Shown: piece by piece, positions 1-64,000 of the stretch
Layout of the letters: each line of letters starts with the position of its first letter
How positions within the stretch are numbered: the stretch's first letter is position 1
NCBI GenBank assembly: GCA_038127595.1
Contig: JAYPIC010000001.1
Location: 34,618-98,617 of the forward strand
Direction of reading: 5' to 3'
Length of the DNA: 64,000 nt
Source of the DNA: a bacterium
Lineage (GTDB): Bacteria; Fidelibacterota; Marinisomatia; Marinisomatales; UBA1611
The notes under the pieces: generated by a model
The model's input: the letters and a program-made list of their open reading frames with translations, nothing else
Database searches by the model: none
What the model was told of the DNA's origin: nothing
Made by a program: the position numbers and the translations under genes

Positions 1-325
1 TCCCAATTCCTTGAAAATTTCCTCTGAATAGTTCATCTATATTTTCTTGCTCTTTGGCTGGTATATAAGTCGAATGCGGGTCTAGTTCCTCCATTAATCC
101 ATGGAAAGCACCATCCATTATCTTATCCATGTCAACGGCATCAAAATAAAAGTGATCAACATAAGATATAATTTGCTGCATGACCATTATTTTATTTTTT
201 AAAATTTTATATATGTTTTTGTTTTTAGAATATGCTTCCGGCATAAAAATTATGACAGCGATTATGAACCCAAATATGGCAGAGGTAACCATTGGCCAAA
301 TACGATTGACTTGATTTTTTGACAT
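1..325 (-). CDS. S41 family carboxyl-terminal processing protease, N-terminal part (runs off window start)
   Basis: Not in the ORF track. Manual translation from ATG at 325: MSKNQVNRIWPMVTSAIFGFIIAVIIF...YVDHFYFDAVDMDKIMDGAFHGLMEELDPHSTYIP...FRGNFQGIG. N-terminal membrane anchor plus LDPHS.Y and F.GIG motifs of CtpA/Prc. Confidence 0.85.
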   Translation of the reverse strand, partial: MSKNQVNRIWPMVTSAIFGFIIAVIIFMPEAYSKNKNIYKILKNKIMVMQQIISYVDHFYFDAVDMDKIMDGAFHGLMEELDPHSTYIPAKEQENIDELFRGNFQGIG

Positions 326-354
326 TTATTTAATGAATTAAATTGAAAAGAGGG

Positions 355-1248
355 TTATAACCCAAGATATAGCATAGTCCTAAATGTAACACCGCTTAAA
401 GTGTACTCTTCAGAGTCTCCGATAAGGTACCTACTGTTAAGTTTCCAACGACCTTGACCAATAGTTCCTTTGTTAAATCCAGCACTTATTCTTAGACCAA
501 CTCTATCGAGAAGTTGCCATTTAACAGCAACATATGGTTGAAAATTAAAAAATGTACCACTTAGATCAGACATTACTCCTGGTGCATTTGCCGCATTAAA
601 CCCCGAAATTGGATTGCCAAGGTTATCGACAGCGTAATAATAATTTACAGTCGAATTAGAATCAGCGTCTACGCCAGGTACTTTAGGACCATATGAAAAA
701 TCAAACATTTCAGTCCATTTAGGGTTTGCCGCATATTGATCAATAGATAAATTCATTCTTCCAAGCCCCATCATGGCTCCAGCAGAAATCTCAAGATCTT
801 GAAAAACAGGCATAACATATTCTATGGATGCTGCACCAAGTGAAATAGTAATCTTTGCTTCTATTGATGGATCAAAGTTACCATCGTAATCAACTGAATT
901 ATCGATTTCATTCTGATCGAGAACACCATCTCCATCTGCATCTACAAATAAACGAACGTTAGTGACTGTGCTAATGCTTGAGCTACCAACACCGGCGTAG
1001 CTTCCAATTCTCCATTTTCCTGTCATGTGAGCAAAGCCCTCTCCGCCGTGTACAACAAAAGGAGAGTCGAATTTTTTAGGATCTAATCCCAAGTCTTTTA
1101 ATAGGTCGGTAGCTGGGAAATCCTCAATGTTTATATACATCGGGCTATATCCTATTCCACCACCAAAAAAGTCAGTAACAGGATATAGATCAAATTGACT
1201 GTAAAGTGATGTTATAAAGAATGTTATGCTTGTAATTATTTTTTTCAC
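355..1248 (-). CDS. Secreted, probable outer-membrane beta-barrel protein with Ca-binding-like loop insertions
   Basis: Signal peptide MKKIITSITFFITSLYS; Gly/aromatic amphipathic strands; DADGDGVLDQNE loop; C-terminal strand TFRTMLYLGL. Confidence 0.55.
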   Translation of the reverse strand: MKKIITSITFFITSLYSQFDLYPVTDFFGGGIGYSPMYINIEDFPATDLLKDLGLDPKKFDSPFVVHGGEGFAHMTGKWRIGSYAGVGSSSISTVTNVRLFVDADGDGVLDQNEIDNSVDYDGNFDPSIEAKITISLGAASIEYVMPVFQDLEISAGAMMGLGRMNLSIDQYAANPKWTEMFDFSYGPKVPGVDADSNSTVNYYYAVDNLGNPISGFNAANAPGVMSDLSGTFFNFQPYVAVKWQLLDRVGLRISAGFNKGTIGQGRWKLNSRYLIGDSEEYTLSGVTFRTMLYLGL

Positions 1249-1498
1249 AATATAAGACCTCTCCGCAATGTATATGAAATCTAGTCAATTTATGTACTAT
1301 CCATTAAATACAAAAGAAAATATATGCTGAATTTTGATCAAAAATAAAAAAAACTAATTTTCGGTCTTTTTCTTGGAAAAAATGGTTCTTTAACCTATAT
1401 TTTTCGCTAGAGTAAACGAGGTAAGGGAGTTTATTTCTATAATCTCCTGTAAAATAGATACGTCTTGACGTGGATAATTGTTCAAGGCAGAAAGTATA

Positions 1499-3910
1499 AT
1501 GATGCGGAAAAATAACATTATTTTTGGTATTTACTGGTGCATTTATGTATCTGTATTGTGCTATGAATCATTGTTAGGTGGTCAACTAAATAGGACTAGC
1601 GGTCTTTATGACCTTGATGGTGATGGTCATAGAGAGGTCCTAGTTATCAGTAGTTCTGATAGGATGGCTGCATTGATTGAATTCAAAGGTAAGGTGATAA
1701 GTGACACTGTTTGGTCTTACACTCTTCCTCAAGGGACTTATTTTACAGATGTTTCCATATTAGACATTGATAACAATGGTCAGCCAGATCTTATCGCATC
1801 TTCAAAAATCAATGCAGATAGTAATGACGATGGTTGGCTTTATGTTTTTCAGGGTACAATGAAAGGTTTTTCAAATATGCCACTGATTGCTGGTCAATCT
1901 GGTCTTGAGTTTGAAAATATCAGGCCTTTAAATCTATCAAGAGTTTATGGAAGTTCATCACAACTTTCCGTTTCATTTGGTACTCCTGTTAGGAAGACTT
2001 TAGTTTTTAACCCCCACATCAAAAACGAACAATTGGAAATCAAAAACGCCAAGGTTTTGAGTGAACCATTAATTCAGAATGGCTTTGGCCATATGTATTC
2101 AGGCGGATTTGTTTCATTTGGCGGCAATTATGTTGCGCAATTTTCAGCAGAGATAAACACTCTTAAGGTTGCTATTTTTAATGCAAATGAAAATTTTAAA
2201 CATGTAACAACTGAAATTTTAAGTTTGGGTAATGCTAGAGGAATCATTGGAGCTGAAGTTCAATCATATAATAATTTAAAAAAAGGTGAGCAGGGGTTAT
2301 TGATACCATTTAGAACCGGTGAAGTAAAAATACTTAATGTTAAATCAGGTAAAGTAAAAATAGATGATTCAGAATTCTCACATGAAGAATTGTTTTTAGA
2401 AATGGAAGACCCAGATAAATCAGAAATTCTAGATTTAGTGAACAATAGAATAGAATCTGGCTTTTATGACAAGACCATTACTAAAGAAGATTATATTAAT
2501 GATAATGAGTTAAAAAAGTTTGGTTTAGTTAAAAAGCCTATTGATGGGCCTACTTTAGTTGATTATTTAAATGAAGCTGGGATAGTGAAAAAGCCTAAAG
2601 ATCGTAAAAGAATTGATATTCCTGCTGAAAGTTCTGATATGAGTAGTGAAATATGGGCTGCAAAAGCATCAGTTAAAGTTGAACAGATAGACTCTACGTT
2701 GCTTTCTTTAAATGATTCTATTTTTAAAAATCCAATACCAGATGAAGATAAAGAAATTGCATTCCACAGGACAGTATTCGGGCCTTCTGATTCTGTTGCT
2801 ATAGCAGAAACATGGGAGGATACATTAAGAAATGTTCTTGTCCCTGAATCCCTTGGCTTGTCTGAAAAAGAAGAAGAAAAAACTGGTATTGACCTTTATT
2901 ATGTAATGGTAATGACGCCATCCAAAGGGAATAAAGATAGATATGTTTTTGATGGTGAAGCGCCATTTGGAATAAATGTCATGCAAGTTCCTCCAATGGG
3001 AGAAGCTACTCATTTCCAGCATAGCGTGTCTGCAAATACAAATTTTTTACGCAGGGGGAATGATTACGATTTTGCATATACCTTAAAAGAGCAAGTCTCT
3101 GATAGTATAACTACTCTTACAATGGTTCATGATATGCAGACCAATATTATCTTTATGTCTATTTCACCAGAAGCAGATTCAATCTCTCAATCTTATCAAC
3201 CAGAAGCATTTGATCCCAAGTTATTTGAATTTCCTGATTACTTTTTTGAAGGTTTCCCGACCAGTTTAGGCATGGATTTTAAAGATAAGCTGATTAAGTT
3301 TTCTTTTGATGACTCTGGAGATAGTGCAAATTACCAGGGGCTTTACCTATCTGCAACCACCCCTTCAAACCCATCTCAATCTCTGGCTGTTTTTTTAAAT
3401 GAAGGTACTTTGCAGGCCATTAGAGGAGAAGTTAAAGTTCGTGAAAATGGTTCTAAAAAAATAACCACTCAATTTGATATTGCTGGTTATCTTGAACCAT
3501 CTGCTATGTTCTCTAGATTGATTCAAGAAGAGTTTTCAGATTCCCTAAAGACTAATTTACTTCAAGGTGCCTATCTAGAAGAGCCTCTCTTTGGCCCTAG
3601 TGGTAAGCTGCCAAAAGTTTCTCATGAAAGAAGAATTCCAGAAGCTCAGTTTGATCAAAAAAATCCTGATATTCCTGTAGATCCTTTAAAAGGAATTTAC
3701 CCAGAGGGTCAGGGCATCATTACAAATTCTAAAGCTAAATTAGAAACGGCTGCTCCTGAACCACAAGGCCCGGTAGATAATCCTTCTGATCCTGATATAG
3801 AAAACGCGATCTCAAGTTCTAAATCGGATACTTTAAATCTTGAAAATGCAAAGAGTGCTTTGCCAGAATCAATCGAGATTAAGACAAATAAGCCTGAGGA
3901 AAACCGATAA
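1499..3910 (+). CDS. FG-GAP/VCBS-repeat exported protein with unknown C-terminal domains
   Basis: DLDGDGHRE and DIDNNGQPDLI motifs; hydrophobic N-terminus; ATG at 1499 preferred over TTG at 1478. Confidence 0.65.
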   Translation: MMRKNNIIFGIYWCIYVSVLCYESLLGGQLNRTSGLYDLDGDGHREVLVISSSDRMAALIEFKGKVISDTVWSYTLPQGTYFTDVSILDIDNNGQPDLIASSKINADSNDDGWLYVFQGTMKGFSNMPLIAGQSGLEFENIRPLNLSRVYGSSSQLSVSFGTPVRKTLVFNPHIKNEQLEIKNAKVLSEPLIQNGFGHMYSGGFVSFGGNYVAQFSAEINTLKVAIFNANENFKHVTTEILSLGNARGIIGAEVQSYNNLKKGEQGLLIPFRTGEVKILNVKSGKVKIDDSEFSHEELFLEMEDPDKSEILDLVNNRIESGFYDKTITKEDYINDNELKKFGLVKKPIDGPTLVDYLNEAGIVKKPKDRKRIDIPAESSDMSSEIWAAKASVKVEQIDSTLLSLNDSIFKNPIPDEDKEIAFHRTVFGPSDSVAIAETWEDTLRNVLVPESLGLSEKEEEKTGIDLYYVMVMTPSKGNKDRYVFDGEAPFGINVMQVPPMGEATHFQHSVSANTNFLRRGNDYDFAYTLKEQVSDSITTLTMVHDMQTNIIFMSISPEADSISQSYQPEAFDPKLFEFPDYFFEGFPTSLGMDFKDKLIKFSFDDSGDSANYQGLYLSATTPSNPSQSLAVFLNEGTLQAIRGEVKVRENGSKKITTQFDIAGYLEPSAMFSRLIQEEFSDSLKTNLLQGAYLEEPLFGPSGKLPKVSHERRIPEAQFDQKNPDIPVDPLKGIYPEGQGIITNSKAKLETAAPEPQGPVDNPSDPDIENAISSSKSDTLNLENAKSALPESIEIKTNKPEENR

Positions 3911-3918
3911 ACAACAAG

Positions 3919-6900
3919 ATGAAATATTTTAATTACAAAATAATTTTGTCTGCTATATTTATTTTAGCATTATCATTTTTGAATGCGCAGAAGATTGTAC
4001 ACCTTGAAGGGTCGTATGATTTAGATGGAGATAATTTATTAGAGTTTATCTCCCTTGAGCTAGATCCTGATAAAAATGTTTTCCCAACAGTTGTAAAATA
4101 CAATGAGGTTGATCAAGATGGTTATCAATCATCAATCTGGGAATTTGATGCTCCAAAGGAACTAGATGGTTATTTTGTTGATGCAAAAATAGGTGACTTA
4201 GATGGTGATGGCATTCCAGATTTAATCATTGTAATGAATCTTTCTAGGTTTGGCACGAATTCTACGCCTCATGTTTTTGTAGCTGTATATAGCTGGGAGG
4301 ATGGTTCTTTTTCTGAATTACCTTCAATTACGCTAGATATTGGAAAGCAAGACCGGTCTTTAAGGTGTAATAACTTTTCTATGTTAGATCATGATGCTGA
4401 TGGTGATCAAGAATTAGTTTTATCATTAGGTAGTCCTTATAGAGGTTTTGCAATTTTAGATTTAGACAGCCAAGGGAGATTGGTGATTATTAAAAAAATT
4501 AGACCTGATGAAATGTTAGTTGGGTCTGGGTTGCTATATTCTGCAGTTGTTGATTATGATAATGATGGCTATGAAGATTTACTAGCTATTAGTCCTGAGG
4601 GCAATACAATAAAAGCACAGCCATTTTATAATATTGGTGGCATATTTGATTCCGGGCCTTTGATAAGAAAAAATTTTGAAGGTATAAGTGGAATATTGCA
4701 TAACTCTTTCCAGCTTACTGATTGGGATGCTGATGGATTTAAAGACGTACTAGCACCATTTAGATCTGGAGATATTATAGCATTGACTTTAACTCCTGCT
4801 ACTTTAGTTATTGAAAGAGTGCCTGTCCAACCAGGTCCTCTTACTCAAATTGAAATAGCAGACTTTAACCAAGATAATTACAAAGATTTACTGATGCTTT
4901 CATCTGATATTAATGCCTTAACAATGATTTCAGGCGAAGATGGGGGCATGGAAAGCGTTCGAAATGTTATGTCAAAAGTACCGGAAGAGATGCAAGTCTT
5001 TTCCATGCTTCCTTTGACTAAACTTGGCAAATATACTGGAAGCACTATGGTTTCAGGTTGGGACGGAAATAGTAATTCAATATTTATTTTAGATTTTGGT
5101 AAGAAATCTGCTGAGTACGACCAAGGGTTTTTATTAAGCACAGATTTTATTACTGAACAGTTGCCTGACTTATTATCAAATATAGAGGACATACAGCCTG
5201 AAGTCCCCGAAATTTATGTTGAAGTAATCCCAGAGCAACTTCCTCAATTGCCACAACCTGAAGAAGAAGTAATTACAGAATTAGGCGAACAAAGAATTCA
5301 AAGCGTCCCTCAAGCGCTGGATCCTACTGTCATTGAAGGCGATGTTTTGAAAGAACAGCCTAGATCAGTACCACCGAAGAAGGTCATTCGAACTCTAGAA
5401 AGTCCAAAAACTTTAAAAGAGGAAGAGATGATAGGTCAGCGACTTCCTAAGCATGTTCTTCCTCAATACATATTAACCTTAAATCAACCATTTGAGTATA
5501 TGTTATTGAGGGATACTACAGAAGCATTTCATAGTTTTAGATGGCAAGTTCCGCCGCCTAAAGGAATGTTTTTTCATTACGAAAGTCAAACAATTAGATG
5601 GGTGCCAAATCAAGAGCAGTTGGATGCTTTTCCAGTATCATATTTAGTTAGGGTAAAAGTTGATGAAATTATGGAAGCCTTATCAGCTTCTGGCAGTGTT
5701 AATCAAGAATATAAAACTGTTCCAGTTCTTGAAAGCAGAGATGAACAAGTTTGGATATACGTAAATGATCCGCCAAGATTTTTAACTCAACCTTTAGGTA
5801 CAGAGTTTGTAGCTGGTGGAGTATTTCAGTACGAACCTATAGTTAGAGATAGAAATAAAGATGCATCGTTGCAATTCTTTTTAGAGGTCGCTCCGCCAGG
5901 TATGACAATAAATGATGGTGTTCTTTATTGGAAGTCTGATAGCATAAATGCTGAACAGTATGATGTCAGATTAGTGGTTTCCGATGGATTTGAGAGAGAT
6001 GTCCAAGAATTTCAATTATCTGCCAGATCTGGAATTAGAATTTTATCAAAAGCGCCAACAATGGCCACTGTTGGGGAGAAGTATAATTATGATGTAAAAG
6101 TTTGGAGACAAAGAACTAGTCAAGATGCAAATTATAAATTGTTTTATGGTCCTAGTGGAATGAGAGTAGATAAGAAATCTGGATTGTTAACTTGGGTCCC
6201 AAATGAAACGCAGATCGATACAGTTGAGTATGCCTTGGTCTCCACTCATGGAGTTGCTTCAGATACTCAGTTTGTTAAAGTTTTTGTAAATCATCCTCCA
6301 GTCATCCAAAAGGCGCCAGCTCCAATGACAAAAATAAATGTAGGTGCTATTTGGGATTTTGATTTAATGGCTCAAGACCCAAATAAGAACGATAAACTCA
6401 TTTATACTGCTCATATACTCCCTGAAGGAATGAGAATGGATGCACGTACAGGCCGTCTACATTGGGAGCCTTCTACTGCTCAAGTAGATTTTCATAAACT
6501 TAGAATCGAAGTTTCAGATGGCCATCTTAGTAAGTTTATTGAATCAGAATTTTTTGTGAATGCTCCTATTAAAATAGTTTCTGTACCGACAATGACTGCA
6601 ACAGTCGGTGACGAATACACGTATAAACTAATGACAGTTGATAGGAATAAAGGCGCATTGCTGCCTTTTGATAAAGTTGTAAAAGTTGAGGATGTAAGTA
6701 ACACTAAAATATATAGTATAAATATTTCAGATGATGTTGTAATTCAGAACATTGATAGGTTTCTTGGAGACTGGTATAATGCGAAAGAAGTTTATTACGT
6801 CAACCCAAAATATCCTGCAGATACATTAGTATCTAGAGTCAATTTGAAGCGATATGTTCAATCTGTGTTTTATGAAGATAATAGACTTTGGGTCATTACC

Positions 6901-7794
6901 TCAACAATAAATGGTCGAACAATAAAGATTAAAGATTTTTTATGGGAATTTTTTCAGGGTAATAAGGGTAAGCCACCTCGAATACTTGTAGAAAGAGTGA
7001 ACCCTGTGCGTTTTACTTTGACTGAGTTTCCAGAAGGTATGGAGGTTGATGAATCTCTTGGTGCTATAAAATGGACACCTAAAAAATCTCAAACAGATAT
7101 GCATAGAATTTCTGTAATGGTTTCTGATGGCTACACAAAAGATGAACAGATATATGAAGTGTATTCAAATCATTTACCTACAATTATTTCAAACACACCT
7201 CGAATGGCTTTAGTTGGAGAGTTATTTAAATATCAAGTTAGGGTTGAAGATTTAAATGAAGGTGCTAACCTGAAATATAATTTAATTAAAGGCCCTCATG
7301 GTATGCAGCTTGATAAGAGTGGAAAAATATTATGGGTTCCGAAAGCTGCACAAATCAATTATAATGATTTTGAAGTTTCTGTCACAGATGGATATGGAAC
7401 TGATATCCAATCTGGAAGAATATTTATAAATAACCCACCTTCAATTATTTCAACTCCAAAGCCTGTTGGTCTTACTGGTCATACTTGGAGGTATAAGTTA
7501 ACTACTGAAGATTTGAATGGAGATAGAGTAACATATCGTGCAGTGCGATTGCCTAAATTTGCAAAATTTGATAGAAGAACTGCTACTCTTGAGTGGACCC
7601 CAAGAAAGAACCAAGATGGTGTAAATGACTTTATTTTAATGGCGGTTGACGAGCATGGAGCAACGACAACTCATGATTTCCAAGTCCATGTGTTTTACGA
7701 TCCAAGTGCAAAACAATTAGTAAATAGTGGTTGGCCTTTGATGTTAACTTTTGTTGGTGTTGTTTTTGCTTGGGGCGCTGGGCAAATGAACTAG
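3919..7794 (+). CDS. Large surface protein: FG-GAP repeats, Pro/Glu-rich linker, tandem putative Ig (He_PIG/cadherin-like) domains, C-terminal TM
   Basis: Signal peptide; about six DxDxDG motifs; repeated P.GM.iD..G.l.W.P...v.VSDG units; terminal hydrophobic segment WPLMLTFVGVVFAW. Confidence 0.8.
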   Translation: MKYFNYKIILSAIFILALSFLNAQKIVHLEGSYDLDGDNLLEFISLELDPDKNVFPTVVKYNEVDQDGYQSSIWEFDAPKELDGYFVDAKIGDLDGDGIPDLIIVMNLSRFGTNSTPHVFVAVYSWEDGSFSELPSITLDIGKQDRSLRCNNFSMLDHDADGDQELVLSLGSPYRGFAILDLDSQGRLVIIKKIRPDEMLVGSGLLYSAVVDYDNDGYEDLLAISPEGNTIKAQPFYNIGGIFDSGPLIRKNFEGISGILHNSFQLTDWDADGFKDVLAPFRSGDIIALTLTPATLVIERVPVQPGPLTQIEIADFNQDNYKDLLMLSSDINALTMISGEDGGMESVRNVMSKVPEEMQVFSMLPLTKLGKYTGSTMVSGWDGNSNSIFILDFGKKSAEYDQGFLLSTDFITEQLPDLLSNIEDIQPEVPEIYVEVIPEQLPQLPQPEEEVITELGEQRIQSVPQALDPTVIEGDVLKEQPRSVPPKKVIRTLESPKTLKEEEMIGQRLPKHVLPQYILTLNQPFEYMLLRDTTEAFHSFRWQVPPPKGMFFHYESQTIRWVPNQEQLDAFPVSYLVRVKVDEIMEALSASGSVNQEYKTVPVLESRDEQVWIYVNDPPRFLTQPLGTEFVAGGVFQYEPIVRDRNKDASLQFFLEVAPPGMTINDGVLYWKSDSINAEQYDVRLVVSDGFERDVQEFQLSARSGIRILSKAPTMATVGEKYNYDVKVWRQRTSQDANYKLFYGPSGMRVDKKSGLLTWVPNETQIDTVEYALVSTHGVASDTQFVKVFVNHPPVIQKAPAPMTKINVGAIWDFDLMAQDPNKNDKLIYTAHILPEGMRMDARTGRLHWEPSTAQVDFHKLRIEVSDGHLSKFIESEFFVNAPIKIVSVPTMTATVGDEYTYKLMTVDRNKGALLPFDKVVKVEDVSNTKIYSINISDDVVIQNIDRFLGDWYNAKEVYYVNPKYPADTLVSRVNLKRYVQSVFYEDNRLWVITSTINGRTIKIKDFLWEFFQGNKGKPPRILVERVNPVRFTLTEFPEGMEVDESLGAIKWTPKKSQTDMHRISVMVSDGYTKDEQIYEVYSNHLPTIISNTPRMALVGELFKYQVRVEDLNEGANLKYNLIKGPHGMQLDKSGKILWVPKAAQINYNDFEVSVTDGYGTDIQSGRIFINNPPSIISTPKPVGLTGHTWRYKLTTEDLNGDRVTYRAVRLPKFAKFDRRTATLEWTPRKNQDGVNDFILMAVDEHGATTTHDFQVHVFYDPSAKQLVNSGWPLMLTFVGVVFAWGAGQMN

Positions 7795-8822
7795 ATAAAT
7801 AAACTATTTATTTTGTCTTCTAATTTATTATCAGGTGAAAAATGCATTTCTGTTTTTAATGCGTAAACAGGAATTTTAGGATTGATATCTGGTATTTTTA
7901 CCAAATCTTTTTCAGTTGTGATGATATAGTTTGCGCTAAATTTTTTTGCATCATTTTGTACTTTTTGCAAGTCATTAGCTTTAAATTTATAATGATCTAA
8001 AAATTTGCTGTGACCAACAATGTTCGCACCGATTTTTTCTACTGTTTTTTTAAACCCTCTATTATCCCCGATGGCAGATAGTAAATATATGTTTTTTGAT
8101 TTTAATTTTGCTTTATCTATTTCCTGCTTATCTTTCCCAATTAGCTTTGATTTGGATTCTAACACACTATTTATTCTTTCTACATTCACATTTTTTAGTA
8201 ACTTGTTCAAATAGTTTAAATTGTTATGCACATTAGTCTTTGTATAAATTATCAAGTCAGCTCTTTTTAATCCGCTTATTCGTTCTCTTAAATTCCCTAT
8301 TGGAAGTATTTTATGAGTTCTCTTAGTATCCTTACTGTTAATTAATACTATATCCAAATCTCTATGAATTGACCGGTGTTGGAACCCATCATCAATTATG
8401 ATAACGTCAAGATCAAATTCAGATGTAATTCTGAGTCCAGCTTCATATTTTGATTCTCCTACAACTATGGGTATAGAATTTAAATTTTGTGATAGTAAGA
8501 AAGCTTCATCTCCATATTGTTCCCATGAATTAGGTTTATCAAACCCATTAGTTACTAACTTTACATGTTTTGATGATCTGCCATATCCCCTACTAATAAT
8601 ACCCACATTTTTCCCAATTGATTGTAAATGCAAAGCTAAAAATTCTACAGTTGGTGTTTTTCCAGATCCTCCAGTAGTTATATTTCCTACACTAATAACT
8701 TTACATGGTAATTTGTTGGTATTAAAAATATTTGTATCATACAAGTAATTTCTTAATGTTGTGATCAGTCCGTACAAAAATGATAATGGATATAATAGTA
8801 ATTTAAGTGTTGTTTTTAGCAT
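7791..8822 (-). CDS. lpxK: Tetraacyldisaccharide 4'-kinase
   Basis: VISVGNITTGGSGKTP, SRGYG, GDE, DDGFQH, TTEKD motifs; start moved to ATG at 8822 (MLKTT). Confidence 0.95.
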   Translation of the reverse strand: MLKTTLKLLLYPLSFLYGLITTLRNYLYDTNIFNTNKLPCKVISVGNITTGGSGKTPTVEFLALHLQSIGKNVGIISRGYGRSSKHVKLVTNGFDKPNSWEQYGDEAFLLSQNLNSIPIVVGESKYEAGLRITSEFDLDVIIIDDGFQHRSIHRDLDIVLINSKDTKRTHKILPIGNLRERISGLKRADLIIYTKTNVHNNLNYLNKLLKNVNVERINSVLESKSKLIGKDKQEIDKAKLKSKNIYLLSAIGDNRGFKKTVEKIGANIVGHSKFLDHYKFKANDLQKVQNDAKKFSANYIITTEKDLVKIPDINPKIPVYALKTEMHFSPDNKLEDKINSLFI

Positions 8823-9462
8823 ATTCTTTATTTGTACTCTCAACTTTATCCATTGCATCAGATAGTAATTTTTTACATGTTTCAAAATCTTGTTCAGGAT
8901 CAAGCTGTAATGGCTCACCATATTGGAGAAAAATCTTACCAAATGGTTTTTCTAAAAAAAATGTATGCCAATTAGTAAACTGCCAATTTTTTGTAGATAT
9001 TGCGGAAACAGGAATTATCAATGCCCCCGTTTTTTGAGCTGCTTTTATAACACCTGGTTTAGGGATTCTTTCTGGTCCTTTGGGGCCATCAGGCGTTATA
9101 CCAACGAGAGAAGAAGGTTGCCTTAGTATTTTAACTATTCTAACAAATATTTTAGATCCTCCTTTAGAACTTGAACCTCTAAGCATTTTCCAGCCAAGTT
9201 TAATTCCTATTCTCGATATTAATTCTCCATCTTTATTTAACCCTGCCAAGCCATAAAATTTCTTGTTCATAAGGTGCATAAATGGAGTTAATAGTTGTCC
9301 ATGCCAGCAAGATAAAATAATACTTTTTTTATTTTTTAACGGAAGTTTGAAATTGTTAGAGCCTCTAACATCCCATTTATTTGTATTATAAAAAAAATAT
9401 AATATCCACTTTGCCAAGCTTGCTTGTACAGACAGTAAAAAGTTATCGTATTTATTTTTCAT
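8803..9462 (-). CDS. DUF374 lysophospholipid acyltransferase family (LpxJ-like late lipid A acyltransferase)
   Basis: WHGQL, DGE, RGSSSKGG, ITPDGPKGP motifs; lies between lpxB and lpxK. Confidence 0.8.
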   Translation of the reverse strand: MKNKYDNFLLSVQASLAKWILYFFYNTNKWDVRGSNNFKLPLKNKKSIILSCWHGQLLTPFMHLMNKKFYGLAGLNKDGELISRIGIKLGWKMLRGSSSKGGSKIFVRIVKILRQPSSLVGITPDGPKGPERIPKPGVIKAAQKTGALIIPVSAISTKNWQFTNWHTFFLEKPFGKIFLQYGEPLQLDPEQDFETCKKLLSDAMDKVESTNKEYAKNNT

Positions 9463-10582
9463 TATCTTTTTCTGATATTATATGTTTTGCAGCTCTATCA
9501 AACACACCTGGAGATCCTAACTTTGTTCTTATTTTTTTATATTTTTCTATAGTCTCTTTTCGCTTTTTTGATGATGGTGAAAGGTATTCAAGTAAGTGGG
9601 GCAATATTTTTTTTGCAGTCATATCACTTTGAATAAGTTCAGGTATAATCTTTTCCTCTGAAATTAGATTTACTATTGATATGAAATTTACCTTCCCAAA
9701 TATTTTGAAAATCATCCAATTAATGTATGAGGTTTTATAGCAAACTATAGTTGGTATTTCTGCTAAGGCACATTCAAGATTTACAGTACCAGAACTGCTA
9801 ATTGCCGCAGTCCCATGCTTAAGTGCATTGGTAACAGAAGATTCAATTATTATAAAATCTGGGATATTTTTTATAATTACATTATTAGATTTGACAAGAC
9901 AAAATCTTAGTGAGGGCAATTTTTCCTTTAATAAAAAGATGGTTTCTAAAAAAACAGGCCAATGATTATTTATTTCTTGCTGTCTACTACCTGGAAGTAG
10001 AACCAATAACGAATCATCACTTTTTAAATTGTGTTTTTTAAGAAAAATTTTATCCTTATCTAGCTTGTAGTCTTCATCTAAAAAAGGATGTCCTGGATAG
10101 TATGTTTTCAATCCCTTCGAGTTATACCAGTTAGTTTCAAATGGGAAAATAGATATAAAATCTGAAATGTTTTCTTTCATAAATAAGATTCTATTTTCTT
10201 TCCAGGCCCATGTTTGAGGCAGAATGAAATATGTAATAGGAATGTCTAGATGTTTTATCTTTTTAACTAAACGCAAATTAAATCCCGGATAATCAATAAG
10301 TAGTAATTTATCAGGTCTTGAAATTTGAATTTCAGAAACTGTATCGTTTAAAATTTTGGATAGTCTATTGTAGTTTTTTAATACTTCTACAAAGCCCATT
10401 ACTGACATTGTGTCGATATGGTTTTTTACATGTACGCCCGCCTCTATCATTTTGTCCCCACCATTACCAATGAATTTTATATTTGGAGAAATTTTTTTTA
10501 ATGATAATACTAATTTTGCTGCATGGATATCCCCAGAAGGCTCGCCGGCAGATATAAAGAAAGTACTGATTTTATCACTCAT
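9452..10582 (-). CDS. lpxB: Lipid-A-disaccharide synthase
   Basis: SAGEPSGD, IDYPGFN, PQTWAW, PFE, GHP, LPGSR, SGT motifs. Confidence 0.95.
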   Translation of the reverse strand: MSDKISTFFISAGEPSGDIHAAKLVLSLKKISPNIKFIGNGGDKMIEAGVHVKNHIDTMSVMGFVEVLKNYNRLSKILNDTVSEIQISRPDKLLLIDYPGFNLRLVKKIKHLDIPITYFILPQTWAWKENRILFMKENISDFISIFPFETNWYNSKGLKTYYPGHPFLDEDYKLDKDKIFLKKHNLKSDDSLLVLLPGSRQQEINNHWPVFLETIFLLKEKLPSLRFCLVKSNNVIIKNIPDFIIIESSVTNALKHGTAAISSSGTVNLECALAEIPTIVCYKTSYINWMIFKIFGKVNFISIVNLISEEKIIPELIQSDMTAKKILPHLLEYLSPSSKKRKETIEKYKKIRTKLGSPGVFDRAAKHIISEKDNEK

Positions 10583-11172
10583 AAAAAGTTAAATAGAGAA
10601 ATAATCTGAGATTTAAATAATATTAAAATAAAAATTAACGATATGTTTTGAAGAGTTCGCTTTTCTGTTTTCAATGTCTTATATAAGTTTTGAGGTTCAA
10701 TTTTATTGCCGCTATCCCAGGGTTTAAGCTTTGGTAAAAGTTTGGGAACATTTTCAATGTACGATTCATATTCTTCTCCAAATTTTAATTTGAGAGTTTC
10801 TTCCTCTAAAGATATGATAAAATAATATTGAACCATGAAAAAGATTATGATTATCGAAACAAGTTGCCACATCCATTGTCCTCCCCCAAGAAATGCCACA
10901 CCAGCATAAATTATTATATTTCCCCAGTAGAGAGGGTTTCTTGTGTGAGAATAAGGCCCTGATGTACATAATGAAGGTGCGCCTACATTTCTAGTTCTAG
11001 TGGCTCCCCCAGCATAGCGAACAGCATTTATTCTAATTATTTCTCCAATGGCTATCAGTAAAATTCCTAATATGTTAAAAGGGATTATTGGTTGGCTGTT
11101 ATAAATGATTGCTAAGGCTATTGGGATTGGCGTATAGCTTCTAAATTTGAAAAATATGTTTCTGATATCCAT
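10579..11172 (-). CDS. Isoprenylcysteine carboxyl methyltransferase family membrane protein (possible LmtA-like lipid A phosphate methyltransferase)
   Basis: L.TSGPYSHTRNPLY.G and EEE.L..KFGEEY..Y...VP motifs; stop overlaps the lpxB start. Confidence 0.8.
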   Translation of the reverse strand: MDIRNIFFKFRSYTPIPIALAIIYNSQPIIPFNILGILLIAIGEIIRINAVRYAGGATRTRNVGAPSLCTSGPYSHTRNPLYWGNIIIYAGVAFLGGGQWMWQLVSIIIIFFMVQYYFIISLEEETLKLKFGEEYESYIENVPKLLPKLKPWDSGNKIEPQNLYKTLKTEKRTLQNISLIFILILFKSQIISLFNFL

Positions 11173-12164
11173 TAATTTAAATCCTCAAGAATCATTTCAT
11201 TAATTTTAATTACTACATCTAAAGCATTACGCGCTGCAATACCATCGACAATGGGTTTTTCTCTTTTTAGTATCGAGTTTACAAAGTTATCAAGCTCTGC
11301 ACGCAAAGGATCATATTCGTCGATCTCCGGTTTTTCGTAAATAATATATTTATTATCATTTTTTTCTGGAAATGGTTCAATATGCAACGCATTTTCAATT
11401 AGGTTTTTATCTTTTGTTATGTTATATATTTCTGTTTGAGATAATAATAAGTCTATTGTTGAATACAAATTTTCTTGAAAAATCTTAATTTTTCTAACTT
11501 TATCCTTTGCGACCCTGCTAGAAGTAATACTAGACACAGTTCCATTTTCAAATCGTATTCTTGCATGAGCAATATCTACAGAATTAGTTAAAATTGAAAC
11601 TCCGCTCGCATGAATACTTTTCACCTTTGATTGTACTAGTGATAATAATATATCAATGTCATGAATCATTAAATCAAGCACAACTGGAACATCAGTGCCC
11701 CTTACAGTGTATGGTGCAAGTCTTTGAATGTCTATAAATTTTGGACTTAGATCATATTTATCTAATACTTTAAGTGCAGGATTTAATCTTTCAATATGTC
11801 CAACTTGAATTATTAATTTTTTCTTTTTTGCTTCTTCAATTAATCTATCAGCCTGTATGGTTGTTTCAGTAATAGGTTTTTCAATAAAAACATTGCAATC
11901 AAAATTAGATATTGCATCCTTTGCTACGTCATAATGAAACTCGGTTGGAGTTACTATTGATATTGCATCGCATTTTTGCATCAATTCATTTGCTTTTTCA
12001 AAATATTTAGTATCATAGATAGTTGCTATTTTTTTACCTCTAACCGAATCAGTATCATACACACCTAATAGGTTAATATTGTTCATATTACTGTAATGCT
12101 TAACATGATGCTGCCCGAGGTGGCCTACACCTATTACTCCAATGCTTATCTTTTGCGATTTCAT
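11172..12164 (-). CDS. Gfo/Idh/MocA oxidoreductase, GnnA-like UDP-GlcNAc 3-dehydrogenase
   Basis: GVGHLGQHH, EKP, QVGHIERLNPA, DVPVVLDLMIHDID, ARIRFENG; first gene of the lpxB operon. Confidence 0.75.
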   Translation of the reverse strand: MKSQKISIGVIGVGHLGQHHVKHYSNMNNINLLGVYDTDSVRGKKIATIYDTKYFEKANELMQKCDAISIVTPTEFHYDVAKDAISNFDCNVFIEKPITETTIQADRLIEEAKKKKLIIQVGHIERLNPALKVLDKYDLSPKFIDIQRLAPYTVRGTDVPVVLDLMIHDIDILLSLVQSKVKSIHASGVSILTNSVDIAHARIRFENGTVSSITSSRVAKDKVRKIKIFQENLYSTIDLLLSQTEIYNITKDKNLIENALHIEPFPEKNDNKYIIYEKPEIDEYDPLRAELDNFVNSILKREKPIVDGIAARNALDVVIKINEMILEDLN

Positions 12165-12314
12165 AAGATTTAATATTTTTTAGATTTTAATATATATAAA
12201 GTTGTTGATTAATTAGTGAAATCTCCACAGAAATTATTGAGTAAAAAAACTTGCATTTAGTGTTTAAATAAATCAATTTTAGATGTAATTCGTAGGTAAA
12301 ATCGGAGTTTCGTT

Positions 12315-12968
12315 ATGAATAACGATGTTAAATCCGGGTTTGGGTATATTATACCTTTTGGAGCTATTATAGGTTTCTTTACAGCTTTATTTCTCGGTGA
12401 ATTTTTAATTAGTGTTGTCATTGCTATAGCAGGCATTCTTGTGTGGTTCTTGTATATGGTTGTAATGGAGTCTTCTCCACCATCTAACCTCGGGAATCTG
12501 ATCATCTTTTTTGGTGTCCTGTTATCAGTGGGCGTCTTTATGGGTTTTGGTGTCTCTCAAAATATGTGGGGAGGGGTAGAATTCGTATCTGAAGGTTCAC
12601 TTTTTGCTTTAGTTATTTTATTTTTTTCTGTCCTTACCGGTATGCTTTTTAGGGGACAGCCTATCATTCAACAAACCAATCCATCATATGATTTGAATGC
12701 TCAGGAAAAAAAATTGGTTGAGGATGCTTTAAAAAACGAAGGTCAAAATTCTAGTTCTTCTGACCCTAAAGTTATTGTTGTAAAGCAAGAAGCGAACTCT
12801 CAAGATAAGGAAGATGCCACAGCTAAAGCTAAGGAGCTTGTGCCAGAAGCAGCTACTCATCAATATAATAATCCCTACGTGTATGCTTACCCGCCTGAGT
12901 ATTATTATGATGAAGATGATTATGAAGACGATTATGAGGACGAATATGAAGACGACTACGAAGAGTAG
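12315..12968 (+). CDS. Hypothetical membrane protein (about 4 TM) with Tyr/acidic C-terminal tail
   Basis: Four hydrophobic segments; GGAG RBS upstream; ends YYYDEDDYEDDYEDEYEDDYEE. Confidence 0.7.
   Translation: MNNDVKSGFGYIIPFGAIIGFFTALFLGEFLISVVIAIAGILVWFLYMVVMESSPPSNLGNLIIFFGVLLSVGVFMGFGVSQNMWGGVEFVSEGSLFALVILFFSVLTGMLFRGQPIIQQTNPSYDLNAQEKKLVEDALKNEGQNSSSSDPKVIVVKQEANSQDKEDATAKAKELVPEAATHQYNNPYVYAYPPEYYYDEDDYEDDYEDEYEDDYEE
12907..12965 (+). repeat. Imperfect 12-bp tandem repeat (consensus near TATGAAGACGAT) encoding YEDD units
   Basis: tatgatgaagatgat-tatgaagacgat-tatgaggacgaa-tatgaagacgac-tacgaagag. Confidence 0.75.
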
Positions 12969-12985
12969 TTTATAAAATAAGTATT

Positions 12986-14086
12986 TTATACATTGAATTT
13001 GAAAAAGATGCAATCGCCATCTTTTACAATGTAGTCTTTACCCTCTGTTCTTGATAACCCCAAATTTGATAGTGCAGTTTCTGATCCATGTACTATTAGA
13101 TCGTCATAACTGAAGACCTCGGCTTTGATAAATCCTCTTTCAAAATCACTATGGATTACGCCAGCTGATTGCTTAGCAGTATAGCCTTTCCGTATTGTCC
13201 ATGCTCTTACTTCTGATGGCCCACCTGTAAAATAAGTCTGAAGTCCTAATAGATTGAAGCTAGTTTTTACAATTTTATTCAATCCTGATTCATTTAAATT
13301 ATATTCTGCCAGAAAAAGTTTTTCTTCTTCCTTAGACAGTGTTGATATTTCTTGTTCTATAGAGGCACAAACTTTTACAACGCTACTATTTTTTGAAGAT
13401 GCATAATTAATTAATGCTTCTAGATTTTTATTGGTATTATCATTAGCAATGTCTTCTTCACTAATGTTCGCTACGTAAAGAATTGGCTTATTTGTTAAAA
13501 GATGAAATGTCTTCAATACTTCAAGCTCTTCAGCGTTATACTCTAGGCTATTTGCCCAAAATCCCTCACCGCAGTGATTAACTAATTTTTCAAGAAGCTC
13601 TGCTTCAAATTTTAATTTTTTATCTCCATTCTTTGCTAAACGTTTTGTCTTATCAAATTTTCTTTCGAGCGAATCTAAATCTGAAAGTAATAATTCTGTT
13701 TCAATTATCTCAGCATCTCTTACAGGATCAACAGATCCATTAACATGTACAATACCTGAATCATCAAAACATCTTACAACGTGAATGATCGCAGATGTTT
13801 CTCTTATCTGGCCTAAGAATTTGTTTCCTAATCCTTCACCTTTATTTGCTCCTTGAACTAATCCTGCAATATCTATGAACTCAACTGTTGCTGGAATTAC
13901 TTTCTCAGGATTATATATGTCTTTAAGTTTTTCTAATCTTTCATCTGGAAGATTTACGATGCCCACATGAGGGTCTATTGTACAAAAAGGGAAGTTTTCA
14001 GCTGGAGCATTTGATTTTGTTAGCGCATTAAACAGGGTTGACTTGCCAACATTTGGAAGTCCTACTATACCACATTTTAATGACAT
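12986..14086 (-). CDS. ychF: Redox-regulated ribosome-binding ATPase YchF
   Basis: GIVGLPNVGKSTLFN, NFPFCTIDP, DIAGLV, GEGLGNKFL, AGVIHSDFERGFI. Confidence 0.97.
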   Translation of the reverse strand: MSLKCGIVGLPNVGKSTLFNALTKSNAPAENFPFCTIDPHVGIVNLPDERLEKLKDIYNPEKVIPATVEFIDIAGLVQGANKGEGLGNKFLGQIRETSAIIHVVRCFDDSGIVHVNGSVDPVRDAEIIETELLLSDLDSLERKFDKTKRLAKNGDKKLKFEAELLEKLVNHCGEGFWANSLEYNAEELEVLKTFHLLTNKPILYVANISEEDIANDNTNKNLEALINYASSKNSSVVKVCASIEQEISTLSKEEEKLFLAEYNLNESGLNKIVKTSFNLLGLQTYFTGGPSEVRAWTIRKGYTAKQSAGVIHSDFERGFIKAEVFSYDDLIVHGSETALSNLGLSRTEGKDYIVKDGDCIFFKFNV

Positions 14087-14632
14087 TTAAAAAGAATCTA
14101 GCGATGGATCTTTGCCAAAGTCATAAACTAAATTATCAAAGATTCCAACTTGAAGATTTTTTGCTGTGTAGATTTTTTTATCATCAGCTTGCATTTCAGC
14201 ATCAGCCCATATCATCGATTTAGATCTAGTAATTAATTTTTTAATGCTAACATTATAAATTATTTTTTTATGGTACGGCCTTACTTGGCCACGGAATTTT
14301 ACATCCCCAACGCCTAATGCTCTTCCTTTACCAATTGCTCCACTCCAAGTGAGGAAGAATCCTACTAATTGCCACATTCCATCAAGGCCTAAACAGCCAG
14401 GCATTACCGGGTCCCCTTTGAAGTGACAATGAAAAAACCATAATTCCTCTGTGATATCCATTTCAGCTAGGATTGAGCCTTTATCATATGCTCCACCTTC
14501 ATTACTTATATTTAAAATTCTGTCAATCATCAACATGGGTTCGAGAGGAAGTTTGGCATTATCTTGACCAAACATATCTCCATTTGCCATGGATAATAGT
14601 TCTTGTTTATTAAATGAATTTTTCTGACTCAT
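14087..14632 (-). CDS. fabA: 3-hydroxyacyl-ACP dehydratase/isomerase FabA
   Basis: PMLMIDRI, WFFHCHFKGDPVMPGCLGLDGMWQLVGFFL, GKGRALGVG (His/Asp dyad of FabA type). Confidence 0.92.
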   Translation of the reverse strand: MSQKNSFNKQELLSMANGDMFGQDNAKLPLEPMLMIDRILNISNEGGAYDKGSILAEMDITEELWFFHCHFKGDPVMPGCLGLDGMWQLVGFFLTWSGAIGKGRALGVGDVKFRGQVRPYHKKIIYNVSIKKLITRSKSMIWADAEMQADDKKIYTAKNLQVGIFDNLVYDFGKDPSLDSF

Positions 14633-14760
14633 ATGGTTATTTTCCTTTTATTGCGACTTCATTTAGCTTAATAAATTATTACTTATTTGTGAATTAAGCA
14701 TTTGAATCTATTTAGTAATTGAAATTTTGGTAATTTATATGATAAAAATTTGGAGGAAAT

Positions 14761-15543
14761 ATGTCTAAATGGGCTTTGATATTAGGCGCATCAACAGGTC
14801 ATGGTGGAGCAACAGCAATTAGCTTAGCTGAAAAAGGTTACGGAATACTTGGTTTTCATTTTGATCGCGGTGAGACAAAAAAAGAAGCAGAAAAAACAAT
14901 TTCCAAGGTAAGTGAATTAAATGGGGGTATGTGCCACTATTGGAATACAAATGCTGCATCTGAAGAAACTATGGAAAAATATATTCCAGAAATAAAAGAG
15001 GTAGTTGGAGATGGTCACTTAAAATTATTATTGCATTCTATTGCTTTTGGTACGACAACAAATTTTTTTGGAGACAAACCGGTTACTCAACGTCAAATGG
15101 ATATGACAGTACATGTTATGGGTAACTCGTTACTTTACTGGACGCAAAAACTATTTAACCAAAAACTACTTTCTAATGGTTCTAGAATTATAGGACTAAC
15201 CAGCGAAGGGAATTATCTTGCGATGGAAGGGTATGGTCCTGTAAGTGTTGCTAAAGTTGCGATGGAAGCAATAATTAGGCAGATTGGATGGGAGTTAGGT
15301 GAATTTGGAATCACAGCTAACTCTATTCAGGCAGGTATAACACCTACTCGTGCATTAACAAAAATAACAGATAGATGGGAGACATGGGTTGAAAATACAA
15401 AGAAAAGAAACCCTATGCGTCGCACAACTACACCTAATGATGTAGCTAATGCTGTTAAGTTATTGATGGAACCAGAAGCTGATTTTATAAATTGCTCAAT
15501 TATATACTGTGATGGAGGTGAGCACAGGTCGGGCTCGTTTTAA
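14761..15543 (+). CDS. SDR oxidoreductase, probable enoyl-ACP reductase (FabL-like)
   Basis: LILGASTGHG, LHSIAFG, TSEG, YGPVSVAK, PMRRTTTP.DVA, DGG; divergent from fabA. Confidence 0.7.
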   Translation: MSKWALILGASTGHGGATAISLAEKGYGILGFHFDRGETKKEAEKTISKVSELNGGMCHYWNTNAASEETMEKYIPEIKEVVGDGHLKLLLHSIAFGTTTNFFGDKPVTQRQMDMTVHVMGNSLLYWTQKLFNQKLLSNGSRIIGLTSEGNYLAMEGYGPVSVAKVAMEAIIRQIGWELGEFGITANSIQAGITPTRALTKITDRWETWVENTKKRNPMRRTTTPNDVANAVKLLMEPEADFINCSIIYCDGGEHRSGSF

Positions 15544-15552
15544 ATGAAAATT

Positions 15553-15939
15553 TTAAGAAGAACTCTTCTTATTTTGAAGTTCTATTTTTTCTTTTATTAA
15601 CTCTACTAGCTCATGAGTATCTGGAGAAGGAGATAAATCAAAACTATTTTCTGCTTCTCTAAGTGCGTATTCCCACCATCCTTTTTTAGTATAAGATAGT
15701 GCTAATTTAAAGTGAGCTGTCCCTAAAATCTTAAATTGTTCTCTGTCTAATTTGCTATGATCTGGAGGCAGTAATCTACTTACTTCACGATATTCTGTAA
15801 TGGCATCATCAATAAGTCCTTTTTGAAGGTACCAGTTACCAAGCTCAAGGTGTTGTTCTGGATCTTTTTCGCAAGCATATATTGAAAATAATGCTAGTGC
15901 TATTAAACCTTGTTTAAAATATTGTTTATATAAATTCAT
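15553..15939 (-). CDS. Small TPR lipoprotein
   Basis: Lipobox-like SIYAC; TPR helices HLELGNWYLQKG and AHFKLALSY; start set at ATG 15939. Confidence 0.7.
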   Translation of the reverse strand: MNLYKQYFKQGLIALALFSIYACEKDPEQHLELGNWYLQKGLIDDAITEYREVSRLLPPDHSKLDREQFKILGTAHFKLALSYTKKGWWEYALREAENSFDLSPSPDTHELVELIKEKIELQNKKSSS

Positions 15940-15995
15940 AATTATAAGCACTTAATATTGAAGTTCATGCATTCTAAAATCAAGAAGAAAATCAA

Positions 15996-17243
15996 TTAAA
16001 TGTGTAATTTATTATAACCGGGGTCTTTAACAAAAAATAATAGCAATACTATAGAAATAAATAAACAGGCGCCTATTATATAGAATGAAAGAAGGAATAG
16101 TCCTTTATTTACTAAAAATCCAATTCCAAACAAAAATAAAATAGCAAATGGTGCTAAAAATGAATCTATAAGAGCCATATATGTTTTTTTATCTTTATCC
16201 TTAGCAAAATCGTAAATTAAATTCATAGCAGATGGCATAAATGCACCTTGACCAGCACCGATGAAAATAAATATACAATATACGATAAACATGTTTTTTG
16301 AGAAAAGTGCTGAAATAACTGCTAAAAAATGAAATAAATAAGCTAAAAGCATACTTGTTTTATGACCATATTTATCTCCTAAGTACCCTGACGCATAGCT
16401 AAAGACTCCCATAGAAATGACATTTAGTATTGTAAATAATCCCACCTCGCTGATATTAAAGTTGAATTTATTTTGGCAATATACTGCGTAGAGACCCATT
16501 GCAGGAAGAGTTGCGCAGTAAAATATTCTAGAAAAAAGATATCTGTGAAAATTTGTTCTTTTCAATATGACCTCTTTTATATCTTTTTTAAATGCTGTTA
16601 GGGACTTTTTTTTGATCTCATTTTCTTTTTCTTTGTAAAAATAAAAAACAAAGGTGCCTATTGCTAAACTGAAAAATAAAATGATGAAACCAATACCAAA
16701 ATTTCTAGGGAATTGAATATTTTTTTCTAATATGTTTTTTAAAGCAATTCCGCCTGTAAGAGCACCGATACTATTGAAAGCAAATCCAACACCAAAAAAC
16801 TTTCCCCTTAAAGATTTATTTGTAGTTTTTTCTAAAAAATCAGCCCAAATAGGAACGATTATGCCAATCGCTAGAGCATAAGCGATAAAAAGTGTAAAGT
16901 AAATTTTCCAAGCATTTGGGTTTTTAATTATATCAGAAAATGTAAAAACATATCCCATTATAAAAGCTACAAATAAAATTATGCAGTGAACGCTGATGAC
17001 GAGTTTCTTTGTATTAGTAATGTTTCTAGTCAAAGCTGCTATAATTAACATTGGCAGTGCAATTATGATAGAAAATATTCCCGCTGAAGATGTCGCAATT
17101 ACTTCTGGGGCTCCTAGCTCTTTCAAAAAAAGAGGAACGACAGCATAAACAGTATGAAATGAGCTTCCAAATCCCCAAAAAAATTCATGAATGTTATTAA
17201 ATTTTTGATTTTGATAATGATGGGTGATTTTAAGATCATTCAT
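15996..17243 (-). CDS. MFS transporter
   Basis: About 12 TM helices; GYLGDKYGHK motif; ATG at 17243 overlaps the upstream stop (ATGAATGA). Confidence 0.85.
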   Translation of the reverse strand: MNDLKITHHYQNQKFNNIHEFFWGFGSSFHTVYAVVPLFLKELGAPEVIATSSAGIFSIIIALPMLIIAALTRNITNTKKLVISVHCIILFVAFIMGYVFTFSDIIKNPNAWKIYFTLFIAYALAIGIIVPIWADFLEKTTNKSLRGKFFGVGFAFNSIGALTGGIALKNILEKNIQFPRNFGIGFIILFFSLAIGTFVFYFYKEKENEIKKKSLTAFKKDIKEVILKRTNFHRYLFSRIFYCATLPAMGLYAVYCQNKFNFNISEVGLFTILNVISMGVFSYASGYLGDKYGHKTSMLLAYLFHFLAVISALFSKNMFIVYCIFIFIGAGQGAFMPSAMNLIYDFAKDKDKKTYMALIDSFLAPFAILFLFGIGFLVNKGLFLLSFYIIGACLFISIVLLLFFVKDPGYNKLHI

Positions 17244-18132
17244 TTGAATTCTCTTGAGCAAGTAGAGTAGTTGATAGCAGTAGAAAGGTAGCTCCAAGCA
17301 GTTGCATGAATGCAAGTGATTCACCATTTCTTATCCAATCAATGATCACAGCAGACAAAGGCCAAAACAGTTCAAACAGAGTAGTATGGGACGCAGGGAG
17401 TTTATTTAAGCCGTAGTAGTATATAAAAAGAGCGAATGTTCCGCTAGAAAGAACAATGATGATTATCATACTCCATTGATTTAATGATATATCAACATTT
17501 AAAATTTCAAAATTAAAAATAATTATTATTATTAGACTGATTAGTGTTGTAACGGCTAATCGCAATCCTGTGACTGCACTGTAGTGTAAGCTTACTAAAG
17601 CTTTTTTAGCTATAGCAGTAGAACTACCCCAACAAAAAGCGGCCAATAATGCAAGTAGTGCAGCTATTAAAGTATTATCATCCCAATTAGGTACTGAATT
17701 TTTACCAAATGTAACTAAATAACCACCAATGATTGCTAAAAAAGCTAATAGTATATACTTTTTGGATAATTTTTCCTTAAGGATAATGGCTGCTAACGAC
17801 ATAGCAAAAACAGGTTGTAGTTTTTGAAGCAAGACTACAATAGATAGATCAATATATCCAACGTAGCTCAATGCTTTTGTATAAAAATATGTACCACCCA
17901 TCCCTCCTAAAATAGATATCCATAATATTGATATCCATCCAGACTGCAGAAGTCCTTTTATATCATTCCAATATTTTTTTAGAAAAGGAATGAAAATTAA
18001 GGTGCCTACACCGTGCTCAATGGTTATTATTAGTAGCGCTGGGAGTGCGTAGAGTGATTGCCTTAGTAAGGCATCAACGCTCCAAAGTAAGGCTGCAAAT
18101 ATTACCGCAAGATGTGGGGCGTATTTATACAT
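17236..18132 (-). CDS. EamA/DMT family transporter
   Basis: About 10 TM in two repeats; LQPVF....A..IL.EKL; ELFWPL. Confidence 0.85.
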   Translation of the reverse strand: MYKYAPHLAVIFAALLWSVDALLRQSLYALPALLIITIEHGVGTLIFIPFLKKYWNDIKGLLQSGWISILWISILGGMGGTYFYTKALSYVGYIDLSIVVLLQKLQPVFAMSLAAIILKEKLSKKYILLAFLAIIGGYLVTFGKNSVPNWDDNTLIAALLALLAAFCWGSSTAIAKKALVSLHYSAVTGLRLAVTTLISLIIIIIFNFEILNVDISLNQWSMIIIIVLSSGTFALFIYYYGLNKLPASHTTLFELFWPLSAVIIDWIRNGESLAFMQLLGATFLLLSTTLLAQENSNE

Positions 18133-18141
18133 ATTGTTGCG

Positions 18142-18690
18142 TTAGCTATAGCCCGAAGTATTACTAATATCACCAATTTCGATACCTAGAGAGTTAGTTG
18201 CAATGATCCAAATGTTATCAGTTTTTTGCTCAAAAATTATAGAGGTGCTTGATTTTTGAATTAGCCAATCTCCATTTTCTATTTCCCTTTCAAGCTGGCC
18301 ACTATCCCAACCTGCATGTCCTAAGAATAGTTTGCTCTTAACACCTTTTGATTTTTGAATTGAGGATAATAGCTCAATATTCCCTGAAATTGATACTTCA
18401 TCACTGACAGGCACTGATTTGCTTGATTCATTATTTGTATGCAAAAAAAGAACCCTATCTGTTAGCACTGGGCCACCTATGTGAAGATAATTTTCTTCAA
18501 GATATTTATTTAAATCAATATCTGAGCTTGAATCTTTTAAAGTAAGGTTATTTTTTTTTATCGCCTTATTAATTATAAGACCCATTGCGCCTGTTTTATC
18601 ATGTTCGCACAAATAGACTACAGACTTTTCAAAAAAAGGATCTTTTAAGTGTGGTACAGATATTAAAAAATGGTTTTTTAAAGAGTTCAT
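18142..18690 (-). CDS. YqgE/AlgH family protein
   Basis: DPFFEKSVVYLCEH..GAMGLIIN, GGPV, GHAGW..GQLERE. Confidence 0.92.
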   Translation of the reverse strand: MNSLKNHFLISVPHLKDPFFEKSVVYLCEHDKTGAMGLIINKAIKKNNLTLKDSSSDIDLNKYLEENYLHIGGPVLTDRVLFLHTNNESSKSVPVSDEVSISGNIELLSSIQKSKGVKSKLFLGHAGWDSGQLEREIENGDWLIQKSSTSIIFEQKTDNIWIIATNSLGIEIGDISNTSGYS

Positions 18691-18759
18691 GAAGTTATTT
18701 TTTAAAAAAGATTATCTAAGAGTTTTGGCGCTGGGTTCTTATTAGACGTAATATAAAGG

Positions 18760-21612
18760 ATGTCTAAAATTAAAAAAACATACGGTAATACAAAATCTCT
18801 TACCGAAATAGTTGTTAAAGGCGCCAGGCAACACAATTTAAAAAATATAAACGTTACCATTCCTAGAGATAAGTTAGTAGTTATAACTGGATTATCAGGC
18901 TCTGGTAAGTCCTCTTTAGCGTTCGATACAATTTATGCAGAAGGTCAGCGTAGATATGTTGAATCCCTATCGACATATGCAAGACAATTTCTTGGATTGA
19001 TGGAAAAGCCAGATATGGATACCATTGAAGGATTGTCACCTGCTATAAGTATTGAACAGAAAGCAAGTGCCCGAAATCCACGAAGCACAGTCGGGACTGT
19101 AACTGAAATTCATGATTACTTAAGACTGCTATTTGCACATGTTGGGCAGCCAACATGCTGGAAATGTGGTGACCCAATAAAAAAGCAATCTGTTCAACAG
19201 GTTGTTGATTCTATTTTCAAAATTAAAAAGAAAACTAAGATTTTTATTTTGGCTCCAGTTATTAGAGGTAAAAAAGGGCAACATAAAAGTGTCATTAATC
19301 AGATTCAAAAACAAGGCTTCCTGCGTATTAGAATTGATGGTGAAGTCTATAAGGTTGATGATAAAATCGAATTGGATAAAAATAAAAAACACACTATCGA
19401 AATTCTTGTTGATAGGTTAATTGTTGAACCTTCCATGAAAGAAAGGATTAGTGAATCCGTAGAATTGTCCATGAAATTAGGGGATGGATTGATAATTGTC
19501 CATGAGCTAAATGGGGAGGATCATATTTTTAGTGAAAATTTTGCCTGTCCTAAATGTAATGTTAGTCTTGAAGAATTAACTCCAAGAATGTTTTCATTTA
19601 ATTCTCCTTTTGGTGCTTGTAAAAAGTGTGAGGGGATAGGAACTAAAATGGAAGTGAATCCTGACCTAGTTGTTCCTGATAAAAACAAATCTTTAGTGCA
19701 AGGAGCAATTTCTTCTTTAGGGGAGCAACCTAGGGGTAATTGGTATGGCAGTATTTTAAAAAGTTTAGCTAAGCATCTAAATTTTAATTTTTCCACACCA
19801 TGGATAAAATTAGATAAAGATATTCGTTATGAACTTCTTTATGGTTCTGGTAAGACTGAATATCAAATGCAATATAGTTCCGACAGGTGGTCTGGGACCT
19901 ATAGTGGAGGGTGGGAAGGCGCAATACCGAATTTGATGAGAAGATATAAACAGACAAAGTCTAACGGTGTGAGAGAGTGGATAGAGCAATTTATGAGCAT
20001 GAGAGACTGTATGGCATGTAATGGGACTAGATTAAAAAAAGAAAGCTTAGCTGTGCTTCTGGATGGTAAAAATTTAGGCGACATTTCAGCGATGTCTGTA
20101 AAAAACTTACAAGAATTTTTCGAAAAGATTCAACTTTCAGAAAAAGATAAGCAAATAGCAAATCAAATTCTAAAAGAAATTAATCAACGTTTATCATTTC
20201 TTAACAATGTAGGACTTGGGTACCTTACTTTAAGTAGGTCTGCTGCAACTTTATCTGGAGGGGAATCGCAAAGGATTCGACTTGCTACTCAAATTGGTTC
20301 GCAACTGATGGGGGTTTTGTATATCCTTGATGAGCCTTCTATCGGATTACATTCAAGAGATAATGCGAGGCTCCTTTCAACATTAAAAACATTGCGTGAT
20401 ATAGGTAACTCTATACTTGTCGTGGAACATGACCAAGATACAATGGAATCGTCAGACTTTATCATTGATATTGGGCCAAAGGCTGGTAAACTTGGAGGCG
20501 AGGTCGTTTTTGCAGGCAAACCAAAAGATATATACAATTCAGAAAAATCTCTCACTGGGGAATACCTATCTGGTAAAAAAAGAATAGAAATACCTGAGAA
20601 TAGAAGAAAGGGAGTATCCTCATCAATTAGATTATTTGGAGCAAAAGGTAACAATTTAAAAAATGTAGATGTTCAGTTTCCTCTAGGAAAGTTAATATCA
20701 ATCTCAGGCGTTTCAGGTAGTGGAAAAAGTACCTTAATTAATGAAACGTTGTATCCTATAATCGCTCAACATATTAACGGTTCGAGAGTATATCCTTTAG
20801 AATATTCTTCAATTGAAGGATTGAAATTCATTGATAAAATCATTCAAATAGACCAAAAACCTATTGGGAGGACGCCTAGATCAAACCCGGCAACTTATAC
20901 AGGACTCTTCACTTTTGTTCGAGATTTGTTTGCCAAATTACCTGATTCAAAAGTTAAAGGATATAAACCTGGTCGTTTTTCATTCAATGTTAAAGGAGGC
21001 AGGTGTGAATCTTGTGAAGGGGACGGAATAATTAAAATTGAAATGAATTTTTTACCTGATGTTTATGTTACCTGCGAAATTTGCAATGGGGCGAGATATA
21101 ATAGAGAGACATTAGAAATAAAATATAAAGGGAAGTCAATATCTGACATTCTAAGCATGGACGTTGACGATGCTCTCACATTTTTTGAGAACATACCTGC
21201 AATTACTAAGAAGCTTAAAACATTAAAAGATGTAGGTTTAGGCTATATTCATCTGGGGCAACAGGCAACAACCTTATCAGGCGGGGAGGCCCAAAGAGTA
21301 AAATTATCTACTGAACTTTCAAAGATTAATACAAGGAAAACCTTATATATTTTAGATGAGCCAACAACGGGATTACATTTTGAAGATATAAGAATATTGC
21401 TCAAAGTATTACAGAAACTTGTTGATAGAGGAAATACTGTTATAATAATCGAACATAATATGGACGTAATCAAATCATCAGACTGGGTAATAGACTTAGG
21501 CCCTGAAGGAGGTGATGAAGGAGGGCAAATAATATCTTGTGGTACTCCTGAGAGTTTAGCTGAAAATAAGAAATCGTATACAGGTCAGTTTTTAAAAAAT
21601 ATTTTAAAATAA
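18760..21612 (+). CDS. uvrA: Excinuclease ABC subunit A
   Basis: GARQHNLKN, GLSGSGKSSLAFDTIYAEGQRRYVESLS, two ABC modules and Zn fingers. Confidence 0.99.
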   Translation: MSKIKKTYGNTKSLTEIVVKGARQHNLKNINVTIPRDKLVVITGLSGSGKSSLAFDTIYAEGQRRYVESLSTYARQFLGLMEKPDMDTIEGLSPAISIEQKASARNPRSTVGTVTEIHDYLRLLFAHVGQPTCWKCGDPIKKQSVQQVVDSIFKIKKKTKIFILAPVIRGKKGQHKSVINQIQKQGFLRIRIDGEVYKVDDKIELDKNKKHTIEILVDRLIVEPSMKERISESVELSMKLGDGLIIVHELNGEDHIFSENFACPKCNVSLEELTPRMFSFNSPFGACKKCEGIGTKMEVNPDLVVPDKNKSLVQGAISSLGEQPRGNWYGSILKSLAKHLNFNFSTPWIKLDKDIRYELLYGSGKTEYQMQYSSDRWSGTYSGGWEGAIPNLMRRYKQTKSNGVREWIEQFMSMRDCMACNGTRLKKESLAVLLDGKNLGDISAMSVKNLQEFFEKIQLSEKDKQIANQILKEINQRLSFLNNVGLGYLTLSRSAATLSGGESQRIRLATQIGSQLMGVLYILDEPSIGLHSRDNARLLSTLKTLRDIGNSILVVEHDQDTMESSDFIIDIGPKAGKLGGEVVFAGKPKDIYNSEKSLTGEYLSGKKRIEIPENRRKGVSSSIRLFGAKGNNLKNVDVQFPLGKLISISGVSGSGKSTLINETLYPIIAQHINGSRVYPLEYSSIEGLKFIDKIIQIDQKPIGRTPRSNPATYTGLFTFVRDLFAKLPDSKVKGYKPGRFSFNVKGGRCESCEGDGIIKIEMNFLPDVYVTCEICNGARYNRETLEIKYKGKSISDILSMDVDDALTFFENIPAITKKLKTLKDVGLGYIHLGQQATTLSGGEAQRVKLSTELSKINTRKTLYILDEPTTGLHFEDIRILLKVLQKLVDRGNTVIIIEHNMDVIKSSDWVIDLGPEGGDEGGQIISCGTPESLAENKKSYTGQFLKNILK

Positions 21613-21690
21613 ATAAAATTAGTGTTCTTGGTGTCGGACACATGAAGGCTTAATTTTAGAGTCGCTTTAACAGTATTTATTTTCTTTTAT

Positions 21691-22737
21691 ATGACAGATA
21701 TATTTATCACTGACCCTAGCCCCTTTGAAGAAGATATAATTGCAGAAAAATCTCTTAGGCCATTAAAGTTTGATGAGTTCATAGGGCAGAAAGAGCTTGT
21801 TGATAATCTTAAATTGTATATTGATGCAGCTAATGGTAGAGAAGAGGCACTAGATCATGTTTTATTATTTGGTCCTCCAGGTTTAGGTAAAACTACTTTG
21901 GCAAATATCATCTCTAGAGAGCTGAATGTAAATATTAAACAAGCTTCAGGGCCAGTAATTGATCGAGCCGGTGACTTAGCAGGAATGTTGACAAATATTC
22001 AGCACAGAGATGTATTTTTTATTGATGAGATTCATAGACTTAATAGCGTCGTTGAAGAATATTTATATTCTGCTATGGAAGATTTTAAGATTGACATTAT
22101 GATCGACAAAGGGCCTAGTGCTCGGAGTGTCCAGTTGGATTTAGATCCTTTCACCTTGGTTGGGGCAACTACTCGGCTAGGAAATTTAACTTCTCCATTG
22201 AGAGATAGATTCGGAATTATCTTAAGAGTAGATTATTATGGAGCTGAGGATTTATTTCACATAGTTTGTAGATCAGCTGAGATATTAGAGGTTGACATAG
22301 ACGACGAAGGTGCTATGGAACTTGCAAAAAGAAGTCGAGGGACACCTAGAGTAGCAAATCGTATTCTAAGAAGGGCAAGAGATTATGCTCAAGTGAAAGC
22401 AGATGGGCGAATTAGTTATGATGTTGCAAACATGGCTTTGAATAAATTAGGCGTGGATAAATTTGGACTTGATATAATGGATAGGAATATTTTAGAAATA
22501 CTAATTGATAAGTTTTCCGGTGGTCCAGTGGGGATAAAATCTCTTGGAGTTGCGGTTGGGGAAGATCCAGCTACGATCGAAGATGTCTATGAACCATTCT
22601 TAATAAAACAAGGTTTTATGCAGCGTACTTCAAGGGGTAGAGTAGCTCAGGAGTCAGCATATAAATTACTTGATAAACCGACAAACAATAATAACCAAAA
22701 GGATTTATTTAATGATAGAAAAAAAGAAAAAATTTAA
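21691..22737 (+). CDS. ruvB: Holliday junction branch migration helicase RuvB
   Basis: [38 protein letters not shown]. Confidence 0.99.
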
Positions 22738-23767
22738 ACTCGGAGATTTTGATTACCCCTTACCAAAAAAACATATTGCTCAGTACCCTGGTAAGAAAAG
22801 AGACGAGTCAAAATTAATGGTTGTCAATAGAGAAGAAAAAACTATTGAGCATAAAAAATTTAGTAACATTGTTGATCACTTAAGGAAAAATGATTTATTG
22901 ATATTAAATAATACGAAAGTTTTCCCAGCTAGGTTGTTTGCAACGAAGGATAGAACAGATGCAAAAGTAGAAGTTTTTTTATTAAGGGAGCTTGCTCAAA
23001 ATTTATGGGAAGTAATGGTCAGGCCTGCTAGAAAGGTCAGAATAGGTAATAAATTAGTATTTACGCCAAAGTTAATGTGTGATGTCATTGATAATACGGT
23101 TTCAGGCGGAAGAGTAGTTCGATTTGAATCTGAAAGTCAGGAAGAATTACATAGTATAATTGACAAAATAGGGACCTCTCCTTTACCACCATATATAACC
23201 AGAGATCCTGAACCTAGTGATAAAAAAAGATACCAAACTGTATATGCTACTGAGCGCGGAGCTGTTGCTGCTCCAACAGCTGGACTTCATTTTACTGAGT
23301 CTTTAATTAAGAAAATTGAAAAAAAGGGTGTGAAAATAGAATATATAACCTTGCATATTGGGCTTGGTACATTTAGACCAGTTCAGGTGGAAGACTTAAA
23401 TAGGCATCAAATGGATTCCGAATATTTTGAGGTTTCTCCAAAAACTGCGATGGCTATTAATGAAGCTAGAAAAAAGCACAGGAAAATCGTTGCTGTCGGA
23501 ACATCAACAATTAGAGCTCTTGAGACTGTAGTTGTGTCTGGTTTTATGGTTTCTCCTAAAAGAGGATGGACAGATAAGTTTATCTACCCACCATATGAAT
23601 ATAAAATGGTCGATTCCATGGTTACTAATTTTCACACGCCAAAATCAACATTAATGATGATGGTAAGTGCTTTTGCTGATATTGATTTGTTAAAAAAGGC
23701 ATACCGTGAAGCAAAAAAGAACGACTACAGATTTCTTAGTTATGGTGATGCTATGATAATTATTTAG
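22712..23767 (+). CDS. queA: S-adenosylmethionine:tRNA ribosyltransferase-isomerase
   Basis: [45 protein letters not shown]; start set at ATG 22712. Confidence 0.98.
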
Positions 23768-23783
23768 GGATTAGTTTAAAAAT

Positions 23784-24461
23784 TTGAATAAAGTCTCTGC
23801 GATAATTCTTGCTGCTGGCAGCGGTAGTAGATTTGGTGAAAAAAAACAGTTTAAAGAGCTTAATGGGAAGCCTATTTGGTTTTATTCATTAAATACTTTC
23901 ATTCAATCTGAATCTATTGACGAGTTAATTTTAGTAATTCCTAATGATTCATTAGAAACCTTAAAACAATCTCAAGTTTTCACATCTTTAAATAAAACAA
24001 ATAACATTAAATTGGTTTCAGGAGGTGAATCTAGAAAAGATTCAGTTTTTAATGGTCTCAAAGTAGTAAAAAAAGCGATTGATATTGTTTGCATTCATGA
24101 TGCAGCAAGGCCATTTATTAAAGCCTCTTACATTAAACATTCAGTTGAAGCTTGTAGTGAGTTTGATGGTGCGATAATAGCAATTCCTTCTGTTGATACA
24201 GTGAAAAAAGTTGATAAACAAATAATAAAAAATACAATTGACAGAGAGTCTTTATGGATGGCACAAACTCCTCAAACTTTTAAAAAAGATAAGCTTCTGT
24301 ATGCTATCAAAAATTCTTCACATTTAAATGTTACAGATGAGAGTATGCTTATGGAGGAAGCTAATTTTAAAATTAAATTAATTGAAGGTGATCAGTCTAA
24401 TTTTAAAATAACTAATGAAATAGACTGGGAGTTAGCAAAAGTTATGGCGGAGGTAGAATAA
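23784..24461 (+). CDS. ispD: 2-C-methyl-D-erythritol 4-phosphate cytidylyltransferase
   Basis: LAAGSGSRF..KKQF, GGESR, HDAARP, QTPQ, NFKIT. Confidence 0.95.
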   Translation: MNKVSAIILAAGSGSRFGEKKQFKELNGKPIWFYSLNTFIQSESIDELILVIPNDSLETLKQSQVFTSLNKTNNIKLVSGGESRKDSVFNGLKVVKKAIDIVCIHDAARPFIKASYIKHSVEACSEFDGAIIAIPSVDTVKKVDKQIIKNTIDRESLWMAQTPQTFKKDKLLYAIKNSSHLNVTDESMLMEEANFKIKLIEGDQSNFKITNEIDWELAKVMAEVE

Positions 24462-24464
24462 GTT

Positions 24465-24953
24465 ATGATTCGTTCTGGAATAGGTTTTGATGCTCATCAA
24501 CTAAAGAAAGGTACTGATTTATACATTGGTGGAGTAAAAATTGATTCGGATTTGGGTTCTTTGGGTCATTCTGACGGGGATGCTTTAATTCATGCTCTTG
24601 CAGATTCATTATTAGGTGCTGCTGGGATGGGGGACATTGGTCAATATTTTCCTAGCGAGGAAAAGGAGTGGAAGAATGCAAAAAGCGAAATATTTTTATT
24701 TGAAGTAAAAAAAATTCTTATTAATAATGGGTTTAAAATCTCCAATATTGATTGTACGGTTATATTGCAAAAACCAAAGATTAATACATATATAAAATCA
24801 ATTCGGAATAATATTTCAAGAATATTAGAGCTAAATAAAAAGTATGTCTCCATTAAAGCTACAACAACGGATTACTTGGGATATATTGGTGATTCAAAAG
24901 GATGGAGTGTAATCTCCATTGCAACTATCATTGATGAGAATGAACACAGTTAA
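24465..24953 (+). CDS. ispF: 2-C-methyl-D-erythritol 2,4-cyclodiphosphate synthase
   Basis: GIGFDAH, GHSDGDALIHA..D.LLGA, DIG..FP, KATT. Confidence 0.96.
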   Translation: MIRSGIGFDAHQLKKGTDLYIGGVKIDSDLGSLGHSDGDALIHALADSLLGAAGMGDIGQYFPSEEKEWKNAKSEIFLFEVKKILINNGFKISNIDCTVILQKPKINTYIKSIRNNISRILELNKKYVSIKATTTDYLGYIGDSKGWSVISIATIIDENEHS

Positions 24954-25785
24954 AATTAATTCATATGCTAAAGTTAATGTAGGGCTTAAAATTTTAAATA
25001 AAAGAACAGATGGATATCATAATATTAGCACAATATTTCAAGAAATCGATTTACATGATGAGTTAACAATTTCTAAAAATATCAGCGGATGTCAATTTAG
25101 TTCAAATGTTAATTGGTTACATAATGATCAAAATAATTTGTGTATTATAGCATACAATCATATGAAAGATCTTTACGGTATAAAAGGAATTGATATCGTT
25201 CTGACAAAAAACATTTCTAGAGGTAGCGGTCTGGGTGGTGGATCATCGAATGCAGCGGCTGTTTTGAAAAGTATTAGTAAAATTTATGATTTAAATGTTT
25301 CTGATGAGGATTTGATAGAAATTGGGTCAAAAATTGGAGCTGACGTTCCTTTTTTCATAAAAGGAGGCACTCAAATTGGTGAAGGGATAGGTGAAAAACT
25401 CATAGGTTTAAAATCTAAAATAAAAGGCTGGTATTTAATTATTACTCCAGATCTTACTATTGATACAAAATGGGCATATTCACAATTTAAAAATATATTG
25501 GATAATGCTACACTCCCTACTAAATTTTCCGACTTATTTAGTGAAAAGATAGTTGATCTTGACACAATAAAGTTTTTTGAGAACAATTTTGAATCTGTTG
25601 TTTTTCCAACATATCCAGAGATTGGTGCAATAAAAAAAGAACTCTTTGCATTAGGTGCAAAGTTTGCCAGTCTGTCGGGTTCTGGCTCGACTGTGTTTGG
25701 GATTTTCGATGATAATGCTAAAGTTAAAAAAGCATTTTCTCATTTCTCTCCAATGCACAAGGCATATATTGCTCGCTCTATTTAA
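24940..25785 (+). CDS. ispE: 4-diphosphocytidyl-2-C-methyl-D-erythritol kinase
   Basis: AKVN.GL, DGYH, GLGGGSSNAA, GADVPFF, SGSGSTVF; start set at ATG 24940. Confidence 0.95.
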   Translation: MNTVKINSYAKVNVGLKILNKRTDGYHNISTIFQEIDLHDELTISKNISGCQFSSNVNWLHNDQNNLCIIAYNHMKDLYGIKGIDIVLTKNISRGSGLGGGSSNAAAVLKSISKIYDLNVSDEDLIEIGSKIGADVPFFIKGGTQIGEGIGEKLIGLKSKIKGWYLIITPDLTIDTKWAYSQFKNILDNATLPTKFSDLFSEKIVDLDTIKFFENNFESVVFPTYPEIGAIKKELFALGAKFASLSGSGSTVFGIFDDNAKVKKAFSHFSPMHKAYIARSI

Positions 25786-25808
25786 TTTGTTGGTCAAATT
25801 ATAAAAAT

Positions 25809-25879
25809 TGGGGCGTCGTCTAATGGTAGGACACCTGGTTTTGGTCCAGGCAGTTGGGGTTCGAGTCCCTACGCCCCAG
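25809..25879 (+). tRNA. tRNA-Gln (anticodon TTG)
   Basis: Acceptor stem TGGGGCG/CGCCCCA; anticodon arm CCTGG-TTTTGGT-CCAGG; T-loop TTCGAGT; usual ispE-tRNA-Gln-prs order; CCA not encoded. Confidence 0.95.
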
Positions 25880-25893
25880 CAAATGTTATTTAA

Positions 25894-26838
25894 ATGAAAA
25901 GAGAACGTAAAATATTTAGTGGTAGAAGTAATCCTGAGTTAGCAAAAAAAATTGCTATTTCAGCTGATTGTCAATTAGGAGATATTTCAATTAAGACATT
26001 TTCAGATGGTGAAATATGGGTAAAATATGAAGAAAATGTTAGAGGGCAGGATGTATTTATTATTCAATCTACAAACGGTCCTTCTGAAAATATAATTGAA
26101 TTAGCTCTGATGACAGATGCTGCTGTTAGAGCATCTGCTAGTACAGTTAACATAATTATGCCTTACTTTGGTTATGGGAGGCAAGACAGAAAAGATCAAC
26201 CAAGGGTGCCGATTTCATCAAGGGTAATGATTGATATTTTCACTAGCATGGGGGCAGATAGAATAGTAACAATGGATTTACATTCCACTCAAATTCAAGG
26301 TTTCGCGAAAATACCCTTTGATCATTTATATAGTAGAATGGTATTAATGAAGGCAATATCAGATTTAGGTCTTGATCCAAAAAGATCAGTTGTTTTAGCC
26401 CCTGATGTAGGTTCTGCTGCTATAAGCCAAGCTTATGCAAAAAGATTAAAAATGCATTTTGCATTGATTGACAAGAGGAGGTTTGCTCCTAATCAAGCTA
26501 AAGTAAGTCACTTAATAGGTGATTTAGACAGTAAGGACGTTCTCATCATTGATGATATGATTGATACCGCGGGGACAACTGTAGGTGCAGCAAATGCAGC
26601 TATGGAAAAAGGAGCTAAATCTGTAACTGCTATAGCGACTCATGGAGTTTTGTCAGGGCCTGCAATTGAAAGATTAAAAAGCGCTCCAATAAAAAATTTA
26701 GTTGTTACCGACACAATACAAATACCAAAAGAAAAAATATTAAGTAATATGAAAATTATCACAGTCGCTGATGTGTTTGGGGCAGCGATCAATCGTATTC
26801 ATAATGGTGAATCCGTTAGCGCATTATTTGAATTTTAA
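25894..26838 (+). CDS. prs: Ribose-phosphate pyrophosphokinase
   Basis: FSDGE, PYFGYGRQDRK, DLH..QIQGF, IIDDMIDTAGT. Confidence 0.98.
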   Translation: MKRERKIFSGRSNPELAKKIAISADCQLGDISIKTFSDGEIWVKYEENVRGQDVFIIQSTNGPSENIIELALMTDAAVRASASTVNIIMPYFGYGRQDRKDQPRVPISSRVMIDIFTSMGADRIVTMDLHSTQIQGFAKIPFDHLYSRMVLMKAISDLGLDPKRSVVLAPDVGSAAISQAYAKRLKMHFALIDKRRFAPNQAKVSHLIGDLDSKDVLIIDDMIDTAGTTVGAANAAMEKGAKSVTAIATHGVLSGPAIERLKSAPIKNLVVTDTIQIPKEKILSNMKIITVADVFGAAINRIHNGESVSALFEF

Positions 26839-26853
26839 AAAGGAGAAATAAGG

Positions 26854-27522
26854 ATGGCTACATCTTATTATAAATTAGATATTGAAATCAGAGAATCTGT
26901 TGGTAAAAAATCAACAAAAGCAATCAGAAGAGATGGCAAGATCCCAAGTACATTATATTTTAAAGGAGATGAACCTGAGAGTATTGCCATAGATAAAATA
27001 AAACTTTATCAGGCGTTAAAATCTGACCAGCGTGTTTATGAGGTTGAATTAGGCGGTGAATCTCAGTATGTAATGGTAAAAGCTGTACAATATCATCCTG
27101 TAACAGATGAAATTATTCATTTAGATTTTATGCGAGTACGTAGGTCCGAAAAGATGACGATTTCCGTTCCTCTAGTTCTAGTTGGTAAGCCAATAGGTGT
27201 AGTTGAAGGTGGAATTTTATCTCAAGCACTTAATCAAATTGAAATAAGTTGTTTCCCAACAAACGTACCAGATCAAATTGAGGTTAACGTTGATAAAATG
27301 GAGCTTAATTCATCCATTAGTGTAGCAGATGTATCCACTGATGATGAAGAGGTGGAAATACTTAGTTCATCAGAAATAAATGTTGCAACAATTACAGCTC
27401 CTAGTTCTGAAAAAGAAGAAACAGTTTCTGACGATGATATTGTTACTGATGAGGATAAAGATGAATCATCTGATGATCAAAAATCTGATGATAGTGATAA
27501 TCAAGAGGAATCAAAAGAATAG
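26854..27522 (+). CDS. rplY: 50S ribosomal protein L25/Ctc (long form, acidic tail)
   Basis: R...GK...K..RR.G.IP, QYHPV...I.H.DF, G...GG. Confidence 0.95.
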   Translation: MATSYYKLDIEIRESVGKKSTKAIRRDGKIPSTLYFKGDEPESIAIDKIKLYQALKSDQRVYEVELGGESQYVMVKAVQYHPVTDEIIHLDFMRVRRSEKMTISVPLVLVGKPIGVVEGGILSQALNQIEISCFPTNVPDQIEVNVDKMELNSSISVADVSTDDEEVEILSSSEINVATITAPSSEKEETVSDDDIVTDEDKDESSDDQKSDDSDNQEESKE

Positions 27523-27530
27523 ATCTAGTT

Positions 27531-28085
27531 TTGATTGTATTTATAGGTTTAGGAAATGTTGGTGAGCAGTATAAAGAAACAAAGCATAATGCAGGATTTT
27601 GGATAATGGACGAGATGGCAGCAAGACATAAAATTTCTTTTAGCCCAGGGAGCGGAGATTACGTTATTGCATCAAAGACAGATAAGTTCCACCTTGTTAA
27701 GCCGAGTACAGGTATGAATAGAAGTGGCAATGCAGTTTCACAACTAATTAAATCAAAAAATATCCTACCTGAACAGATTTGTGTCATTTTAGATGATGTA
27801 GATTTACCTCTTGGTAAAATACGTATAAAACCAAAAGGCGGTGATGGTTCTCATCGAGGCTTACAGAATATTATTTACCTATCAAACACAGACAACATTC
27901 CTAGGCTTAGATTTGGTATTGGCACTAGTGAAAAAATGCGTCCAGCAGAAAATTATGTATTGGAACCATTTAAAAAGGATGATGATAAAACTCTTGCTCG
28001 TGAAACTGTAAAAAATGCAGCAGATGCTTTAGATAGTGTGGTTTTTAATGGAATAGATAAAACAATGAATATTTATAACTCATAG
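27531..28085 (+). CDS. pth: Peptidyl-tRNA hydrolase
   Basis: GLGN.G..Y..TKHNAGF, KP...MN.SG, DD.DLP.G, H.GL, RLR.GIG. Confidence 0.95.
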   Translation: MIVFIGLGNVGEQYKETKHNAGFWIMDEMAARHKISFSPGSGDYVIASKTDKFHLVKPSTGMNRSGNAVSQLIKSKNILPEQICVILDDVDLPLGKIRIKPKGGDGSHRGLQNIIYLSNTDNIPRLRFGIGTSEKMRPAENYVLEPFKKDDDKTLARETVKNAADALDSVVFNGIDKTMNIYNS

Positions 28086-28105
28086 AAATGGAGATTTAAA
28101 AAATA

Positions 28106-30289
28106 ATGCAAAATGAAAATAACTTTGTTTTACTAGTGATTTTATCTGGTATTCTTGCAATGGCTTTTGCTTTTTGGAAGGCCTCATGGATAAACACACA
28201 AAACGAGGGTAATCAGCGTATGAAAACTATTGGTGCTAGCATTGCAGATGGAGCAATGGCCTTTCTTCGTGCTGAGTATCGAATACTAGGTGTTTTTGTT
28301 GTCGCTGTAGCTCTCGTCCTTGGTTATGCAAATTCTGGGAGAGCAGATTCAAGCGCATTTATAGCTCTTTCATTCATTATTGGCGCCGTAGCTTCTGGTT
28401 TTGCAGGATTCCTAGGTATGAAAGTAGCAACAAAGGCAAACAATCGTACAACTCATGCTGCAGAAACAAGCTTGGCTAAAGCTTTAAATGTAGCATTTAG
28501 CGGCGGAGTTGTGATGGGTTTAAGTGTTGTTGGTTTAGGGGTTCTAGGCTTGGGAATTCTTTTTTATGTTTATGGGGAAATGGGAATTTTTAACAATGAC
28601 ATTGAAATAATATTAAATGTTTTATCTGGATTTTCTTTAGGAGCTTCTTCTATTGCGCTTTTTGCAAGAGTTGGAGGAGGTATTTATACAAAAGCTGCTG
28701 ATGTTGGAGCAGATTTAGTGGGTAAGGTAGAGTCTGGTATTCCTGAAGATCATCCTCTTAACCCTGCTACTATAGCTGATAATGTTGGAGATAATGTTGG
28801 AGATGTGGCTGGCATGGGAGCAGATTTATTTGAATCTTATGTAGGATCAATAATTGGATCTATGGTCTTAGGTTCAACCCTTTATGCTTACGGTGCTGGG
28901 TTTGATTTCAATTTTGTCCTGCTTCCGCTTCTAATCGCAGCATCAGGTATAGTCGTATCAATAGGTGGTACCTTTTTAGTTTCAGTCAAGGAGGGCGGGG
29001 ATCCTCAGAAAGCATTAAATAAAGGAGAGTTTGGTAGCGGGCTAATAATGGTTGCGGTAATATATATTTTAATAACTTACTTTTTACCAGAAAAATTTGT
29101 TGCTCAGCAGGGTTTTGGGAAATCTTATGATAGTATAGGTGTATTTTATGCCACAGTCATAGGCCTCTTTGGCGGGCTTGGAATTGGGAAAATAACCGAA
29201 TATTACACTGGAACTGGTACAAAACCAGTTGAGTCTATTTCTAAGCAATCCATGACTGGACCAGCTACTAACATTATTGCAGGTCTGGGTGTTGGTATGG
29301 AATCTACTGCAGTTCCAATTATGATAATTTCAGGTAGCATTATGGGTGCATACTATTTTGCAGGTCTTTATGGAATAGCTATGGCAGCTCTTGGAATGCT
29401 TGCAAATACTGGGATTCAACTGGCTGTCGATGCATATGGACCAATTTCAGATAATGCAGGCGGGATTGCAGAGATGGCTGAATTACCCAAAGAGGTTAGA
29501 GAGAGAACAGATAAGCTTGATGCTGTAGGTAATACTACCGCTGCAATTGGTAAGGGTTTTGCTATAGGTTCTGCAGCTTTAACTGCTTTAGCGCTATTCG
29601 CTGCCTTTAAAGTTAAAAGTGGTATTGATATTATAAATATTTCTGATCCCATGGTAATGGCAGGTTTGTTCATTGGTGGTATGTTACCTTTTCTTTTCTC
29701 TTCAATGGCGATGGGAGCTGTAGGTAGAGCCGCAATGTCAATGATTGAAGAAGTGAGAAGACAGTTCAAGGAAATTCCTGAATTGAAAAAAGCACTTGAG
29801 ATAATGAATCTTAAAAACCGAGAAGATTGGAATGAAGATGATAAGAAAGCCTACAATGATGCTATGGGAAAGGCAGAGCATGGGAAATGCGTTGAAATTT
29901 CTACTGAGTCTGCCATTAGAGAAATGGTTTTACCAGGCCTTTTAGCAGTATCAATGCCTGTTATTGTAGGATTTTTACCAAAAATGTTTGGTAGCAATCA
30001 AGGACCTGAAATATTAGGAGGATTACTTGCAGGAGTAACAGTAAGTGGCGTATTGATGGCTATCTTTCAATCAAATTCAGGAGGTGCCTGGGACAATGCA
30101 AAGAAAATGATTGAGGAAGGCATTACAATAGATGGTCAAAAATTAGTTAAAGGCTCAGAGGCCCATAAAGCCTCTGTTGTCGGCGATACTGTAGGAGATC
30201 CATTTAAGGACACTTCTGGTCCATCATTAAATATTTTAATAAAACTTATGTCAGTGGTGTCTTTGGTAATTGCACCGTTGATTAAATAG
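28106..30289 (+). CDS. hppA: Membrane-bound K+-dependent, probably Na+-translocating pyrophosphatase
   Basis: [59 protein letters not shown]. Confidence 0.95.
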
Positions 30290-30305
30290 AATCTAGGGAG
30301 ATTAT

Positions 30306-30728
30306 ATGCGTTATTATGAACTAATATACATTGTTAACTCAAATGTAGAACGAAAGAAAATTGACCAAATCATGAAAGATATTAGTAGTAGGTTAGAAAA
30401 TACTGATTCAAAAATAATAAATCATGTTGTTTGGGGTAAGAAAAAACTAGCATATCCCATAAAAGGGAACACCTACGGGAATTACATTCTGTTACATTAT
30501 GAAGGTGGAGACAATAACAAGCTAAATGAATTTGATTCATGGTTAAAGCTCAGTGGTTTGGTGATTAGACATATGATTGTTAGGTTAGAAGAAAAGCCCG
30601 ATGTCGTCAAAGGTTTTGATGATGAAAAACCTGAAAATAACTCTGAAAAAAAGTCAGAAGATCTAGTAGAAAAAGATAAAGAGCAATTAGAAAAAGAAAT
30701 TGTTGAAGAAGATAAGGAGGTAGAATAA
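30306..30728 (+). CDS. rpsF: 30S ribosomal protein S6
   Basis: [22 protein letters not shown]. Confidence 0.95.
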
Positions 30729-30955
30729 TGGCTTTCCAAACAAGAAGAAAATATTGCTATTTTAAAGAAAACAATATAGCAGCAGTAGATTATAAAGATG
30801 TAAAATTATTGAAGAGGTTTATCAATGATAATGGTAAAATTATGCCTAGAAGAGTTACTGGGACTAGTGCTAAAATGCATCGAAAAGTTGTTGGCGCTAT
30901 AAAACGAGCTAGAACTATAGGCTTAATGCCTTTTGTTGATAGTGGTTCTGAATAA
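30728..30955 (+). CDS. rpsR: 30S ribosomal protein S18
   Basis: [13 protein letters not shown]...[16 protein letters not shown]. Confidence 0.97.
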
Positions 30956-30973
30956 TAGTATGGAGATTATATC

Positions 30974-31417
30974 ATGAAAGTTATTTTACTAAACGATGTT
31001 GAAAATTTAGGTCTCGCTGGAGACATTGTTATCGTAAAACCTGGTTATGCTAGAAATAGATTAATACCTCAAGGTTTGGCGTTAAGAGCATCAAATAAAA
31101 ATATTGCTGTTGCGAGTGAGAGAAAAAAGGTAGCGAATGTTAAGCTTGAACGTGAAAATATTGCTCTGCAAAAGTTAGCTAAAAAACTTAGCAATGTTGA
31201 AATAACTATTGAAGTTAATGTTGGAGAAGAAGAAAAAATGTTTGGTTCAATTACTAATTTAGATGTGCACAAAGAGCTAACATCTAAAGGGTTTGAACTT
31301 GATAAAAACCAGATAATTATTGACGAACCAATCAAAGCTTTAGGTATTTATCATGCAAAAGTTAAAATTGCAAAAGATATTACATCTGATGTGAAGTTAT
31401 ATGTCATAAAGGGTTAG
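30974..31417 (+). CDS. rplI: 50S ribosomal protein L9
   Basis: MKVILL.DV.NLG..GD.V.VKPGYARN.LIP, FGSIT. Confidence 0.97.
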   Translation: MKVILLNDVENLGLAGDIVIVKPGYARNRLIPQGLALRASNKNIAVASERKKVANVKLERENIALQKLAKKLSNVEITIEVNVGEEEKMFGSITNLDVHKELTSKGFELDKNQIIIDEPIKALGIYHAKVKIAKDITSDVKLYVIKG

Positions 31418-31434
31418 TTCCCTATTAATTTATA

Positions 31435-33672
31435 ATGTTCGCTGAGGTATCGCTTCCAATATCTTCATTCCAAAATTTTACATACTCAATTCCTGAGAAT
31501 TTAAAAAAGTCCTTATTAGTTGGATCAAAAGTCAAAGTTCCATTTGGGGCAAGAAAAGTTAACGGTATCATTGTCTCATTAATTGACGAAAGTTCATTTG
31601 CTGGTAACCTAAAATCAATCATTGATGTTGACGATAACACGCCCGTGTTATCTAACGAACTTTGGAAGCTAGTTAATTGGATAAGCCATTATTATGTTAC
31701 CCCGATTGGATTAGCATATAATACTGTATTGCCTTTTTCACTTTTAAGCAATCATAACCCTAGGAAAGCTTGGTTTGTAAGGTATGTAGCTAGACATAAG
31801 AATAATAAAAAAAATACTTATGAAAAGCTATCTTCTAAGCAAAATTCGATTTTTGAAGCCACTAGACAAGCTCCATTAGAATACATAAAAGTTTCTAGAT
31901 TTAAAGGAATAAGCTCAAACCCCATATCAATATGCAAAGCACTTGAAAAAAAGGGTTTAGTTGAGCTTGAAAAAAGAAATCAAGATAAAGCGATTGAAGA
32001 AACTTCATTTAAATCCTTAAAAAAAAATATATTATACAATAAAGAACAACTTATAGTCATTAAAAGTCTAAAGACTGCAATTAAATCAGGGGTATATAGT
32101 TCAAACCTTTTACATGGTGTTACGGGAAGTGGTAAGACTGAAATTTTTATTGAAATAATAAAAACTGTTAAAAAACTTGGTAAGTGTTCTATTGTTCTCA
32201 TTCCCGAAATTTCGCTTACATCTCAAATTGCTGGACGTTTTAAACAGGTTTTCGGGGATGACATGGCTTTATGGCACTCACAATTATCTAAATCTCAGCG
32301 CGCAAAAACTTGGAGGGATATAAATGATGGAGCATGTAAAATCGTAATAGGAGCAAGAAGTGCTATTTTTTCACCAGTTAAAAACTTAGGGCTGATCATT
32401 GTCGATGAAGAACATGATAGTTCATACAAGCAAGATTCACCATCCCCTCGTTATCATGCTAGAGATGTTGCTATTATGAGATCTAAAATAGAAAAATGCA
32501 CTGTTGTTTTGTCTAGTGCTACCCCTAGCTTGGAAACATTCTATAATTATAAGCTTAAAAAATATAATTATTTGACATTATCAAAAAGGTATGGAGATGC
32601 TTTATATCCAAAAGTTCGAGTAGTAGATTTAATTGATGAAAGCAAAGAATCTGGAAAGTTTAACATTATTATTTCAGGCTTATTGCAAGAGAAAATTGAA
32701 AAAAGGTTAAGTGAAAATGAGCAAGTTTTGCTTATCCAGAACCGAAGAGGATTTTCTCCTACAGTAAAGTGCTCTGATTGTGGTACTGTAGTAATGTGTC
32801 TAGCTTGCAAAACGCCATTAACTTTTCATAAATATGATAATAATTTTAAATGTCATATATGTGGATTTACCAGTTTTAAAAATTTAGATAATTGTAGTGA
32901 ATGCCTTAGTCAAAATTTTTCATACATGGGGACTGGAACGCAAAAGGTTGAAGAATTAATACAAAAAACTTTTCCCAATGCAAGGGTTGCCAGAATAGAT
33001 CATGATAGCTCCAAAAATAGCTCTTTGACTATTAAGATTCTACAAAAATTCCAGGATGGTGAAATTGATATCCTTTTAGGGACTCAAATGATAGCAAAGG
33101 GGTTAGATTTTCCAGAAATAACTTTAGTTGGAATTATCAATGCTGACTTAGGATTGCATATCCCCGATTTTAGATCTAGTGAAAGGACATTTCAATTAAT
33201 TTATCAAGCAGCTGGCAGGTCAGGAAGGGGAAAGAAAAGAGGAGAGGTTGTGATTCAGACTTATGATAAAGAAAACCTGGTAATTAAAGCAGCATCTAAA
33301 TTGAATCTAAAAGACTATTATAATAATATGCTAACTGACAGAAATACATTGAATTATCCTCCTTATAGTTGGGTATCAAAAGTTGAATTTTTAGGCCCTA
33401 ATTTAAAATCTGTATTTTCTTTGTCTAATAGGGTTAGAAACAATTTTTTTGGTATATATAAAGGTCTTGAAATCCTTGGCCCCGCTCCATGTTTTAAGGA
33501 GAAGGTAAATAATAAATACCGATTTCAAATTATCTTGAAATCCATAAAAAAATATGATTCAAATAGTGAAAAATTACACTCTTTCATAAGTAAAAACTTC
33601 ATTGAGCATAAAAATCAAATAACAGGCTCAAATAAAATCAACATTCATATTGATCCTATCTCAATGATATGA
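31435..33672 (+). CDS. priA: Primosomal protein N' (replication restart helicase)
   Basis: GVTGSGKTE, PEISLT, GARSA, DEEH..SYKQ, SATPS, NRRG, four CxxC, GTQMIAKGLDF. Confidence 0.97.
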   Translation: MFAEVSLPISSFQNFTYSIPENLKKSLLVGSKVKVPFGARKVNGIIVSLIDESSFAGNLKSIIDVDDNTPVLSNELWKLVNWISHYYVTPIGLAYNTVLPFSLLSNHNPRKAWFVRYVARHKNNKKNTYEKLSSKQNSIFEATRQAPLEYIKVSRFKGISSNPISICKALEKKGLVELEKRNQDKAIEETSFKSLKKNILYNKEQLIVIKSLKTAIKSGVYSSNLLHGVTGSGKTEIFIEIIKTVKKLGKCSIVLIPEISLTSQIAGRFKQVFGDDMALWHSQLSKSQRAKTWRDINDGACKIVIGARSAIFSPVKNLGLIIVDEEHDSSYKQDSPSPRYHARDVAIMRSKIEKCTVVLSSATPSLETFYNYKLKKYNYLTLSKRYGDALYPKVRVVDLIDESKESGKFNIIISGLLQEKIEKRLSENEQVLLIQNRRGFSPTVKCSDCGTVVMCLACKTPLTFHKYDNNFKCHICGFTSFKNLDNCSECLSQNFSYMGTGTQKVEELIQKTFPNARVARIDHDSSKNSSLTIKILQKFQDGEIDILLGTQMIAKGLDFPEITLVGIINADLGLHIPDFRSSERTFQLIYQAAGRSGRGKKRGEVVIQTYDKENLVIKAASKLNLKDYYNNMLTDRNTLNYPPYSWVSKVEFLGPNLKSVFSLSNRVRNNFFGIYKGLEILGPAPCFKEKVNNKYRFQIILKSIKKYDSNSEKLHSFISKNFIEHKNQITGSNKINIHIDPISMI

Positions 33673-34562
33673 AATTCATTTTATTCTTAATACTTTCATT
33701 ATCATCTCTGCATTCTAATGAATCGCGACCTGGGTTATCGGTTTGGTTTTCAGCTAATGACCTCTCATTTGCCGGAGGAGGAAAGTTGCTTTTCAATCCA
33801 AATAGTAGGGATGTTGATTTAAACGTTATTTCAAAAGGTAAAATTTTTTCGACATCATTTATTTTCTATCCCGCGGGAGTTCAAGCTCAGTCTGCTTCTA
33901 TGTTATTAAGTAAGAGCAATAAATCTATAATCGCTTCAATCAATCATGTCTCATATGGTACATTTAAAGGTTATGACGAAAATGCGGTGGCAACCGGAAA
34001 CTACACTTCAAGTGATACTTGGTTTAGGTTTGGTTATAATGAAAAATCTAAAACATTGCCTTTTAATTACGGAGTCTCTAATCAATTTTATATATCGAAA
34101 TTAGAAGACATTATTTCTACATCTATTTACTCATCTTTTGGATTAGTATGGACAATAAAAAAATACAACTTGGATATTGGCTGGACGGTTAATGATATAC
34201 TTTTATTTTATAATAGATCGACTGATGATATTAATTCAACAAATTTTCTTATTGGAGTTTCCAAAGACTTAGTACATTTGCCCCTCAAACTATCAATTGA
34301 CACCAAGCTTAGTACAAGTCTAGTCCCTAAGGATTATTTTTTAAGTGGGACTTTTTACATATCAAAGAACATTGCCTTAAACCTAGGTACATCAACAAGA
34401 AAATTCAGCCAAAATACTGAACAAAATTTATCTCAGACTATTTTTGGATCAAGCGGGGTTGGAGTATTATTTAAAAATAAAGAATTAGTTATTGGTTACG
34501 GTTTGTACTTTTATGGAACAGGTGGATTTTCTTCTGGCTTAGATATGAGCATTAATTTTTAA
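33669..34562 (+). CDS. PorV/PorQ (FadL-like) family outer-membrane beta-barrel
   Basis: Signal peptide; FNP plug motif; SYGTFKGYDENAVATGNY resembles the PorQ/PorV loop; C-terminal Phe. Confidence 0.55.
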   Translation: MKFILFLILSLSSLHSNESRPGLSVWFSANDLSFAGGGKLLFNPNSRDVDLNVISKGKIFSTSFIFYPAGVQAQSASMLLSKSNKSIIASINHVSYGTFKGYDENAVATGNYTSSDTWFRFGYNEKSKTLPFNYGVSNQFYISKLEDIISTSIYSSFGLVWTIKKYNLDIGWTVNDILLFYNRSTDDINSTNFLIGVSKDLVHLPLKLSIDTKLSTSLVPKDYFLSGTFYISKNIALNLGTSTRKFSQNTEQNLSQTIFGSSGVGVLFKNKELVIGYGLYFYGTGGFSSGLDMSINF

Positions 34563-35764
34563 TGAAAATTTTCTCATTATATATTTTTTTAATTAGTGTT
34601 GTATTTTCTCAAAATAAAAATCCTATAGTGCTTATTCACGGTTTTTTTGGTTGGGGGAATGAAGAGTTAGGAGATTATAAATATTGGGGTGGTAAAAAAG
34701 ATATTCAAAGAATGTTGGAGAGTCATGGATACAAGGTAATTAATGTTTCTGTTGGTCCTATTTCGTCAAATTGGGATAGGGCTATAGAAGTATATTACCA
34801 ATTAAAAGGTGGGCAAGTTGATTACGGCTTAAGTCACTCAGAAAAATATGGTTTAACTCAAAAACCACATGATAAAAAATATGAAGGTTTATACAGGGAG
34901 TGGGGTAGCGAAAACCCAGTACATTTAATTGGCCACAGTATGGGTGGGCAAACCGCAAGGATGCTTCAATACCTACTGGAAAATGAATTTTATGTTGATG
35001 ACAGTTTGGGATTGAAAGAAGATTCTAAATTATTGGGTAGTTCAAATAGGGGTTGGATAAAAAGTATTACATCTATAGCAACGCCTCATGATGGAAGTAC
35101 ATTAGCAGATATTGTCACAAAAACTTTTCCCTTCATACAATACTTTATTGGTCTTGCAGGGGTAGTTGGAACAAATTTTTATGATTTTGATCTTAGTCAA
35201 TGGGATATAAAAAGAAACACTGGTGAAACCTGGTCAAAATATGTTCAAAGGATGAGAGGGCACGATGCTTGGAATACAAAAAATATAAGTTCTTGGGATT
35301 TGAGTTTAGACGGGGCTGCAGAGCTAAATACCTATCTAAATGCTAGTTCTAATGTTTTTTATTTTTCATATACTTTTTCAGCTACTTCAAAAAATAGAGT
35401 GACTGGATATCATACTCCTGATAAAGATGTTTTTTTATTAATACGTTCAAGAGCGAAACTAATTGGATCTAGAGTAGTGTTTACCGATAATGGAAGTGCA
35501 ACAGATTCAACTTGGTGGGAGAATGATGGTATAGTTAATTCTAGATCGATGAGGGGCCCTACCACAGGAAATAATGGAGCAGATCTCATAGTAGAGTATC
35601 AACCTTCTAAACCACTTATGAAAGGGCGATGGTATACCTTTGAACCCATAAAACTAGATCATTACCAGAGCGTAGGTCATATGATATCAAGAGAAAAAAG
35701 AACTATATTAGATTCAATGTTTGTAAATCACGCAAAACTGCTTTGGTCTCTTCCTAAAGACTAA
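34562..35764 (+). CDS. Secreted triacylglycerol lipase (Geobacillus/Staphylococcus family I.5/I.6-like)
   Basis: PIVLIHGFFGWG, YWGG, SSNWDRA.E.YYQLKGG.VDYG, GHSMGG, TPH.GS, ENDGIV, LDH. Confidence 0.9.
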   Translation: MKIFSLYIFLISVVFSQNKNPIVLIHGFFGWGNEELGDYKYWGGKKDIQRMLESHGYKVINVSVGPISSNWDRAIEVYYQLKGGQVDYGLSHSEKYGLTQKPHDKKYEGLYREWGSENPVHLIGHSMGGQTARMLQYLLENEFYVDDSLGLKEDSKLLGSSNRGWIKSITSIATPHDGSTLADIVTKTFPFIQYFIGLAGVVGTNFYDFDLSQWDIKRNTGETWSKYVQRMRGHDAWNTKNISSWDLSLDGAAELNTYLNASSNVFYFSYTFSATSKNRVTGYHTPDKDVFLLIRSRAKLIGSRVVFTDNGSATDSTWWENDGIVNSRSMRGPTTGNNGADLIVEYQPSKPLMKGRWYTFEPIKLDHYQSVGHMISREKRTILDSMFVNHAKLLWSLPKD

Positions 35765-35801
35765 TATTTTATAAATAGAAAATTAGTTGTAATATACAAC
35801 T

Positions 35802-36224
35802 ATGAATCAAGGTGAACTTTTTACTGCTTTTCTTGTTGATTTACAAAGAATTTTCAGAACAGAAGTAGTCCCCAAGAATTTATCCTACAGTCAAGTTTTA
35901 GCTATTATTATCATTCCTGATGACGGGATCGAGATGTCCGAATTAGCGAGAGCACTTGGTCTAGAAAATAGTAGTGTAACTAGACTTATCGCTCGTTTAG
36001 AGCGTAATAATTATGTTACAAGAAAAAAAAGTGAAGCAGATAGAAGATCAATTAATGTTTTTTTAGATCAAAAAGGCTCCATGTTGCAAACTGATATTGA
36101 AAAAAAAATAGATAAAATTGGTAATCAAATATTTTTAAAAAATAATCAGGTTGAGAAAGAATTATTTTTAGAAAATTTATCATTATTCCAATGGTCTTTG
36201 AAGAAGACATTTCTAAAAAAATAA
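35802..36224 (+). CDS. MarR family transcriptional regulator
   Basis: ELARALGLENSSVTRLIARLE..YV.R....DRR. Confidence 0.9.
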   Translation: MNQGELFTAFLVDLQRIFRTEVVPKNLSYSQVLAIIIIPDDGIEMSELARALGLENSSVTRLIARLERNNYVTRKKSEADRRSINVFLDQKGSMLQTDIEKKIDKIGNQIFLKNNQVEKELFLENLSLFQWSLKKTFLKK

Positions 36225-37288
36225 AGAGTAACCCCGTGCAGTTATCAGCTTTTTTATTAGACTGGTTTGATAAAAATAAAAGAGAGCTACCATTTCGAAA
36301 AAATAGAAGTGTATATAGTATTTGGGTTTCAGAGGTAATGTTGCAACAAACTAAGGTAGATATTGTTATCCCATATTTTAATTCATGGATGAAAAAATTT
36401 CCTAACATAAAGTCTGTAGCAGAAGCATCTGAGGAAAATATTCTAAAATCTTGGGAAGGCCTAGGGTATTATTCTAGATGTAGGAATTTTCACAAAGCTG
36501 CTAAAATAATTGTAAATGATTATGGTTCAAAAATTCCTGAGGATTGGGACAATTTCAGGTCACTCCCTGGAGTTGGTGACTACACTGCTGGAGCTGTGCT
36601 TTCAATTGCTCTTAATAAGAACTATTTGGCAATTGATGGCAATGTTAAAAGAGTTGTTTCTCGAATTACAAGAAGAAAAAAATTGAGCAAATATAATTTG
36701 AATTACATAAGATCTTTTTTATCAAAGAATATAGATATAATTAGAACTGGGGATTTTAACGAAGCTATTATGGAACTAGGGGCTTGCATATGTTTACCTA
36801 GGTTGCCTAAGTGCAGACAATGCCCTCTTAATTCGTTTTGTGCTGGTTACAAAAGTGGGACCCCAAGTAATTATCCTCAAAAATCAGTTACTAAAAAAGT
36901 CCCTGTGCGTACTTTTGTAGGAGGTATAATTAGATTTAAGGATAGGATTTTGATCCAAAAAAGAGATAGCCAAATGTTGAATGGTCTTTGGGAAATTCCT
37001 ATGAAACAAGTAACTCTAGATAGCAATTATATTTTTGATTTTAAAAAATATATATTTGATAAATATGGATACATAATAAGTTTTAAAAAGATTATATCCG
37101 AAGTTGAACATGTATACTCGCATTTTAAAATGAAATTAATTGTCATGGATTTTATTATTTGTGATAATGTCAGAAACACTGGAAATTCTTTTTCTTGGAT
37201 TTCTAAAAGAGATATTGACCGTTACGCTTTTCATAGAGCAAATCATAAGGTGTTTAAATTATTTAAGAGTTTTAATTGGGATGTTTAG
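36191..37288 (+). CDS. mutY: A/G-specific adenine glycosylase
   Basis: WVSEVMLQQT, WEGLGYYSR, LPGVGDYTA, DGNV.RV, C-X6-C-X2-C-X5-C cluster, NUDIX-like tail. Confidence 0.97.
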   Translation: MVFEEDISKKIKSNPVQLSAFLLDWFDKNKRELPFRKNRSVYSIWVSEVMLQQTKVDIVIPYFNSWMKKFPNIKSVAEASEENILKSWEGLGYYSRCRNFHKAAKIIVNDYGSKIPEDWDNFRSLPGVGDYTAGAVLSIALNKNYLAIDGNVKRVVSRITRRKKLSKYNLNYIRSFLSKNIDIIRTGDFNEAIMELGACICLPRLPKCRQCPLNSFCAGYKSGTPSNYPQKSVTKKVPVRTFVGGIIRFKDRILIQKRDSQMLNGLWEIPMKQVTLDSNYIFDFKKYIFDKYGYIISFKKIISEVEHVYSHFKMKLIVMDFIICDNVRNTGNSFSWISKRDIDRYAFHRANHKVFKLFKSFNWDV

Positions 37289-37988
37289 AGCAATTATTTC
37301 ATTAATTCTATGGCCATTGTGGTTTGCGTATTTATTAGTCATATTCCCAATTTTTTTGGTTTATACTATAGTTGTAAATAAACAATATTTTCATTATTTC
37401 TTAAGTCCAATGTCCTATCTATTTTGTCTTCTAGGCGGTCAATTAGTAAAGAAAACTGGGCTAACACCTGATCCAGAAGGAGGCCCTTATTTATATTTAA
37501 TTAATCATCAATCTCTCTTCGACCATTTTGCATTGGGTAAATATATGAATCATTATGTTACGGCTGTTGCCAAACAAGAGCACCTTAGTTATCCGCTCTG
37601 GGGGCAAGTAGCAAGGTCGTATGGAATAGTTCCTATAAATAGAGCAAATATTAAAAAGGCTTTATCAAGCTTAAAAGTTGTTGAAAAAGCAATAATGAAT
37701 GAAAAGACATCTTTCCTTATTGCTCCAGAAGGTACAAGATCAAAAGATGGTAAATTAGGAATTTTTAAAAAAGGAGCATTTCACATTGCAAAAAACACAG
37801 GTGTAAAAATTATCCCAGTTATTATTGATGGTGCATATAAGGCTAAAAATGTTGGGGATTGGAGGCTAACTCCAGGTGTAATAAACATTCATTTTTCTGA
37901 TATAATTGATCAAGAATTGTATAAAGATATGACGGTTGAAGAGCTAAGAGATTATACTATTGATCAATATAAAACCATTCTAGAATAG
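37281..37988 (+). CDS. plsC: 1-acyl-sn-glycerol-3-phosphate acyltransferase (PlsC family)
   Basis: NHQSLFD, PEGTRS, FKKGAF; start set at ATG 37281, overlapping the mutY end. Confidence 0.85.
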   Translation: MFRAIISLILWPLWFAYLLVIFPIFLVYTIVVNKQYFHYFLSPMSYLFCLLGGQLVKKTGLTPDPEGGPYLYLINHQSLFDHFALGKYMNHYVTAVAKQEHLSYPLWGQVARSYGIVPINRANIKKALSSLKVVEKAIMNEKTSFLIAPEGTRSKDGKLGIFKKGAFHIAKNTGVKIIPVIIDGAYKAKNVGDWRLTPGVINIHFSDIIDQELYKDMTVEELRDYTIDQYKTILE

Positions 37989-37995
37989 TTATGTA

Positions 37996-38397
37996 ATGAG
38001 TATTTTAAATTTTAATAATATTGAAATTTCGCAGATTTTAGTATCTATATTTTTTTTAATTGTTTTTTTTCAATCAAGCTTAGATAAAATAAATGATAGA
38101 GAAGGTAATTTGAAGTTTTTCAATCATCACTTTAAAGGAACCTTTTTTCAAAATTACACATTAATATCTCTTAACTTTTTGGCATTATTAGAAATTACTT
38201 CCGCTTTTTTATGCTGTTTTGGGATTTTTTACAAACTTTCATATCATGATTCGATTTTCATATATTATGGATTGCTTATGATTGCTATTGTTTTATTGTC
38301 ATTATTACTCGGACAGCGATTAGCCAAAGACTATGCTGGCGCTGCAGATATCACTATTTATTTTATTTTATGTATTGTTACAATTTTGAGCTTTTAA
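37996..38397 (+). CDS. DoxX-like membrane protein
   Basis: FFQS..DK..D..GN..F...HF, GQR.AKDY.GA; four TM. Confidence 0.7.
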   Translation: MSILNFNNIEISQILVSIFFLIVFFQSSLDKINDREGNLKFFNHHFKGTFFQNYTLISLNFLALLEITSAFLCCFGIFYKLSYHDSIFIYYGLLMIAIVLLSLLLGQRLAKDYAGAADITIYFILCIVTILSF

Positions 38398-38413
38398 ATA
38401 AGGGATTAGAGTT

Positions 38414-39757
38414 ATGGATAAATCTATTACGAAAAAAATGATTAATAATTATCAGGAAGAGTGCAATAACAGCGTAAAAATAAAGCTTTCTCGCAATGCT
38501 GCAACCCATAACGAGGTTACAGATCTAGCTATGGACTGGGATGAGTTTAGAAAAATAGACCATTCATTTTCAGAAACAATTACTGGGGAAATGAAGATAA
38601 CTAACCAAAAATCTAGCGGAAGATGTTGGGGATTTGCGGGATTGAATCTTTTTAGGGTTTATCTTGGAAGAAAGCATAACATTCGCAATTTTGAATTTTC
38701 TCAAACATATTTCATGTTTTGGGATAAATTAGAAAAATCAAATTATTTTTTAAACAGTATCATCAGCACTGCTAATAGCTCTTGGAATAGTCGCATAATT
38801 ATGCACTTATTAGACAACCCGATACAAGATGGTGGTCAATGGGACATGTGGGTGAATCTGATTAATAAGTATGGAGTTGTTCCAAAATCTGAAATGCCTG
38901 AGACTTATCAATCTAGTCGCTCTATGCGAATGAATAGAATGATAACTAGAAAACTTCGTGAATTTGCAAAGGAACTAAGAGATGCTATAAAAAATAATAT
39001 AGATGAAGAAAACTTATTTAATATGAAAGATGATATGTTAAATGTGGTCTATAAAATGTTAGTCATTCATCTAGGGGCTCCTCCAAATAAGTTTACATGG
39101 CAAATTAGAGACAAGAAGAAAAATTTTCTTCGGTTCGAGAACTTAACTCCTCAAAGTTTTTTTAGTAAACATGTGGGCCTTAACCTTAACGACTTAGTTT
39201 GTCTAATTAATTGTCCGATGTCAGATAAATCATATAAAAAAGTCTATAGTGTGGAACATCTTGGAAATGTTATTGAAGGCCAACCAATTAGATATTTAAA
39301 TACAAAAATTGAAATACTAAAAAAAGCAGCTATTCAATCTATAAAAAATGATGATCCTGTGTGGTTTGGATGTGATGTTGGTAAATATCTGCACCGGTCT
39401 CATGGTGTAATGGATACTGATCTATTTGATTTTGATTTATTTTATGATACGCAATTTACAATGGACAAAGCTACACGATTGGAGTATGGCGAAAGCAAAA
39501 TGACACATGCTATGCTGTTTACTGGTGTGGACCTAGATTTAAATGGCAATCCTGTAAAATGGCGAGTTGAAAATAGTTGGGGTGATCGAAATGGTGAAAA
39601 AGGGTTTTATATAATGTCAGATAAATGGTTTGATGAGTTTTTATATGAAGTTGTTGTAGATAAAAAATATTTAGAAGACGAGTATGTAAAATTATACGAA
39701 ATAGAGGAAGCTCAATTATTGCCTCCTTGGGACCCAATGGGGGCTCTAGCAAAGTAA
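38414..39757 (+). CDS. pepC: Cysteine aminopeptidase C / bleomycin hydrolase (C1B)
   Basis: NQKSSGRCW, FWDKLEKSN, DGGQW, VWFGCDV, THAM, VENSWG, C-terminal PWDPMGALA. Confidence 0.95.
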   Translation: MDKSITKKMINNYQEECNNSVKIKLSRNAATHNEVTDLAMDWDEFRKIDHSFSETITGEMKITNQKSSGRCWGFAGLNLFRVYLGRKHNIRNFEFSQTYFMFWDKLEKSNYFLNSIISTANSSWNSRIIMHLLDNPIQDGGQWDMWVNLINKYGVVPKSEMPETYQSSRSMRMNRMITRKLREFAKELRDAIKNNIDEENLFNMKDDMLNVVYKMLVIHLGAPPNKFTWQIRDKKKNFLRFENLTPQSFFSKHVGLNLNDLVCLINCPMSDKSYKKVYSVEHLGNVIEGQPIRYLNTKIEILKKAAIQSIKNDDPVWFGCDVGKYLHRSHGVMDTDLFDFDLFYDTQFTMDKATRLEYGESKMTHAMLFTGVDLDLNGNPVKWRVENSWGDRNGEKGFYIMSDKWFDEFLYEVVVDKKYLEDEYVKLYEIEEAQLLPPWDPMGALAK

Positions 39758-39764
39758 ATTAAAT

Positions 39765-41645
39765 ATGGATGCAAAAATATACTGGTTATTGGCGTTCGTA
39801 GGACTCTATTGGTCCTATTGTATTTTTTGGGGCATTAAAGGCGCAATTACTTCTAAAACCTCTGAAGATTATTTTGTAGCAGGTAGATCAATAGGAACCT
39901 GGGTATTTGTACTTGCAGCAACTGCAACTAGTTTTTCAGGATGGACATTTGTTGGGCATCCGGGGAAAATACTTACAGATGGTCTACCATATGCATTTGC
40001 TTCATTTTATGCACTTACAATACCATTTACTGGAGTTCTTTTTTTGAGAAGACAATGGGTGCTTGGAAGAGTTTATAATTATGTAACTCCAGGAGAAATG
40101 TATTCTGATTATTACGGCGGTAATTCAATGAGAGCGTTAACAGTATTAGTTGCATTTCTATTTTCTGTCCCATATTTGGGTATTCAACTTCGAGCATCTG
40201 GAGCATTATTTAATGTCCTCACTGATGGTTTAATTTCAACTAATTTAGGTATGATATTATTATCTGCAGTAGTAGTTATCTATGTTGCTTCAGGAGGATT
40301 AAAATCGGTTGCTTATGTTGACTGTGCTCAAGCAATTTTGTTAGCATTAGGTATAATAGTACTTGGAGTTATTACGATAAAATGGATTGGTGGATGGAAT
40401 TTATTCACCGAGGGGATTGGCGTTTTAGTTAAAAATGATTTAATAAGTGGTAATCGATTAACATTACAGGGTTTTTCTAGTAGAGTGGCGATGCCGGGTT
40501 CTATTCAAATTGTTTCATCAGGTTCAAATGCAGTAGGTGGTATATGGACTGGTATGATGTGTATGACATACATGTTTGCTTTAATGGGCATACAGTCTTC
40601 ACCGGCATTTTCAATGTGGGCCTATGCAAATAAAACCTCTAAACCCTTTAGATGGCAGCAAGTAGTTGCTTCATCAATCGTTATCGGTATCATTTTATTT
40701 ACATTTACTATCATTCAAGGGATGGGCGCTGATGTCTTAGTATTAAATGGAATTTTTGAGACAATATCGGATAGTACTTTAGTACCAAAGTTAATTAATC
40801 TAATGTCTGAATCAGCACCATGGTTAGTAGGGCTTTTAGCTGTCTGTGCCCTCGCAGCAATGCAAAGCACAGGATCTGCTTATATGTCAACTTTTAGTGC
40901 AATGATAACTAGAGACATATATAAAAATTATATTGATGAAGAAGTAACTGAAGATAGACAAAAGTTCATAGGACGTTTATTTGTAGTTGTTGTAGCAGTT
41001 GCGGCATTGGTTGTTGCGATAGTTTCTACAGACGCTTTGGTAATGTTAGGCGGTCTTGCGGTAGCTTATGGATTTCAGATGTATCCAGCGCTTTTTGGGA
41101 ACCTTTATTGTAAATGGATTTCTAAAACAGGGGTTACTATGGGTTTAATTGCTGGACTTTTGGCTGTTACTTTAACAGATAAGATGTCTAGTATATTTCC
41201 TTTACCATGGGGAGCTTATCCTCTTACTATACACTCTGCAGGGTGGGGGATATTTTTTAATATAATTTTTACAGGCTTTGGTTCTTATTTTTTCCCAGAT
41301 AGTGATCAAAAAAATTTAGATAAAGAAAAAAGGCATGCATTTTTATCTGAAGTTGCAGGAGTGCCAGCGTCAAAGAAAAAATTAGTTCCTTTAGCATATT
41401 GTCTTGTCATATTTTGGTTCTTATTTGGGTTTGGCCCTTTTGCGATGATTGGCAACACTTTATTTTCCGACCCAAACATACCTGCTACTTGGGCACCATT
41501 TAATTTGCCATCAATATGGATATGGCAATTAGTTTTTTTATTTTTCGGAATTTTTGTGATGTGGTTTTTAGCTTTTTATATGGGTTTTTCAAAGCCTATT
41601 CCTTCTAAAAAGTTAGAGAATACATTTAATAATTATTTTAAGTAA
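39765..41645 (+). CDS. Sodium:solute symporter (SSS) family transporter
   Basis: DYFVAGR, ATSFSGWTF.G.PG, GG...VAY.D..Q, AAMQST; about 14 TM. Confidence 0.9.
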   Translation: MDAKIYWLLAFVGLYWSYCIFWGIKGAITSKTSEDYFVAGRSIGTWVFVLAATATSFSGWTFVGHPGKILTDGLPYAFASFYALTIPFTGVLFLRRQWVLGRVYNYVTPGEMYSDYYGGNSMRALTVLVAFLFSVPYLGIQLRASGALFNVLTDGLISTNLGMILLSAVVVIYVASGGLKSVAYVDCAQAILLALGIIVLGVITIKWIGGWNLFTEGIGVLVKNDLISGNRLTLQGFSSRVAMPGSIQIVSSGSNAVGGIWTGMMCMTYMFALMGIQSSPAFSMWAYANKTSKPFRWQQVVASSIVIGIILFTFTIIQGMGADVLVLNGIFETISDSTLVPKLINLMSESAPWLVGLLAVCALAAMQSTGSAYMSTFSAMITRDIYKNYIDEEVTEDRQKFIGRLFVVVVAVAALVVAIVSTDALVMLGGLAVAYGFQMYPALFGNLYCKWISKTGVTMGLIAGLLAVTLTDKMSSIFPLPWGAYPLTIHSAGWGIFFNIIFTGFGSYFFPDSDQKNLDKEKRHAFLSEVAGVPASKKKLVPLAYCLVIFWFLFGFGPFAMIGNTLFSDPNIPATWAPFNLPSIWIWQLVFLFFGIFVMWFLAFYMGFSKPIPSKKLENTFNNYFK

Positions 41646-41699
41646 AGAATAATGACATTTTCTTTCATTCTGCAATAAAGAATAAATATATTTAGACTA

Positions 41700-43088
41700 A
41701 TGGATACAAATAAAAAAAATGAAGCTAGTTCGTCATCTCTTGATGACATAGAAAAAAAAATACATGCTAATCAGGTTCTGTATGATCAACTTCATCAGTC
41801 CTTAGTTGATGAATCTTTAGCTCAGGCGGATGAAGATGAGAAGAGTTTAGCCAATAGCAAATCTGAAATAGGTACTGAGGAAACTGTTTTTTCTAAATTA
41901 TCAAATTATTACCAGTCAAATGAATTATTTAGATATGCTATTTGGGGGTTTGGCGCTGTATTTTTTGCAACAACTATTTTAACGATTATTGAGTATCCTC
42001 TTTTTAGCGGAAGTGTAAAAGATGATGTTGGCGATGGTTTTATGTTTGGTGGTAGTGAGCCGAACTGGATAGATACATTTTTTCATACTTTTTGGTGGGC
42101 AGTAGTAACCTTTACTACTGTAGGGTATGGTGATGTAAGCCCTGAAACACATTTAGGAAAATTTTTAACTATAATTATAATGATTTTAAATCTAGGCATT
42201 GTTACAATGCTTACAGGTGCTGTTTCTTCAGTTTTAGTAGCAGCGCGTTTGAAAGGAGATGATAAATTGGACGAAACTAAATTTCATGGACATTTAATCA
42301 TAGCTGGTTGGAATTCTGCAGTGCAATCAGCGCTTAGATTGGTTGAGGCAAATGAGGATTCTACTTCTGTTGTGATTTTAATTAATGAGACAGAAGAGGA
42401 AATAATTAAAAGAGCAATTTCTGGTTTTGATCGATTAGATATAACGCACTTGTCAGAGAATTTTACTCAAGAAGGAGTATTAAAAAAAGCGTATATTGAA
42501 GAGTGTGGTACATTTATGATAGTTCCAGATGAATCTGGACTGCTTCCAAACGAAAAGCCCGATGAGGATAAAACAGTTTTAACAGCTCTTACTGCGAAAT
42601 CCATACTAGAGGACATTCAGGTTGTAGCATATATTTTAGACGAAGAGTACATTTCTCATTTGCATAGAGCAAATGTAAACGAGATAGTCTTTCCTGACGA
42701 ACACATTCCGCATATGTTAGCCAAGCATGTTACCGATCCGGGTGTCCCACAACTTTTTGATGAACTTATTACACAGGAAAAACAGGATAAAGGCATTCAG
42801 GTTGTACCCATTCCAAAAGGATTGGTTGGTTTAACGCACAATAAAGTTTCAGCATATTACAAATTCAAACATAAATGGCTATTGGTAGGATATGCAATTA
42901 AGAAAGCTGGATTTAGTCTTGAAGAGCAAATGGGTGAGAGTGGTAGTCCTATTATTAGAGACATGATTAAAGAACAGCTAGATGGTGCAGGAATAAAGTT
43001 GTCAAGTGATGAGCATGTAATTGTTGAGATCAACCCTGATGATGAATATGTCATTGATGGGAAACATAAAGCTTTAGTATTGAGGTAA
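41700..43088 (+). CDS. Two-TM potassium channel with cytoplasmic RCK domain
   Basis: FWWAVVTFTTVGYGD selectivity filter; GHLIIAGWN RCK start. Confidence 0.9.
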   Translation: MDTNKKNEASSSSLDDIEKKIHANQVLYDQLHQSLVDESLAQADEDEKSLANSKSEIGTEETVFSKLSNYYQSNELFRYAIWGFGAVFFATTILTIIEYPLFSGSVKDDVGDGFMFGGSEPNWIDTFFHTFWWAVVTFTTVGYGDVSPETHLGKFLTIIIMILNLGIVTMLTGAVSSVLVAARLKGDDKLDETKFHGHLIIAGWNSAVQSALRLVEANEDSTSVVILINETEEEIIKRAISGFDRLDITHLSENFTQEGVLKKAYIEECGTFMIVPDESGLLPNEKPDEDKTVLTALTAKSILEDIQVVAYILDEEYISHLHRANVNEIVFPDEHIPHMLAKHVTDPGVPQLFDELITQEKQDKGIQVVPIPKGLVGLTHNKVSAYYKFKHKWLLVGYAIKKAGFSLEEQMGESGSPIIRDMIKEQLDGAGIKLSSDEHVIVEINPDDEYVIDGKHKALVLR

Positions 43089-43092
43089 AGAT

Positions 43093-43656
43093 ATGGGTGT
43101 TAGTGCTAGTCAAATACAAAAAATAAATTATTTTAGTAAAGTTCCAGAAGAATTTTGCTCTCAAATTGCTAAGGCGGTAGTTGAAGAAAATTGTCCTCCT
43201 GGCACTGTGCTGCTTAAAGAAGGTGAAGCGGGAGATACAATGCTTTTAATTTTTCAAGGCCAAGTTGAAGTATCTAAAAATATGATGGTTAAAGCTTCTA
43301 GCGGGTTTACTATGTCAACTAAGTCAATAATAAGATTAGAAACTACAGACCCTGCGCCATCAAATGACCCTATTACTCAACCAACTGTATCAGTGGTAAA
43401 GGCTCCTGCTTTTGGTATAGGAGAATTTTCTTTAGTCCTTGATGACGCTAAGCGAACATCACATGTCACAGCAATGACAGATGTAAAATATGGAATTTTA
43501 AGTTTAGAAGATTTCTCAAGGATAGTAGATAAAAACCCTTCAATTGGGGGGCCGGTATATTTTGAGGTAGCAAAGTCCGCAGTGAATAACTTAGCTACTG
43601 CAACTCAAGATATATCTAATTTGACTCAGGCATTCTTTTTTGCTTTAACTAAATAA
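43093..43656 (+). CDS. Stand-alone cyclic-nucleotide-binding domain protein
   Basis: G.VLLKEGE.GD.M..I..G.VEV, GEFSL.....RTS.VTA; no HTH. Confidence 0.85.
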   Translation: MGVSASQIQKINYFSKVPEEFCSQIAKAVVEENCPPGTVLLKEGEAGDTMLLIFQGQVEVSKNMMVKASSGFTMSTKSIIRLETTDPAPSNDPITQPTVSVVKAPAFGIGEFSLVLDDAKRTSHVTAMTDVKYGILSLEDFSRIVDKNPSIGGPVYFEVAKSAVNNLATATQDISNLTQAFFFALTK

Positions 43657-43659
43657 TTA

Positions 43660-45462
43660 TTATTTAATAAAAAACGTCCTTCTCCTAGTATTTATTTTTT
43701 CTTCAAGTTCGATTATTTTTTCTTTTTCTAACGGCGTCTTTTCTTCTTTAGAGCTCAATTTATCTAATTCTAATCTTAAGAATTGGACATCACGATCAAG
43801 TTTTTCGAGACGTCCTTTCATTTGTTTAGACAACATTTTTTTAAAATCATCAATTTTATCGCTATCTGGAGAATAATAAATATTCGTATTTCCTCGATCA
43901 GTGTCTTCCCAAAATGTTGGGCCACTAAATTTGATTCTATTATATAGTCCTTCCATTAAGTTCAGATAAGTTTGATTGTCAAAATAAGCAAGGTCATCAA
44001 GTACATCTGCAACAATGGTCTCTGCAAAATCAAGGTTTTTAATTTTTATATAATGAAGAGCTAGTCCAATTTGTAATACTCGCACGCCATTATTTACGCT
44101 TTGATCTAGATCATCTTTTGGATAATCTGGAGGATTATCAAGTTGTAAAATTTCTTTTAATAAATGTTCCTGCAGCTCGAGGTCCCAATTTTTTTCAGAA
44201 ATGATGATAGATATCTTTTTTAGTTCAGTAGTTAATACATCTACAATAAAATATAGCGAAGGGTTGTTAGCTGCTTGTTTATAAATTTCATTACTATAGA
44301 ATTTGAAATAGAAGTATCCCATTTTTAGCAAATCAATTTTATTTTTATCAACATAACCTTGCAAAAGAGTTGAATAGTGGAATGCTAAATTGTATAAATT
44401 CCTTGGTTCATTATTTCTGACTGCATGCTTTATTGCAAATCTCATAAATGTATTAAATCTTATATTAATATCCGTAATTAAACTATCTTGTTCGAGTTCT
44501 AAGGCTAAAAGCCCTACTGAGCTAATTTCATTAGCGATAAGAGAAGCTAGTTCATATTCTCCGTTCTCCATTTTTCGTATATATGCATTACCCATCATTT
44601 TAAAAGATTTTACTTCGTAAAATGTTTTTCTATCTTCTATATCTTTATATTGGTGTTCAACATATGTTCTGAAAGTTGGATTATTTCTAATGGTATCTGT
44701 AGCAGTAAAAAATTTTGGATCATAGGAATCCTTGTTCATCATATACACTCTTACTGTATCACCAACCCGTCGAATGATTTCTGTTTGAGCCTCTTTGAAT
44801 GATATATATTCAAGTAGGTCATCGAATTGATCTATAGTAGACATTAATTGATGCTGATAATGTTCAATAACTCTACTATCATTCATTGTAAGTTGTACGG
44901 GCTTTTGCTTTAACCTTTTTATGTCAGCAATATTCAGCGAATAGAGTTTTCTAATTACATTATCTGTTTTTGAATAGAGTAAGATGTAAAATATGTATGG
45001 CAATGATAAAACAGAAGATAGGGGAAGGTAAATGTAAGTATTTAACATGACACTAGATAGCCTATCCATTGGTTCAAAATAGTACATAATTATTGTTGAA
45101 TGAATAGACGCAAGAATTAAAAACCATATGAAGATAAGACTTATCCAATCTCTAACGAACAGGTCCATCAATTTTGGAGTGGATTCTGCTGCTATTGCAA
45201 TGACAATTATCAATGTACCTAAAACTGTAGCTAATACTCCTCCCCATATTTCGGGTGCAAAAGTGAGGTCTACGGCTCCATGAGCTTCTTTGTTAATATC
45301 AAAGAATTGTTCAAGGAATAAAATGACTTGTGGATAAAGCTGATGAAATAAAGAATCGCTTATGAGAATGACTAAAAAAACGATTAGTAAGGAGGCTAGC
45401 GATCTGTTTCTATTTATCAGATTCAATGTATTTGCAAAAAATATTGTAATATTACTGTTCAT
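43660..45462 (-). CDS. Membrane protein with long helical cytoplasmic domain (DUF2254-like)
   Basis: Four N-terminal TM with A....TPKL.DLF..D; rest helical; family call from memory of motifs. Confidence 0.5.
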   Translation of the reverse strand: MNSNITIFFANTLNLINRNRSLASLLIVFLVILISDSLFHQLYPQVILFLEQFFDINKEAHGAVDLTFAPEIWGGVLATVLGTLIIVIAIAAESTPKLMDLFVRDWISLIFIWFLILASIHSTIIMYYFEPMDRLSSVMLNTYIYLPLSSVLSLPYIFYILLYSKTDNVIRKLYSLNIADIKRLKQKPVQLTMNDSRVIEHYQHQLMSTIDQFDDLLEYISFKEAQTEIIRRVGDTVRVYMMNKDSYDPKFFTATDTIRNNPTFRTYVEHQYKDIEDRKTFYEVKSFKMMGNAYIRKMENGEYELASLIANEISSVGLLALELEQDSLITDINIRFNTFMRFAIKHAVRNNEPRNLYNLAFHYSTLLQGYVDKNKIDLLKMGYFYFKFYSNEIYKQAANNPSLYFIVDVLTTELKKISIIISEKNWDLELQEHLLKEILQLDNPPDYPKDDLDQSVNNGVRVLQIGLALHYIKIKNLDFAETIVADVLDDLAYFDNQTYLNLMEGLYNRIKFSGPTFWEDTDRGNTNIYYSPDSDKIDDFKKMLSKQMKGRLEKLDRDVQFLRLELDKLSSKEEKTPLEKEKIIELEEKINTRRRTFFIK

Positions 45463-45558
45463 CCTTATGTAAAGTAGTAAAACATTGTTAATGGAAGCTA
45501 CGATTTTGATATATGTTTTTCAATATTGAAGAAGACTTTCTATCCAGATGTTACTTAA

Positions 45559-45564
45559 TATAAT
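45559..45564 (+). promoter_or_regulatory. Candidate sigma70 -10 box for the structured leader and TerB-like gene
   Basis: Perfect TATAAT about 10 nt before the first paired region; -35 box weak. Confidence 0.4.
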
Positions 45565-45571
45565 ACGTTAT

Positions 45572-45690
45572 AGTGGAATCGGTTTTTATTGCTCTTCACA
45601 TAAACCGATGATAACTTCCTAATAGCTCTATTGAGTTTAGAGGTTCGTAGACTCAATATAGAGTAGTAATAGTAGTTACGAACTTTAAAT
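45572..45690 (+). ncRNA. Candidate structured cis-regulatory RNA (two hairpins, both loops complementary to downstream segments)
   Basis: P1 45578-85/45602-09; P2 45629-39/45648-58; loop1 45586-95 pairs 45660-69; loop2 45640-47 pairs 45679-86; G-U pairs work only on the plus strand. Confidence 0.55.
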
Positions 45691-45715
45691 GTAAATTAAT
45701 TCTAACGAGGTAATT

Positions 45716-46147
45716 ATGTCAGATTGGACAAATAGTCACGACTTAGTATATGCATTTGTTTGTGTTTCTTTTTTAGCAGATGGAGATGTTGATGAGTCTG
45801 AGAAAGAAGCAATGCGTGGTAACGTAAAAGTTATGCTCCCAGATATGGGAGATGATGAGTATCATCAAGTTGAAAAAGAAGTTATTGATAAATTTATTGC
45901 CCTCGGCGATGAAGCTTCTCGTTTTGACCAATATGGTTCTTCACTCAGTGCAATCAAAGAAATGTTTTCTTCTGATGATGATCGTTATAAGGTAATTAAA
46001 AACCTTGCTTACATTGCTAGGGCTGATGAATTTATTCACGAAAATGAAATGAAAATGATTGAGCAAGCAGTTAGCGATTTAGATATGGAAGATAAAGTCA
46101 GTTTGGTTAAAACTGAATCTACCCTTTTTGTAGATTTTAAAGGGTAA
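45716..46147 (+). CDS. TerB-like (tellurite resistance/DjlA N-terminal fold) protein
   Basis: ADGDVDESE and IARADEFIHENE metal-binding motifs; GAGG RBS. Confidence 0.75.
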   Translation: MSDWTNSHDLVYAFVCVSFLADGDVDESEKEAMRGNVKVMLPDMGDDEYHQVEKEVIDKFIALGDEASRFDQYGSSLSAIKEMFSSDDDRYKVIKNLAYIARADEFIHENEMKMIEQAVSDLDMEDKVSLVKTESTLFVDFKG

Positions 46148-46161
46148 TTAAAAAATATATT

Positions 46162-46194
46162 ACGATGCCTGGGTTAATCCCAGGTATCGTTTTT
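46162..46194 (+). terminator. Rho-independent terminator after the TerB-like gene
   Basis: ACGATGCCTGGG-TTAAT-CCCAGGTATCGT followed by TTTT. Confidence 0.8.
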
Positions 46195-46218
46195 ATTAAT
46201 TTAAATAGGAATACGAAT

Positions 46219-46374
46219 ATGTCTGAAAAAAGAACACACAGTGACGATAGACGAAATAACGACCGCAGAAATGCCGATCGAAGATTAAGCAATGTAACAG
46301 TTGAAAATGATAGAAGAACTGATGGAGATAGAAGACAAGATGAGCGCCGTTCTGTAAAGGACCGACGCTCATAA
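46219..46374 (+). CDS. 51-aa (D/E)RR-repeat microprotein
   Basis: AGGA RBS at 46207-10; MSEKRTHSDDRRNNDRRNADRRLSNVTVENDRRTDGDRRQDERRSVKDRRS; varied Arg codons suggest protein-level selection. Confidence 0.65.
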   Translation: MSEKRTHSDDRRNNDRRNADRRLSNVTVENDRRTDGDRRQDERRSVKDRRS

Positions 46375-46387
46375 TATTAATCTCTAC

Positions 46388-47062
46388 TTAACAGTAGACT
46401 CTTTCCATTCCTGATAGGAAATTATTTAAAGAAGATAATGCAAGTTCAATAGCTTCTAACGCTTCTTCTTTCTTTTCATCAGTATCACAAACATCGCCAA
46501 TCAAATCTTTAATAACTTGCCTGTGAATGATATCTGCAGATTGATGCACCTCAAAGAACTTTAATGTGTCCTCACCATTTTTAGCACCGTAATATTTCTT
46601 TAAACCGTCAATTTTATTTTCAGCAATTTCAGGGATCATAGATTCATAACAATAAAGAGCACTGAATCCAACATGGTAACGCTCGTCTTTTGATAGTTTC
46701 ATAAAATTGTCTACCAGCTCTTTTGTTTCTTTTATTGCCACAGTATTTTTTACATCTTTTCTTTTTTTACCCATGCCTTCTGCAAAACGCATCCATAATT
46801 CTGGATGATTTTCATCACCACGCTCTTCATCGATTAAGTTTTCTAGAATTTCTTGTCTTACTGATATATCATCACAGTTTGAGTGGATTGATGATAAATA
46901 TCTAGGGAAAGCAGAAACATGTTTAAAATATTGGGCAGCATATTCTTGAATGGTAGATCGATCTAATTCACCTGCATTCCAAGCTTTATAAAAAGAGTGA
47001 TTTAGTAAATGATGCTCTTCAATTTTGTTTTCAACTATGTTTAAAAATTCAGTTTTGTTCAT
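46388..47062 (-). CDS. CADD-family heme-oxygenase-like diiron oxidase (putative self-sacrificing p-aminobenzoate synthase)
   Basis: HHLLNHSFY..W..GEL, FPRYLS.IHS.CDD, ENL.DEE.G..NH.ELW, YE..IPEIA..KI.GL, FF.VH..AD..H; GGAG RBS before ATG 47062. Confidence 0.85.
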   Translation of the reverse strand: MNKTEFLNIVENKIEEHHLLNHSFYKAWNAGELDRSTIQEYAAQYFKHVSAFPRYLSSIHSNCDDISVRQEILENLIDEERGDENHPELWMRFAEGMGKKRKDVKNTVAIKETKELVDNFMKLSKDERYHVGFSALYCYESMIPEIAENKIDGLKKYYGAKNGEDTLKFFEVHQSADIIHRQVIKDLIGDVCDTDEKKEEALEAIELALSSLNNFLSGMERVYC

Positions 47063-47091
47063 ACAGTACTCCAAACGTTAAATGATTTAAA

Positions 47092-48372
47092 TTATCCTAG
47101 CCATATACCGGCACAGAAAAATAACCCCGTTAGGAAGTGTAATCCAATAGTTCCTGCATTAGCAGGCTGTAATAATCTATTGTCATAATGCTTGTATAAT
47201 GTTTTTATCGTAAAAATACTGTAAACTGATGTTATTAACGACACAAGGGATAATGTTGGGAAAGTAAGTGGGTTAGTCCAGGATAATGCAATGATGCTAA
47301 CAAACGCCCCTACGATTAATGCAACGTATCCTATCCTTGCTTTCTCTGGCCCAAAAACAACGACTAAATTATTTTTACCGGTTGCTTTATCACCATCATG
47401 GTCAGGAAATTGATTAACGAAAACTATAGCAGCTACTAGAAAGCCTATTGGTATCCCTGCAAATACTGCATCCATGATATGGGTCATGTCACCACTTGTT
47501 TGCACAAGAAAACTACCAGCGACCATTAGTGGTCCAAAATTTAAACCAATTAAAAGCTCTCCCATCCCTTTTCTAGATGCAAATCTAAATGGTGGGGCTG
47601 TATAAAAAAGACCGGAAAGAAATCCAACGATCCCAAGATACAAAATGTTTATGCCTGCTTTATAAATAAGAGGTATACCAACAATAGCACTTAAAGCAAA
47701 AGTTATTATAGCAACATTTAACATACCTTTAGCTGAGATAAGTCCCATTTGAATACTCCTACTTCCTCCTGAAAAAGGCACCATGTAGTTGTAATTTGCT
47801 TCATCTGTCCCACTAGTGTGGTCGTAATAGTCATTCGATGTGTTTGTACCTATGTGCAATAAAAATCCGCCTAACATTGTTAAAGTAAAATAAAACCAAT
47901 CAATACTTACAAATCTACTTGCTACAGCTGCTCCTAAAAGGATTGGGACAATTGTTGCAGTTAAAAACGGTAGTCTCATTATCACCATCCAACTAAATAG
48001 CTTTGTTCCAAAACTGATTTTTGGACGGACTTCATCTGCAGACTTATCAGATAGTGGAGAGGTTACACCACAATAGCCGATGTGGTTACCTTCCTTATCT
48101 TTGGTGGGTGTAATTTTAATTTTGCAAGGCAATTCGGTTCCATCTTTGTGTAAAAAAACAGTGTTTCCTTCCCAAGCTCCTTTTTCAACGGACTCTGCAA
48201 GCCAATTAACTACATGGCCTAATACAATTTGACCAGCACTGAAATCGCTCACCCTACCTTTGCCAATAATTTCTTCTTCTGTGTATCCGAATAATTGCTG
48301 CGCACCTTCACTAAACGTTTCAATTTTACCATCAAGGTCGCAGGTTATTACGCTTTTTAAATTTTTACTCAT
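47092..48372 (-). CDS. PAS domain fused to a MenA-like (UbiA family) prenyltransferase
   Basis: N-terminal PAS (ITCDLDGKIETFSEGAQQLFGYTEEEIIGK...GYCGV), then RLPFL.A, NDYYD..SG.D, YT.PP, GE, NQFPD..GD...GK.NL; start set at ATG 48372. Confidence 0.85.
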   Translation of the reverse strand: MSKNLKSVITCDLDGKIETFSEGAQQLFGYTEEEIIGKGRVSDFSAGQIVLGHVVNWLAESVEKGAWEGNTVFLHKDGTELPCKIKITPTKDKEGNHIGYCGVTSPLSDKSADEVRPKISFGTKLFSWMVIMRLPFLTATIVPILLGAAVASRFVSIDWFYFTLTMLGGFLLHIGTNTSNDYYDHTSGTDEANYNYMVPFSGGSRSIQMGLISAKGMLNVAIITFALSAIVGIPLIYKAGINILYLGIVGFLSGLFYTAPPFRFASRKGMGELLIGLNFGPLMVAGSFLVQTSGDMTHIMDAVFAGIPIGFLVAAIVFVNQFPDHDGDKATGKNNLVVVFGPEKARIGYVALIVGAFVSIIALSWTNPLTFPTLSLVSLITSVYSIFTIKTLYKHYDNRLLQPANAGTIGLHFLTGLFFCAGIWLG

Positions 48373-48462
48373 AATATTTATTTCCCTTATCTTTAAAAAT
48401 ATTAAGCTTTTAAATTTAGCTCTCAATATTTTCTTAGAACGAAACATATTTTAATTTTTTTT

Positions 48463-49770
48463 ATGAGTACAATAGCAAAAAGGATAGCTTTTCATACGCT
48501 AGGTTGTAAGTTGAATTTTTCGGAGACATCAACACTGTCGAGAGACTCACTTAAGTATGGTTATGAAAATGTTGACTCTAAAGAGTTTGCGGACATATAT
48601 GTATTTAATACATGCTCAGTTACAGAAAATGCTAATAAAGAAACTCGTAAACTTATCAGAAGAAGTAAGCGTATTAATCCAAACGCATTCATTACTCTTG
48701 TAGGGTGTTATGCTCAATTAAAACCAGAAGAATTAACAAATATTGAGGATGTAAATCTTGTTTTAGGCACAGAAGATAAATTTGAATTGCTAAACCATTT
48801 AGATCGAATTGATTTTTCTAATGATATTAAATCATCTTATAGTGGACCCATAACAGACGTAAAAACATTTAAGCCATCTTACTCTAGTGACGACCGGACT
48901 AGATCTTTTTTGAAAGTACAAGATGGTTGTGACTATAATTGCACTTTCTGTACTATCCCACTAGCGAGAGGTAAAAGTAGAAACGCATCGATTAAAAAGA
49001 CTGTTAGATTGGCTAAAGACATTTCTAGAACAAATGCGAAAGAAATTGTTTTAACGGGAGTAAACATTGGTGATTTTGGAAAAGGGACACACGAAAATTT
49101 TTATGATTTAATTCAACAAATAGATAATAAAGTTGATATTGAAAGAATTAGAATTTCCTCCATTGAACCTAATTTATTAACTGATGAAATAATTGAGTTC
49201 TGTTTCTTATCAAAAAAATTTATGCCGCATTTTCACATACCTTTACAATCTGGATCTGACAGGATGTTAAAATCCATGAAGAGAAGATATACAACTAGTC
49301 TGTATTCCGATAGAATAAATAAAATAAAAAGTTTTGATCAAGATGCATGTATCGGTGTAGATGTAATTGTTGGATATCCAACGGAGTCCGATGAAGACTT
49401 TCTTGAGACTTATAATTTTCTAAAAAGCAATGATGTTTCTTATTTACATGTTTTTACATATTCTGAAAGGGAAAATACAGAGGCCATAGGTATTAGACCT
49501 GTAGTGCCTCATAGTGAAAGGTCCAGAAGGTCTAAAATTTTGCATGAACTATCGGACAAGAAAAAGTCTGCCTTTTATGAAAAATCTATTGGAAAAACAA
49601 AACCAGTACTGGTTGAGAAAAATAAAAACGGTATGTTATTTGGTTATACTGATAATTATATTAAAACAAGAATTAAAGGACCAGTTTCTTTAGAAAACAC
49701 TATACAAAACGTACTTATTTCGGACTTTAAAACAAGTTATGTAGAATGTGAGGTGTTGACGACTAGTTAG
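48463..49770 (+). CDS. mtaB: tRNA t6A37 methylthiotransferase
   Basis: TLGCKLNFSE, NTCSVT, GCYAQ, KVQDGCDYNCTFC, RISSIEP, HFHIPLQSG, HVFTYSER. Confidence 0.92.
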   Translation: MSTIAKRIAFHTLGCKLNFSETSTLSRDSLKYGYENVDSKEFADIYVFNTCSVTENANKETRKLIRRSKRINPNAFITLVGCYAQLKPEELTNIEDVNLVLGTEDKFELLNHLDRIDFSNDIKSSYSGPITDVKTFKPSYSSDDRTRSFLKVQDGCDYNCTFCTIPLARGKSRNASIKKTVRLAKDISRTNAKEIVLTGVNIGDFGKGTHENFYDLIQQIDNKVDIERIRISSIEPNLLTDEIIEFCFLSKKFMPHFHIPLQSGSDRMLKSMKRRYTTSLYSDRINKIKSFDQDACIGVDVIVGYPTESDEDFLETYNFLKSNDVSYLHVFTYSERENTEAIGIRPVVPHSERSRRSKILHELSDKKKSAFYEKSIGKTKPVLVEKNKNGMLFGYTDNYIKTRIKGPVSLENTIQNVLISDFKTSYVECEVLTTS

Positions 49771-50554
49771 TGTCTGTTTTTTTTATTTCATATAAAATTT
49801 GATCCCAGAATTTTATTCTTGATTTCATAACCTTTTTCCCGCAATCTATGCTTTCTTTCCATTTTTGTTCATCATCTCCACATATCTCTTTAATCATTTT
49901 TAATGCTAACGGTGTGTGTTCATCCTCATCAAGACCAATATGCCTGTCAAGATAATAGATGAAAGATTTATATTGGCCAGAAGAGTTGCTTTCAAGATCT
50001 TCTACAAGTTCACGGAACATATCGGGGATTATTTCTTCTCTTCCAAGAGTAAAAATTGTTGCGGTAAGATGCGGTTTATTCATGTCCACATATCTAAATG
50101 TATCTAAAACAAATTTTTTAGCAGCTTTTGGAGCTCTGCTTTTAATAAGCGAATTTTTTAGGTCTAAACTGTCCAGTTCGGTGAGAAAACTTTCTATCTT
50201 TTTTGTGTCGGCACCAGCCTCTTTCATGGCATGATAATACATTTCGAAGTGGCTAAGGTGTTGCCCAAACCTATCAATATCCGATTCTTCTGCAAGAACA
50301 ATTTCATTTAACAACCTAGACAAGTTGGCATTGGGTTTTGGACGCCAAGGAATTTCTACGCAAGTAAATTCTTTTTGAAGTGACTTCAATACTGACATAA
50401 AATCCCATACAGCAAAAACATGGTGCTCCATAAAAATGTGCAGATGTCGTTCAGTTTTGATAGAGCTATATAAAATATGATTTTTTAAGATATTTCTTTC
50501 ATCTTGCGTCTCATCAAGAATATTAAGTAGGTTATTTTTAAGTAGTTTGAACAT
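49763..50554 (-). CDS. DUF3050 family protein (heme-oxygenase-like fold, inferred)
   Basis: FMEHHVFAVWDFMS.LK.LQ, W.P, NEIVL.EESD, SHFEMY, GRE..IP.MF, YYL.RHI.LD...H. Confidence 0.85.
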   Translation of the reverse strand: MFKLLKNNLLNILDETQDERNILKNHILYSSIKTERHLHIFMEHHVFAVWDFMSVLKSLQKEFTCVEIPWRPKPNANLSRLLNEIVLAEESDIDRFGQHLSHFEMYYHAMKEAGADTKKIESFLTELDSLDLKNSLIKSRAPKAAKKFVLDTFRYVDMNKPHLTATIFTLGREEIIPDMFRELVEDLESNSSGQYKSFIYYLDRHIGLDEDEHTPLALKMIKEICGDDEQKWKESIDCGKKVMKSRIKFWDQILYEIKKTDTN

Positions 50555-50556
50555 CG

Positions 50557-53376
50557 CTATTTATATTCGTTTATGGTGGGGCATGTACATACAAGATTTC
50601 TATCACCATATGCATTATCTATTCTGCTTACAGGTGGCCAATATTTATGAGTTTTTTGATGTTCAGATGGATAAGCCGCTTCATTTCTTGTGTATGGATG
50701 ATTCCAATTATCTGATGCTATTTGAATTGCTGTATGAGGAGCATTTTTAAGGGGAGATTCACTAAAATTAACACTGTCTTCAATCTCCTTTTTGATAGAA
50801 ATAAGAGCATCACAAAATTGATCAAGTTCTCTTTTCGATTCACTCTCTGTTGGTTCTATCATCATTGTACCAGGTACTGGCCAGGACATAGTGGGAGCAT
50901 GATACCCATAATCCATCAATCTTTTTGCGACATCCTCCTCATTAATACCATATTCTTTTTTTATTGGCCTGATGTCGATGATGAATTCGTGCGCATTAAA
51001 ACTGCCTTTTTCTCTGAAGAGAATATTGTAATAAGGGCTTAATCTTTCAGCCATATAGTTTGCATTTAATATTGCTATTTTTGTTGCTTCTGTTAACCCT
51101 TTAGTATTTAGTAATGATATATAAACCCAGGAGATAAGAAGTATACTACTGCTTCCATAGGGTGCTGCTGATACAGGATTAATGGCATTTTCATTCTCGT
51201 TCGGAGTATTGTATGAATGCGAGGGCAAAAACTTCGAAAGATGTTCTTTACAGACGATTGGGCCCATGCCAGGCCCGCCACCACCATGAGGTATGCAAAA
51301 TGTTTTATGAAGATTAATATGCATAACATCTCCACCAAACTCTCCCGGCTTACAGAGTCCAACCATAGCATTTAAATTTGCTCCATCAATATATACTTGC
51401 CCGCCATGATCGTGTACTATATCACAAGCTTCTTGAATTTCATTTTCAAAAATTCCATGTGTAGAGGGGTAGGTTAGCATTATGGCAGATAAATTTTCTG
51501 AGTGTAACTCTGCTTTTGCTTTTAAATCTTGAATATCAATGTTTCCATTTTGATCGCATGAGATTATCTCAACTGACATACCAGCCATTATCGCGCTTGC
51601 AGGATTTGTTCCATGCGCAGATTCTGGGACTAAACAAATATTACGATGTTTTTCATTTCGACTAATATGGTAAGCCCTTATTATTAACAGCCCTGTATAC
51701 TCTCCCTGTGCTCCTGAATTTGGTTGTAAGGAGCAGTCATCGAAGCCTGTTAATATTGAAAGCCAAGATTTCAAATCATCAAAAATTTTCATATATCCTT
51801 CGACCTGCTCAACTGGTACAAAAGGGTGAATATTACTAAACTTTGGCCAAGTTACAGGTACCATTTCTGTCGTAGCATTTAGTTTCATTGTGCAAGACCC
51901 TAGAGGAATCATACTTGTATTTAATGATAGATCTTTTGTTTCAAGTTTGTGTATGTATCTAAGCATTTCGGTTTCAGAGTGGAAGGAATTAAAGACGTCG
52001 TGTTTTAGATAGTCCGTTTTTCTTAAGCATTTATCATTTAGGGAGTTACTTTGTAGTAGATCAATTTTTTTTACTTCAAATATTTCACAAATTTTAAAAA
52101 TGTCATCTTCCTTTGTTTCTTCATCAATGGTAACTCCGACACTACCATCATCATATTTTCTAAAGTTAAACTTTGCGTTTTCCGCCAGTGGCTCCCAATT
52201 ATTTTTTGGTTTGAATCGAATTGTGTCAAAAAATTTTTTGTGAAAAAGGTCAATACCTGATGCTAAAAGTGACTCAGCTAATTGATTACATTGTCTATTT
52301 ACTGTCTGTGCAATATGTTTAATTTTTTTAGGCCCATTGTAAACAGCGTACATTGAAGACATTATTGCCAAAAGAACTTGAGAAGTGCATATGTTTGATG
52401 TCGCTTTTTCTCTTCTAATATGTTGCTCTCTAGTTTGCAAAGCCATTCTCAAAGCTCTATTGCCGTGGCTGTCATTAGATACTCCAATGATTCTACCCGG
52501 GATTTTTCTCTTAAATTCATCTGTTGTTGCAAAAAAAGCAGCATGTGGGCCACCATACCCCAAAGGGACTCCAAATCTTTGTGCGTTTCCTACAGCTGCA
52601 TCTGCGTTCATTTCACCTGGCGTTTTTAGTATGCTAAGAGCCAAAAGATCTGTTGTTAAACAAGTGTATATATTTTTGTTTTTTGCCTCATTTATTAATT
52701 CTGTATAATCACAAAGGTTGCCATCTGTATGAGGATATTGTAGTAACATACCAAACTCTGTTCCATCAAAAACAAGTTCTTTCTCATCTTGAATGACTAA
52801 AAGAATATCTAATGGTTCTGATCTTGTTTTTAAAACATCAATTGTTTGGGGATGGCAATTTTTTGAAACCAAAAAAGTCTTTTTATCTTTTGACTTAGTT
52901 GCATTGAAAAACATTGTCATCGCTTCAGCGGCTGCTGTTCCTTCATCTAATAAAGATGCATTGGCAATGGGCAAGTCTGTAGAGCTTGAGATTAAGGTTT
53001 GAAAATTTAATAAAGCTTCTAAACGGCCTTGGCTAATTTCGGCTTGATATGGAGTATATTGAGTGTACCATCCGGGATTTTCAAAAATATTTCTTTTAAT
53101 TACATTTGGGACAATAGTTCCATAGTAGCCCATTCCAATGAAAGACCTGTATAAGGTATTTTTATTTGCATAACCTTTTAACTTAAATAAAACTTCATCC
53201 TCATTAAGATTAATATCGATTAAATCCTCATCAATTTTTGATAAAATATTTGAAGGTATTACTTTTTTTATAAGTTCATCAATAGTGCTAACAGACATAG
53301 ATTTAAGCATTAGATCAATGTCGGTGTTACTTGGACCAATGTGTCTTTTTAAAAAATTAAAACGGCTTTTTTTCAT
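50557..53376 (-). CDS. gcvP: Glycine dehydrogenase (decarboxylating), single-chain P protein
   Basis: RHIGP, YTPYQAEISQGRLE, SLLDEGTAAAE, REKATSNICT, PLGSCTMKLN, NLHKTFCIPHGGGGPG. Confidence 0.98.
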   Translation of the reverse strand: MKKSRFNFLKRHIGPSNTDIDLMLKSMSVSTIDELIKKVIPSNILSKIDEDLIDINLNEDEVLFKLKGYANKNTLYRSFIGMGYYGTIVPNVIKRNIFENPGWYTQYTPYQAEISQGRLEALLNFQTLISSSTDLPIANASLLDEGTAAAEAMTMFFNATKSKDKKTFLVSKNCHPQTIDVLKTRSEPLDILLVIQDEKELVFDGTEFGMLLQYPHTDGNLCDYTELINEAKNKNIYTCLTTDLLALSILKTPGEMNADAAVGNAQRFGVPLGYGGPHAAFFATTDEFKRKIPGRIIGVSNDSHGNRALRMALQTREQHIRREKATSNICTSQVLLAIMSSMYAVYNGPKKIKHIAQTVNRQCNQLAESLLASGIDLFHKKFFDTIRFKPKNNWEPLAENAKFNFRKYDDGSVGVTIDEETKEDDIFKICEIFEVKKIDLLQSNSLNDKCLRKTDYLKHDVFNSFHSETEMLRYIHKLETKDLSLNTSMIPLGSCTMKLNATTEMVPVTWPKFSNIHPFVPVEQVEGYMKIFDDLKSWLSILTGFDDCSLQPNSGAQGEYTGLLIIRAYHISRNEKHRNICLVPESAHGTNPASAIMAGMSVEIISCDQNGNIDIQDLKAKAELHSENLSAIMLTYPSTHGIFENEIQEACDIVHDHGGQVYIDGANLNAMVGLCKPGEFGGDVMHINLHKTFCIPHGGGGPGMGPIVCKEHLSKFLPSHSYNTPNENENAINPVSAAPYGSSSILLISWVYISLLNTKGLTEATKIAILNANYMAERLSPYYNILFREKGSFNAHEFIIDIRPIKKEYGINEEDVAKRLMDYGYHAPTMSWPVPGTMMIEPTESESKRELDQFCDALISIKKEIEDSVNFSESPLKNAPHTAIQIASDNWNHPYTRNEAAYPSEHQKTHKYWPPVSRIDNAYGDRNLVCTCPTINEYK

Positions 53377-53556
53377 AATTTATAAAACATTATTTAAAAT
53401 TTAATTTTAAAGGTTTAAATGAATTCAAATTTATAATCATTATGCTAATGGAATCGCAATATATAATTTTGAAATTAAAATTTCAGATATAGACGTTAAT
53501 GAGATAAGTTTAGTATAGAATAACTGTTAAAAAATTTTAATTAAGTAGGAACAAAT

Positions 53557-54255
53557 ATGTCAATAACGCGACTTGTTGAATTGCAAGATATAGACTCTCA
53601 ACTTGAAGACCTCAATAGCCTCTTAGGTGATTTGCCTAAAATGGTTGATGAGCTGAATGAAAAAGAAAATAGCTTAAAAGATAGAGTTGAAGCGGATAAG
53701 GTAACTTTAAAAGAAATTATTCTCAATAGTAGTAAGTCTGAGAAAGTGAATTCTGACATTCAGGAAAAAATAAATAAATTAACAGACCAGTTATTTCTTG
53801 TTACAAATAACAAACAGTATGATGCTCTAACCAATGAAATTGAACACCTAAAAGAACAAAAAAAAGAAAACGAAGAACTTTTAATTTCAAATTTAGAAGA
53901 AAAAGAAACTCTGGAAAAAAATATAAACAAAAATGAAGCGTCACTAGAAGAGTTGAAAACTGATCTTGATGTTAGGCGTAATAAGCTAGATGAGGCATTA
54001 TCGGAGACCGCTGATGAAAAAGCAGCTTTAGAAAATTCCAGGAAAAAACAAGTAACAGAAATTGATGATAATACGATGCAGGTATATAATAAAGTCATAT
54101 CTGCAAGGTCTGGTATTGCTGTCGTTCCGCTTTCAGGAAATTCTTGTGGAGGTTGTGGCGCAGCTCTACCTTTGCAAATGGTATCTGAAATCAGAGCAGG
54201 CGATCTTCATAACTGCCAAAGTTGTGGTAGATTTGTTTATAATAAGAAAAATTAA
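53557..54255 (+). CDS. Coiled-coil protein with C4 zinc ribbon (DUF164/CT398-like)
   Basis: LQ.ID, long heptad region, CGGC and CQSCGR. Confidence 0.9.
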   Translation: MSITRLVELQDIDSQLEDLNSLLGDLPKMVDELNEKENSLKDRVEADKVTLKEIILNSSKSEKVNSDIQEKINKLTDQLFLVTNNKQYDALTNEIEHLKEQKKENEELLISNLEEKETLEKNINKNEASLEELKTDLDVRRNKLDEALSETADEKAALENSRKKQVTEIDDNTMQVYNKVISARSGIAVVPLSGNSCGGCGAALPLQMVSEIRAGDLHNCQSCGRFVYNKKN

Positions 54256-54260
54256 TTTAT

Positions 54261-54620
54261 TGAGCTAGTTGGATGATTGCTCTATTAAAATTAATTTTTA
54301 ATAGAGAGGAAAGTCCGGGCACCGCAGAACATAGAGCCTTTTAACGAAAGGAATCCGTGAGGATATGGAAAGTGCAGCAGAAAATAAACCGCCTGTTTTC
54401 AGGTAAGGGTGAAAAGGTGGTGTAAGAGACCACCAGTCTTTCTTTAAAGAGATTGAGCTTGTAAACCCCTCTAGGTGCAAGGTCGAATAGTTTCAGAGAT
54501 GTTGTTCGCATTGTTTGATGAATGGGTAGATCGCTTCAGCATAATGGCAACATTATGCGCAGATAAATAATCATCTATCCTCTTTAGAGGTGGACAGGAC
54601 TCGGCTTATAGACTAGCTCA
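54261..54620 (+). ncRNA. rnpB: RNase P RNA (type A)
   Basis: GAGGAAAGTCCGGGC, AGTGCAGCAGAAA, GGGTGAAAAGGTGGTGTAAGAGACCACC, GTAAACCCC, ACAGGACTCGGCTTA; terminal helix TGAGCTAGT/ACTAGCTCA. Confidence 0.97.
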
Positions 54621-54647
54621 AAAATATACGATAACGGAATTATCTAC

Positions 54648-56957
54648 ATGGGAAAAGAAAACCTATCATCTTCTTTTTTATCTAAAGAAGTAAAATTTTT
54701 TCAACAAAACTTAAAACAGATTGGAATTATCTTTTCATTAGTTATATTGATCTCATTATTATTTCCTGGCGGTGAAGCTTTGAAATATTCTTATAAAATT
54801 AATGATGTCACTAGGGAACCAATCATTGCTCCTTACACGTTCCCGATTCTGAAAACAGAGAAAGATTATGATGAAGATAAAAAAGCAGAGAAAAAATCAG
54901 TAGCATATATTTTCAACAGGAATCAAGAGATTGCAAATATTCAACTAAAAATTATTGATGAATTTTTTGAAACTGTGAATGAATACAGATTGGCAAAGTG
55001 GAGATTTAGTCAATCAAAACAACTATATTATGAGCGTAAGTACCATCCTACTGCGGAAAAAGCAAAAAATGAATTTTTTGCTGACAGTACTAGCTTAGTT
55101 ATGGTTTCCAATGATTTTAAAAATAATTATCCATTTACAGTTTTAAAAGATTCTTCATGGAATAAATATTTAACTACAGATGATGAGCCTAGGAAAATAA
55201 GAGACTGGATTTCTCATAAAAACATAGTGAAACAAATATGCAAAAATAGGTGGTCAGAAGGAATTTATGAAATCCCATTAGATAGTATCCTAAGTGATAA
55301 AGTAAAAATTAATCAAGGCGAAGTTCCAATTATCACAAAAAAATCTGATTTTAATAGTTTAGAGCTAGCCTGGATCAAATCTAAAGAAGAGTATATAAGC
55401 AAAGTCTTAACTGAAAGTATTTTCTTTGACATTGGGTATGACATTATTGTTGAGCACTTGGTTCCAAATCTTGCATATGATAGGCAATTAACTGAGTCAA
55501 ATCAAAGACTGAGTATTCAGCAAGTACCAAGAAGTAAGGGAGTTGTTTTAGAAAATGAGTTAATTGTTGATGCAAACATTAGGATTACAGAGGACGTAAT
55601 TCAGAAGTTAAACTCTCTCTCTGCTTCTATTGATAGTATGAATGAGGGTAGACCTGTAGATAATGTATGGAGCTATTTAGGGCGAGTGATTTTATTATCA
55701 GTAGTTGTCTCCCTGTTCTTTACCTTTTTATACATGTATAGAATAGATGTTTTTTCAGATTGGAAGATGATTTTATTGATGTCAATCATAATGCTCTTTC
55801 AAATGCTATTAGCCTCATTAATTATTAATTATTTTCAATTTTCTGAATACTTAGTTCCTATATCTGTAGGTGCACTAACACTTACAATTTTGTTTGATGC
55901 TAGAATTGGCTTTATGTCAACAGTTGCAGTGTCAATTTTAGTAGGGTTAATGATGGGACAAAATATTGATTTTGTTATTTCCTCGCTATTTATATCAACT
56001 GTAGGGGTATATAACATTCGTGAACTAAGGAAAAGAAGTCAATTATTCACAACAATGTTTGCTCTGATAGCAGCGAGTATTGTCGTTATAATTGCTATTG
56101 GGCTATTTAAAGAACAATCTTGGGCTAAAATCATCCTCGATTTGCAGATTTTAACATTAAATAGTTTTTTAGCACCAATCATTACCTATGGATTAATTGG
56201 ATTGACAGAAATGGTTTTTGAAGTAACCACGGATTTAACATTAATTGAATTACTTGATTATGATAGGCCTTTACTTAAAAGAGCACAAAGAGAAACGAAT
56301 GGTACATTTAATCATAGTATTGTTGTTGGTAATCTAGCTGAAGCATGTGCGACAGCTATTGGAGCACATTCTCTTTTATGCAGGGTTGGGGCTTATTATC
56401 ATGACATTGGTAAAATGATTAAAGCTGATTATTTTATTGAAAATCAGTATGCCTCGGATAATAAGCATGATGCAATAAAGCCAACAATGAGTGCAAAAAT
56501 AATTAGAAGTCATGTCAACAATGGTTTACAATTAGCTAGGGAGTATGGTTTACCTAAAATCGTTTCAGATTTTATTCCAATGCATCATGGAACTACTAGA
56601 GTTGAATATTTTTATCGTCAAGCTCTAGAGGCAGTTGGAGGTGATGAGTCAAAAATTGATGAAAGTCAATTTCGATATCCTGGCCCTAAGCCAAATACAA
56701 AAGAAACAGGTATATTAATGATATGCGAAGCAATTGAAGCTGCTGTTCGCTCTATAAAAAATCCTGATATTATGAAAATTGAGAATATGATAGATAAGAT
56801 CATAAAGCAAAGAATTGATGATGGGCAGTTAAGTGAATGTCCATTAACACTTGATGAGCTTAATAAAATCAAGGGTACTGTAGATGGGAATACCGGTATG
56901 CTTCACGTGCTTAGAGGAATTTATCACATACGTATTGAATACCCTGATGATAAATAG
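54648..56957 (+). CDS. 7TM-HD phosphohydrolase (PgpH-like cyclic-dinucleotide phosphodiesterase family)
   Basis: Extracytoplasmic domain plus 7TM; GTFNHS, YYHDIGK, YFIENQ, HHGT, FRYPGPKP, EAAVRS. Confidence 0.9.
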   Translation: MGKENLSSSFLSKEVKFFQQNLKQIGIIFSLVILISLLFPGGEALKYSYKINDVTREPIIAPYTFPILKTEKDYDEDKKAEKKSVAYIFNRNQEIANIQLKIIDEFFETVNEYRLAKWRFSQSKQLYYERKYHPTAEKAKNEFFADSTSLVMVSNDFKNNYPFTVLKDSSWNKYLTTDDEPRKIRDWISHKNIVKQICKNRWSEGIYEIPLDSILSDKVKINQGEVPIITKKSDFNSLELAWIKSKEEYISKVLTESIFFDIGYDIIVEHLVPNLAYDRQLTESNQRLSIQQVPRSKGVVLENELIVDANIRITEDVIQKLNSLSASIDSMNEGRPVDNVWSYLGRVILLSVVVSLFFTFLYMYRIDVFSDWKMILLMSIIMLFQMLLASLIINYFQFSEYLVPISVGALTLTILFDARIGFMSTVAVSILVGLMMGQNIDFVISSLFISTVGVYNIRELRKRSQLFTTMFALIAASIVVIIAIGLFKEQSWAKIILDLQILTLNSFLAPIITYGLIGLTEMVFEVTTDLTLIELLDYDRPLLKRAQRETNGTFNHSIVVGNLAEACATAIGAHSLLCRVGAYYHDIGKMIKADYFIENQYASDNKHDAIKPTMSAKIIRSHVNNGLQLAREYGLPKIVSDFIPMHHGTTRVEYFYRQALEAVGGDESKIDESQFRYPGPKPNTKETGILMICEAIEAAVRSIKNPDIMKIENMIDKIIKQRIDDGQLSECPLTLDELNKIKGTVDGNTGMLHVLRGIYHIRIEYPDDK

Positions 56958-56972
56958 TCTATATTTATTCTT

Positions 56973-57416
56973 ATGATGAACGTTAATGTATTTATAGATA
57001 AAGAATATGAAAAATTAAACGAATCTCTTTGCAAGTCAATAATTGAAAAAGTTTTAACTCATTACAAATATACGTCTTATGATGTTAATGTCATTTTTAC
57101 ATCAGATATACACTTAAGTGATTTAAAAAAAGAGTTTTTTTCTAAGGATCAATGGACAGATGTAATTGCTTTCCCCCTACAAAGAGACTCTAAGTTTATA
57201 GAAGGTGAAATATACATAAGCATACCTACAGCCAAAAAAAATGCTAACTTATTTAAAGAACCATATAAAAAAGAATTAGGAAGGTTAATTATTCACGGTT
57301 TATTGCATTTGTTAGGTATTGAGGACAAGTCTATAGAGCAAAAAAAGAAGATGACTATACTTGAAGAAAAATTCTTAGAGGATGAATTATGGCGAGGGTT
57401 AATTGAAAAATCATAA
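56973..57416 (+). CDS. ybeY: rRNA maturation endoribonuclease YbeY
   Basis: TDVIAF, GEIYIS, HGLLHLLG. Confidence 0.9.
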   Translation: MMNVNVFIDKEYEKLNESLCKSIIEKVLTHYKYTSYDVNVIFTSDIHLSDLKKEFFSKDQWTDVIAFPLQRDSKFIEGEIYISIPTAKKNANLFKEPYKKELGRLIIHGLLHLLGIEDKSIEQKKKMTILEEKFLEDELWRGLIEKS

Positions 57417-58185
57417 AATTAATACGCAATTGTTTCAGGAATTAAATGATATAGTAAATAAACTAAGAAAACCTGGCGGGTGTGATTGGGATAGAGCTCA
57501 AACTGCAAATACATTAATTCCATATTTCATCGAAGAGGTATATGAATTGATAGATGGAATAGATAAAAAAGATTCTAACAATATTAAAGAAGAACTAGGT
57601 GATGTTTTATTACATATTATTTTTCAGTCTCAAATCGCTTTAGAAAAAAATTTTTTTACAATCAATGATGTTATTGATGGTATAAACGAAAAATTGATTA
57701 AAAGGCACCCGAAAGTTTTTAACCAATCTAAGTCTCAAAATGATGTAAAGGATGAACAAAATTGGGAAAAAGAAAAACAAAAAAACAAAAATAGAAAATC
57801 AAGGATTGATGGGGTGCCGAAAATTTTACCTTCAATATTATCAGCACAAAGGATTCAAGAAAAAGCTTCAACCGTAGGTTTTGATTGGTCTAGCGTTAAT
57901 CAGGTGTGGAAAAAATTAGAAGAAGAACTATTAGAGGTTAGAGCGGCTCAAAAAGAAAATGATTACAATAGGATTGAAGAAGAGCTAGGTGATTTAATTT
58001 TCTCAGTTGTAAATCTTTGCAGATTTTTAAATGTTTCAGCAGAAAATGCATTAAGGAAAGCCAATAAAAAATTCAAAAAGCGATTTAATTTGCTAGAAGA
58101 CCATGTATCAAAATCAGGGAGAGAAATAGAAGATTTTTCTATTAATGAATTAAATGAAATTTGGGATTTAATTAAGAAAGGTTAG
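57403..58185 (+). CDS. mazG: Nucleoside triphosphate pyrophosphohydrolase MazG
   Basis: LR..GGC.WD..QT, EEVYE, EELGD twice, RHP.VF, GFDW. Confidence 0.95.
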   Translation: MKNHKINTQLFQELNDIVNKLRKPGGCDWDRAQTANTLIPYFIEEVYELIDGIDKKDSNNIKEELGDVLLHIIFQSQIALEKNFFTINDVIDGINEKLIKRHPKVFNQSKSQNDVKDEQNWEKEKQKNKNRKSRIDGVPKILPSILSAQRIQEKASTVGFDWSSVNQVWKKLEEELLEVRAAQKENDYNRIEEELGDLIFSVVNLCRFLNVSAENALRKANKKFKKRFNLLEDHVSKSGREIEDFSINELNEIWDLIKKG

Positions 58186-58607
58186 TTATTCACACCATTG
58201 ATTATCACTGATAAGTTTCTTTTGGTGATATTATTTCGGTGTTCACATAAAAATATTCCTTGCCAGGTGCCTAGATCAAGAGCTCCTCTTTTTATTGGAA
58301 TAGAAATAGAATTACCAAGAATTGACGATTTAAGATGCGCAGGCATATCGTCATCACCCTCAAAAGTGTGCTCATAGTACGGATCTTTCTCTGGTACCAT
58401 TTTATTAAAATAATACTCAAAGTCATTCCTGACACTTTTATCTGCATTTTCATTAATTGTTAGTGATGCCGAAGTATGTTTTATAAATAAATTAAGTATT
58501 CCAATACGAAAATCATTTATTTCAGGAATTTTTTTTTCAATTTCATATGTAATTAAGTGAAATCCTCTACATTTATTTATGATCACAATATTTTTTTCTA
58601 TCCACAT
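58182..58607 (-). CDS. yjbQ: YjbQ family protein (secondary thiamine-phosphate synthase)
   Basis: HTSASLTINENAD, EG.DDMPAH.KS, LGTWQGIFL.EHR. Confidence 0.9.
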   Translation of the reverse strand: MWIEKNIVIINKCRGFHLITYEIEKKIPEINDFRIGILNLFIKHTSASLTINENADKSVRNDFEYYFNKMVPEKDPYYEHTFEGDDDMPAHLKSSILGNSISIPIKRGALDLGTWQGIFLCEHRNNITKRNLSVIINGVNN

Positions 58608-58614
58608 ATCTAAA

Positions 58615-59880
58615 TTATGTTTTTTTCTCTTTTTTTCTTGCTGCTGGGAAAAGAATATTATTTAGTATAAGTCTATACCCAGGAGAATTTCTATGCAATG
58701 ACAAGTCCGTTGGAGGATCACCTACAAAATGCTGATAATCTTCAGGATCATGACCGCCATAAAATGTGTATGTTCCTTTTCCATAGTTACCGTGGATATA
58801 CTTAGCCTGGTTTGAACTTGGATCTTCACCCATAATAATTACATGGCTTTTTATCATGTTTTTATTAAAACCCGTTGTTTGCCCCATAAATCCCTTAACA
58901 ACTGGAACGTGGTTTTGTGTTAACATAGTTGGCACGGGGTCATATTTTGCGGAAAATTCAAATAAAGAAAAATAATCTGCTTCAGCACCTCTTGTCACTG
59001 GGTTATGGCTTGGAGGGAAATCTATGTCTGAGAATTCATAGATCATTGGATCTGGGTATATTGAAAAGTCTTTAAAGGCCAATGTTTTTTGATAGTCAAT
59101 TTTTTTAGATAGGTTTTTTTCAACTGGAGTACCATCAAAAACACTGTGAACTCCATCAATGCCTTCCAATGATAATGCAATGTCATAAGAATCTGTTGCT
59201 GAACACATTGCGAATAAAAATCCGCCGTTACCAATATAATTTTTAATAATCCTTGAAATTGCTTTTTTTTCTTCATGCACGCTAACCATTCCATATTTTT
59301 TTGCTAACGATTCAAACTTATTTTTTTGTTCAATGTACCAAGGAGCATTGTGATAGTTTCGGTAAAATTTACCATATTGTCCTGTGAAATCTTCATGATG
59401 GAGATGAAGCCAGTCAAATTTTTCTAAGCCATTATTTAATACTTCTTCATCCCATAGTGTTTCATAATCTACCTCTGCATATGTTAATGCTAATGTTACA
59501 GCATCATCCCATGGTTGTTTATTGGGAGGGGTATAAATTGCAATCTTAGGAGCTTTTTCTAATAGGACGATGTCCATATTGTTTTTTTCTATTGCTGAAT
59601 AGATACTAAGTACCTCCTCAGTTATTTCTATAAACGTAACACCCCTTATTTTACACTCCGCTTTAATTGAGGATTGGCTATCAATCAAAAAGGCACCCCC
59701 TTGAAAATTTAAAAGCCATTCTACATTAATATTTCTTTTTAGTGCGTAATATGCAATCCCATAAGATTTTAAATGATCGTTTTGTGTTTGATCCATTGGG
59801 ATTAACAATTTCTGAGCGTAGGCAATATTTAATACAAATGAAAAAATAATTATTTTTATGATAAGGTTAAATTTTTTCAT
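58615..59880 (-). CDS. Conserved exported FCB-group protein with possible class I GATase-like domain
   Basis: Signal peptide; LIPMD..Q..HLK.YG, WLLN..GG.F, PWDDAVT, DWLHLHHEDFTGQYGKF, GGFLFAMCSATD, GGHDPED. Confidence 0.6.
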   Translation of the reverse strand: MKKFNLIIKIIIFSFVLNIAYAQKLLIPMDQTQNDHLKSYGIAYYALKRNINVEWLLNFQGGAFLIDSQSSIKAECKIRGVTFIEITEEVLSIYSAIEKNNMDIVLLEKAPKIAIYTPPNKQPWDDAVTLALTYAEVDYETLWDEEVLNNGLEKFDWLHLHHEDFTGQYGKFYRNYHNAPWYIEQKNKFESLAKKYGMVSVHEEKKAISRIIKNYIGNGGFLFAMCSATDSYDIALSLEGIDGVHSVFDGTPVEKNLSKKIDYQKTLAFKDFSIYPDPMIYEFSDIDFPPSHNPVTRGAEADYFSLFEFSAKYDPVPTMLTQNHVPVVKGFMGQTTGFNKNMIKSHVIIMGEDPSSNQAKYIHGNYGKGTYTFYGGHDPEDYQHFVGDPPTDLSLHRNSPGYRLILNNILFPAARKKEKKT

Positions 59881-61726
59881 TATCTTTTAACTTTCGGAGG
59901 TGATATCTAATTGGTTCTGAAAAAATTGATTCTGGATAATCATTAATGATACGAAAATAAAATTCAGATGCTTTAGATGAATCATTATAAAACCGCTCAT
60001 GAATTTGGCCAGACATTATTATGCCTTTATCAGCGAATATTGTACCCTCTAGCAAATTTAATTCGGATAAGGCTTCATTATATTTTTTTAATCTTTTTAA
60101 GATAATTGCTTTTCGCAATGATAATAATGGAGAAATAATTTTATTATTATTGCTTGATTTAATGTGGGCTAAAAGTTGATTTGCTTCAACAACTTTTCTT
60201 TGTTTTAAAAGTGATTCAGATTTTAAAAAAGCGATGAATCCCTCTTTGCCTTTTTCATCTGCATTAGTATAGAAATGGTTAATGAAATCCCTTAACTCCA
60301 TTAAATCATTGAAATATATGTTATCTGGCAAAATAGTTTTAAATGATTCATTAATTAAAAAAAGCGATGTATCGGGATTTCCAGAAAATAAATGCATTTC
60401 AATTAGTTTGTTTTTTATTTCAGGGGTGATGTGAATATTGTAGGTAGAATCTAAAAATTTAATTGATGAATTAAAATCCGCTTTAGATTTGAACACGTCA
60501 GCAATTCTAAGTATGTTTTTTTCTTTTAAGGTTTTTGAAGGTGATTTATTTAATGAAGATTTATATAAAAAGAGAGCATTGTCAAAATCTTCTATTATTC
60601 TATAATGAATTTCAGCCAATCTAAACTCGGCTTCGGCAACAATAGCTGATTCAGGTATAGTAGCTAATACAGAATCATATATTGATAGGCTAGACGATAG
60701 ATTTTCTGAAGAAATATTTGTAGAGAGCTGAGAAGCATCTTTAAAAAAAATATTATCATTATAAAAATATGGTACTAAATCATTGTTTTCTACAGGAAAT
60801 ATTTGGTCTTCAAATGTTTTAGCTAAACCTAATAATACTTCTCCGTATTGATAATCCTTTAAATCTTCTCTTAACATATATTGATAAGCTTTAATTGCAT
60901 GAGAGTATGCTTTCTCTTTTCTTAAACTATTGCAAAAGCTAAGCCATTTTTTTGCATTGAACATCTCATTATCACTCAATTCATGTAGAGCCTCATATGA
61001 TTTTTTGAATTCACGATGCTTGAAATAATGATCAGATAGGATAGGTAAAATTTTATTTGGATGTTTAATACTATTTTCAAGAAGTTTCATTTCAATGACA
61101 TTTTTCGAGTCAATATCATCGCTCATTATTAGAATTTTTCTAGATACAGAAGAACTTGCACCTGGGTTATCTAAAAGTGATAACAAGTATTCATCCATTG
61201 CATCCTTATATTGTTTTCTTTTATGATAGTAATTACCTAATTCTGTGGATAAAAAGCTTTCATTAAAAATAAGCCTCCCATTTTCAATCATTTGAAATAA
61301 TTCTTTATCTAGACTATGTTTATTATAAATTGAAAACAGTAATCTGTAATAAGATCTATTTTTTTTAAACGTTGACAAACCTTCTTTCCAAGTTCTCTTT
61401 GCTTCTTCAACATTCTCATCTAAAAAATAAAACTCTCCTAATTCAACATTAAGTTGAATATCATTAGGGTTTCGAGATATTTGATATATTAAAAAATTAA
61501 TTCCTTCCTTATACCTTTGGCTTTTTTTGTACAATGCTTTTAAACTTCTAATTGTTTGATAATTATTAGGGTCTTTATTTAATACATCATTATATATAGA
61601 TATAGCCTCATCCCAATTTTTCTGTATCTCATGCATTTTAGCAGTTCTCAGAAAACCATTATATTGACCAAAAACTGTACAAGACAAAGATATAAAAAAA
61701 ATTATTTTACTAATTTGTGTTTTCAT
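59867..61726 (-). CDS. Exported TPR-repeat protein
   Basis: Signal peptide; multiple TPR helices; C-terminal YPESIF; start set at ATG 61726. Confidence 0.8.
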   Translation of the reverse strand: MKTQISKIIFFISLSCTVFGQYNGFLRTAKMHEIQKNWDEAISIYNDVLNKDPNNYQTIRSLKALYKKSQRYKEGINFLIYQISRNPNDIQLNVELGEFYFLDENVEEAKRTWKEGLSTFKKNRSYYRLLFSIYNKHSLDKELFQMIENGRLIFNESFLSTELGNYYHKRKQYKDAMDEYLLSLLDNPGASSSVSRKILIMSDDIDSKNVIEMKLLENSIKHPNKILPILSDHYFKHREFKKSYEALHELSDNEMFNAKKWLSFCNSLRKEKAYSHAIKAYQYMLREDLKDYQYGEVLLGLAKTFEDQIFPVENNDLVPYFYNDNIFFKDASQLSTNISSENLSSSLSIYDSVLATIPESAIVAEAEFRLAEIHYRIIEDFDNALFLYKSSLNKSPSKTLKEKNILRIADVFKSKADFNSSIKFLDSTYNIHITPEIKNKLIEMHLFSGNPDTSLFLINESFKTILPDNIYFNDLMELRDFINHFYTNADEKGKEGFIAFLKSESLLKQRKVVEANQLLAHIKSSNNNKIISPLLSLRKAIILKRLKKYNEALSELNLLEGTIFADKGIIMSGQIHERFYNDSSKASEFYFRIINDYPESIFSEPIRYHLRKLKDNEKI

Positions 61727-64000
61727 TTTTTTGCTCTGCATTTTTCATTTGAGTCATAGCATTGAAATATCGTTTAATCATGGTCTGATATTCTTTGGAG
61801 TAACCAGAATTTAAGGATCTATTCAAGGCATCTAACGCAAGGCTTTGTCTTTGTCCTAAATCTTCTGGGAGCCCGCTTGATGGAGAGTAGATTGTAGATT
61901 CATTGCTCGAGTATGACTTTCTTTCTTCTTTATACCCTCGCTGAGATAAAGAAGTTTGACTATCAAGCATTCTTGATAAAATTCTACGCTGTTTATTTTT
62001 TGTATTTCTTGTGTAGTTCGATTTTGATAAATCAGAAATAACATCTTTTATATCTTTGGAAATCCCTTTTAAATCGCCTTGCCCATGCTTATTTGCTGAT
62101 TGTTGCATCTCTTTCATTAGTTTTTGAAGTGATTGTTGAATATTTTTTTGACCTTGTAACATAGATTGTAATAACTGTTGTTTCGCTGCTTCAGACATTT
62201 TTCCAAAGTTTAGGTTCATTCCTTTTTGGTTAAGTCCTTGTTGTTGTCCAGCCATTTGCTGCATCATTTTCAAAAACTGCTCAAACCCGCTCGCTGAACC
62301 TGATGATTGCATTTGTTGAATACTTTGATACAATTTTATTGCTGTTGTGTTCAGGGCCTCCATAGCAAGATTCTGATTTTTTACAGCACTTTGAATATTT
62401 CTATTTGTTAAGTCAGATTTGGATTGTTCAATTGAATTATTTGCTGCTCCAACTGCCTTACCAATTTCAGGCGTAACCGAAAAAGTCTCCTTAGAAAGTT
62501 CAATCATTAATTTTGTGGTTTGCCGTAGTTGGTCTTGAACTAATTGTTGGTTATATGCCATTATCTTTAATTGTGAAGAATTTCTCGAAAGGGATGAAGT
62601 ACTTTCTTTTAATCTCTCTTGCTCTTTTGATATAAATAAATAGTCTCTCATTATTTTTTCTAATTTTGCTGCCATTTCGGAAACTGTTTCATTTTGAAAT
62701 TGATTTTGAATCATTGAAAATGAATTTTGCAAATTATGCAGACCATTTAAAGCATCTTTACTCGATGATTTTGCTTTATTGTTTTTACTCTTTTGAAGAT
62801 TTGAAATCGTAGTTTTAATATCATTTATTGTATTTTTGAATTCTTCATTAGACGCTAGTTCATTTAATTCCGATGCTGAATTTTCACTAAAAGGTTCTAT
62901 TAGCTCAGAAGCTTGTTCCATTTCTTTATTCAATTGAGTTAATTCTTCAAGTAGTCTTTGCTCTTCTTGGGCAATTCTTTGCCCATCATTCATCTTGCCT
63001 TCGTTTTCAATATTATTAATGTCATCGTCAAGTTTATCTTTTTGCTGAACTAATTTCTCTATTCTATTCTTTAATTCATCTAGTTTTTGTTCTGCTTTGA
63101 GTCTCTTAAAAATATCGATATATCTGTCTAGTTCAGATTCAATTTCTTCTAAATTATTTGCCATTTGCTCTAATGATTTTTGTAATGACTCTAAGTTTAT
63201 ATCTTCTAATGAATTTTGAAGTTCATTTAAATCATCCATTATATTTTCAGGCAGTATTTCATTAATTAGGTTTGACAGCTCTTTGAATTTTTCAGCTAGG
63301 TCTGGCAAAAATAAATTATGCTTTTCACTTTCTTCTAATAAGGTCTCCATAGCATTTGAAATATCTTTAATTTTATTTAGTTCTTCTTTAGCATTTTCTA
63401 CCAATTCTTTAATTTTTTGCTGATCTTCCCATTTTAATTCATCCTCTGCTTTTAAAACGTTCAATTCCATATCTTCGATTTGGCTTTTTAAGTTTACCAG
63501 CTCATCGATACTTTCACTGAATTTTTCTTCAATGTTTTCTTCTTTGTTTTCTATCTCTTCATATAAATCTGCCAACGATGGTACTCTTGCTATAAGCTTA
63601 TTACTTATAGTTTTTTTTGGCCCTGAAATAATATCATTGTCAGTTAATTCAAGATGATAATGAACCTCGTCATCTGGCATAAGCATTAATTCAGACAGGT
63701 TCCATGGAGTTTTGATATTCTGGTGTGATGTGTCTTTTATGATATCGGGTATGATGAACATGGATATATAAGGTTCAACATTTAAATATTTAGGTCTAAT
63801 AATCTCATAGGCCAGCTGCAGGTTATCAAAGCCATAATCGTCTTCAATGTCAATATCAAAACCAATAATTTGATTGTTGCCTAGTGTAATAACAGGAGCT
63901 GGGTCAGTAATTTTGATTATTGGGTAGTGGTCAGTGATGACATTTATTTTGTATGGTATTGGGTCACGGTTTGTTATGCCTCTTGGATCAACTAAATGAA
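61710..64000 (-). CDS. DUF4175-like long coiled-coil protein (5' end beyond window)
   Basis: Frame stays open from 63761 to the window end (...DHYP.....IDIEDDYG...); DND.ISGPK; Gln-rich coiled coils; RILSRMLD; Y...IKRYF. Confidence 0.7.
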   Translation of the reverse strand, partial: HLVDPRGITNRDPIPYKINVITDHYPIIKITDPAPVITLGNNQIIGFDIDIEDDYGFDNLQLAYEIIRPKYLNVEPYISMFIIPDIIKDTSHQNIKTPWNLSELMLMPDDEVHYHLELTDNDIISGPKKTISNKLIARVPSLADLYEEIENKEENIEEKFSESIDELVNLKSQIEDMELNVLKAEDELKWEDQQKIKELVENAKEELNKIKDISNAMETLLEESEKHNLFLPDLAEKFKELSNLINEILPENIMDDLNELQNSLEDINLESLQKSLEQMANNLEEIESELDRYIDIFKRLKAEQKLDELKNRIEKLVQQKDKLDDDINNIENEGKMNDGQRIAQEEQRLLEELTQLNKEMEQASELIEPFSENSASELNELASNEEFKNTINDIKTTISNLQKSKNNKAKSSSKDALNGLHNLQNSFSMIQNQFQNETVSEMAAKLEKIMRDYLFISKEQERLKESTSSLSRNSSQLKIMAYNQQLVQDQLRQTTKLMIELSKETFSVTPEIGKAVGAANNSIEQSKSDLTNRNIQSAVKNQNLAMEALNTTAIKLYQSIQQMQSSGSASGFEQFLKMMQQMAGQQQGLNQKGMNLNFGKMSEAAKQQLLQSMLQGQKNIQQSLQKLMKEMQQSANKHGQGDLKGISKDIKDVISDLSKSNYTRNTKNKQRRILSRMLDSQTSLSQRGYKEERKSYSSNESTIYSPSSGLPEDLGQRQSLALDALNRSLNSGYSKEYQTMIKRYFNAMTQMKNAEQKNENTN

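Follow-up and report, generated by a model that had tools for sequence, protein, structure and literature searches.

A conserved H-type pseudoknot upstream of a TerB-like gene in marine Marinimicrobia

What is transcribed from the 253-nt gap (45463-45715) between a minus-strand 600-aa membrane gene and a plus-strand terB-like gene in a marine SAR406 (Marinimicrobia) bacterium, and what might its RNA do? The gap belongs to a stretch of 64,000 nucleotides, here called the window, from a genome of 2.0 Mb, 33% GC and 95.8% completeness. An earlier note, made from the letters of the window, proposed that a TATAAT box at 45559 drives an RNA with a 119-nt double pseudoknot, which would switch between two folds and act as a riboswitch, sRNA or ribozyme. 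As a description of the letters this was accurate. The coordinates and letters of its hairpins P1 and P2, of both loop pairings and of the near-duplicate ATAGCTCT are all correct, and the gap length, the Shine–Dalgarno (SD) sequence GAGGT (45707-11) and the TerB-like nature of the downstream gene were confirmed. The expectation of an undescribed, conserved and pseudoknotted leader RNA was also borne out. The genes and signals that flank the leader are as follows.

43660-45462, minus strand: 600-aa membrane gene with a weak DUF2254 match (E 0.012)
45495-45523, minus strand: candidate divergent promoter TTGAAA-N17-TAGCTT for the membrane gene, read from the sequence
45716-46147, plus strand: gene for a 143-aa TerB-family/DjlA-N-like protein (PF05099, E 8.6e-10)
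46162-46190, plus strand: intrinsic-terminator-like hairpin 3' of the terB-like gene; RNA contigs continue beyond it

Of the 54 genomes of the family, 45 were found to carry the terB-like gene. Its product is acidic and nearest to the DjlA N-terminal/TerB clusters of the Atlas (score 0.94), and a PDB sequence search returned nothing significant. The membrane gene is present in 33 of 34 larger loci, where its usual company is a K+ channel and a cNMP-binding gene, and in most other genera it bears a TerB-like domain of its own. The DUF2254-like protein of the window (43660-45462, minus strand) lacks such a C-terminal domain, which was not seen in genera g1 and g8. The candidate divergent promoter is matched by a loose pattern in 66 of 86 orthologs, a figure without a shuffle control, and one low-depth RNA piece extends to 45526, upstream of the start predicted for it. 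Between the terminator-like hairpin and a convergent CADD-like gene lies a 51-aa ORF rich in D-R-R repeats (46219-46374, plus strand), which is covered by RNA contigs and has matches in six of the 34 larger loci, all of the same genus, at 58-90% identity; its longer 69-aa frame has no Pfam match. The ORF is reminiscent of arginine-repeat motifs in c-di-GMP-binding peptides. A tRNA-SeC found by ARAGORN on contig C46 of the host genome (G000) suggests the use of selenocysteine in this genome.

The first question is where the leader begins. The upstream half of the region contains the following signals.

45589-45594, plus strand: −35 hexamer TTGCTC (TTGACC in most orthologs), formerly read as the P1 loop
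45609-45617, plus strand: extended −10 box TG-A-TAACTT, whose hexamer (45612-17) is set off from the −35 hexamer by a 17-bp spacer
45624 (±2 nt), plus strand: predicted transcription start, placed 7 nt past the −10 box

The ortholog set comprises 156 loci (153 with a gene start, 145 with enough upstream DNA; 88 distinct sequences). The pattern TTG(A/C/T)YY-N17/18-TA(A/C)NTT is present in 144 of the 145 loci with enough upstream DNA, the single miss (L031) being a near match, and its fixed letters are partly there by construction, the pattern having been derived from the same loci that it scores. Shuffled upstream regions contain it in 27 of 4400 cases. Among the distinct orthologs the spacer is 17 bp in 86 of 88 and 18 bp in the other two, and the −10 box sits 93-100 nt before the ATG in 78 of 88; the TGATAA columns are invariant in alignment A1, which comprises 47 rows (40 full-length same-genus leaders and seven g8-like ones) and leaves out 41 of the 88 leaders (six same-genus deletion leaders, two of genus g2 and 33 others). 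A simple consensus promoter scan did not list TTGCTC-N17-TAACTT. Two further comparisons were uninformative, namely the genome-wide hexamer spacing (42 cases at 17 bp, and from 27 to 45 at each of the other spacings) and the upstream regions of tRNA genes, 15 of 29 of which hold a loose promoter pattern, a figure without a control. RNA contigs from four studies (4 of 13 RNA data sets) have 5' ends at 45624, 45629, 45657 and 45661 and leave 45537-45618 without depth; as assembled sequences they are unable to prove a start or a strand, and their agreement with the promoter is a weak hint. Contig L068, be it of RNA or DNA origin, likewise begins at the base equivalent to 45624. The comparative data thus place a predicted sigma-70-type promoter at 45589-94 and 45612-17, from which transcription probably begins near 45624. 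This gives the conserved TerB/K+-channel locus a likely promoter and start site.

This arrangement bears directly on the double-pseudoknot RNA. P1 (45578-45609, plus strand) sits in promoter DNA and was rejected as an RNA helix, and the loop that was to form the first pseudoknot is the −35 column. Covariation, set beforehand as the refuting test, went against both. In A1 the paired cells amount to 59.6% for P1 and to 76.6% and 58.5% for the two parts of the first pseudoknot. On the coding-sequence tree P1 shows four pair-keeping changes, 17 breaks and 19 restorations, while in the first pseudoknot 19 one-sided changes keep a pair, 19 changes break one and 12 restore one; there is no compensatory change in either. 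P1 is broken already in a relative with the same protein (L001/L048). Among 1000 dinucleotide shuffles of the 119-mer, a P1-like 8-bp Watson-Crick hairpin arose in 57 and a 10-bp helix with G-U pairs like the first pseudoknot in 278, so that neither is clearly beyond chance. The TATAAT letters (45559-64) are there, and their place is not conserved, the box being found in only 7 of 86 distinct orthologs. The two exclusive folds required a second partner for AGAGT (45660-64); because P1 and its loop are promoter and the start is probably near 45624, GCTCT (45625-29) is the only transcribed one. The sRNA and ribozyme readings are without support; as for the HDV-like and twister ribozymes, for which two conserved pseudoknots and invariant catalytic bases in one transcript would be expected, the first pseudoknot is unconserved and lies upstream of the start. 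Every helix of the double-pseudoknot model can be drawn in this genome, and P1 retains 7-8 of its eight pairs in 13 of the 88 leaders. Set against the changes on the tree, the −35 column, the rarity of the TATAAT and four RNA runs with no contig over 45537-45618, the model is scarcely credible.

The downstream half fared differently. It is organised as a single H-type pseudoknot.

45625-37 with 45650-55 and 45658-64, plus strand: stem S1, that is P2 extended by GCTCT/AGAGT
45638-45641, plus strand: loop L1, UAGA, both A of which are nearly invariant; relatives have 3-4 nt here
45642-45649, plus strand: 5' strand of stem S2, GGTTCGTA, from covariation and RNAalifold
45665-45676, plus strand: loop L3, 12 nt and purine-rich, with a nearly invariant A at 45674
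45677-45684, plus strand: 3' strand of S2, TACGAACT, from covariation; absent in the leaders with a 19-nt deletion
45685-45715, plus strand: AU-rich spacer and SD, read from the sequence

The hairpin P2 of the earlier note therefore survives as the inner part of a longer stem, and its loop pairing survives in another register, shifted by two bases from 45640-47/45679-86 to 45642-49/45677-84; the pair 45641-45685 of the former register holds in just 5 of 47 alignment rows. In A1, 96.3% of the S2 cells are paired and five of the eight pairs have changed on both sides. For S1 and S2 together, neither the pairing nor the covariation score was equalled in any of 500 shuffles, with slid controls at 30-58%; taken alone, the count of double-changed pairs is unexceptional (133 of 500 shuffles). 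Of the 30 changes that the tree records in S2, 24 keep the pairing (four double, 20 single); in slid controls only 3-10 of 33-35 do so. The two registers of S2 take the top two places among 5111 possible 8-bp helices, and RNAalifold chooses S2 unprompted. S1 cells are paired in 79.6% of cases in A1, and these column counts are understated because the register of S1 slips by 1 nt between subclades. Among the 45 distinct leaders that bear the pseudoknot, 36 have an inner stem of 5-12 contiguous bp, and the other nine have only 3-6 bp that follow one unpaired base.

The energies point the same way. For 45623-45703, one of 1000 dinucleotide shuffles matched the summed energy of the hairpin and loop pairing and none matched the weaker helix, which puts this pair of helices beyond chance. 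The pseudoknot finder used was a custom script with Turner-type stacking values, suitable for ranking only; by summed energy the leader is third among 519 upstream regions of the host genome, and the two above it each have one trivial helix. The top genome-wide score belongs to a 16-bp long-range helix on G000:C59 (plus strand), upstream of position 760. Across three genera (alignment A3, 38 rows) five columns are invariant, all in stems, and three loop adenines are at least 90% conserved, which would fit ordinary pseudoknot triples. Taken together, it is well supported by comparative evidence that the loop of the 5' hairpin (45625-64) can pair with 45677-84 to form an H-type pseudoknot. L2 is 0-1 nt long. 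S1 begins at 45625, directly after the inferred start, from which the leader measures about 92 nt. A 22-nt AU-rich stretch separates S2 from the SD, and the distance from the end of S2 to the ATG is 31 nt here; for the two remaining genera it is 29 and 23 nt.

How widely is this structure distributed? The unbiased finder gave significant results for 38 of 40 full-length same-genus leaders, both g2 leaders, one of seven g8-like leaders and two of 33 other leaders; the top stem of the g8-like leaders is short. An RNA model built on 38 leaders matched in 12 of the 54 family genomes, 11 of the matches being the terB leader and the one elsewhere being weak (E 0.23). The leader of G073, a member of the distant genus g2 that was outside the training set, matched with E 0.0045. 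Outside the family, 151 genomes of the phylum and 121 of the order yielded no match, at 34-43 scored candidates per genome (34-96 when the family genomes are counted as well). In these searches the predicted pseudoknot is confined to three genera of one Marinimicrobia family and to the position before the terB-like gene. These genera fall on two separate branches (g1 with g8, and g2) of a midpoint-rooted single-gene tree, from which we infer that the tree suggests an old feature, lost or decayed elsewhere.

Such losses can be followed in the leaders themselves. Six distinct leaders of one same-genus subclade (L004, L005, L073, L076, L077 and L085) carry a 19-nt deletion that removes the 3' strand of S2 and leaves the hairpin; four of the six are still significant in the finder, through another short pairing, a competitor of the outer stem. 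When 28 loci of other genera were searched without filters, the g2 leader alone matched the model, and RNAalifold gave no consensus structure for 33 other-genus leaders. A 5' fold with z < −1.5 occurs in 21 of these 33, and about half to two-thirds of the other genera retain a 5' hairpin; short pairings of the UUUG/CAAA type were seen there by eye only. The first paired base lies 0-3 nt from the predicted start in 79 of all 88 leaders, a count without a control. Near the hairpin apex of the other-genus leaders (alignment A5, columns 40-47) there is a conserved YRTTTG-like word, offset by about 5 nt from the S2 5' strand of the window genus; it is possibly a relic or a protein site.

The motif is new with respect to Rfam and the searched literature; the supplement of PMC5737381 or unpublished motif sets might list it. 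Rfam 15 at the gathering threshold returned only RNase P and a tRNA for the whole window, leaving the gap without a match, and at E<=10 the gap region, like the orthologs L095 and L026, gave weak unrelated matches only. The RNase P RNA, of bacterial class A, lies at 54261-54624 (plus strand), directly 3' of a 232-aa gene. No second copy was found in the host genome by blastn, nhmmer or the RNA model. A second TerB-domain gene, possibly djlA (G000:C41:11940-12278, minus strand, 257-aa frame), has no model match either. Comparison of the leader with 50,697 phage records gave no blastn match at E<=1, and viral contigs gave no pattern match. No paper combining Marinimicrobia and TerB was found, TerB is not mentioned among the matches listed for RNA motifs, pseudoknots or riboswitch candidates, and the main text of bioRxiv 10.64898/2026.10.21.760802, its cluster data apart, does not mention the element. 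A covariation-supported RNA motif outside Rfam is thereby gained from an abundant uncultured marine phylum.

With the structure established this far, its function has to be considered, and one possibility is a switch at the ribosome-binding site. One candidate, an anti-RBS helix (45672-79/45710-17) present in the minimum-energy fold, was tried and rejected: its columns are 88.6% paired, as are shuffled columns (88.6%), and 315 of 500 shuffles score as high, so there is no covariation. Over 47 leaders the predicted accessibility of the SD and AUG at 37 °C was 0.50 with S2 and 0.48 without it, the corresponding values at 15 °C being 0.41 and 0.40, and a drop of more than 0.15 was seen in two. 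The leader contains no terminator, and no expression platform was found in it, be it an anti-SD helix or a terminator, that would exclude the pseudoknot. These results weigh against the proposal of an orphan riboswitch, in which an ion (K+, Na+ or divalent metal) or small molecule would stabilise the pseudoknot and act by steric or decay control without SD pairing. The H-type pseudoknot is a common aptamer scaffold, the loop adenines are nearly invariant, and the conserved neighbours (a K+ channel, a cNMP-binding protein and a TerB-fused membrane protein) would suit such a sensor. According to PMC10018353, a preQ1 pseudoknot exerts control from up to 10 nt off the SD. The SD is 22 nt away here, no unpaired base is invariant, the sequence of S2 varies freely, and there is neither an Rfam match nor a terminator; nor do the 12 family-genome matches spread over several linked gene families, as would be expected of riboswitches, all but one of them being the leader of this one gene. 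A riboswitch is thus quite unlikely. Its narrower form, an undescribed riboswitch of marine Marinimicrobia that would sense K+, Na+ or a divalent metal with this pseudoknot as aptamer, is slightly more doubtful still; if true, an ion-sensing aptamer would control the TerB-like partner of a potassium-channel locus, sterically or through decay, from 22 nt upstream of the SD. Found before one gene in three genera, and with no switch to go with it, the motif carries modest weight unless it binds a ligand.

A protein could take the place of the ligand. If the pseudoknot were a translational operator, the TerB-like product, a neighbour (e.g., the cNMP-binding protein) or a global factor would bind it and hinder ribosome loading. 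Its near-fixed end 23-31 nt from the ATG and its sole position before one gene are what an autogenous operator would predict, and the UUUG-like word conserved near the hairpin apex in other genera could mark a binding site. On the other hand, the acidity of the product speaks against RNA binding by it, and most genera whose protein is 60-79% identical have lost the pseudoknot or give no support for it. We know of no RNA binders among TerB-family proteins. An operator is considered unlikely, though less so than a riboswitch.

The same losses could mean that S2 is a relic, its pairing under weak selection and without present effect on expression. This is in line with the deleted or decayed pseudoknots of several lineages and with the weak single-sequence support in g8-like leaders (1 of 7). 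The tree, on which S2 keeps its pairing through most of its changes far more often than slid controls do, and the retention of the pseudoknot in distant g2, including the G073 leader, argue otherwise and make a relic distinctly improbable.

We favour, with a rough probability of 0.52, a constitutive leader that stabilises the mRNA and shapes its translation. It is proposed that the sigma-70-type promoter starts the leader of about 92 nt near 45624 and that this leader would fold at once, the loop of its 5'-terminal stem pairing with 45677-84 into one H-type pseudoknot. The fold would be constitutive, with the 5' end and the first 60 nt base-paired. The paired 5' end may slow 5'-end-dependent decay by RNase E/G, and the 22-nt AU-rich stretch may serve as a landing zone for ribosomal protein S1 beside the ribosome footprint. 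The genome encodes RNase E/G and a six-repeat S1. As described in PMC3997798, RNase E and RppH require single-stranded 5' ends, so that 5' structure stabilises mRNA; ribosomal protein S1 was found to unfold an H-type pseudoknot, according to PMC7038950. RNase J gave no match above the cut-off with TIGR00649 in the 95.8% complete genome, and because of this a role in blocking an exonuclease is unsupported. The pseudoknot might then be one lineage's lock on the 5' hairpin, for which other lineages would build a longer irregular stem. The deletion leaders and the 21 of 33 folded other-genus leaders speak for this stabilising leader, since they indicate that S2 is most likely dispensable while the hairpin remains. 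The argument against it is that a plain hairpin would suffice, and the strong selection on S2 in branches as far apart as g1 with g8 and g2 may point to a more specific job; the three nearly invariant loop adenines and a z < −1.5 in just 46 of the 88 leaders also count against it. The leaders with the 19-nt deletion are a ready-made natural control, and together with the decay variants they ease reporter testing.

Comparison with known systems places the leader among several models. With the preQ1-I, SAM-II, SAM-V and guanidine-III riboswitches it shares S1, a short L1, a coaxial S2 and a longer purine-rich L3; unlike them, it has no invariant loop bases, its SD lies outside S2 and its gene is unrelated to their ligands. 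The pseudoknots of E. coli rpsO/S15 and T4 gene 32 are translational operators. Like these, the present pseudoknot is of the H type and precedes the ribosome-binding site of just one gene within its leader, but there is no sequence likeness, it stands 22 nt from the SD and a cognate RNA-binding protein is only hypothetical. The 5' stabilisers of the ompA and papA type in E. coli differ in that the loop is here tied into an 8-bp pseudoknot and the effect on half-life is putative; as in them, a stem lies within 1-2 nt of the predicted 5' end, the sequence varies while the hairpin is commonly kept, and the host has RNase E/G.
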